64,000 nt of DNA from Scyliorhinus canicula (Eukaryota): positions 262,108,886 through 262,172,885 of the forward strand of contig NC_052147.1 in the NCBI RefSeq assembly GCF_902713615.1, in the 5' to 3' direction. The notes under the pieces are model-generated. The model was not told the DNA's origin and searched no databases. It saw nothing but the letters and a program-made list of their open reading frames with translations. The translations under genes were made by a program, and so were the position numbers. This document shows positions 1-64,000 of the stretch, one piece after another. Positions within the stretch are counted from its first letter, which is position 1, and each line of letters opens with the position of its first letter.

Positions 1-699
1 AAAAGAGGAAAAAAAAAAGAGAAGGAAATCTACCAAACTTACCTGATCTGGCCTACATGTGACTCCAGAGCCACAGCAATGTAGTCGACACTTAACTGCC
101 TTCTGAACAGGCCTAGAAAACCACTCAGTTCAAAGGCAATTAGCCCAGCAACACCCACACCCAATGAATAATAAAACAAATGACAGAAAATATTGACGAA
201 ATATCTCAGGCGTCAATGAGGTAAAGAGGTGGCCAGGATGAGGTGTCAAGCTGCAACACGAGTCTTGCCAGCGTTTAGTCAAGACGCCATCTTGGTAAAG
301 TAATTGAAGCTTGTGTTAGCAATAGCTGCCCGGATAAATGTTAAAGAGCTGACTGGCAATTTAATTGCCTGCTGGCTCCCGCAAGAGGCTGCATGTCATT
401 TTGGTGGCTGACACTTGATTTAACTACCTCTCGTAACAATGGCCAGCGAAACTGGAGTAAAGATGTGAATGCTGGGAATTTCTAGCACTACTTAAAATGA
501 TAGGTGCATCTTCCACTATCCCGCTTGCTGCTGGAGGTTTGAAGAGGATTTTTGAAACAAATCAGAGGGGACTTTGTAAAATAAACATTCCTAGAATGTT
601 GGTGAAGTCTTTTTAAAGTCTCTCCGAGGACTCAGAGTAGTGAGTGCTGTGCTATTCTACCTCAGTGAACTCCTACTGAGTCATCAGGGGAAAGGGAGT

Positions 700-1050
700 G
701 TTTGCTCTGGCATCTTGCTAGAGGGCCTCCTTGACCAACAAATGGAAGGAGGCCATGAGACGACTCAAAGCAGCGCCAGTTGCTTCAGCAGAGAGAGACA
801 GACAGGAGGGGGAAGGTGGATTCCATTCTTTTGCAGGAAATCCTTCACCGTCTGGAGCTCCTCTACCAGCACCTCCAGGCCCACATGCAAGAGAGAAACT
901 GTATGCCCTCTTACTCGGTCCCTGAGCCAACCTGCAATCTGCTGCTCTCTGTCAGCCAGAGAACTCAACACCTTCAGTGGAAGTGTGTGCAAGGAGCCCT
1001 GCTTGGCAGAAATTCTGTCACAGGTGTCTGTTTTAGCACCTCCGGGCAAT
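700..1050 (-). mobile_element. Degraded PIF/Harbinger-type Myb/SANT-like ORF remnant
   Basis: Minus-strand translation RVRGH...GLEVLVEELQTVKDFLQKNGIHLPP resembles Myb/SANT-like DNA-binding domains of Harbinger elements; frameshifted. Confidence 0.35.
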
Positions 1051-1331
1051 TAGGACCAACATTCTGTGCTAAATCCACATTTTCAGACTTGCCTTATTAG
1101 AACAGCATCTGCCTTTCATCCAAATAAACTCTACTTTTTCTCAGAGTTTTTGTGCAGTAAATAATTCATACTTCTCCATAGAATATGCTGCCCAGATCAA
1201 AAAGTACATAAGAACTCCTCAAACCCCATTGAATGGCCACAAATTACCTGAGCAATGGGCAGGTAATGCCTACTCTAGATCAGTGTCAACCTACAGGCAC
1301 AATCGGTGATGCTGACTGCAAGGTGTATTTA

Positions 1332-1662
1332 CAGGTAAATCCCATTTTTACGAAATGGGTCAGGGCCGAGTTCATTCTGTAAAAACAATTTTCCTTAAAA
1401 CAGGTATTGTGTAATTCACCCTTAGAATTATGGTAAAACAATCAGCGAACAGCCATATGCTCAAAAAAACAAAAGGATTTATTTCACAATGTAGGACCAT
1501 ACACAAAAACAAAGAGGAATCGCCAAATGATTAAACAAAATAATTTCCACGCGGGAACGCTTCAGCCTAATCGACTGAAAAAAAAACCCAAATAACTCAC
1601 TTTCATTCCAAAATACCGGCATTTCCGGTAGATTGGCATGACATTAACTTGGGATTTACCTG
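1332..1662. mobile_element. Tc1/mariner (Tigger/pogo-like) MITE, ~330 bp
   Basis: Perfect 13-bp TIR CAGGTAAATCCCA / TGGGATTTACCTG flanked by TA on both sides. Confidence 0.75.
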
Positions 1663-1829
1663 TACACATACATCTGTAAGACCACATAGCAAGGGCCTCA
1701 AAAAATGAACAATTTCCTTATCAGAAGTGTAATTGAAATGGGAAACAAAGATACATTATGAATACAATATTTCCCATAACACAACTCAGACTGTCCTGCC
1801 TTTCGCACTGAATGCAATGAACGTAAAAA

Positions 1830-2085
1830 CGGAGGAGTGATGTGAGAAATGTGTTTTCACACAGTGAGTGGTTTGGGTCTGGAATGCACTGCCTGGAAGT
1901 GTGGTGGAGGCAGGTTCGATCGAGACATTCAAGGGGGCATTAGATGGTTACTTGGCTAGAAACAATGTGCAGGGGTATGGGGAAAAGGCAGTGGTACGGC
2001 ACTAAGTCATAATGCACATTTGGAGAGATGATGCAGACATGATGGGCCAAATGGCCTCCTTCTGCACCGTAACAATTCTGTGATT
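1830..2085 (+). mobile_element. CR1 LINE 3' fragment
   Basis: FTQRVV..WNALP-type 3' ORF2 remnant and gggccaaatggcctccttctgcac 3' UTR. Confidence 0.7.
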
Positions 2086-2504
2086 CTTTGAGTTCTGTCA
2101 ATCGGATGTGGCCTGATCTGTAACGTAATAAATTCACGTGAGTCACACACTTTTGGCATTATTATCCAGTGACACATGCAGCTGCACCATTCTATCTCTG
2201 TAGGATCAGGTTCAAGGCCTGTGTACTGAGTCGGCTTCCACGTGGGCTTTTCTCCTGTGGCTCAACTCAGTACAAAGTGCAGCAGACACATCAACAATCT
2301 GAAAGACGGTTTTATTTTCTACAAGCTTGCATTCATGTACAAGAGAGACAAGACCTGGATCACTGCCAAGATCTTTCTACAGATCTGGATAGCTGCCAAG
2401 ATCCTTCTACAGAACAAAGACACAAACTCAGTACATATACAACTTTCAAAAATCAATAGCCCTTCCCAGTTGGATGCAATCCAATCCCTGAAGCTGCTAT
2501 GTTT

Positions 2505-2598
2505 AAACTTATCCAATAGAATTGCAAGCAATGTTCAAACTTCACCCAATAGAATTGCAAGCAATGTTTAAACTTCACCCAATAGAATTGCGAGCAAC
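2505..2598. repeat. Tandem repeat, ~33-34 bp unit, about 3 copies (aaacttcacccaatagaattgcaagcaatgtt)
   Basis: Seen directly. Confidence 0.85.
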
Positions 2599-3131
2599 CC
2601 ATGATGGATCCTCACCCTGACAGCTATGTACAATCTCAGCACCTTGTGCTCATTGTTTGTGAGAAACAGGTCAACAGAAGCAGCATCCTGGATTGTTTCA
2701 TAAAGACAGGATATCAAAAGTGACGTCCTTTTGGTCAAGTTAGCTATCCTAAAGCCCATTTGATTACTTTTTACTGCTATGTCCTAAAAATACATGTTTA
2801 ATGGTTAATAATGATTACTCAGTCCACTCCCTTTAATTCATCTCAATCCTTAATAAAGTAACTTATGTAAAACTACTCTAGTGGCATGTTAGCTATTCAG
2901 TTTTAAGGGGTATCATCACTGAACCCCCCTCCTCCTTCAATCTCCAGATGGATTTTCTCCACAAGCAGTAGATCCTTACATTGATGCCTGCAACATCACT
3001 AATGTACTCTAAAGAAAATTCACTTTGCCATGACTCTGGTGGGCAACAGACACCATGGATAACTCAAGGTGTTTCTGTGAAGTGGAGATCTATCATACAG
3101 TGATAATATTTTCATGGTTTTGAAAAGTTAC

Positions 3132-3324
3132 CTTCCTCCTTTTCAAAGGTGACATAAGCAATGCCGGGTTCATCCGCGGGATACATGACACTTTCCACTT
3201 CACCTCCGCTATTCCTCGGCCTCAAGAAGTGAATGGTCAGTTTGTCATTCATCACAGTGCTAGGAAGAATATCCTCGGGGAACCCTGACACAGCGATAGT
3301 CCTCTCTGTCCAGTTTGATCCCAT
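3132..3324 (-). CDS. RBM43: RNA-binding motif protein 43, first coding exon (partial gene; later exons not found in the window)
   Basis: MGSNWTERTIAVSGFPEDILPSTVMNDKLTIHFLRPRNSGGEVESVMYPADEPGIAYVTFEKEE resembles human RBM43 ERTVVVAGLP...HFQDIKNEGGDVEDVIYP...GVAYVIFKE. Acceptor ttcgcag| at 3346, donor G|gtaact at 3131. Directly downstream of NMI as in mammals. Confidence 0.85.
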
Positions 3325-3374
3325 TCTCTCGGGGGGACCAAGACACTGCGAAGATAGAAGAAGCCATATTTAAA

Positions 3375-3680
3375 AATAATCTTTATTATTGTCGCAAGTA
3401 GGCTTACATTCACACTGCAATGAAGTTACTGTGAAAATCCCCGAGTTGCCACACTCCAGCGCCTGTTCGAGTGCACAGAGGAAGAATTCAAAAGTTCAAT
3501 TCACCTAACAAGCATGTCTTTTAGGACTTGTGGGAGGAAACCAGAGCACCCGGAGGAAACCCACGCAGACACAGGGAGAATGTGCAGACTCCCCACAGAC
3601 AGTGACCCAAGCCGGGAATCGAACCTGGGACCCTGGCGCTGTGAAGCGACTGTGTTAATCACTGTGCTACCGTGCCACCC
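3375..3680 (-). mobile_element. tRNA-derived V-SINE (HE1-like head) with non-CR1 tail
   Basis: tRNA-like head, V-domain gtgggtttcctccgggtgctc, tail ...ttttcacagtaacttcattgcagtg...aataaagatt. Confidence 0.85.
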
Positions 3681-4094
3681 TCACTGTGATGCAAAAAGCA
3701 GATCACCTCAGAGCTGACTCACACTTCATTAACAGCTGCTGTCATGAACTACTCACAATTTACAATTAAATGCTGCTCACAAGTGTTTTGTCACGCAGTG
3801 AGATTTGTGACCAAAAACTAATCACAGAAGATGATAAAAGTTGGACATTTTTGAACCATGGTTAAAGATTTGCCTGTCTCGAATATGTTGTGTTGTTATC
3901 CTTACACGTGGTCAGCTCTCTTAACAATACTGAATTTGATTGGTTATTATTGGACAGTAAGGTATGGATCAGCCAGACCCATTCTGAAGATATCCTTGCA
4001 AACCACAAATGGACAATCCACTTCCTCGGCCCTCACAATCCCTCTATTCATGTCCACTTACCATGATAAAGCGCTGCTTTAATCATGATCAACC

Positions 4095-4765
4095 GCACCC
4101 GCTCCACCCACCCAAACATTCCGAACCTTTCACCTCCCACCCACCCAAACATTCCCGACCCTTTCAGCTCCCACCCACCCAAACATTCCCGACCCTTTCA
4201 CCTCCCACCCACCCAAACATTCCCGACCGCACCAGCTCCCACCCACCCAAACATTCCCGACCGCATCAGCTCCCACACACCCAAATTTTCCTGGTCATAC
4301 CAGAGCCCCCCCGCCCAAACATTCCTAACCGCACCGCCCCCAACTCAAACATCCCGACCACACCAGCACCCACCTCACCCAAACATTCCTGACACACAGC
4401 ACCCACTCATGATTTCCTGACCGCAACACCCCCCCCCACCCAAAACATTACCGAGCACCTCCAGCATCCCAAACGAAACATTCCCAACCGCCCCCACTCA
4501 AACATTCCCAACCCCCCTCACCCAAAACATTCCTAACCGCCCCCACCCAAAACATTCCCAACCGCCCCCACCCAAAACATTCCCAACCGCCCCCACCCAA
4601 AACATTCCCAACCGCCCCCACCCAAAACATTCCCAACCGCCCCCACCCAAAACATTCCCAACCGCCCCCACCCAAAACATTCCCAACCACCCCCACCCAA
4701 AACATTCCCAACTACCCCCACCCAAAACATTCCCAACCGCCCCCACCCAAAATATTCCCAACCGT
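4095..4765. repeat. C-rich minisatellite: degenerate ~33-bp units grading into a homogeneous 25-bp unit (cccaaaacattcccaaccgccccca)
   Basis: Seen directly. Confidence 0.95.
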
Positions 4766-7700
4766 CCGCACCACATCTCCAGATGTTTCCAATGCTCTCC
4801 TCACTGCCATCCACTCTACAATAACCTAATTCATACTGACAAAAACCTGCCCAGCTGACCATTTCCAAACACCACTGGCTCTTTCTTCCTCAATCCACTG
4901 GCTTCAAAATTCTCATCCTCAGCTTCAGATTCCTCCATCGTCTCTCTGATACTCGCCATTGCAATCTCCTCAAGTCCAACATTGTATGTTTCCCCCATCT
5001 CTCGGCTCTACCATCAATGACAGAATCTTTATTTAGCTGACCCCATGCCCTGGAACCCCGTCCCTATAACCTCTCTCTGACAATGCTTTGATTACTTCCT
5101 CCAATGTTCCTACAAATTCTTCTGAGTGGTAATCTCACAGTTTATGTGGTTTGCTACATAAAAGACACACTATCAATACAAATTATCACAGCACTTACAG
5201 TTGAAATGCTTTCAAAACATTTGATTTGTGGACTGATTTATTGATCATGCAATAGGCTTTGTTGATAAGTTGGTGGCATGTAACATTTTTTGTTCCCTTA
5301 TTCATTGGCCTAACAAAATATCCACTTTACAACATCCAGTGAGCAGGAAGCAATGTCTGTACAGGTAAGAACGTAGCATCTCTCTCAGTTATTACTGTAT
5401 CATCACTTATGATTCAAAATTACACTCAATATCCCCCACTGTTGCCAGCAATTATTTTGGAAATGATTCCAGTGTATCCATATTATAGGTCGGTGCTTTT
5501 TCCAAGATAATAAGTTAGAGAAAGAAAAGCACCAATAAATTGAAACCTTTCGGCACTTCATGTACTTTTGTTTATTGGGGAACTTCTATTAAAACTTTGG
5601 CAAGAAAGCTTTAAGCAGTGATTCCCAAATTTAAAATTAATCTTGCTGTGACCATATTTTGATACTTGGATGATAGGAGCAGGAGGAGGTCTTTTGGCCC
5701 TTCGAGCCTGCACTGCCATTTATCACAATCATGGCTGATCATCCAACTCAATAGCTAATCCTGCTTTCTCCCCATAACCTTTGATCCCATTCGCCCCAAG
5801 TGCTATATCTAGCTACCTCTTGAATATATTCAATGTTTTAGCATCAACTACTTCCTGTGGTAATGCATTCCACAGGCTCACCGCTCTTTGTGTGAAGAAA
5901 TGTCTCCTCCTCTCTGTCCGAAATGGCTTATCCTGAATCCTCAGGCTGTGACGCGTGGTTCTGGACACACCCACCATTGGGACATCTTCCCTGCATCTAC
6001 TCTGTCTAGTCCTGTTAGAATTTTAAAAGTCTCGATGAAATCTCCCCTCATTAACTCCAGCGAGAACAATCCTAACCTAGTCAATATCTCCTCATATGAC
6101 AGTCCCGCCATCCCTGGAATCAGTCTGGTAAACCTTCGCTGCACTCCCTTAAGAGAAAGAACATCCCTCCTCAGAAAAGGAGATTAAAATTGCACGCAAT
6201 ATACTAGATGTGGATCCCAAAGAAGGTACTGCAAAAAACAAAATCCAGGGGGGGGGTCGAGCCCTCCCAAACCTACAATTCTACCACTGGGCGGCGACGG
6301 CCAAGCGAATAAGGGGATGGATCAAGGAGCCAGAAGCCGAGTGGGTGTGCACGGAAGAGGCTTCCTGCAAGGGGACCTCCCTCCAGGTCCTCGCCACGGC
6401 GGCACTCCCATCCCCACCCAAAAAACACTCCATCAGCCCGGTGGTGATAGCCACCCTCCAGTCCTGGATCCAACTACGGCAGCAATTTGGCCTGACCAAA
6501 ATGTTAGACAAAGCTCCCATCTGCAGCAACCATGGATTCACACCAGCGCTGACTGACGCCGCCTTTAATAAGTGGGGACAGGACAGAGGGACACTGACAG
6601 TCAGGCACCTATACACGGACAGCAGGATGGCGTGGATGAACTGACAGAGAAATTCCAGCTAGTCAGGCGGAACGAGCTAAGGTACCTGCAACTCAAAAAC
6701 TTGCTGTGAAAGGAGACAAGGACGTATCCACAACTGCCACGAGAGACATTATTGGAAGAGTTACTGGACGCAAGCATCCTAGATAAAGGGAACTGTAGCG
6801 ACAAGTATGACCAACTGGTAGAAGGGGCCGACACCGTACTGGACGCAACAAGAAAGAAATGGAAGGAAGACCTGGGGATTGAAATAGGGTGGGGACTCTG
6901 GAGCGAAGCACTGCATTAGGTCAACTCCAACCCCACGTGCGCAAGGCTCAGCCTGACACAACTAAAGTGGTACATACAGCCCACTTAACAAGAACTCGTA
7001 TGAGTAGGCTCTTCCCGGAGGTGGAGGATAGATGTGAACGGTGCCAAGGAGGCCTGGCCAACCACGCCCACATGTTCTGGTCTTGCCCCAGACTTGCGGG
7101 GTACTGGACAGCCTTCTTTGAGGCAATGTCCAAAGTGGTGGGAGTGAGGGTGGAGCCATGCCTGAAAGTGGCGGTCTTCGGGGTTTCAGACCAGCCAGAT
7201 CTATTCCTGGGGAGAAGGGCGGACGCCCTTGCCTTTGCCTCCCTGATTGACCGCCGTAGAATCCTGTTCAGCTGGCAGTCAGCAGCACCACCCAAAGCTG
7301 CAGACTGGCTGTCTGACCTCTCAGAATCCCTCCAAATGGAGAAAATCAAATTCGCCATCCGAAGGACAGACAACGGCTTCCACAGAACATGGAGCCACTC
7401 ACCCAATTGTTCCGGGACCCGTTTGTAGTCAGCGAACAAACAGAAGAATAGCCAGGTAGCTAAGAACCAGGGGAAAGTAGCCGAGGCGAGGGAGGGAGGG
7501 ATAGACCGAGAGGTGGATAGCAGCTAAACATAAGAGAAAAGAAAGGCAAACCACAGGAGAGGTGGGGGGGAAAGGGAGCAGAAGAGCGAGGTGAAGTTGG
7601 GAAGAGGGAGGAGACAGCGAACAATAGAGGGGAACCAGTGAGGTGGGGGGGGGAGGCAAGGGAATGACAGCCGGAAGGACGGCACAGGAAACAATAACAA

Positions 7701-8130
7701 ACTTGGCGTCTACAGGAGCAGAGAACAAGGAAAATCCGGACGAGACGGGACATATGGCTGAAGCGGAGGTTATCGCGAGACAAAAACGGGAGCGAAAACC
7801 ATCCGGGAGAAGCAAGCGACAACACCAACACCAGATCCATACGCGTATTGCCCTCTGTAATTTTTCTGTAATTGTTTCCCCGGCGCCCAAATGTATATGT
7901 ACCCCCCCACCCCCACCCCCAAACAGATGCCTACTTATGTGCTAAAAACAATATTGCCAATTGTACAGAACTGCTGTTGTTGAGCTAGCACATAATACCC
8001 TACCAGTTATTTTATTCTAACTTTTTTTGTTGTTTGTTTTGTTTTTTGTGCGTGTTCCCTTCCCTTCTATGTATGTATATACACACACACACACATATAT
8101 ATGTATTCTATTTTGTGTACATAACGGTAA

Positions 8131-9718
8131 AAATAGGATTTATGACCATTTGGAAAGATGCGGCTTAATCCGGGATAGTCAACACGGATTTGTGAAGGGT
8201 AAGTCATACCTCACAAATTTGATTGAATTCTTTGAGGAGGTAACTAAGTGTGTAGATGAAGGTAGAGCAGTTGATGTTGTACACATGGATTTTAGTAAGG
8301 CGTTTGATAAGGTTCCCCATGGTCGGCTCATGAAGAAAGTAAGGAGGTGTGGGATAGAGGGAAATTTGGCCAATTAGATAAGTAACTGGCTATCACATGA
8401 AATGAAATGAAAATCGCTTATTGTCACAAGTAGGCTTCAAATGAAGTTACTGTGAAAAGCCCCTAGTCGCCACATTCCGGCGCCACAGGATTGTGGTGGA
8501 TGGAAAATTTTCAGACTGGAGACCAGTTACCAGCGGTGTACCACAGGGATCAGTGCTGGGTCCTCTGCTATTTGTGATTTTTATCAATGACTTGGAGGAG
8601 GGGGCTGAAGGGTGGGTCAGTAAATTTGCTGATGACACCAAGATTGGTGGAGTAGTGGATGAGGTGGAGGGCTGTTGTAGGCTGCAAAGAGACGTTGATA
8701 GGATGCAGAGCTGGGCCGGAAAATGGCAGATGGAGTTTAACCCTGATAAGTGAGAGGTGATTCATTTTGGTAGAAAAAATTTGAATGCGGATTACAGGGT
8801 CAATGGCAGGGTTCTGAGGAATGTGGAGGAACAGAGAGATCTTGGGATTCATGTCCACAGATCTCTGAAGGTTGCCACTCAAGTGGATAGAGCCGTGAAG
8901 AAGGCCTATAGTGTGTTAGCGTTTATTAACGGGGGCTTGAGTTTAAGAACCCCGGGGTTATGCTGCATGACCCTGGTGAGACCACATTTGGAGTATTGTG
9001 TGCAGTTCTGGTCACCTCATTCTAGGAAGGATATGGAAGCATTGGAAAGGGTGCAAAGAAGATTTACCAGGATGGGGCTGGTTTAGCTCACTGAGCTAAA
9101 TCGCTGTTTTAAAGCAGACCAAGCAGGCCAGCAGCACGGTTCGATTCCCGCACAAGCCTCCCTGGACAGGCGCTGGAATGTGGCGACTAGGGGCTTTTCA
9201 CAGTAACTTCATTGAAGCCTACTCATGACAATAAGCGATTTTCATTTTCATTTTTCATGCTGCCTGGTTTGCAGGATAGGTCTTATGAGGAAAGGTTGAG
9301 GGAGCTAGGACTTTTCTCTTTGGAGCAGAGGAGGATGAGAGGCCTTAATAGAGGTTTATAAGATGATGAGGGGGATAGATAGAGTGGACGTTGAGAGACT
9401 ATTTCCTTTGGTGGATGTAGCTGTTACAAGGGGGCATAACTATAAGGTTCAGGGTGGGAGATATAGGAGGGATGTCCGAGGTAGGTTCTTTACTCAGAGA
9501 GTGGTTAGTGTCTGAAATGGACGTCCTGCTGTGATAGTGGAGTTGGACACTTTAGGAACTTTCAAGCGGTTGTTGGATAGGCACATAGAGCACATCACAA
9601 TGACAGCACATCACAATGACAGGGAGTGGGACAGCTTGATCTTGGTTTTGGACAATGCTCGGCACAACATCGAGGGCCGAAGGGACTGTTCAGTGCTGTA
9701 CTGTTCTATACTTTGTTC
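8131..9718 (+). mobile_element. CR1 LINE ORF2 (RT) and 3' UTR, carrying SINEs at 8398-8485 (-) and 9074-9257 (+)
   Basis: SQHGFVKGKS...[33 protein letters not shown] motifs. Confidence 0.95.
9074..9257 (+). mobile_element. Short tRNA-derived SINE without V-domain, (TTTCA)n tail; other copies at 24318-24496 (-), ~42380-42557 (+), 8398-8485 (-, truncated)
   Basis: ggggctggtttagctca...ggttcgattccc A/B-box head; shared tail ggcgactaggggcttttcacagtaacttcattg; the 24.3-kb copy has a ccatatg TSD. Confidence 0.85.
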
Positions 9719-10544
9719 AAAAACCCAATAAAAAAACATTTATATTAAAAAAAATGTTCTAGGTGTGGCCTCACCAAGGGCCTGTATAATTCCAAAACAC
9801 ATGCCTGCTCCTGTACTCGAAACCTCTCGCAACGAAGACCAACATACCATTAGCCTTCTTTACCGCCTGCTGCACCTGCATGCTTACCTTCAGCGACTAG
9901 TGCACTAGGACACCCAGGTCCCGCTGCACACTCCCTTCACAGATGTGGCAACCTCAACATGAAAGTTGGGGGGGTTGGTGGGAGTGTAGATTAAGAGGAG
10001 TGGGGGGCAGAAAGAGTTGTTGAAGGATTGGGGAGCAAGAGAAGACTCTGGGGAATGGGGAAGAGTTGTTAACCAGAAGGAAGGAGTTTGAACACTGGGG
10101 TACAGGCAAACAAACCTTGCACAGCTCCAGTTGGTGTCAGCAATCGAGCCTCGGATCTCATTGCATTAGGACGCATCCACCACCAAACTAAATCATGTGG
10201 ATTTGGATGGGCTTCACAGCCAATCCCAGGACTGTCAAATACCAGTTTCCAGAACCTTCCATTGCCGCCTCAGAGGAGCAAGCACAATTCTTCACGGCTG
10301 TTAGTTTGGGAACCCCTGCTTTCAGCGCAGTGGATTTAACTGTAGGTTTACATGGACACTGCATCTTAATAAATATTATTTAAAAACAGAATCACAGAAC
10401 AGTTGCAACACCGAGAAGGCTGATCGTTCTGTTATGTCCCTGTCAGCTTTGTGCAAGAACTCAGCTGGTGCCACTCCCCCCTCCCATCCCACCCTGTCAC
10501 TGTAGCCCTGTAAATCTTACATTTATATAACCCCGTTCAAAATG

Positions 10545-10925
10545 CCAGGATGCTCCAAAACACTTTTACAGCCAAAGTAGTATTTTTGAAGCTTAAATCA
10601 TTGTTGGAAAATTGGCAGCCACATTTCTGCACAGCAAGCTCCCACAAGACAGCAACGTCAGTGACCTGATAACCTGCATGTTGGGATGTTGAGGAAGGGG
10701 TTCAACACTGGAGATGATAACTTCAATGCTCTTTGAAATTGTGTCAGGGAATGTTTTACACCCACACACACCACAGCATAGGGCCTCGGTTTAACAGCCC
10801 ATCCAGTGAAGCACTCCCTCAAGTTTTGATCTGGAGTGTCAGCCCAGACTGTTGTGCCGGAGTCCCTCGGAGTTGGACTTGAACTTTTACTTTTCTCACT
10901 CAGAACCGAGCCACGTCTGGCACTT
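10545..10925 (-). mobile_element. DeuSINE (SacSINE1/AmnSINE-like); second copy at ~46370-46760 (+)
   Basis: Deu-domain-like gctgtcttgtgggagcttgctgtgcagaaatgtggctgcc...ttggctgtaaaagtg. Confidence 0.6.
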
Positions 10926-11124
10926 AAGGGTTAAGTTCTGGAAGCACTTGGTTAAATAGCAAGACAAACTTTACAGGGCCGGTTGAGAAAGAGCGAGTGA
11001 GTGAGGCTAATTAGATAGCTCTCCCAAAGAGGCAGCACGGGCGCCATGGGCCGAAAGGCCGCATTGTGCGCTATATATTATGATAAAATTCTCTGAACGC
11101 CATAGCCAATTACAATGAAGCACC

Positions 11125-11136
11125 GAAAGCGAAAGT
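11125..11136 (+). promoter_or_regulatory. IRF-binding element GAAAGCGAAAGT in the RBM43 first intron
   Basis: Tandem GAAA cores at IRF-E spacing, about 230 bp from the exon 1 donor. Confidence 0.55.
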
Positions 11137-11367
11137 AGAAACACACTTCGACGGCTGAGCTGAAAGGTCAAAAGCTATTTTCAGAAAAGTCACCCCGTGT
11201 GTGTAAATAATGTTCGGCTCTAATCTCAACACCGCAAAGGAGTTTACAGCCGGCTCAGAGCCTTTCCTACGGTTCTGTTTGTATGTGTTGTGTTAAACTG
11301 GACTCGAGTATGTTGTTAGGTGCCGCCTGGTTCCCCCATCCCCCCCCCCCAGACTGAACATACTCAC

Positions 11368-11520
11368 CGGCTGTGCCCACAACTTCCGCCAGCTTTCAGC
11401 TGAAACCCCCCCCGCCCCTGCCCTGCTCGGTGGCAGCGCTTCACTCAGTCAATTCCTAAACGCCGCTTCTCCCCCCCCCCCCCCTCTCCTGCAGCGCCGT
11501 GGAGGCTGGGACAGGCAGAG
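11368..11520 (-). other. RBM43: Probable non-coding exon 1 / GC-rich promoter of RBM43
   Basis: Strong donor CCG|gtgagta at 11367, GC/CpG-rich context, ETS-type GGCGGAAGT nearby. Confidence 0.6.
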
Positions 11521-11565
11521 GTACTGAATCCTCCCGGTCCTGCAGCACGCTCTGCTTACGATCTG

Positions 11566-11574
11566 TTCCAGGAA
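11566..11574. promoter_or_regulatory. GAS (STAT) element TTCCAGGAA at the RBM43 promoter
   Basis: Exact TTCNNNGAA directly upstream of the GC-rich first exon. Confidence 0.5.
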
Positions 11575-11971
11575 GTAGTTAAGAACGAGCCTCGATCAGA
11601 GGTAATATTCCTCGCCATTGCATTCGAGAGAAAGTCTGGAAATGGCTGCAATTGGGAAATTAACCTACTACAGAGAGTTGTAAACACAGTCCAGTCCATA
11701 ATGTGGTGACATGCATGCAGGCAAATCTAAGTATAACTGTACGTAGTTGTACCAATGTATATAATAGCACTGCTGCTACTGACCAACACTTGTAGCGACA
11801 GTTATGACCTCCTGCCAGCAGATGGAACCAGACACCCATTCTGACATGTATAGGGGGAGAAATGGGAGATGGGCACTTGGTAGTAGGATGGACAAGAGGA
11901 CAGTCAGCCTCCTCCTTACTTGCACAGTAATGTAGACGGAGTTGTTTGTACATAGAAATGTATAAGAGCAC

Positions 11972-26900: not shown

Positions 26901-29900
26901 ATTTGTATGAATGTTTGAAACCTCTGCAATCATGTCACTAGAATGGTGTATTATAAGTTATCAGTTTTCACAAATAAAACTCATGGGATACCATGTGCTG
27001 TTTAAAAAAAGGGAATGTCATCCGCATGCATGCCCCCTCATGCAGATCCAGCAATGCACAGGCCCGGTGCCCAGCGGGCAGACTGCCACTTCGTGATGTC
27101 AGCGTGCTATCCCAGGACCAAATTTCTTTAGAAAAACGGCAAAGTCTTCACACCAGAAGTGCTGAGAGAGAGCAGGTCACGCACTCGGCACACATACTGA
27201 TGTCCCGCGATCTTGCTTTGGCCACAAAATCCTGGTGGAGAGATTCCTCAATTTTGTAGCTGCCAGCAGGCAAGCAAGAGAAGTGTATGAAGAACTAACG
27301 ATGGATCAGATTATAACAAGGAAGAGAAGGGCAGAGACACAAACAGGCCAGGATCTCACAACTGAATCTACTGGAGAGAGTGTTTCTCGGGAGACTCCAT
27401 AGCAGGACAAAGCAGTGCTGGTGTGAGTTCCAGGGCCTCTGATGAACAACCCATTAAAAAGCTGAAATCAGAAAAAAAGTGGTATAAAGATGATTTCTTG
27501 AGGTAAGGTTTTATTAATTGTGCCAATGCAAAACTGGATGCAAAGCCCATGTGCATTATATGCAGGGAAGTACTGCCAAAATATTAAACCCTCAAAACCA
27601 TTTGAAGACTAAGAGTGACAAGTTTGAGGACAAACCTCTTGTTTTTTTTCCAAAGGATGCAGCGAGAACTTAAATCATCAGCTGAAGCCCTTAGCAGAAA
27701 TGTAACGTTGAATGACAAGGCAAGTGAGATCATGTGGACCAAACAGGCTCATTTGTTGCATTAAAAGGTAAGCAAAAAAGTTGGTCGCAAAGTTCAGGCA
27801 GCATGGGTCACGAGGTCGTCTGACGTGGGTCCCGAAGGATGGCCGGTTGGTAAAATTGGTTCCCAGGCAAAAAAATTTGAAAAACACCGAGATAGGCAGC
27901 GAGGGCAACAGTGTATAGAAATCCATGGAGAAAGGCTTTTCATAATGTAGTGAACCCTTGGAACAAGGATGCGTGAAAGAAGTCAAATTCCGTTGGTAGT
28001 TGAATAGTTTGGTTAGATAAACCAATAGGTTACTGCTTTTGGAAGCTGATGCTGTTCTTAGTATCTTTTCTCATTGCCACTGTTGTAGTTTAGCACACGG
28101 GGACTGTCAGACTATGACTCCCAGTGCACAGTCTCAAATGTTGCCTTTGAATTGTTGGGCCAGCAAAAATAGTCAGGCCACAAAAGGATGGGGGCTTAGG
28201 AAGAATGGGGTTCTTGAGAAGTTCCTTTAGTGCTTAATAAATGAGGCCAGCAGTTTAATTATCACTTACATGGACAATTAACATTAGTGTTGGGAAGCTT
28301 GTGGTCAGAAATTTTAAGTTGGGAATGTTCGCACCAGAAAAGAAAGGTAGAGTGGCAACACAGAATTTTAAAAGAATTAGATAGTGGCAAGATATCACAT
28401 CTTTCCCAGAAACCAGGAGAACACAGCTCGTGTTTGAACTAATCCGTAGACCCGATGGGCCCGAATTTTTACTTGAAGCGAGTGGGCTGTGCACGAGTTA
28501 AAATTGCATCCAATATTTCAGTGAGTGGTCAATCTCTGGAGTAGACTCCGCAGAGTGGCAGAGGAAGAAGATGGAATTGTTTCATTGCAAATTTAATTAG
28601 CTAAATTTTAGAAAATAACATTCTGGGACAAATGTATGTGGTAAGTCTAGCATCCTTGGGAGGAAACGCTGACTCTAGTGTGTTTTACCAAGACTCTCCA
28701 CTCCTGGAGATTTTCCTCGGTCGGTACTTAAATGTTTGCAAATCGGGATTGCTGCCGTTCTCTCGTATTGACAGCAGGTTCAGAGTGTCAGAGTGGCTTC
28801 CAGCTCTCAAGAGTGGAACTTACTATCCTTGAGGGGCTGTTGGATTTATTAATTCTTTGGGGTACTTTAAGAAATCAACTAAACACATACTGGAGAATAA
28901 AATGATTCTTAGAAATACTAAGTCTGCAAAAAGTATAATCAACGTTATTAAAAACATGAGTGAACTGTCAAACCCTTAAGGTCAAGTCGGCAGATATTAA
29001 CAATGTTTCGAAGGGTGTTCCATGGAAGCCCTACCTAAAGAAACAATATAAAGACACATTCAGCAAATTGCAACAATCTAGTAACATAGTAGGGCGAGAG
29101 ACTAGTCATGACATGAAGGTTTTGCATGGGAAACTGTATTGTGTCAGGGAAACATTAATTAATCTTGAGTAAGTGATTAATGTCTAATTAACTAATCACC
29201 TGTTGAGTGATTGACACCTTTCTGAACGAATAAGGGGGTGTCAGTTGAAAAAAAAACAAAGAAAAATGAATAAGGGACTAAACTATAGATAAGGATTTCC
29301 TTAAGAATATGATTGTACGAATAATTTTTCAGAAGAATTCTAGCCTTCCGGAATTCTTGAAGCATCTGTTGAAATTACTTTTATTTAAAGTATTTTCTTC
29401 ACCTTTTCCTTACGTTGATGTTTTAAATGACTTTTCGCTGTATCCTGACAGGTTTATGTATTATTTTGATCTAAGTTTTGATTCAGTTCTTATGCAAGTG
29501 TATTAAGTGAATCTTTAGTAATAAAAGTAGGTTTGGACACCTCCATCAACCGGACTGAGTACCTTATTTTTGGAAGAAAAATAAAGTGATCCTACTGGGG
29601 CAGAAGTCTCACTCTGCTGGTTTAGGCTTTAGGCAGCATATTATCACGAGGTGGTAGTCTTTTCTTAAGTCAGTGTTACCATGGGTTAGGGGGAGATGGG
29701 AAGATGGGGGGCCAGTGAGCAATGTGCCCTGTAAAATATACTCTCTATTGTCAATTTGGGGTCTGTTGTAAACTAATTAATTGAGATTCATTGAGGTGAT
29801 TAATCAACAATCCACTGTGATTGTTTCATGTGACTACATGTTAATCGTAAGTAAGTAATTCTACACTAAATTTATGCCCTGCATCTCTCTTTGGCCTTCC

Positions 29901-32900
29901 CCATTTGTATACCGAATAATTGTAAATTGTGCTGTTTTAGGTCCCCATCTCTCTTTTATGTACTTATTTGACAGTTAACGTGAAGGGGAAAATATTTCAC
30001 TTACTTCCTTTCTTGACAAATGTGACCAGGGCTGTTCCAGAAGTACTGTTATAATCAATATTCTCCACTTCCCCACCACCCAAACTAGGCTTTGAAAAAC
30101 TTATTTCCAACTTGTCTCGCATGTGTTCTTCTGGAAGACTGTCTGGAATTTGGAAAACCTTAACCATCTTCCGCGAGATGTCAACATGTACCTGGAAAAG
30201 AGTTAATATAAATTATTTCAAGTTAAACCGCAAAATCAGTGGGGAATAGGTTAGTCGTCATTGCTCTTAATGCACAACAAACTAATGCAAGTGTGTCAGA
30301 AGTAATTGATTTTGTTCATTATATAGGAGCTGGTCTTATACATAGACGATAGTAAGAAGTCTTACAGCACCAGGTTAAAGTCCAACAGGTTTATTTGGAA
30401 TCACCAGCTTTCGGAGCGTAGCTCCTTCATCAGGTGAGTAAAGAGGTAGGTTACACAAACACATATAGACAAATCCAATGATGCAAAGACTCGCATTGAA
30501 AGTATAACCTCGCATCAGGGACACAGTGGTTAGCACAGTTGCTTCACAGCGCCAGGGTCCCAGGTTCAATTCCCGGCTTGGCTGACTGTCTGTGCGGAGT
30601 CTGCATGTTTTCCCCGTGTCTGCGTGGGTTTCCTCCGGCTGCTCCGGTTTCCTCCCACAGTCCAAAGATGTGCAGATTAGATGGATTGGCCATGCTAAAT
30701 TGCCCTTAGCATCCAAAAAGGTTAAGTGGGGTTACTGGGTTTCGGGGATAGGGTGAGATGTGGGCAAAAGTAGGGTGCTCTTTCCAAGGGCCGGTGCAAA
30801 CTCGATGTGCCGAATGGCCTCATTCTGCACTGTAAATTCTACGATTCCAAGGCCCTTAATGGCCAAAATTTCCATTTGAGTACATTCTGCAATAATCTGA
30901 CACTGATTTCATGCATTTACCTCAAACTTCCTTGCTGTATCCAGTTTGACAGGTAGAACCTTCACGTCTATTTTCCCGGGATCCATGTTTATGTGATGTT
31001 TGGGCACTTTTAGAATTGTGTTAGCAACTTCAAGAAAAAGATTTAAAAAAAACAATTAGAGGGAGTTAAATGAGAATGTGTCACTTGGGCATCTGTAAGA
31101 AGTAATCAGGAGATGAGGACTGAGCAAAGAGATATCTGTGGCGGGAAGTAGATTCACAGGCTGAGATTGTTCCGCTCAGCATTCCTGTCCCAGGCTGGAA
31201 GCAAATGTCAGGGAATTGCCGATCTGCACCTTGTGATTTTTTTGCCACTCAAAATCAAAATTGGACATTCATGGCCTGGAGTGAAAAATACCTGATATTC
31301 CAAACCAAAATGCATCAGACATTCCTGTTTCATCAGCCTCCGAGTATGGAACCTGTAGCGCCCAGTAACAGGAGACATACCAGTATGCTTAAAGGCACAT
31401 GTAGGGCCCTTTGGGGAAGAAGAATTGATGGTTGAGTTTCCCTCCTGCAAATAAAGTGCCTTCTCCAGTAACTAACATGCTCTGATGAGATGAGCACTTG
31501 TGGGCAGTAAACAGGCGGGACGTCGCTGTAACTGTTGCAATCATTTCCCACAAACGGTTTTAGGCCTTATGCATATTTATCAATGACAAGAGCTTGAAAG
31601 TGACCAAGGGAAAGGTAAACAAGATACAGAAAGCAAAGCCACGTAAATAATTACAAAGGAATTATAGACACCAAAAATGCCGTTCTAATTGCAATTATAC
31701 TCACAAAACACTTTCACCGCTGACCTAGGGACACACGAGGCCAGTGGAAGTTTTACTCAATTGGGTACCATTTTAGAGTGCCCAACATTAAATGACTAAA
31801 CTAGGCTGCCCGTCCATTGAAGAGGCTAAACAGAATAGTGGAGGATCAGAGGATTTGGTGAATGCAGCCCTCACTCCTATCCCCTGAATGAATGCTACCA
31901 TAGTCCCTCGGTCTCTTTATAGGAGAGGAAGCGTTCCAAGTGTGGTCAGGGTAGCACAGTGGTTAATACTGTTGCTTCACAGCGCCAGGGAACTGTGTTT
32001 GATTCCCGGCTTGGGTCACTGTCTATGCGGACTCTGCACATTCTCCCCATATGTGCGTGGGTTTCCTCCGGGCGCCCTCGTTTCCTCTCAAGTCCCGAAA
32101 GGCATGCTTGATCAGTGAATTGGACATTCTAAATTCTCCTTCAGTATACCCGAACAGGCGCCGGAGTGTGACGACTAGGAGATTTTCACAGTAACTTCAT
32201 TGCAGTGTTAATGTAAGCCTCCTCGTGACACTAATAAAAATGATTATTCTTATTATAGAGTCTCTATTAACTATGCATTGGGTCACTCAGAAGGACTAGA
32301 GGCATCATATCTGACAACGTAGGAAGTTGCTGCCCCAGATCTGCCACTGTCCTTTGAGGATGGCTGTACCTGGAATATGGAATGACTGTGACCCCAATAG
32401 GCAAAAATTACTTCCAATGCAAGGTTGAAACCGGGCAGATCCGGGCCCAGCCCTAGTTCCTAGCCATTTCAGGGGGCGTCCAACAAAGTTACAACAGTGG
32501 GGATGCCAGAGCAGCTTGAAGTTTCACGTGATAAAGTGTGTCAAATATGAATTTGGGGACCCCCAACCAAGAACCATATTCTTCAGACAGGGTGCGTGAT
32601 AGAATCTACCTTTTTAGTATAAATCTACCTTTTTAGTATATGACAAGTGTAAAGGAATAAATGGCCCAAGATTTAAAATGACTTCTTGAAATGGTTTGTT
32701 AAAATACCCACATTTCAAATAGGACAGTAAAAATGCAGAATTTCATGAGAAACATCAAGATAGGGAAGCCAGACAGACCAAGGACACATTTTGCTAATTC
32801 AAAGTTTTGGAGCTATACTCCCAGAAACTGTTTTCATGACAACGGATAAGGCTAGACATATTTCAATTACCTCATATTAAAACTTGATGGACAGACATCT

Positions 32901-35900
32901 TAATCGAATTGAATTAACTGTGTAATAACTTTAACCCAATCACAGTCAGAAAGGGGAAAGACATTAGTGATAGCAATAATCTTAAAAAGTACTGCCGGTT
33001 TGAACAATTCTTTCCGGAATCATCTTTATTTCCTGCCTCCAAGCTATTTTTCTGCACTATCGCTTTGAACAGCCATTTTGTTTATCTTGAACTCTTCTGT
33101 GTCGTGTATTCAATAAGGTGAAAATATCAAGAGCTGTAATTTGTACTGAATTCAACTCAGTACTCTGTATTTGCTTGGACCAAACCAACTTTAAAAAACT
33201 CTGTATCAGCAAGAAAACTGACTTGATAAGAGACATCTGCAAAACTAACTGAATAAAAGATAATTTACTTCACGCATGAAGTTCAGTTCCAAGATCTGTC
33301 GAGTGATATATCAGTGCAGTGACACATAAGATATATTAACCAAAGTACAGACCTATCAGTGTGGAAAAATATATTGTTGCATTCTTCAACAGGAATCTGT
33401 GCTTTTTTAAAAATACCTTGTTTTGTTTTAAATTTTCTTCAAAACAAAAAGGAAAAAGTTGGGAGCTAGAATAAAAGGGGAAATATCGTATTAGAACTGC
33501 GCAAGCTCAAATGTTAATAGCAGCAATTTTTAAAAAACACCAAAGAAACACAGGAAGGTAAGTTGGTCTCTGGAGTTGCAGCAACCTCATTATAAACAGA
33601 TTTGCACTTATCCAACCAAAGTGGAGACCATGTCCTTTCAGAACAAGGGGGACTGCCAGGTTAGCAAACATTGATACTGCAACCGAGGAGTTCCAGAGTC
33701 TTCTGCTTCTATATTAAGGGGAGCATTACCTTGCTCATCTTCGAAAGTGATCATGGCCTGTCCGTTCTGAAGATCCATTGAAAGTTTGGGCAAGATTTGA
33801 TAGCAGCATTCGATCTTCATGAACTCTTCTCCCTCCTGATCGGTGGGCACACTTCTTTCTAGTTTGGTAAACTTAATATTCTTCTTGGGCATTATTGCCT
33901 TAATCTGTGCACAACAAAGACTAGGTTGAAAAGCGAAAATTCTAACTGGTTAGAAGAAAAGCCTAACGTTTTCGAAGCTCAAATTGCTTTGCGTATATTA
34001 AAACCAGGAAGAGAGATATGGGGGTAAAAACTGGACCTTCATTTATGCCAATTTTACAGATGCAAAATGGCCTCCAATGCAGTGTGTCACAATTGGGACC
34101 AAGATCTTGCAACGCAAAAACACCGGATTCTAAATTGGTTCCCGTGATCTTGTTGGTGGCTGCCCAAAATGGGGATTAACCCTCATGCATGTGGCATTGA
34201 GGGCCCTAACACATGTTTTCCGGCTCCTGCAGAGAAACCAAGATGCTTCGAGTGGAGCAGAAGTGAAGCCTGTCCACCCAGGTTTCCCAGATGTGCAAGT
34301 GACGACCAAAAAAAAAAACGATTTGAGACTTTGTTTTATTTACATGAAGCCAGTATGAGCAGGCCTACCAGTGATGTGCAATTAAGTGAGGTAATCGATG
34401 CGAGCAGATGAAGACTGCAAGAATAAAGATGTTTTTTTAAAAATCATTTACGGGATGCGGGCGTTGCTGAAGGTGGTGCTGAGTTGCCTTCTTAAACCGC
34501 TGCAGTCAGGCAGGTGTAGGTACACCCACTATGCTGTTAGGGAGGGAGTTCCAGGATGTTGCCCCAGCAACAGTGAAGGAGCGGCGATATATTTCCACGT
34601 CAGGGTGGTGAGTGATTTGGACAGGAACCTCCAGGTGGTGGAGTGCCCAGGTTTCTGCTACTCTTGTCCATCTGGATGGTAGTGGTTACGGGTTTGGAAG
34701 GTGCGGTCTGAGGAACCTTGGTGAGTTACTGTGACACACGAGGTTCTCTCATGATAAAAACTCCTTTTCCAAAACACGTCAAGAAGAGAATTCTAATCGG
34801 GATAAGTTGGCAGCTTCATTGAAATGAAAAGTAAAGAAATTATGCGAAACTTGTACTGAACCTTGGTCACATCACACCTGGAGTACTGCGTGCAATTCAG
34901 GCCCCCATATTCTAAACATGGGTGATACAAGGGTGATACCAGAAATGTAGGAGTATAGCTATCAGCAGAGGCTGAACAAGCTTAAAAAGGATGGCTAAAG
35001 TGGTGATCTAATCGGTTTTTTTTAATAGATAGGATTTGATAGAATAGATGGAGTGAATTTTTCCAGTGTAAAGTAAAGCAAAAATGGAGGCCATGAATTT
35101 CAGATGGTCATTGAGAAACTAAATAAGGAACTCAGGAAAAAATGCTTTACTCGGAGATTAGCAATATGTAGAACTCAATACCACAGGGAGTGATTGAAGC
35201 GAATAGTATAGATAAGGGGAGGCGACATAACGATACGAGCTGGAAAGGAAATGCAGGTTATGTTGATGGTGTGAGATGAGGCAAGACAGGAGATGGCTAA
35301 AGTGGAGCCCAACTAGAGTGATTAGGCCTGTATATCTTACATAATCCTAGCAGCTAAGGGAACCATAATTCAGACCACAGGCACTGGACATCAACAACTA
35401 CAAGGTGTATTTGGATGTACTTAAAAAGACAGGATTTATTAAAGAGCAAGGGTGTGATTTGCCAGAGGACACAATAGTTACCTTGAATTTAGTCTGCAGT
35501 ACGTTTATGTCATCTTGTTTACGTTGGAGCTCATATTCATATTGAAGCAATTGTTCTTTTAGCTTTGCAGCTTTAGCCTGTTTATCAAAGAGCTTCTCCT
35601 GTTAAGAGGGGAACATGCCTTCAATAATTGTATATGAATCACAAGCAAGTCAAATGACTCAATAAAACAGTAATAGAACAAAGAACAAAGAACAAAGAAA
35701 AATACAGCACAGGAACAGGCCCTTCAGCCTTCCAAGCCTGCGCCGATCATGCTGCCCGTATCAACTAAACTCTTCTACGCTTCCAGGGTCCGTATCCCTC
35801 TATTCCCATCCTATTCATGTATTTGTCAAGATGCCCCTTAAACATCACTATCATCCCTGGTTCCACCACCTCCTCTGGCAGCGAGTTCCAGGCACCCACT

Positions 35901-38900
35901 ACCCTCTGTGTAAAATACTTACTTTGTACATCTCCTCTAAACCTTGCCCCTCGCACCGTAAACCTACGCCCCCTAGTAATTGACCCCTCTCCCCTGGGAA
36001 AAAGTCTGACTATTGTTGCCATCTGGGATGGCCACTTACAAAGGATCCCGGGAAATATGGCTACTTACAAAGGACCATGGGAAATATGGTGATGCACTAT
36101 CAATTACGATGAGACGCGAATAGAATGTGATCAAGGCTTTATTACGCAGAGATGTGTAGCCTCCCGCAGCTGCTACCAAAATGGCTGCAGCTCGGAGAGC
36201 CCACATATTTATATTCCGCCTACTGGGCGGAGCCAGCAGGCAGGGATCTACCCCCGTACCTGTAGTACAGGGGCCTTACTGTAATACACCTTATATACGA
36301 TATATACAATACAACAGTGGTGACTACCACATACGGTCAACCCAGGACTCAGGCGCTCAGAGCTTATGTATATTGGCAACTCAGATAACTAGACGCTATT
36401 GAAACCCCCAGCTACTTTGCATTCTAATGGCCCATTTCCCCAGAACAAAAGACCTGTACTTAGATAACAGATACAGAAACAGACTCATCAGCACCTCTCC
36501 CTTTGCTCAGGGAGTCCAAAAAGCCAAGGTCAATGATCGCTCAGGACATGCTCCGCCATCAAGGCACCCGCCCCTTTATTGGCCAAAATCGAAGGCAGTA
36601 ATCGAAGCCTGCCGAATTGTTGAGTCCAAAGCTAAGGACCGCCCAAAAGAGCGCAAAACCCCAGAAGGATAAAGAGAGACACTGCCATGTATTTGGTCTC
36701 CTCTTGGCCCCGGCGCTCGGTCCCTCTTGGCCCTGACCTATGCCTAAAACCAAGTGCGGCATCACGACCAAAAGCAAGTTCAAGTCCAACCATCGCTACC
36801 GGACGGATGAGCCCAGCAGAAACAAAATTACTTCTCCAGACTCAGCCACGCAAGATCCAAACAAAGCCCTTGTTCCTCTGTATAAAACCGGATGCGTGAA
36901 GTTAAGTACAGGTTGTTGTAGGGTTAGGTGTAATTTAGCTTGTAGTGTTTTATGTTGCATGTCAAAGTAATTCTTATGTGTAAATAAACTATCATTGAAC
37001 TTGAACTAACTAACTGGTTGTTTGGTCTTTGATCGATATCCAGTAAAACTTTGTGATGATATCATTTGATATCTGGCGACTCTTAAAAGCAATGTCATCA
37101 TTAATAACTGTCATATCAGTATCCAGTTAAAAAGAGCAACATTATTGGCGTCTCCGGTGCGAATTGGCAACACTATCCACTCTGCCTATGCCCCTCATAA
37201 TTCTGTAGACCTCTATCAGGTCGCCCCTCAACCTCCTTTGTTCCAATGGGAACAAACCAAGTTTATTCAACCTCTCCTCATAGATAATGCCCCCCCATAC
37301 CAGGCAACATCCTGGTAAATCTCTTCTGCACCCTCCCTAAAGCCTCCACATCCTTCTGGTAGTGTGGTGATCAGAATTGAACACTATACTCCAAGTGTGG
37401 CCTAACTATGGTTCTATACAGCTGCAACATGACTTGCCAATTTTTATACTCAATGCACCAGCCAATGAAGGTAAGCATGCCATATGCCTTCTTGACTACC
37501 TTCTCCACCCGTGTTGCCCCTTTCAGTGACCTGTGGACCTGTACACCAAGATCTCTTTGACTGTCAATACTCTTGAGGGTTCTACCATTCACTTTATATT
37601 CCCTACCTGGATTGGACCTTCCAAAATGCATTGCCTCACATTTGTACGGATTAAACTCCATCTGCCATCTTGCCGCCCAAGTCTCCAAATGATCTAAATC
37701 CTGCTGTTTCCTGACAGTCCTCATCGCTATCCGCAATTCCACCAACCTTTGTGTCATCCGCAAACTAACTAATCCGACCATTTACATCCCCCCCCCCCCC
37801 CCCCCCCCCCCACCTCCCCCTAACACCCGCGCAGGGCACCCCCGGTCCGACTGTCACCGCATGGAAAATGGCAGTCTGGTACCTTGGTAGTGCCCCTGCC
37901 AGCTGATAGTGCCACCTGGGGACCTCCCGCCATTCTGTCTGCTCTCCGTTTGTGGAAACCAGTGCAGAATACCACTTACCTGAGGTCTCTGAGGTGAAGG
38001 GGATAGATCACACACCCCAGGTGCCTTGGCAAACTGCATATTAGAGTGAAACTAGCTCTCTCGCTCTAATATGCAGATTTGTTTAACAGTGATCCCGCCC
38101 AATCGCAATGTCTCGCGAGATTGTGTTAGATCGCGCGATGCATGGCAAGTCGGGTAGATCCTGGGAGTGGAGTCTCCCGGCTTTTATCGCTCATGTTATG
38201 CCACAGCACACTGCTTTTCAGGTGCAGCCTGGTTGTTCGATCGCGCCCATAGTGTCAAGTCGGGATAATGTGTGGCTTGGAATGAAACTTACAGGTGGGG
38301 AGCATTCCCATACATCTGCTACCTTTGTCCTTCTAAGCGGAAGAGTTTGCGGGTGCCACACACTGCTGCCACTGTGCGTCGGCGGTGGAGGATGTGAATG
38401 CTGAAAGTGATGGATTGGTGTGCCCATCAAGTGGGCTGCTCTGTTGATGGTGTTGAGCTTCTTTAGTGTTGTTGGAACTGCACTCAGCCAGGCAAGTGGA
38501 GAGTATTCCAGCACACTCTTTGTATGTAGATGGTGCACTAGATGTACCAACAGAGGCTGGATACCTTCCAATTTTAATCAGCTGAATGCCCGGCACACAT
38601 AGGTCATTACTCGGTTGGAGATCCACTAAATCAACTCTGACTGAGAGATCTACATGGTCAGCTTCTGTTAGCCCAATATAAACTGCACATGCTTGGCCCC
38701 ATCTTACTTGCAAGGTTGTCAGAGCTTTGACGCAGATGATAAGTATCAAAGTTTAGAAATTGCAAAATGTATAAGACAATACTACTGGAGGTTAACCAAA
38801 TAATGGTGCATAGCCTGCCGGCACAGAATATTGAGGAGCTTCACATAGTCAAGACCACCCTTCCTATTAGGGCACGATAGAAATATCTGGAGTGAACATG

Positions 38901-41900
38901 GGCACAATACTAGCTCCCAGTGTCATTTCTCCTTGTTCTATTAGTGAGCCCGAATGAGTGGTCACTCATTCACAGTTCCCTGGATACTGCAGAGTTTGCT
39001 ATTGACTTAACAGTCTGACACAGGGTGACTTGGTCCCTATCTTTCACTGCTACCTGTTCACCTCAGAGCTACCTTGCTTCCAGCAGGGAAACCACCAATC
39101 CCTCCTCCTTTCTTCACTGCTGCTCCCAGCACATCTTAATTTCCCTCCACTCCCCCCATACCCGCTAACAGGGAATGCTATCCCTTTCTCATTCCACCAC
39201 ATCCAAAAGATTTGCCTGTTCTTTGCAGCAATTTTAGTGACCACCAAGCAAGTAGGAGGAAGGAGAACTTGAGAAATCAATGGAAAGCATGCTGGATAAA
39301 GTTTGATAATGATCATATTTACCTCTCCTGTGGCCCAACTGCTCAGCCAAGGCACCGAGCCAATCCAAAGGCTCAAACAAAAGCTATTGGCAAATCTTTC
39401 AGGTTCATTTGATCTACCTTGTCTTTTTTTATTTTAATTGTTCGCAGGATATGAACACCATTGGCAAGGTCAGCATTAATTACCCATCACTAATTGCCCT
39501 TGTTTTTTTAAATCTTTATTATTGTTACTAGTAGGCTTACATTAACGCTGCAATGAATTTACTGTGAAAATCCCCTAGTCGCCACATTTTGGCTCCTGTT
39601 CGGGTACACAGAGGGAGAATGCAGAATGTCCAAATTACCCATGAGCACGTCTTTCGGGACTTGTGGGAGGAAACCGGACCACCCAGAGGAAACCCACGCA
39701 GGCACGGGGAGAAGATGCAGACTCCACACAGACAGTGACCCAAGCCGGGAATCGCATCTGGGACCCTGGCGCTCTACTGTGCCACCGTGCCGCCCATAGC
39801 TGTGAATTGAGGCTGGCTGGGCAAGGGTTCTTTTCCTTGGAGCAGAGAAGGTTGAGGGAGGGCCTGATCCAGGTGTAGAAGATTATGGACAGGTGGGATA
39901 AGAATGAAGTAGAGGGGTCAATAACCAGGCAGCATAGATTTAAGGTCAGGGGAAGGAGATTTAGAGGAGATTTGAGGAAAATCTTTTTCGCTCAGAGTGG
40001 TGGGAATCTGGAACTCACTGCGTCAAAGGGTGGTAGAGGCAGAAATCCTCACAACAGTTAAGAAGCATTTTGTTGAGCATTTGAAATACCATAGCACACA
40101 AGTCTACGGACCAAGTGCTGGGAAAATGGGATTAGGACAGGTGCAGACAAAATGAAAAAAAGAACAAAGAACAAAGAAAAGTACAGCACAGGAACAGGTC
40201 CTTCGGCCCTCCAAGTGCTGTTAGGGAGGGAGTTCCAGGATTTTGACCTAATTACAGCAGCGGGCGATAAATGGCAGCTGTAGCTTCCCTCTTGGTGATA
40301 CTGCAGGATCCCACCCTGCATAACCAATGACTCACAACCCAGGAAAATGACCTCGAGGATAGAAGGTTCAAGTCCCACCCTGATCTTCCTCTGGTGGCTA
40401 ATCCACCCCAGAAGACTTTTCCCACCTTGGTATGTGTATGCACTCTTTTAATACAGGCACCAGTTTAAATACACACAGGAGTGTAGTGTGAGTGGATAGA
40501 TTAGTCATCTGTGAAATTCAGCCACCAGGCTTTCTCGTCTCAACGTCATTCTGAAAAAACAAAGTTCCAGGAAAACAAAATTATTTTTACCTTGAAGGAT
40601 TGCTCTGCCTTTTGAAACGCGTTCTGGAGATTCTCCTGTTCCGCAATTAGCTTGGAAACTAGTTTGAGAGCTTGTTTCTTCCTCTCATCTGCATCCAGCT
40701 TTTCACAGATTAAATCTGATTTTTCCTTGTCTAACTGGTCGATTTTACTCTGCTCAAAAACACAAGGCATGGTTTCAACTCCCGAAGAACATACTCTAGC
40801 TCTAACATTTTCAAAAGTATATCTTGAAACTTTTTTGTTTAAGAACCTCTACGGCTAATTATCCACTAAATGATGGATATTAACTTTAACAGGAGAATAT
40901 TTCCATTCATGTAGCCTAGATTAAATGAGTTCATGTTTATTTTCATTTCGGACTAGTGTACAGGAGACTAATAATCCAACTCTACAGGCGACGAGGCACC
41001 TGTGAAATGGAAAGCATCTTTTAATGCTCTGAGGGCAAAGTGGTCACCTTGCAAATGGCAATCCTTTTTCATCTGCACAATTTCTTCCAATAACTTCTGT
41101 GGTTTAATCCCAGAAATATTGGACAATTGGACAAGTTCACTATGTGAAATAAACCACCCTCAGATCATCAATTCTTGCCACATCGTGCTGTGGCTCCTAT
41201 GAGTCAACAATAAAGGTGGGTAGAATCATAGAATCCCTGCAGTGCAGAAAGAGGCCAATTGGCCCATCAGTCTGCACTGACCATCCGAAAGAACAGCCTA
41301 GCCTAGGCCCAATCTCCCTTCATATCCCTGTAACCCCACCGAGGGACAATCTATCCAATCCACCTAATTTGCTCATCTTTGGACTGTGGGAGGAAATAGG
41401 AGCATGTGGAGAAAACTCCCGCAGTCACGGGGAGAGCGTGCAAACTCCACACAGATGGTTAACCAAGGTCGGAATTGAACCCCAGACACTGGCACTGTGA
41501 GGCAGCAGTGCTAACCACGGTGTCACCGTGCCGCCCCAGTAGGGTCTCCTGTGCAATTAATTTTGTTTATTCCTCCCTTGGCCCCCTCCAAATGTAGTTA
41601 CCTTCACTCATTATCCTACTGTTAGTATACATTTGAGCCGTGCCTCCAGCTTTATCCATGCTGTGGACTCAAAAGGGATGGTCACGTGAAAGAGGATTCT
41701 TGAGTGGAACCCAAATTCAGGCGAAGCTGAGGAAATACTTTTCTGGCCGAGCATAAAAGTTCAGCTGTACATTTGAAAACATCTGCAGGTGCAAATTTTA
41801 CGCTCCTCCAAAGCAGGTTCTGAGTCAAAGGGTCTTTTTTGCAAGGGGAGGGGGGACTAAAATTAAATGAGCAGGGTTCCCCCGGGTTCCTGCCTGCACC

Positions 41901-44900
41901 AACCCAGGCAATATTTGATGCTTAGGCAGGCAGGGACTCGGCAGGAAAACCGCCCTTTCACAACTTAGAGGCCTTTTTCCACCAAGTCTCAATTGTTCGG
42001 GAGCAGGTGCATGTAGGATGGGAAACAGAGAAATAAACTTTGCTCCATCTCAAGTGGAATGAAGAAGTGCCCCAATCTGAGGGCCCCTTCAGATTTGGAA
42101 TGCCTTTCGCTCCAGGGCCTAGGAGCTCTGGCTCTCCACCTGCCCCCCCCCCCCCCCCCCAACGCCCCCAAGGGCCTACTCCCCATGCCACAATCGCCCA
42201 TCCCTCCTGGCTCCCCAGGGCAGCCCTAGCCACCCGCTTATGAGACTTAACTTAAAAACGGCCCAGGATTTTTAATAATAATCTGGATTTAATTGCAGGC
42301 AGAGTATTGCAGAACCTCTTCTGGCCATTGCAGCATTGTACCTGGATGTGTTGGAGAGCTGTCGGCCAATCAGATTGGCAGATTTAGCACAGAGCTAAAT
42401 AGCTGGCTTTTAAAGCAGACCAAGGCAGGCCAGCAGCGCGGGTTCAATTCCTGTATCAGCCTCCCTGAACAGGCACCGGAATGTGGTGACTAGCGGCTTT
42501 TCACAGTAACTTCAATTGAAGCCTACTTGTGACAATAAGCAATTTTCATTTCATTTCAGGTCAAACTGGAGGCCTGTGACCAGCGGTGTGCCTCAGGGAT
42601 CAGTGCTGGGTCCACTATTATTTGTTATTTATATTAACGATTTAGATGAGAATTTAGGAGGCATAGTTAGTCAATTTTCAGAGGACACCAATATCAGTGG
42701 CATAGTGGACAGTGAAGAAGGTTATCTAGGATTGCAACGGGATCTTGATCAATTGGGCCAGTGGGCCGATGAGTGGCAGATGGAGTTTAATTTAGTTAAA
42801 TGTGAGGTGTTGCATTTTGGTAGATCGAATTGGGGCAGCACCTACTCAGTTAATGGTAGGGAGTTGCAGAGAGTTATAGAACAACAGATCCAGGGGTCTG
42901 GGTTCATAGCTCCTTGAAGGTGGTGTTACAGGTGGACAGTGTGGTGAAGAAGGCATTCGGCGTGCTTGGTCTCACTGGTCAGAGCATTGAATGCAGGAGT
43001 TAGGATGTCTTAATGAAGTTATACAAGACATTAGAAAGGCCACACTTGGAATACTGTGTACAGTTCTGGTCACCCTATCATAGAAAGCATATTATTAATC
43101 TAGAAAGATTGTAGAAAAGATTTACTAGCATGCTACCGGGACTTGATGGTTTGAGTTATGAGAGGCTGGATAGACTGGGACTTTTTTCCCAGGCATGTAG
43201 AAGGCTTAGGAGTGATCTTATAGAGGTTTATAAAATAATGAGGGGCATAGATATGATAGACAACATCTTTTCCCAAAGGTCGGGGAGTCTAAAACTCCAG
43301 GGCATAGGTGAGAAATACAAAAGGGTCCAGAGGGGCAGTTTTTTTCCACGCAGAGGGTGGTGAGCATCTGGAACTAGCTGCCAGAGGCAGTAGTAGAGAC
43401 GGGTACAATTTTGGCTTTAAAAAAGCATTTAGACAGTTATATGGGTAAGATAGTTTAGAGGGATATGGGCCAAATGCTGACAATTGGGACTGGTTAGCAC
43501 TGTTGCTTGACAGCACCAGGGTCACAGAGCCTCACAGAGCCAGGGACCCAGGTTTGATTCCAACCTCTGGTGACTGTCTATGTGGAGTTTGCACATTCTT
43601 CCCATGTCTGTGTGGGCTCCCTCCAGGTGCTCAGGTTTCCTCCCACAATCCAAAGATGTGCAGGTTAGGTGGATTGGCCATGAAAGATTTCCCCGAGGTG
43701 GGGTTACAGGGATAGGGTGGGGGACTGGGTCTCAGCAGAATGCTCTTTCAGAGGGTCAGTGCAGACGCGATGGGCCAAATGACCTCCTTCTGCACTGTAG
43801 GGTTTCTACGAATGCACTATTAACTATTTTAGTTTAGCTTGTATTACCTTCATATACGGATGATAATTTTGTTTTTAAATGCTGTGTATTATAATTCAGA
43901 ATGACTGTCTGAAAGGTTTGGAGAAGCAGATAGCTTTCCGTATGAAACTGGACATATCACTTGAGAAGGAATAATTTTCAGGGCTATGTACAGGATTACC
44001 ATGCTGAGGTGAATAGTCTCCTTCTGCTTGTATGATTCTATATTGTGAAATATTGGTAACTAATGTATTATGTTCATATACTGCATTTCTTGGTCAACCA
44101 TTATTTATTCATTAAAGAGGGTAATTATGCCTTTGTTAAAATATTAGAAAGTATTTCACAAAAACACATGTGTTACCAATATCACACAATTTAATTGCAC
44201 CTTATAGAGATAGCTGAAGGGGTTCAAAATTGATTTTTTTTTAAATTTGCTTGTATTTGACAGAGCTATTTATAATTGTATTAAGTTGTGGAGGGAAATT
44301 CATAAGAGAAATTCACATTTTAACTTTTAAATATGCCTTGAGTGAAATTTCTGTTGTATTTATGCAATATCATTCTTTAATGTTAGTTTACAGGATGTGG
44401 GCATCATTGGCTAGGTCAGCATTTATTGCCCATCCCTAGTTGCCCATGAGAAGGTGGTAGTGAGCTGCCTTCTTGAACTGCTGCAGTTCCTGAACTACAG
44501 GTACACCCACGTGCTGTTAGGAAGGGAGTTGCAGGATTAGTGATGACAAGATCACAACAAATAGGTAAAATCAGTCAGTTATTTGATCGTCGTTCAGGAG
44601 AGCCCTGAACCTATGCATTTGACTTCAAAGCCCAATTTCCCTTTCCAGCTATGAATGTTGCGCCAGTGGTTCACGTAAGTTTATTCTTGTGATTGCAGGA
44701 GGCTCAATCGGGAATTACAGCAAGATAAAAGTCAGTTGGTGAAGTCACAGAGGATACTGTCAGATAATGTTGTACCTGCCACAACACTAGCTCGTCTTTT
44801 GCCAGCTGAAGTTTTTCTGAAAGATTCATATTGTCCTGATTCACTTGTCTTGAATCACTATTGTCTTGAATCACTTCAAAATCCTGGAAAACCAGCCAGA

Positions 44901-47142
44901 TAAAGACTAGTGAGATAAAAGCAAAATACTGCTGGAAATCTGAAATGAAGACAGAAAACACTACATATATCCCGCAGGTCTGACAGCGTCTGTGGAGAGA
45001 AACAGAGTTAACGTTTCGGATCTAAATGATTCTTCTACAGATTTGAGAGAAACAGTCTGACAAAGAACTGTATTCAGAAATTAAGAAATCTTTTTTTTCT
45101 TTTGGGTATTCAACACTCAATAGATTTTATTTATGTTTTCAACATGAATAGAATCAGTTGTAGTCGAAAATAGGAAAAAATATTTCTTGAAACATTAATG
45201 CTAAAAATGACTGAACAGTTAGAGGCAATTGTCCAAGTCCATGAATAATTTTCCTTGACAGTTGAAAGTTGCGTTATTTGTAATGTGCTCAGGAAGTCTC
45301 ATTCATTCAGCAATAATTGATCCTTATATATCATAGCTAGGTCTGTCTGGCCACTTATACAGTAGCACAGTGGTTAGCACAGTTGCTCCACAGCTCCAGG
45401 GTCCCAGGTTCGATTCCTGGTTTGGGTCTGTCTGTGCCGAGTCTGCACGTTCTCTCCGTGTGTGCGTGGGTTTCCTCCAGGTGCTCTGATTTCCTCCCAC
45501 GGTACGAAGATGTGCAAGTTAAGTGGATGGGTCATGATAAATTGCCCCTAGTGTCCAAAAAGGCGAGGTTGGGTTACTGGGTAAGGGGATAGGGTGGAGG
45601 CATGGGGTTAAGTAGGGTGCTCTTTCCAAGGGCCAGTGCAGACATGATGGGCTGAATGGGCTCCTTCTGCACTGTAAATTCTATGATTCTATAAATATGT
45701 AACAATTCCATGATACATGTAATGTAATGCCACGTTAGTATTTTGACCAGTAAGATTGGATACCGAGGGCATGAGCTGGATTTTCATGTCATCTTTCTCC
45801 CCTTTCTCATCTGAAGCTAGTTACTGGGTTCAGTTGCACAGATACTAGTAAACGAACCAATGCCCAGAAATGGCCATTCTTCGTGCTTGAAGTAACATTG
45901 CGTCAATATTCCAATCACCGCGAAGAACTCCCTGTCAGAGGTACGCACAAAAATATTTTCCTGCAAGACTTTACTAAATACCGATCCATAGCAGGAATGG
46001 ACATTGATTTCTGTAGCTCCGAGACACCAAGGTCAAAAGTAGCACATCAACTGCTGTTCTATCTGCAAACAACTAACTCAGTACTGATTCAAATTGGGAC
46101 CCAAGACCTTCTGGTCTATATGGCACAGTACATCAGCTGATCTCTTTATTCCCTAGGTCAGCCGGGGAAATCACCCAGCGCTGATGACAGTCTGGATTTA
46201 AAGGTAAAAAAGTTACATGATTTTAAAATAGTTTAGACAGCAGTACAGCCACTGACCATTCATATTTTCAGAAATAGGGACAGTGTTTTGTTAGAAAGTG
46301 TTGTACTTAAAAGTAAATGGATAATTCTACTCCTGATCTCATTTGCAATTTGTGTTCAATCAAAATACATTCTCTACTCGGAATCAGGGGGTTGGAAACT
46401 CAAGCCTCACTCCAGCATATAATCTAGGCTGATTACTTCAGCGTAGCACTGACGAATTGCTGTATTTATGAAGGTTCTAACCTTTAGGCTAGATTTTAAA
46501 TCAAGGTTTTGTCTGTGTGCTCAATGGGCAGCGAAGATCCCCGGGATTGCTGTGTGAAGCAGAGCAATTAATTTTTCAATGTCCTGGCCAGCACCATTTC
46601 TTTAATCAACATCTCCAAAACAAACTAATTGGGACATTCATTGCTGTCTGAGAGATTTAGCTTGCACAAAATGGCTGCCAGATTCACCTGCATAACAACA
46701 CAGAGTAACTGACTGCATGAAACACGTTGGACATTTTGGAAATGCAAACTGCTTCTTTTAAACTCAAAACCAAGCGAACCAGTGCCAGTGTCTCTCTACC
46801 GCACCCCCTTCCCCTCCCCATGACAGTGTCTCTCTCCTCTGGTGCCAGTGCCTCTCCCCCTCTCTGATGTGGGGTTACAGGAAAATAGAACAAATGTCAT
46901 TTGGCAATAAATAAGGTAACATGGTTATTTACAAACTCAACATTTGTGCCATTGCAATCTTTCCCCATGTTCTAATTTCCTTCTGTTACGCTGAAATGGT
47001 TGATGTCTACATAAAAGAGATGGGCTTTTGTGTTTATGAAGATGAATTTAGATTTAACACAACATATTTTTGGTTAAATACTTACAGAATGTGAGTTACC
47101 ATCACATGCAGATAGAGGCTTGGGTTCGTATTGCTCATCCAT
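17712..47142 (-). CDS. NMI: N-myc and STAT interactor, complete 9-coding-exon CDS: join(47142-47086, 44883-44776, 40749-40591, 35598-35482, 33904-33730, 31027-30921, 30191-30005, 22799-22690, 17909-17712), 405 aa
   Basis: All exons are bounded by AG/GT with compatible phases and total 1218 nt including the stop. The protein has a coiled-coil N-terminus, then [37 protein letters not shown] and KRTLLIT...[20 protein letters not shown], matching the NID repeats of NMI/IFI35. The adjacent RBM43 favours NMI over IFI35. Confidence 0.93.
18276..18739. mobile_element. PIF/Harbinger-like MITE; related copies at 57029-57198 and 58897-59614 (nested, cut by Gypsy)
   Basis: Imperfect TIR GGGCTacactCTCCG / CGGAGAATCCAGCCC with 3-bp TSD CAT; internal sequence similar to 58997-59614. 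Confidence 0.7.
19959..20432 (-). mobile_element. Solo LTR inserted in a V-SINE (SINE halves 19843-19958 and 20433-20544)
   Basis: Minus strand starts TGTGGTGA, has TATATAAA then AATAAA; imperfect 5-bp TSD atgag/atggg; SINE sequence resumes after it. Confidence 0.7.
21455..22185 (+). mobile_element. CR1 3' fragment with an inserted V-SINE (~21752-22060, -)
   Basis: [15 protein letters not shown]; CR1 3' UTR resumes at ~22065. Confidence 0.8.
22690..22799 (-). CDS. NMI: NMI coding exon 8 ([37 protein letters not shown])
   Basis: tttttttag|TT ... CAG|gtgagc, 110 nt, phase 1 to 0; ends LKKFQ like human LKKYQ. Confidence 0.92.
23010..25010 (-). mobile_element. CR1 LINE ORF2 3' portion (~2 kb) with SINE insertion
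   Basis: [13 protein letters not shown]...[33 protein letters not shown]; (TTCTTTG)n-type tail. Confidence 0.95.
26296..27889 (+). mobile_element. hAT (Charlie/Buster-type) internally deleted DNA transposon
   Basis: TIR CAGGGTTTTTCAAA / TTTGAAAAACACCG; 8-bp TSD ggataggc/agataggc with central TA; decayed BED-finger transposase N-terminus ([10 protein letters not shown]...[11 protein letters not shown]) at ~27475-27720. Confidence 0.85.
30005..30191 (-). CDS. NMI: NMI coding exon 7 ([62 protein letters not shown])
   Basis: ttttccag|GTA ... GGA A|gtaagt, 187 nt, core NID motif. Confidence 0.95.
30518..30848 (+). mobile_element. HE1-type V-SINE with CR1-derived tail; similar copies at 14535-14860, 41220-41538 (-), 43490-43810, 45360-45692, 47492-47805, 57390-57650 (-)
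   Basis: tRNA head + V-domain + gccgaatggcctc.ttctgcactgtaaattcta tail. Confidence 0.9.
30921..31027 (-). CDS. NMI: NMI coding exon 6 ([36 protein letters not shown])
   Basis: cttgaag|TT ... GAG|gtaaat, 107 nt, phase 1 to 0. Confidence 0.92.
31945..32255 (+). mobile_element. V-SINE with non-CR1 tail; similar copies at 13629-13940, 39505-39797 (-), 48815-49126 (-), 52980-53288 (-)
   Basis: Same head and V-domain; tail gaattggacattct...gcgactaggrgattttcacagtaacttcattgcagtgttaatgtaagcc. Confidence 0.9.
33730..33904 (-). CDS. NMI: NMI coding exon 5 ([12 protein letters not shown]...[14 protein letters not shown])
   Basis: gcacag|ATT ... CAA G|gtaatg, 175 nt, phase 0 to 1; resembles human GQALITFEKEE. 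Confidence 0.92.
35482..35598 (-). CDS. NMI: NMI coding exon 4, coiled coil ([39 protein letters not shown])
   Basis: ctcttaacag|GAG ... AAG|gtaact, 117 nt; not in the ORF track, read manually. Confidence 0.85.
36014..37172 (+). mobile_element. Long solo LTR (ERV-like or Gypsy)
   Basis: TGTTGCCA...TGGCAACA termini, 4-bp TSD CTAT, AATAAA at ~36983, internal ~30-bp tandem duplicate near the 5' end. Confidence 0.8.
36090..36331 (-). mobile_element. Gypsy solo LTR, same family as the LTR at 59615
   Basis: TGTGGTAGTCACC...AATTGATAGTGCATCA termini shared with 59615-59843; 5-bp TSD tatgg/tacgg. Confidence 0.9.
40591..40749 (-). CDS. NMI: NMI coding exon 3, coiled coil ([53 protein letters not shown])
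   Basis: tttttgagcag|AGT ... AAG|gtaaaa, 159 nt, heptad-like. Confidence 0.85.
42558..43490 (+). mobile_element. CR1 LINE 3' fragment
   Basis: [20 protein letters not shown]...QMEFN. Confidence 0.9.
44776..44883 (-). CDS. NMI: NMI coding exon 2 ([36 protein letters not shown])
   Basis: ttttccag|GAT ... CAG|gtacaa, 108 nt, open, helical character. Confidence 0.8.
47086..47142 (-). CDS. NMI: NMI coding exon 1 ([19 protein letters not shown]); the exon begins at 47146
   Basis: Acceptor gatgaacag|atatATG, donor TCT|gtaagta, 57 nt, phase 0. Not supported by homology, only by splice signals and position. Confidence 0.7.
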
Positions 47143-48191
47143 ATATCTGTTCATCAAAAAAAAACCAAAATTAATTTGCATAAATATAAATTTAGTCTAG
47201 AGCAAGTGCAATGTGATATCACTAATATCCTCCCGAGGTGAAATATGTTAATGGAATTAGTTAGACAATGGTCTTACAGCTCCGAGGTTTCAGGGTTCAA
47301 ATCTAGGACTGAGGAGGAAATGTCTACTTGCCTTATGTAAGTAGTTTGAGCAACCTGCAAACTGATCATGACTTTTGACCTTGAGTGCGAAACACAGGTT
47401 AAAGTGAGTTAAGGCAGGGCCAGGCTCAATTGTCAGGCCCCCTGAAGTTATCAGGGCTCACACAAGGCAATGGCTACCTTGTAATGGCTATGGGCAGCAC
47501 GGTAGCACAAGTGGTAGCACTGTGGGTTCACAGCGCCAGGGTCTCAGGTTCGATTCCCTGCTGGTTCACTTCTGTGCGGAGTCTGCACGTTCTCCCCGTG
47601 TCTGTGTGGGTTTCCTCCGGGTGCTCTGGTTTCCTCCCACAGTCCAAAGACTTGCACGTTAGGTGGATTGGCCATGATAAATTGCCCTTAGTGACCAAAA
47701 AAGTTAGGAGGGGTTATTGGGTTATGGGGATAGGGTGGAAGTGAGGGTTTAAGTGGGTCGGTGCAGACTCGATGGGCCGAATGGCCTCCTTCTGCACTGT
47801 GTGTTCGACCTGAACATGCCTAATGGTGGAAGGCCAGGAGGGAGGGGGGAGTACCTGAATCTTCTGCTGGTCAATAATACCTCTTAAAAAGGCAGGGGTG
47901 TGAATTTTTTTAAAGGATTGTGTAATGGCGACCGAGCCGTTCAGGCAACCAAATATCCCAAATATCAGTCAGAAAGACTGCTGTCACATTGACTAAACAC
48001 GCTGCACACTTTAAAACCGAGAGCTGTGTTGAGTTAAGACTTCAAAATGTTCTTCAAATAACAACATTAAAACATCTCAGTCTCACATAATGATTCCCAA
48101 TGTTTCCTCTGAGTGTTGTGTAGACACTAGCAAGCCCGACCTGAGAAACTTACTGTTGTGTGTGGTGGGGGGGCAGCCTGGCCTCTCTTAC

Positions 48192-48320
48192 CCCTCTAAT
48201 TCCAGCGCTGCAGGCTTGGGACAGTTCCTGACCTTCCCTCAGGACAAAGGCGACCGCTTCTCCGCCAATTCTGGTTGTTCCCCTGACTTGTTCCGCTGTT
48301 TACTCGCGCGATTATTTTTT
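48192..48320 (-). other. NMI: Probable non-coding exon 1 of NMI (5' end uncertain)
   Basis: CpG-containing segment directly downstream of the ISRE; donor GGG|gtaaga at 48191 (alternative donor gtcagg at 48232). Confidence 0.55.
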
Positions 48321-48353
48321 ACTTTCAGTTTCCAGAGCGGCGCTTTACAAGAA
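48321..48353. promoter_or_regulatory. NMI promoter ISRE/IRF-E (ACTTTCAGTTTCC, 48321-48333) plus GAS-like TTACAAGAA (48345-48353)
   Basis: Matches the ISRE and TTNCNNNAA consensus; NMI is an established interferon-inducible gene. Confidence 0.7.
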
Positions 48354-49591
48354 ATCATCTGACCTGACTGCATCCGTGTTTTTTTTTTATATTTCGGACG
48401 CAAGTTTGCACAGTTTTCCTTTGTTGTCCCAATCCAACAGCAAAAGTGCAAACTCTCAGCTTTGATCTGATTAGCGACAGTGACTTATTTGACAAATTTA
48501 TTTAAACTGAAGAACTGCTATTGACGTAATGCTTGCTGCAGCCTTTAAGGGTAATTTAAACAATCGCCCTGGGGGTGCGGCGTTGGCACATTTATTCCCA
48601 GCTGAGGCTTCACATAGTTTCCGCCCAAATTCTTGTTTGTAGGAAGTGAGTTGTGTGTACCAATCAGCCTCGGCCATCATGGGGTAAAACCAAAAGCAAC
48701 TTGTGGTGTTTTGCACAGGCAAGGATGGAAATCTGGAAGTTGCTGGCCGAGATACCCTCCCCCCACACACACACACACAAACAGGATGCATTCTGCACAG
48801 ATTGCTATCACAATGGCACAATAATAATAATACTGTCACAAGTCGGCTTACATTGAGACTGCAATGAAGTTACTGCGAAAATCCCTTCGTCGCGACACTC
48901 CGGCGCCTGTTCGGGTTCACTGAGGGAGAATTCAGAATGTCCAATTCACCTAACAAACACATCTTTCGAGACTTGTGAGAGGAAACCGGAGCACCCGGAG
49001 GAAACTCACGCAAACACGGGGAGAACGTGCAGGCTCCGCACAGGCAGTGGCCCAAGCCTGGAATCGAACCCAGCTCCCTGGCACTGTGAGGCAGCAGTGC
49101 TAACCACTGTGCTACTGTGCCGCCCACTCAGTCGCTCAGTACTCTGAAAGGGCAAACATGTTTAATTGGACAGAGCTGAGTTTATATTGGTGGAGTAAGT
49201 GGAAATCAAGGACTGGAGAATTGCGGGAGCGGCGTCGGACCCGATCTCGGGGTTGACGCCCATTCTCCGCCACCGCGCCAAGCGCGATTTCGGCACGGAG
49301 ACTCAGAGAATCCCACCCATGGTCCTTGACAGAGGGTAGGGCTAGTTCCAATGGCAAAAGCACCTCGATGACTGGGGATCTCCCTACTGCTGCAGCCTTT
49401 ATCCTCCATCACAGCCGCTGATATCGCAGGGGTATCCTCCACCGGAGCCGCTACTGAGGACATGTTTTGGATTTCACTTTGTCGGGTTCCTCCTCGCCGA
49501 CCTTACCATCATGGGTGACCCTGTCATGAATTTTAGTCTCCTGATGGCATTGCTCTCGGAACGTTCAAGCCTCATACCACGGCTAGATGGC

Positions 49592-49878
49592 TGATGCGAC
49601 TATCAATTCACGCGAAACAGAGAGTAGGTGTAAACTGTGGCTTTAATCGCCTAGAACAATGCCTGCCTGCGACTGCTCTGCTAGTGAGAGTCACCTACAG
49701 GGCTGCTGCTCTTTATACCTCCCCTCAAGGTGGCAGAGCCAGGGGCGGTGCCCACAAGGGCACCAACATGATACACTCCATGTAATATCGTACAATGGTC
49801 CATAGGTGGAGTCCACATGGGCAACAGCGTGATACAGTAAGATACATGATGAATGGTTAATACAATACGTTCACCTCA
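49592..49878 (-). mobile_element. Gypsy solo LTR (duplicated at 53753-54039)
   Basis: TG...CA, perfect 5-bp TSD ATGGC, 3' terminus AATTGATAGTCGCATCA similar to the LTR at 59615. Confidence 0.85.
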
Positions 49879-51239
49879 ATGGCAATCCACGGAATGTCTT
49901 AAACTAAATAGTGAGGGGAAAGGATCACGAAACTAAAGGTGTGGTAAATCAAAGGGAAACGAGGAAATAGAGCAGAGTAGAGATTTGGGTACTGATAACC
50001 AGAGAGTGGCAAGATGGGACAGAGAATAAAGTTAAGAGCACACCAGCAGAAAAGATCTAACAGCACAAAAAACAGAATTATAGACTGTGTGTTGGAATTC
50101 ATACAGCATTCATAACAGAATGGATGAATTGCTAGCCAAGAGAGAAATAAATATTATGACCTGTAGCCATTACAGGGAAATAATTACAGGGTGACCAAGG
50201 CTGTGACCTAAATATCGAAGGATATTTGAGATTTGGGATTGACAGGAAGGTGATTGGTATGAGGGCCTCAACTTTATATGCATGCATAAATGGTTGACGT
50301 TGGCAGGACAGGTTGAGAGACTGCTTAATAGAGTAGAGTAGAGAGCACCCTAGCTTTATTAATAGGGGTACAGTGTACAAGAGCAAGGAGGTTATGTTAA
50401 ACTTGTATGAAATTCTGGTTCAACCTCAACTGAAGATCCTGAGGGACCTTAGTAGAGTGGATGCAGAGAGGATGGATGGGGTTATCTGATCCCGCCATGG
50501 TGGGACCCATTGCAGGAGATCTGGCGACCCGGCCATGGACATTAAATGGGAGGAGATGATCCCGACGGCGAGTGTTTAGAAAAACCTGCCCAATGTGTAC
50601 TCTTGTGGAAGAATCTAGAATGAGGGACGCTGTATAGAAATAACGGGTCACACATTTGAGACAGAGATGAAGAGTTCTGAGCGCTGGGATGGTGTAGAAC
50701 TTCAAAAGGATATAAATCAGTTAATGGAATGGGCAGAGAGGTGGCAGATGCAATTAAGTGCGGAGAAGTGTAACGTGATTCTTTTTGGTAGGAAGAACAG
50801 AGAATAATCATATAAAATAAAAAGAGGGACTTGTGTGTAATAATTGAAAGAGACAGAACAGGTTGAGAGCGGGCTAATAAAAAGATGCGCAGGCATTGAG
50901 AGAATATTTCCAGAAATGAGGAACTTCAGTCACATAGAAAAATTGGGGAAGTGGAGATTTGATAGAGGCATCTGAGCAGTGCAGATAGGGAAAATCTGGA
51001 AAATTGGAAAGAATTGAAAACAAGAGCTTTTAAGTAATTGGGAAAGAAGCAATGAAGGCATGAAAAACAGCGAGTGATTATTAAAAATGGGTCAGGGGCA
51101 TTGCTGCCTGGACCAGCATAGATTGCCTCATCCCGTGGACAGGGTGACTTGCTAGGGCCTTTAAGAGCCATTTCAGGGCTCTGGAGATACATACAGGCCA
51201 GAGCAGGTAAGGACAACAGATTTCCTTCTCCAGAAGACA

Positions 51240-51985
51240 TTTGTTTTATTTTAAGTATTTCTTTATTCTCCTCCTTTTTCACATTTTCTCCCAAATTTAC
51301 AACCACCAACAATAAACAATAATCAGTAATAAATATGTCAATCCCCATATCAATAACAACAATCCCATCCTGCCACCAAACCCCAAACATTCGCCCACAT
51401 GTTCACACAAACAAATGACAAAAATAAATCAGGAATCACCCGTAACCACCATTAACACCCATCGCCCTCCTCCCCCCAACCCTCCCACCCACTCCCCCTC
51501 CCCCCCCAACTAATGTTCAGTGTTATCCAGTTCTTGAAACTGCATAATGAATAATGCCCATGAATTGTAGAACCCTTCTATCCTTCCCCTCAGTTCAAAC
51601 TTAACCTTCTCAAGGGTCAAGAATTCCAACAGGTTACCCCGCCATGCCAGGGCACAGGGTGGAGAGGCTGCTCTCCACCCCAGCAGGATCCGCCTTCGGG
51701 CGATCAACGAAGCAAAGGCTACAACATCTGCCTCCGCACCTGTTTCCAACCCTGGCTGGCCCGACACCCCGAATATGGCCTCCTGGGGCCCAGGTCCAGG
51801 TTCACGTACACCACTTTAGAAATTACCCTAAAAACCTCCTTCCAGTAACCCTCTAGCTTTGGACAGGACCAAAACATATGAACATGATTAGCAATGTTCA
51901 CACACATCCTCTACTCCTTCAAAGAATCTGCTCATCCTCACCCTCGTGAGGTGTGCTCTGTAGACCACCTTCAGCTGTACAGCAA
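51240..51985 (-). mobile_element. L1/Tx1-clade 3' fragment (duplicated at ~55400-56140)
   Basis: NHVHMFWSCPKL, AFASLIARRRILLGW...LEKVKF. Confidence 0.8.
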
Positions 51986-52482
51986 TCGTTTCATGATTCG
52001 ATTGGATTTGTATATTGTCACGTGTACTGAGGTACAGTGAAAAATATTGGTCTGCGTGCAGTTCAACAGCTCAGTCCATAAAAGGAAAGGAGATACATAA
52101 TAGGCTAAACATAACATACAGGATTTAAATACATAGACACAGGCATCGGGTGATGCATACAGGAGTGTAGTACTACTCAGTAGCAAAGGTGTGTGAAGAG
52201 ATGAGGTCAGAAATAAGAGGGTCGTTTAAGAGTCTGGTAACAGCGAGAAGAAGCTGTTTTTGAATCTGTTAGTGTGTGTTCTCAGACTTTTGTATCTCCT
52301 GCCCGATGGAAGAAGTTGGAAGAGTAAGTAAGCTGGGTGGGAGGGTTCTTTGATTATGTGCCTGCTTTCCCCAGGCAATGGGAGGTGTAGACAGAGTCAA
52401 TGGATGGGAGGCGGGTTTGTGGATGGACTGGGCGGTGTTCATGACTCTCTGAAGTTTCTTCTGATCTTGGGCCGAGCAGTTG

Positions 52483-52646
52483 TGTGATGAATGGTATCAG
52501 TAACTGCTGTAACTGTACCTTGCCTTCAATACATTGGCCCTTTAAGACCGGGCTTGGAACCGTGGGGGACTGCGCCTCTGGCTCCGCCCCCAGGAATTGG
52601 TATATAAACTGAGGCTCACTCGGCAGCATGTGGTGAGCACACTTCT
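52483..52646 (+). mobile_element. 5' half of an LTR at the duplication junction
   Basis: Starts TGTGATG; has ctggctccgccc plus TATATAAA like the other Gypsy LTRs here; no CA terminus or AATAAA. Confidence 0.6.
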
Positions 52647-55600
52647 CAAATTTATTTAAACTGGAGAACTGCTATTGACGTAATGCTGGCTGCAGCCTTT
52701 AAGGGTAATTTAAACAATCGCCCTGGGGGTGCGGCGTTGGCACATTTATTCCCAGCTGAGGCTTCACATAGTTTCCGCCCAAATTCTTGTTTGTAGGAAG
52801 TGAGTTGTGTGTACCAATCAGCCTCGGCCATCATTGGGTAAAACCAAAAGCAACTTGTGGTGTTTGCACAGGCAAGGATGGAAATCTGGAAGTTGCTGGC
52901 CGAGATACCCTCCCCCACCCCCCCACACACACACCCACACAAACAAGGTGCATTCTGCACAGATTGCTATCACAATGGCACAATAATAATAATAATGTCA
53001 CAAGTAGGTTTGCATTGTGACTGCAATGAAGTCACTGCGAAAATCCCTTCGTCGCGACACTCCGGCGCCTGTTCGGGTTCACTGAGGGAGAATTCAGAAT
53101 GTCCAATTCACCTAACAAACACATCTTTCGAGACTTGTGAGAGGAAACCGGAACACCCGGAGGAAACTCACGCAGACTAGGGGAGAACGTGCAGGCTCCG
53201 CACAGGCAGTGACCCAAGCCTGGAATCGAACCCAGGTCCCTGGTGCTGTGAAGCAGCAGGGCGAACCACTGTGCTACTGTGCCGCCCACTCAGTCGCTCA
53301 GTACTCTGAAAGTGCAAGCTTGTTTAATTGGACAGAGCTGAGTTTATATTGGTGGAGTAAGTGGAAATCAAGGACTGGAGAATTGCGGGAGCGGCGCCGG
53401 ACCCGATCTCGGGGTTGACGCCCATTCTCCGCCACCGCGCCAAGCGTGATTTCGGCACGGAGACTCAGAGAATCCCACCCATGATCCTTGATAGGGGTAG
53501 GGCTAGTTCCAATGGCAAAAGCACCTCGATGACTGGGGATCTCCCTACTGCTGCAGCCTTTATCCTCCATCACAGCCGCTGATATCGCAGGGGTATCCTC
53601 CACCTGAGCCGCTACTGAGGACTTGTTTTGGATTTCACTTTGTCGGGTTCCTCCTCGCCGACCTTACCATCATGGGTGACCCTGTCATGAATTTTAGTGT
53701 CCTGATGGCATTGCTCTCGGAACGTTCAAGCCTCATACCACGGCTAGATGGCTGATGCGACTATCAATTCACGCGAAACAGAGAGTAGGTGTAAACTGTG
53801 GCTTTAATCGCCTAGAACAGTGCCTGCCTGCGACTGCTCTGCTAGTGAGAGTCGCCTACAGGGCTGCTGCTCTTTATACCTCCCCTCAAGGTGGCGGAGC
53901 CAGGGGCGGTGCCCACAAGGGCACCAACATGATACACTCCATGTAATATCGTACAATGGTCCATAGGTGGAGTCCACATGGGCAACAGCGTGATACAGTA
54001 AGATACATGGTGAATGGTTAATACAATACGTTCACCTCAATGGCAATCCACGGAATGTTTTAAACTAAATAGTGAGGGGAAAGGATCACGAAACTAAAGG
54101 TGTGGTAAATCAAAGGGAAACGAGGAAATAGAGCAGAGTAGAGATTTGGGTACTGATAACCAGAGAGTGGCAAGATGGGACAGAGAATAAAGTTAAGAGC
54201 ACACCAGCAGAAAAGATCTAACAGCACAAAAAACAGAATTATAGCCTGTGTGTCGGAATGCGTACAGCATTCATAACAGAATGGATGAATTGCTAGCCAA
54301 GAGAGAAATAAATATTATGACCTGTAGCCATTACAGAGAAATAATTACAGGGTGACCAAGGCTGTGACCTAAATATCGAAGGATATTTGAGATTTTGGAT
54401 TGACAGGAAGGTGATTGGTATGAGGGCCTCAACTTTATATGCATGCATAAATGGTTGACGTTGGCAGGACAGGTTGAGAGACTGCTTAATAGAGTAGAGT
54501 AGAGAGCACCCTAGCTTTATTAATAGGGGTACAGTGTACAAGAGCAAGGAGGTTATGTTAAACTTGTATGAAATTCTGGTTCAACCTCAACTGAAGATCC
54601 TGAGGGACCTTAGTAGAGTGGATGCGGAGAGGATGGATGGGGTTATCTGATCCCGCCATGGTGGGACCCATTGCAGGAGATCTGGCGACCCGGCCATGGA
54701 CATTAAATGGGAGGAGATGATCCCGACGGCGAGTGTTTAGAAAAACCTGCCCAATGTGTCCCCTTGTGGAAGAATCTAGAATGAGGGACGCTGCATAAAA
54801 TAACGGGTCACACATTTGAGACAGAGATGAAGAGTTCTGAGCGCTGGGATGGTGTAGAACTTCAAAAGGATATAAATCAGTTAATGGAATGGGCAGAGAG
54901 GTGGCAGATGCAATTAAGTGCGGAGAAGTGTAACGTGATTCATTTTGATAGGAAGAACACAGAATAATCATATAGAATACAAAGAGGGACTTGTGTGTAA
55001 TAATTGAAAGAGACAGAACAGGTTGAGAGCGGGTTAATAAAAAGATGCGCAGGCATTGAGAGAATAGTTCCAGAAATGAGGAACTTCAGTCACATAGAAA
55101 AATTGGGGAAGTGGAGGTTTGATAGAGGCGTCTGAGCAGTGCAGATAGGGAAAATCTGGAAAATTGGAAAGAATTGAAAACAAGAGCTTTTAAGTAATTG
55201 GGAAAGAAGCAATGAAGGCATGAAAAACAGCGAGTGATTATTAAAAATGGGTCAGGGGCATTGCTGCCTGGACCAGCATAGATTGCCTCATCCCGTGGAC
55301 AGGGTGACTTGCTAGGGCCTTTAAGAGCCATTTCAGGGCTCTGGAGATACATACAGGCCAGAGCAGGTAAGGACAACAGATTTCCTTCTCCAGGAGACAT
55401 TTGTTTTATTTTAAGTATTTCTTTATTCTCCTCCTTTTTCACATTTTCTCCCAAATTTACAACCACCAACAATAAACAATAATCAGTAATAAATATGTCA
55501 ATCCCCATATCAATAACAACAATCCCATCCTGCCACCAAACCCCAAACATTCGCCCACATGTTCACACAAACAAATGACAAAAATAAATCAGGAATCACC

Positions 55601-56644
55601 CGTAACCACCATTAAGACCCATCGCATCCCTCTCCCCCCCAACCCTCCCACCCACCCCCCCCCCCCCAACTAATGTTCAATGTTATCCAGTTCTTGAAAC
55701 TGCATAATGAATAATGCCCATGAATTTTAGAACCCTTCTATCCTTCCCGTCAGTTCAAACTTAACCTTCTCAAGTGTCAAGAATTCCAACAGGTTCCCCC
55801 ACCACGCCAGGGCACAGGGTGGAGAGGCTGCTCTCCATCCCAGCAGGATTCGCCTTCGGGCGATCAACGAGGCGAAGGCTACAACATCTGCCTCCGCACC
55901 TGTTTCCAACCCTGGCTGGCCCGACACCCCGAATATGGCCTCCTGGGGCCCAGGTCCAGGTTCACGTACACCACTTTAGAAATTACCCTAAAAACCTCCT
56001 TCCAGTAACCCTCTAGCTTTGGACAGGACCAAAACATATGAACATGATTAGCAACGTTCACACACATCCTCTACTCCTTCAAAGAATCTGCTCGTCCTCA
56101 CCCTCGTGAGGTGTGCTCTGCAGACCACCTTCAGCAGTACAGCAATCGTTTCATGATTCGATTGGATTCGTATATTGTCACGTGTACTGAGGTACAGTGA
56201 AAAATATTGGTCTGCGTGCAGCTCAACAGCTCATTCCATAAAAGGAAAGGAGATACATAATCGGCTAAACATAAAATACAGGATTTAAATACATAGACAC
56301 AGGCATCGGGTGAAGCATACAGGAGTGTAGTACCACTCAGTAGCAAAGGTGTGTGAAGAGATCAGATCAGAAATAAGAGGGTCATTTAGGAGTCTGGTAA
56401 CAGCGGGAAGAAGCTGTTTTTGAATCTGTTAGTGTGTGTTCTCAGACTTTTGTATCTCCTGCCCGATGGAAGAAGTTGGAACAGTAAGTAAGCCGGGTGG
56501 GAGGGTTCGTTGATTATGCTGCCTGCTTTCCCAAGGCAGTGGGAGGTGTAGACAGAGTCAATGGATGGGAAGCAGGTTTGTGTGATGGACAGGGCGGTGT
56601 TCACGACTCTCTGAAGTTTTTTCCGGTCTTGGGCCGAGCAGTTG
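52647..56644 (+). repeat. Tandem segmental duplication, copy 2
   Basis: Starts caaatttatttaaactg as at 48493 and ends gccgagcagttg as at 52482. Confidence 0.95.
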
Positions 56645-56958
56645 CCATACCAGGCTGTGATGCAGCCAGATAGGATGCTTTCTGTGCATCTGTAAAAGAT
56701 GGTAAAAGTCAATGTGGACATCCCAAATTTTCTTAGTTTCCTGAGGAAGTAAAGGTGCTGTTGTGCTTTCTTGGTCATAGCGCTGATATTGGTGGACCAG
56801 GACAGATGGTTGGTGATGTACACAGAGGAATTTGAAGCTGTCAACCATTTCCACCTTGGCCCCATTGATCCAGATATGGGTGTGTACAGTGCTTTGCTTC
56901 CTGAAGTTAATGACCAGCCCTTTAGTTTTGCTGACATTGAGGGAGAGACTGTTGTCAT
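56150..56958 (-). mobile_element. Rex1/Babar LINE 3' fragment (shorter duplicate at ~51990-52482)
   Basis: KKAQQHLYFLRKLRKFGMS...FYRCTESILSGCITAWYGNCSAQDRKKLQRVV...TNRFKNSFFP. Confidence 0.85.
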
Positions 56959-59614
56959 TATTCGATTTTTAATTCCAGATTTTCATTTAATTTAAATTTC
57001 ACATCTGCCATGATGGAATTCAAACATCGGGCAGGATTCTCCGCCGGTGGGATTCTGCATTTTGCTGGCGCCCGGGGGTTTCCCGACGGCGTGGTGTTGC
57101 TCCACAATGGGAAACCCCATTGACTGGCCAGCGTAACGGAGAATCCCACCGGTGGGTCGGGGCAGGAAAGTGGCGCAGTGGGGTGGAGAATTCAGCCCAT
57201 GGGTCCGCAGAACATTACACTAGGTCTCTGTGTTACTGGCCCAGTGGCAATATCATGACATCACCGTGTCCTCCAGCATTAGGTTTAGGATCTGCAATGT
57301 ACTACCTGAGAGTGTGGTGGAAGCAGGTTCATTCGAAGCATTCAAAAGAGAATTGGAGAATGTGCAAGTCTGTGAGGAAAAGGCTGGAGAATCATATAAT
57401 TTACAGTGCAGAAGGAGGCCATTTGGCCCATCGAGTCTGCACCGGACTTGGAAAGAGCACCCGACCTAAGCACTCTATCTAAGCCCATACCTCCACCCCT
57501 CCATCCTATCCCCGTAACCCCACCTAATCTTTATTGGCCACTAAGGGAAATTTAGCATAGCCAATCCACATAACCTGCACATCTTTGGATTGTGGGAGGA
57601 AATCGTAGCGTCCGGAGGAAACCCACGCAGACATGGGGAGAACGTACAGCTAGCGCAGACACGGTGGGCTGAATTGTCTCCTCCTGTGTAGTAGCAATTC
57701 TGTTAATTCTGTGAAATGTTGGAGACTTTTGTGTTAACCGTTGTTATAAATTGCATAGCAGTTCCATATTCCTCGATCTGGCTTTCTTACCGGCATCAGG
57801 TTAAGAATTGAGCACCCACGCTGTCAGTTTGAAATTCTTATGAAACAGTCTCTTTCTTTGTATCCTTAAACCTGAGGAGGTGAAGGTCTTCCATTATTGC
57901 CTTCTCCTGTCCTTTCCTGCACATTCACGAGAGCAATCCAGGACCACAGGTAGTGAAAGGTAATCATGAGGTCTCCAATCTTCCACCCACGCCAAGCCCC
58001 GCCTATCCAGCACCCGGTGCTCACTGACCCAAACTGATTCCCAGTCCACAATTTTAAAATTCTCATCCTTGTTTTCAAATCCCTCCATGTCTTTACCCCT
58101 CATAATAATTAGGTAAATTGGCAATTCTAAATTCTCCCTCAGTGTACTCGAACAGGCGCCATAGTGGAGCGACAAGGGGATTTTTCACTGTAACTTCATT
58201 GCAGTGTTAATGTAAGACTACTTTTTAATTAAAAAAATTAATAAACTTTATTGGCACAAGTAGGCTTACATTAACACTGCAATGAAGCTACTGTGAAAAG
58301 CCCCGAGTCGCCACACTCCAACGCCTGTTCGGGTACACAGAGAGAGAATTCAGAATGTTCAAATTACCAAACAACACGTCTTTCAGGACTTGTGGGAGGA
58401 AACCAGAGCTTCCGGAGGAAACTTGTGACACTAATAAAGATTATTATTATTAATCTTTGTCACCTCCCCCAGTATTACAATTCTTCAACTGCTGGTCTGT
58501 TGAAGAACTGCAGATTTTAATCACACCGCCATTGGCGGTCTTTAGGGTTGCTAACCATCCAGGACGAGCCTGGGGTCTCCAGGATTTGAAGATCAGGGTG
58601 GCACGGTGGTGCAGTGGCTAACACTGCTGCCTATGGCGCTGAGGATCCGGGTTCAATCCCGGCCCCGGGTCACTGTCTGTGTGGGGTTTGCATATTCTCC
58701 CCGTGTCTGCGTGTGTCTCATTCCCACAACCCAAAGATGTGCAAATTAGGTGGATTGGCCACGCTAAATGCCCATTAATTGAAAACATAAATAATTGGGT
58801 ACTCTAAATTTATTTTAAAAAAGGAATTGAAGATCAATTTTCAGGACACCGCTATTGCGACCCTGGATAAATATAATCCGGACATTAAAACATGTTGGGC
58901 TAGATTCTCCGCTGGCGGGACACTCCGTTGCGCGAGCAGCGCACCCACGCCCGGGGATTTCTGGAGAGTGTGGGGCTGCCCACAATGGGAAACAATGGGC
59001 TGGATTCTCCTATCCCCGATGGCGAAATCAGCTTTGGCGACGGGGTGGAGAATCCCTGATGCAAACGAAATCAGGGGCAGCGCTGCTTTCGCGATGCTCC
59101 GCCCCCGAAAAGCACCGTACTGGAGGAGTACGACGCACACCATATCCATGGCCCCAGGCCATTGCCTGAGACCTGCCCCACGATGCTCCGTCCCCAACCG
59201 ACCAAGTTCCCGATGGCATGTGACATGTGTGGTCCCTTCGGTCAGGAACGCAGCATGTTGGCAGCGGACTGAGTCCAGTGCCGCCACAGTAGGGGGCGGG
59301 GGGAGGGCGATCCGCGGGCATGGACGGCATTATTCGGGGCTGGGGGCACTGGGTGGTCCGGGGCATGCGAGCCGGCCAAAAGGGGGACTATTTTTGTGGT
59401 CCGCGTCCGCGGGCTGCATTCGCCATGGAGCACGGCGTGGCCATTGCAGGCCGCTGCTGTGCACATGCGTAGCCACGTACCCGGCAATGCCGTATCAACA
59501 GCCTGAGCTGGGAGCTCTATGCTGCCTGGCTGCTAGCTCCCCGCCGGAGCAGGAAATCGGTGGCCGTTTTGCACCAGTTTTCCTCGCGTAAAACCCAACA
59601 GTTTTCACGCCGGC

Positions 59615-61828
59615 TATGGTAGTCACCACTAACTGTATTAGATGTAGTACGGTAAGACTCATGTACTAGAGGTACATAGGTAAATCCCTGCCTACTGGCT
59701 CTGCCCAGTAGGCGGTGTATAAATGTGTGTGCTCGCCGGTGCTGCTCCCATTCTGGGAGCAGCTACAGGAGGCCACACATCTTTGCTCAATAAAGCCTCA
59801 ATTATTCACTACTCTCTTCTTTGTAGTAATTGATAGTGCATCAATTTATTGAGCAAAGATTTTAAAAAGATGGAACTTCTCATCAAGTCTGATCGCGTAC
59901 AGCTGAGCTCTCAAGCAGCCAACACTGCGTCCGCTTTTGACCACTGGCTAGCCTGCTTTGAAAGCTACCTCCGAATATCTGCCGAGGAACCCTTGGACGC
60001 ACAGAAGCTCCAGATCCTTTATTCACGGGTGAGACCTGACATTTTTCCTCTCATCTGGGATGCGTCCACTTACTCTGAAGCAATGGAGCTCCTGAAAGGA
60101 CATTACGTTCGGCCAGTCAACAAACTATACGCCAGGCACCTCCTGTCCACGAGACAGCAATTCCCCAGTGAGTCCCTAGACGATTTCTGGCGTGCCCTGC
60201 ACATCCTAGGGAGGAACTGTGGCTGCCAGGCAGTTTCGGCAGTCCAGCACACAGAACTTTTAATCAGAGACGCCTTCGTTATGGGCATGTGGTCGTCGTA
60301 TGTCCGCCAGCGTATTAGAAGAGTATGCTTGATCTTGAAGGAACCAGACAGCTCACCAACTCGTTAACAGTGGCCTCCCGTAATGTCCAGTTGTACGCCC
60401 CCAACCACACGGCACCCTCATGGGCATCGTGGGCCTCACCAGCTACCGACCCCAGCCCACCACAAGCCTCCGCCGTGCGGCGGCCAGCCAACCCCAGGGG
60501 GCCCAAATGCTACTTCTGCGGGAAGAACAAACACCCCCAGCAGCGCTGCCCGGCACGGAGATCAATCTACAACGGCTGCGGAAAGAAGGGACATTTTGCT
60601 GCTGTCTGCCAGGCACGGTCAGTCGCCGCTGTTTCTAGGCCCAGCGTTCCTACACCCCCCACGTGCGGCCCACGCGCGCTGCCATCTTTGATGCCGCCCG
60701 CTATGTGCGCCCTGTGGGCGCTGCCATCTTCAGTGCCATTTTGGACGGAGCCTCAGGACACCTGCTCGTCGGGAAGCTCATCTGGCCGCTCATCGCCTGC
60801 CACCACCGCTGACCAGCCCGGGGCGTCCCAGCACCAGCCACAGCTCGCCTCGATCCCCCTCGATCACTCCCGGCCCCACAACCTCGCAACTGCAATGACA
60901 ACGGTGAAAATCGATGGGCACAAGACGTCCTGCCTTTTTGACTCTGGGCGCACGGAAAGCTTCATCCACCCCACGACGGTAAAGCGCTGCTCCCTCGCGG
61001 TACACCCCGTTACCCAGAAAATCTCCCTGGCCTCCAGATCCCATTCTGTGAAAATCCGGGGTTACTGCATCACGACCCTCAGCGTCCATGGCATCGAGTT
61101 CAGCAACTTCCGGCTCTACATCCTCCCCCATCTCTGCGCTGCCCTGTTACTTGGCCTGAACTTCCAGTGCCATCTCCAAAGCTTAACTTTAAAATTTGGC
61201 GGACCCCTACACCCCTCACCATATGCAGCCTCACGACCCTTAAGGTCGATCCACCTTCCTTGTTTGGAAACCTCACCCCAGATTGCAAACCCGTCGCCAC
61301 CAGGAGCAGATGGTACAGTGTCCAGGACAGGACCTTCATCAGGTCAGAGGTCCAGTGGCTTCAGCGGGAAGGCATCATTGAGGCCAGCAACATCCCTGGA
61401 GAGCCCAAGTGGTAGTAGCAAAGACTGGGGAGAAACACAGGATGGTCATTGACTACAGTCAGACAATTAATCGGTACACGCAGCTCACGTACCCCCTCCC
61501 ACGCATATCTGATATGGTCAATCAGATTGCACAGTATCGAGTCTTTTCCACAGTGGACCTCAAGTCCGCCTACCACCAGCTCCCCATCCGCACAGAGGAC
61601 TGGCAATACACTGCGTTCGAAGCAGATGGTGGACTCTATCACTTCTTTAGGGTTCCCTTCAGCGACACTAATGGGGTCTCGGTCTTCCAACGTGAGTTGG
61701 ACCGAATGGTTGACCGGTACGTACTGCGGGCCACCTTCCCATACCGAGACAACGTCACCATCTGCAGCCACGATCAGCAGGACCATGACGCTAACCTTCT
61801 AAAATTTCTCCACACCGCCAAACTCCTT
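59615..61828 (+). mobile_element. Ty3/Gypsy LTR retrotransposon: 5' LTR 59615-59843, gag from 59870, zinc knuckles, protease, partial RT; frameshifted and cut by CR1 insertions
   Basis: gag ARHLLSTRQQ..ESLDDF...IRDAFV; CYFCGKNKH..C / CGKKGHFAAVC; PR CLFDSG; RT RMVIDY...YPLPRI...STVDLKSAYHQLP...RVPF. Confidence 0.92.
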
Positions 61829-62535
61829 AAAAGAACATAGAACATAGAACATTACAGCGCAGTACAGGCCCTTCGGCCCTCGATGTTGCGCCGACCTGTG
61901 AAACCACTCTAAAGCCCATCTACACTATTCCCTTATCATCCATATGTTTATCAAATGACCATTTAAATGCCCTTAATGTTGATCAGTCCACTACTGTTGC
62001 AGGCAGGGCGTTCCACGCCCTTACTACTCTGAGTAAAGAGCCTGCCCCTGACATCTGTCCTATATCTATTTCCCCTCAATTTAAAGCTATGTCCCTTAGT
62101 GCTATCCATCACCATCTGAGGAAAATGGCTCTCACTGTCCACCCTATCTAATCCTCTGATCATTTTGTATGCCTCAATTAAGTCACCTCTTAACCTTCTT
62201 CTCTCGAACGAAAACATCCTTAAGTCCCTCAACCTTTCCTCATCAGTTCTTCCCTCCATACCAGGCAACATTCTTGTAAATCTCCTCTGCACCCTTTCCA
62301 ATGCTTCCACATCCTTCCTATAATGTGGCGACCAGAACTGCACGCAATACTCCAAATGCGGCCGCACCAGAGTTTTGTACAGCTGCAACATGACCTCATG
62401 GCTCCGAAACTCAATCCCTCTACCAATAAAAGCTAACACACCGTATGCCTTCTTAACAACCCTATCAACGTGGGTGGCAACGTTCAGGGATCTATGTACA
62501 TGGACACCGAGATCTCTCTGCTCATCCACACTTCC
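61829..62535 (-). mobile_element. 5'-truncated CR1 LINE inside Gypsy pol
   Basis: 193-aa ORF2 C-terminus; (TTCTATG)n tail at 61831-61850. Confidence 0.95.
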
Positions 62536-64000
62536 ATAGAACATAGAACATAGAACGATACAGCGCAGTACAGGCCCTTCGGCCCTCGATGTTGCACCGA
62601 CATGGAAAAAAAAAACTAAAGCCCATCTAACCTACACTATGCCCTTATCATCCATATGCTTATCCAATAAACTTTTAAATGCCCTCAATGTTGGCGAGTT
62701 CACTACTGTTGCAGGTAGGGCATTCCACGGCCTCACCACTCTTTGCGTAAAAAACCCACCTCTGACCTCTGTCCTATATCTATTACCCCTCAATTTAAGG
62801 CTATGTCCCCTCGTGCTAGCCACCCCCATCCGCGGGAGAAGGCTCTCGCTGTCCACCCTATCTAACCCTCTGATCATTTTGTATGCCTCTATTAAGTCAC
62901 CTCTTAACCTTCTTCTCTCTAACGAAAACAACCTCAAGTCCATCAGCCTTTCCTCATAAGATTTTCCCTCCATACCAGGCAACATCCTGGTAAATCTCCT
63001 CTGCACCCGTTCCAAAGCTTCCACGTCCTTCCTATAATGAGGCGACCAGAACTGTACGCAATACTCCAAATGCGGCCGTACTAGAGTTTTGTACAACTGC
63101 AACATGACCTCATGGCTCCGGAACTCAATCCCTCTACCAATAAAGGCCAACACACCATAGACCTTCTTCACAACCCTATCAACCTGGGTGGCAACTTTCA
63201 GGGATCTATGTACATGGACACCGAGATCCCTCTGCTCATCCACACTACCAAGAATTTTACCATTAGCCAAATATTCCGCATTCCTGTTATTCTTTCCAAA
63301 GTGAATCACCTCACACTTCTCCACATTAAACTCCATTTGCCACCTCTCAGCCCAGCTCTGCAGCTTATCTATGTCCCTCTGTAACCTGCAACATCCTTCC
63401 GCACTGTCTACAACTCCACCGACTTTAGTGTCATCTGCAAATTTACTCACCCATCCTTCTGCGCCCTCCTCTAGGTCATTTATAAAAATGACAAACAGCC
63501 ACGGCCCCAGAACAGATCCTTGTGGTACGCCACTCGTAACTGAACTCCATTCTGAACATTTCCCATCAACTACCACTCTCTGTCTTCTTTCAACTAGCCA
63601 ATTCCTGATCCACATCTCTAAATCACCCTCAATCCCCAGCCTCCGTATTTTCTGCAATAGCCGACCGTGGGGAACCTTATCAAACGCTTTACTGAAATCC
63701 ATATACACCACATCAACTGCTCTACCCTCGTCTACCTGTTCAGTCACCTTCTCAAAGAACTCGATAAGGTTTGTGAGGCATGACCTACCCTTCACAAAAC
63801 CATGCTGACTATCCCTAATCATATTATTCCTATCTAGATGATTATAAATCGTATCTTTTATAATCCTCTCCAAGACCTTACCCACCACAGACGTTAGGCT
63901 CACCGGCCTATAGTTACCGGGGTTATCTCTACTCCCCTTCTTGAACAAAGGGACCACATTTGCTATCCTCCAGTCCTCTGGCACTATTCCTGTAGCCAAT
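62536..64000 (-). mobile_element. Young CR1 LINE; ORF2 RT open for 455 aa (62632-63999) and running off the window
   Basis: Uninterrupted RT motifs ([30 protein letters not shown]), 3' UTR and (TTCTATG)n tail. Confidence 0.97.

Follow-up and report, generated by a model that had tools for sequence, protein, structure and literature searches.

A putative self-primer site with an internal, tailed primer arm in a Ty3/gypsy element of the catshark Scyliorhinus canicula

The window analysed here, a stretch of 64,000 nucleotides from Scyliorhinus canicula, contains near its end the 5' part of a Ty3/gypsy element. Its features, numbered from the first letter of the window, are as follows.

59615..59843, + strand: 5' LTR, 229 bp (sister copies 239-242 bp, TG...CA)
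59718..59723, + strand: TATA box, TATAAA, read from the sequence
59748..59751, + strand: putative RNA 5' end, placed from the stop point of read-through copies; +1 is A 59750, initiator-like, at TATA+31
59750..59778, + strand: putative unpaired 29-nt 5' tail of the primer, copied behind the slot in aberrant sister copies
59779..59794, + strand: putative primer arm, +30 to +45, ending in AATAAA; candidate primer 3' end at 59794, with a conserved RCC next
59798..59833, + strand: predicted inner U5 hairpin (59798-59804 with 59827-59833), G-U tolerant, with weak covariation
59845..59860, + strand: putative primer-binding slot, 1 nt past the LTR end, without TGG
59870..61830, + strand: gag with two zinc knuckles, protease and the N-terminal portion of RT, interrupted by frameshifts and stops
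61831..64000, - strand: LINE pieces inserted into pol, which cut off the window element; presumably CR1-like, judged by their motifs
36090..36331, - strand: solo LTR from a sister subfamily whose arm core differs, read from the sequence

The 5' LTR terminates in GTGCATCA at 59843, and a single A (59844) separates it from the slot, TTTATTGAGCAAAGAT, at 59845-59860. At every position, the slot matches the reverse complement of ATCTTTGCTCAATAAA (59779-59794), within which AATAAA occupies 59789-59794; the arm-to-slot distance is 50 nt, and the gag ATG follows at 59870. The naive chance of a 16-mer complementarity is 1.6e-7, and the fold has a z of -3.85. A preliminary description of this DNA had placed the LTR end, slot, arm, AATAAA, ATG and TATAAA, and all of these positions were found to be right when re-read from the sequence. 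Past the LINE insertion and beyond the window, the remaining pol of a same-family element is followed by an LTR (L065:3203-5237) that is 88.5% identical to the window LTR. The flanks lack a matching duplication, and therefore this part and the window element may be a recombinant of two copies. Elsewhere, the window contains a recent tandem duplication (48756-55097; spacing ~4.16 kb, identity 95-99%) and 34-nt and 25-nt minisatellites side by side (4097-4822).

The family is abundant in the genome (G000), with 2,343 candidates. The slot is identical in 23 of the 29 best other copies, chosen by similarity, and a second LTR is present in 15 of 19 longer loci examined. In 13 of these 15 two-LTR copies, an exact 5-bp target-site duplication lies directly past ...CATCA. 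The LTR end at 59843, previously proposed by comparison with the solo LTR, which lies on the minus strand, is thus confirmed independently. In the longer loci, the 3' LTR is preceded by a purine tract and runs into host DNA; the stem can therefore form at the 5' LTR only, as had been supposed.

The elements show the features of Ty3/gypsy LTR retrotransposons: two LTRs, a target-site duplication, a polypurine tract (PPT) and the order PR-RT-RH-IN. RT-RNase H relatives were named from catsharks, rays, whipworm, sea anemone and sea cucumber; these have a single frame of ~1,200 aa, two gag knuckles and the RT motif YLDN. This catalytic motif was read in several members (P0006, P0011, P0030 and L050), with YLDD in P0009, and the literature text searched had no match for YLDN together with 'retrotransposon'. 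The chromodomain found at the integrase C-terminus of Tf1/sushi elements (chromoviruses) was not found here: five proteins gave no match to a chromo or Tf2-type SH3 domain, and none of the Pfam annotations of 120 relatives includes a chromodomain. The Ty3 RT scores 133 bits, against 480-700 within the clade, which is a weak pointer to where the clade belongs. No relatives were found in viral contigs, and comparison with Rfam gave nothing near threshold, neither ribozyme nor tRNA.

The earlier claim that there is no tRNA-type site held. The slot lacks TGG, none of 12 LTR ends followed by TGG enters gag, and the best anchored match of the slot to host tRNAs is 5 nt (13 distinct tRNAs of 5 anticodon types). 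The TGG-initiated site complementary to a tRNA 3' end, which marks tRNA-primed gypsy elements, is thus missing. The layout is that of a self-primed element, with at least 10 nt complementary to its own R, 0-5 nt past the 5' LTR and no tRNA site, as far as these 13 tRNAs are concerned.

Arm and slot vary together. The slot junction that the preliminary description predicted for the subfamily of the LTR at 36 kb is present in the genome (382 matches; control 0), and most of the 15 loci read with this junction carry the matching arm. A pattern with the variable core left free gave 6,086 copies, and pairing was scored on the first 100, which were not selected on that core. Pairs 7-12 are Watson-Crick in 85-95 of these 100 copies, compared with 35-61 after shuffling, so that the complementarity is, as had been anticipated, kept across subfamilies. 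There are more than 12 different arm cores among them, each tracking its own LTR. Pair 17 is paired in just 12 of the 100, which gives the stem a sharp end at 15-16 bp. Among 16 chosen representatives, six pairs show two-sided changes and G-U is absent in those six; the inner U5 hairpin, by contrast, contains many G-U pairs, is 83-88% paired, has a single two-sided change and does not appear in the RNAalifold consensus. Changes in the distal 4 nt were counted in 29 of 100 slots vs 7 of 100 arms (p = 6e-5), which marks the slot end as an error-prone joint, as expected for strand transfer. Five dispersed copies (L356, L357, L361, L363 and L365; also L372 and L373) share a slot, just after the LTR, that pairs over only 11 bp with the arm. 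This suggests that an 11-bp duplex, the length used by Tf1, may be enough for replication.

The position of the arm in the transcript can be read from the promoter and from aberrant copies. A TATA box was found in 83 of 100 copies, and in 81 of these TATAAA is 73-77 nt upstream of the stem end; an initiator-like CCATT at TATA+31 puts +1 at 59750 and the arm at +30 to +45. In one copy (L190), the complement of upstream R stands behind the slot and ends at this predicted start. A genome search for such read-through junctions gave 249 matches, of which the first 100 were analysed: 79 extend beyond the slot, and 21 are point changes without extension. Twenty-nine of the 79 extensions end between +24 and +3. 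Among the 50 that reach +2, 29 stop within +2 to -2, where 7.5% would be expected from the upstream rate (p about 4e-20); the other 21 run past -2, 11 of them as far as the LTR start. The 29 copies that stop at +1 belong to many subfamilies and represent about 25 distinct junctions by eye. Their rejoining sites are scattered (17 sense, 5 antisense, 7 not placed), none has a PPT or purine tract before the LTR, and 20 have a clean LTR start in host DNA. The extensions differ from their own R by 6.1% (54/57 copies scored), as most paired LTRs do, and the read-through thus dates from insertion. In a comparison of low power, 33 copied tails were closer to their own R than to same-core copies, 12 were equal and 8 further.

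As we read these junctions, the element RNA, with its 5' end, is the only possible source of a plus-sense template that terminates at +1, and the slot read-through copies would map that end at 59750. A fold-back of DNA was considered as the cause of the stop; it explains long inversions, not the stop. A hairpin at the initiator was rejected, as polymerase would meet its 3' arm near +16 first, and later template switching in the host is disfavoured by the equal age of the arms. The initiator lies at the centre of an imperfect palindrome (59738-59766) that several subfamilies retain and that would be complete only in DNA or in the 3' copy of the RNA. In 11 loci (L260, L276, L284, L289, L307, L308, L322, L330, L333, L339 and L344), the slot continues into a whole inverted LTR, which is best read as a probable fold-back of plus-strand DNA on the same stem. 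Since 21 of the 50 extensions pass -2, 11 of them reaching the LTR start, there is more than one route to such junctions. RNA reads from four raw-read runs, on two copies, were mostly partial, covered both strands across the LTR and gave no usable start or end; six molecules in one run begin at 59796, which the other runs did not reproduce, and were left out of account. A search for poly(A)-tailed retrocopies that might locate the end of R gave three matches, without a common site.

The layout extends to distant relatives. Of 80 metagenome loci, 37 with DNA upstream of gag were tested and 36 scored; a stem of 11-19 bp at the same position is present in 25 of the 36, forming 13 families by eye, compared with a maximum of 10 of 640 in the shuffled control. 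It is absent from 11, some of which are mutated copies of stem-bearing families. Judged from these sequences, the self-complementary slot is a clade-wide arrangement. One family (L105) has a private two-sided change. In 12 of the 13 families, the 3' end of the arm is TAAA(A), followed by RCC or RCT. An AATAAA or ATTAAA hexamer lies within the arm in only 6 of the 13, and 7 have no canonical hexamer there; in L100, L101 and L144 it is unpaired in the loop. Because of this, the conserved item is the arm 3' end with its context, not the poly(A) signal. The most distant relative scored (L116, 47%) has a 14-bp stem and a leader of ~250 nt, and its arm ends in GATGAA, without TAAA or RCC. The TSS was mapped for one genome only; TATA-to-stem spacing in the distant families, judged by eye, is inconsistent, being matched in L162 and not in L099 or L144.

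These families also bear on the earlier proposal that the stem is a switch masking the 5' poly(A) signal. In support of it, folding predicts AAUAAA to be base-paired at the 5' end, but mostly open when the slot is left out; the generality of the proposal is not borne out, given the 6 of 13 families with the hexamer in the arm and the three in which it is looped. Where a true hexamer closes the arm, masking of the 5' signal is likely to be an additional benefit. It may be a second role in the window element, and not one of the whole clade.

Taken with the read-through copies, the covariation points to the following mechanism, which we consider probable. The element's own RNA, from +30 to +45, would pair with the slot, and its first ~45 nt, likely freed after AAUAAA, would prime in place of a tRNA. 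In this scheme, the arm would fold onto the slot within the element RNA, and a cut just after AAUAAA would free a 5' piece of ~45 nt, consisting of a 16-nt paired end at AAUAAA and a 29-nt unpaired tail. This primer would start minus-strand synthesis 1 nt from the LTR end, and plus-strand synthesis would copy the still-attached primer. The copy would normally be stopped or trimmed at 16 nt and drive the second strand transfer. Copying would run on and rejoin elsewhere in a small share, up to about 3% (about 200 extended copies vs at least 6,086 normal ones). Primer copying would also keep arm and slot strictly Watson-Crick. The genomic copies themselves display the pairing, the slot 1 nt from the LTR end, the covariation and the read-through that stops at +1.

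By analogy, the nuclease would most likely be the element's RNase H, and action of the cut in cis is extrapolated from Tf1. The RCC that is conserved just past the arm may be the sequence context of a cut site. The read-through product could also arise if a second, intact RNA annealed to the end of the plus strand. Searches for chimeras that would separate cis cleavage from an intact template gave 3, 18 and 4 matches, mostly intermediate subfamilies or single changes; the first of these counts is that of two-position mismatches between subfamilies, which occur only 3 times genome-wide. In a single case (L368:~1500), the arm core of another subfamily stands amid the U3, U5, slot and leader of one subfamily; a forced jump at the cut site may have left this mosaic. 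The 29-nt tail counts against the scheme, as it would create a flap problem at the second strand transfer.

To our knowledge, Tf1-type chromoviruses are the only elements in which self-priming has been proven; for a few plant lineages it has been predicted. The shark element resembles Tf1 and Tf2 of Schizosaccharomyces pombe, Tj1 and the Tf1/sushi group in its Ty3/gypsy domain order and in a slot complementary to its own R, and the inner U5 duplex, here predicted, adjoins the slot as it does in Tf1. In Tf1, according to the available part of the source, the PBS pairs with nucleotides 1-11 of the RNA, and cleavage by RNase H between nucleotides 11 and 12 yields a tail-less primer (PMC7175516); here, a duplex of 15-16 bp occupies +30 to +45 and would leave a 29-nt tail. 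Excerpts on Tf1 further describe a structure of three duplexes, in which the RNA 5' end is the primer (PMC10085805, PMC4600332, PMC5341516), and cDNA about half of which keeps a PBS copy, the primer being copied into a PBS overhang (PMC11042837). Of the three duplexes of this 'pretzel', the central one is strong in the shark element and the inner hairpin is 83-88% paired; the third was not found in the folds. The arm does not appear to be the very 5' end of the transcript: read-through, as judged from the copies, stops 29 nt upstream of it, at TATA+31. This is in agreement with the earlier suggestion of a geometry unlike that of Tf1. Also unlike Tf1, the arm ends on a poly(A) hexamer, and the shark clade differs from the Tf1/sushi group in having no chromodomain match, two zinc knuckles in gag and the RT motif YLDN.

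The HIV-1 poly(A) hairpin holds AAUAAA in a stem at the 5' end, lies within R and accompanies tRNA priming. Occlusion of AAUAAA within a 5' stem is common to both; in the shark element the partner strand is the PBS itself, present at the 5' end only. The Mag branch, CsRN1 and Cigr-1 share with the shark clade short LTRs, an internal region of ~4.2-4.5 kb and a 5-bp duplication, and resemble the clade's relatives in the single long gag-pol frame. They are non-chromoviral animal Ty3/gypsy elements and, in the accessible portions of PMC6238403 and PMC3601003, self-priming is not reported for them. Self-priming has been predicted for plant Tcn1 chromoviruses and for the copia elements TAR, Houba and Osr-1, on the same basis of at least 10 nt of LTR complement 0-5 nt after the LTR; these are plant elements of other lineages, and the part of the source at hand gives no evidence from RNA ends or read-through (PMC6317226). 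A self-priming animal clade of non-chromoviruses is not named in the portions available of PMC3601003, PMC6934838, PMC12471100, PMC6238403 and PMC13524379. No description of this clade's primer was found in the literature searched; subscription papers and Repbase Reports may contain one.

Other sources of the primer have to be weighed against a cut in cis. A short R RNA, released by the poly(A) signal of a 5' or solo LTR, could anneal in trans to the slot of the genome RNA and be trimmed to AAUAAA. Such a primer fits the read-through copies equally well and explains why the arm ends exactly on the hexamer, which is predicted to be open without the slot; solo LTRs also exist. We nevertheless regard it as rather unlikely, as the cis stem is short-range and stable (predicted duplex -20.4 kcal/mol), the copied tails are nearer their own R (33 vs 8, 12 equal; low power), the RCC past the arm hints at a cut-site context and the arm lacks a canonical hexamer in 7 of the 13 distant families. 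In a bolder version, similarly doubtful, a widespread animal Ty3/gypsy clade evolved tRNA-free priming apart from Tf1, and the host 3'-end machinery makes a capped R-RNA primer that is trimmed at AAUAAA, in cis or in trans from solo LTRs. If true, one hexamer would switch between production of primer and of genome, and the capped R RNA would be an element-encoded tRNA substitute.

That the stem chiefly hides the 5' poly(A) signal, while something else primes, is improbable. In this genome, the stem never varies in its AAUAAA, which is predicted to be fully paired at the 5' end, but the slot lies exactly at the place required of a primer 3' end, the hexamer is outside the stem in several relatives, the variable pairs lack G-U, the stop at +1 is left unexplained and no LTR end followed by TGG leads into gag (0/12). 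Marginally less probable again is an ordinary Tf1 geometry, in which the first base of the arm would be +1 and the primer would measure 16 nt: pairing does stop sharply at 15-16 bp, after a CA step, and Tf1-type primers lie at the RNA 5' end in the available text of PMC7175516 and PMC10085805, yet the conserved TATA and initiator lie 29 nt further upstream, and read-through goes 29 nt beyond the arm to stop at that initiator. We give least credence to a primer drawn from the 3' R copy of the genome RNA or from a host tRNA fragment. The same arm is present in the 3' R, where U3 upstream would give no stop at +1; half-tRNA primers exist in copia elements, in the part of PMC6317226 available, but here more than a dozen cores track the LTR rather than a fixed host RNA, and the tRNA comparison (13 distinct tRNAs, 5 anticodon types only) found an anchored complement of 5 nt at best.

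The slot is thus most likely a self-primer site of new geometry, a tailed variant of the Tf1 strategy, for which the new element of evidence is the set of aberrant copies whose slot continues as the complement of upstream R. If this is true, self-priming would have a further and probably independent origin in a large clade of animal elements, whose primer is built differently: the arm is internal, the tail has 29 nt and the poly(A) hexamer forms the 3' end. Control via tRNA supply and tRNA fragments would not reach such elements. The botched copies would show how arm and slot change together without unpaired intermediate states. They may also serve as a general tool, by which the primer and the transcription start of dead elements could be read from the genome alone.
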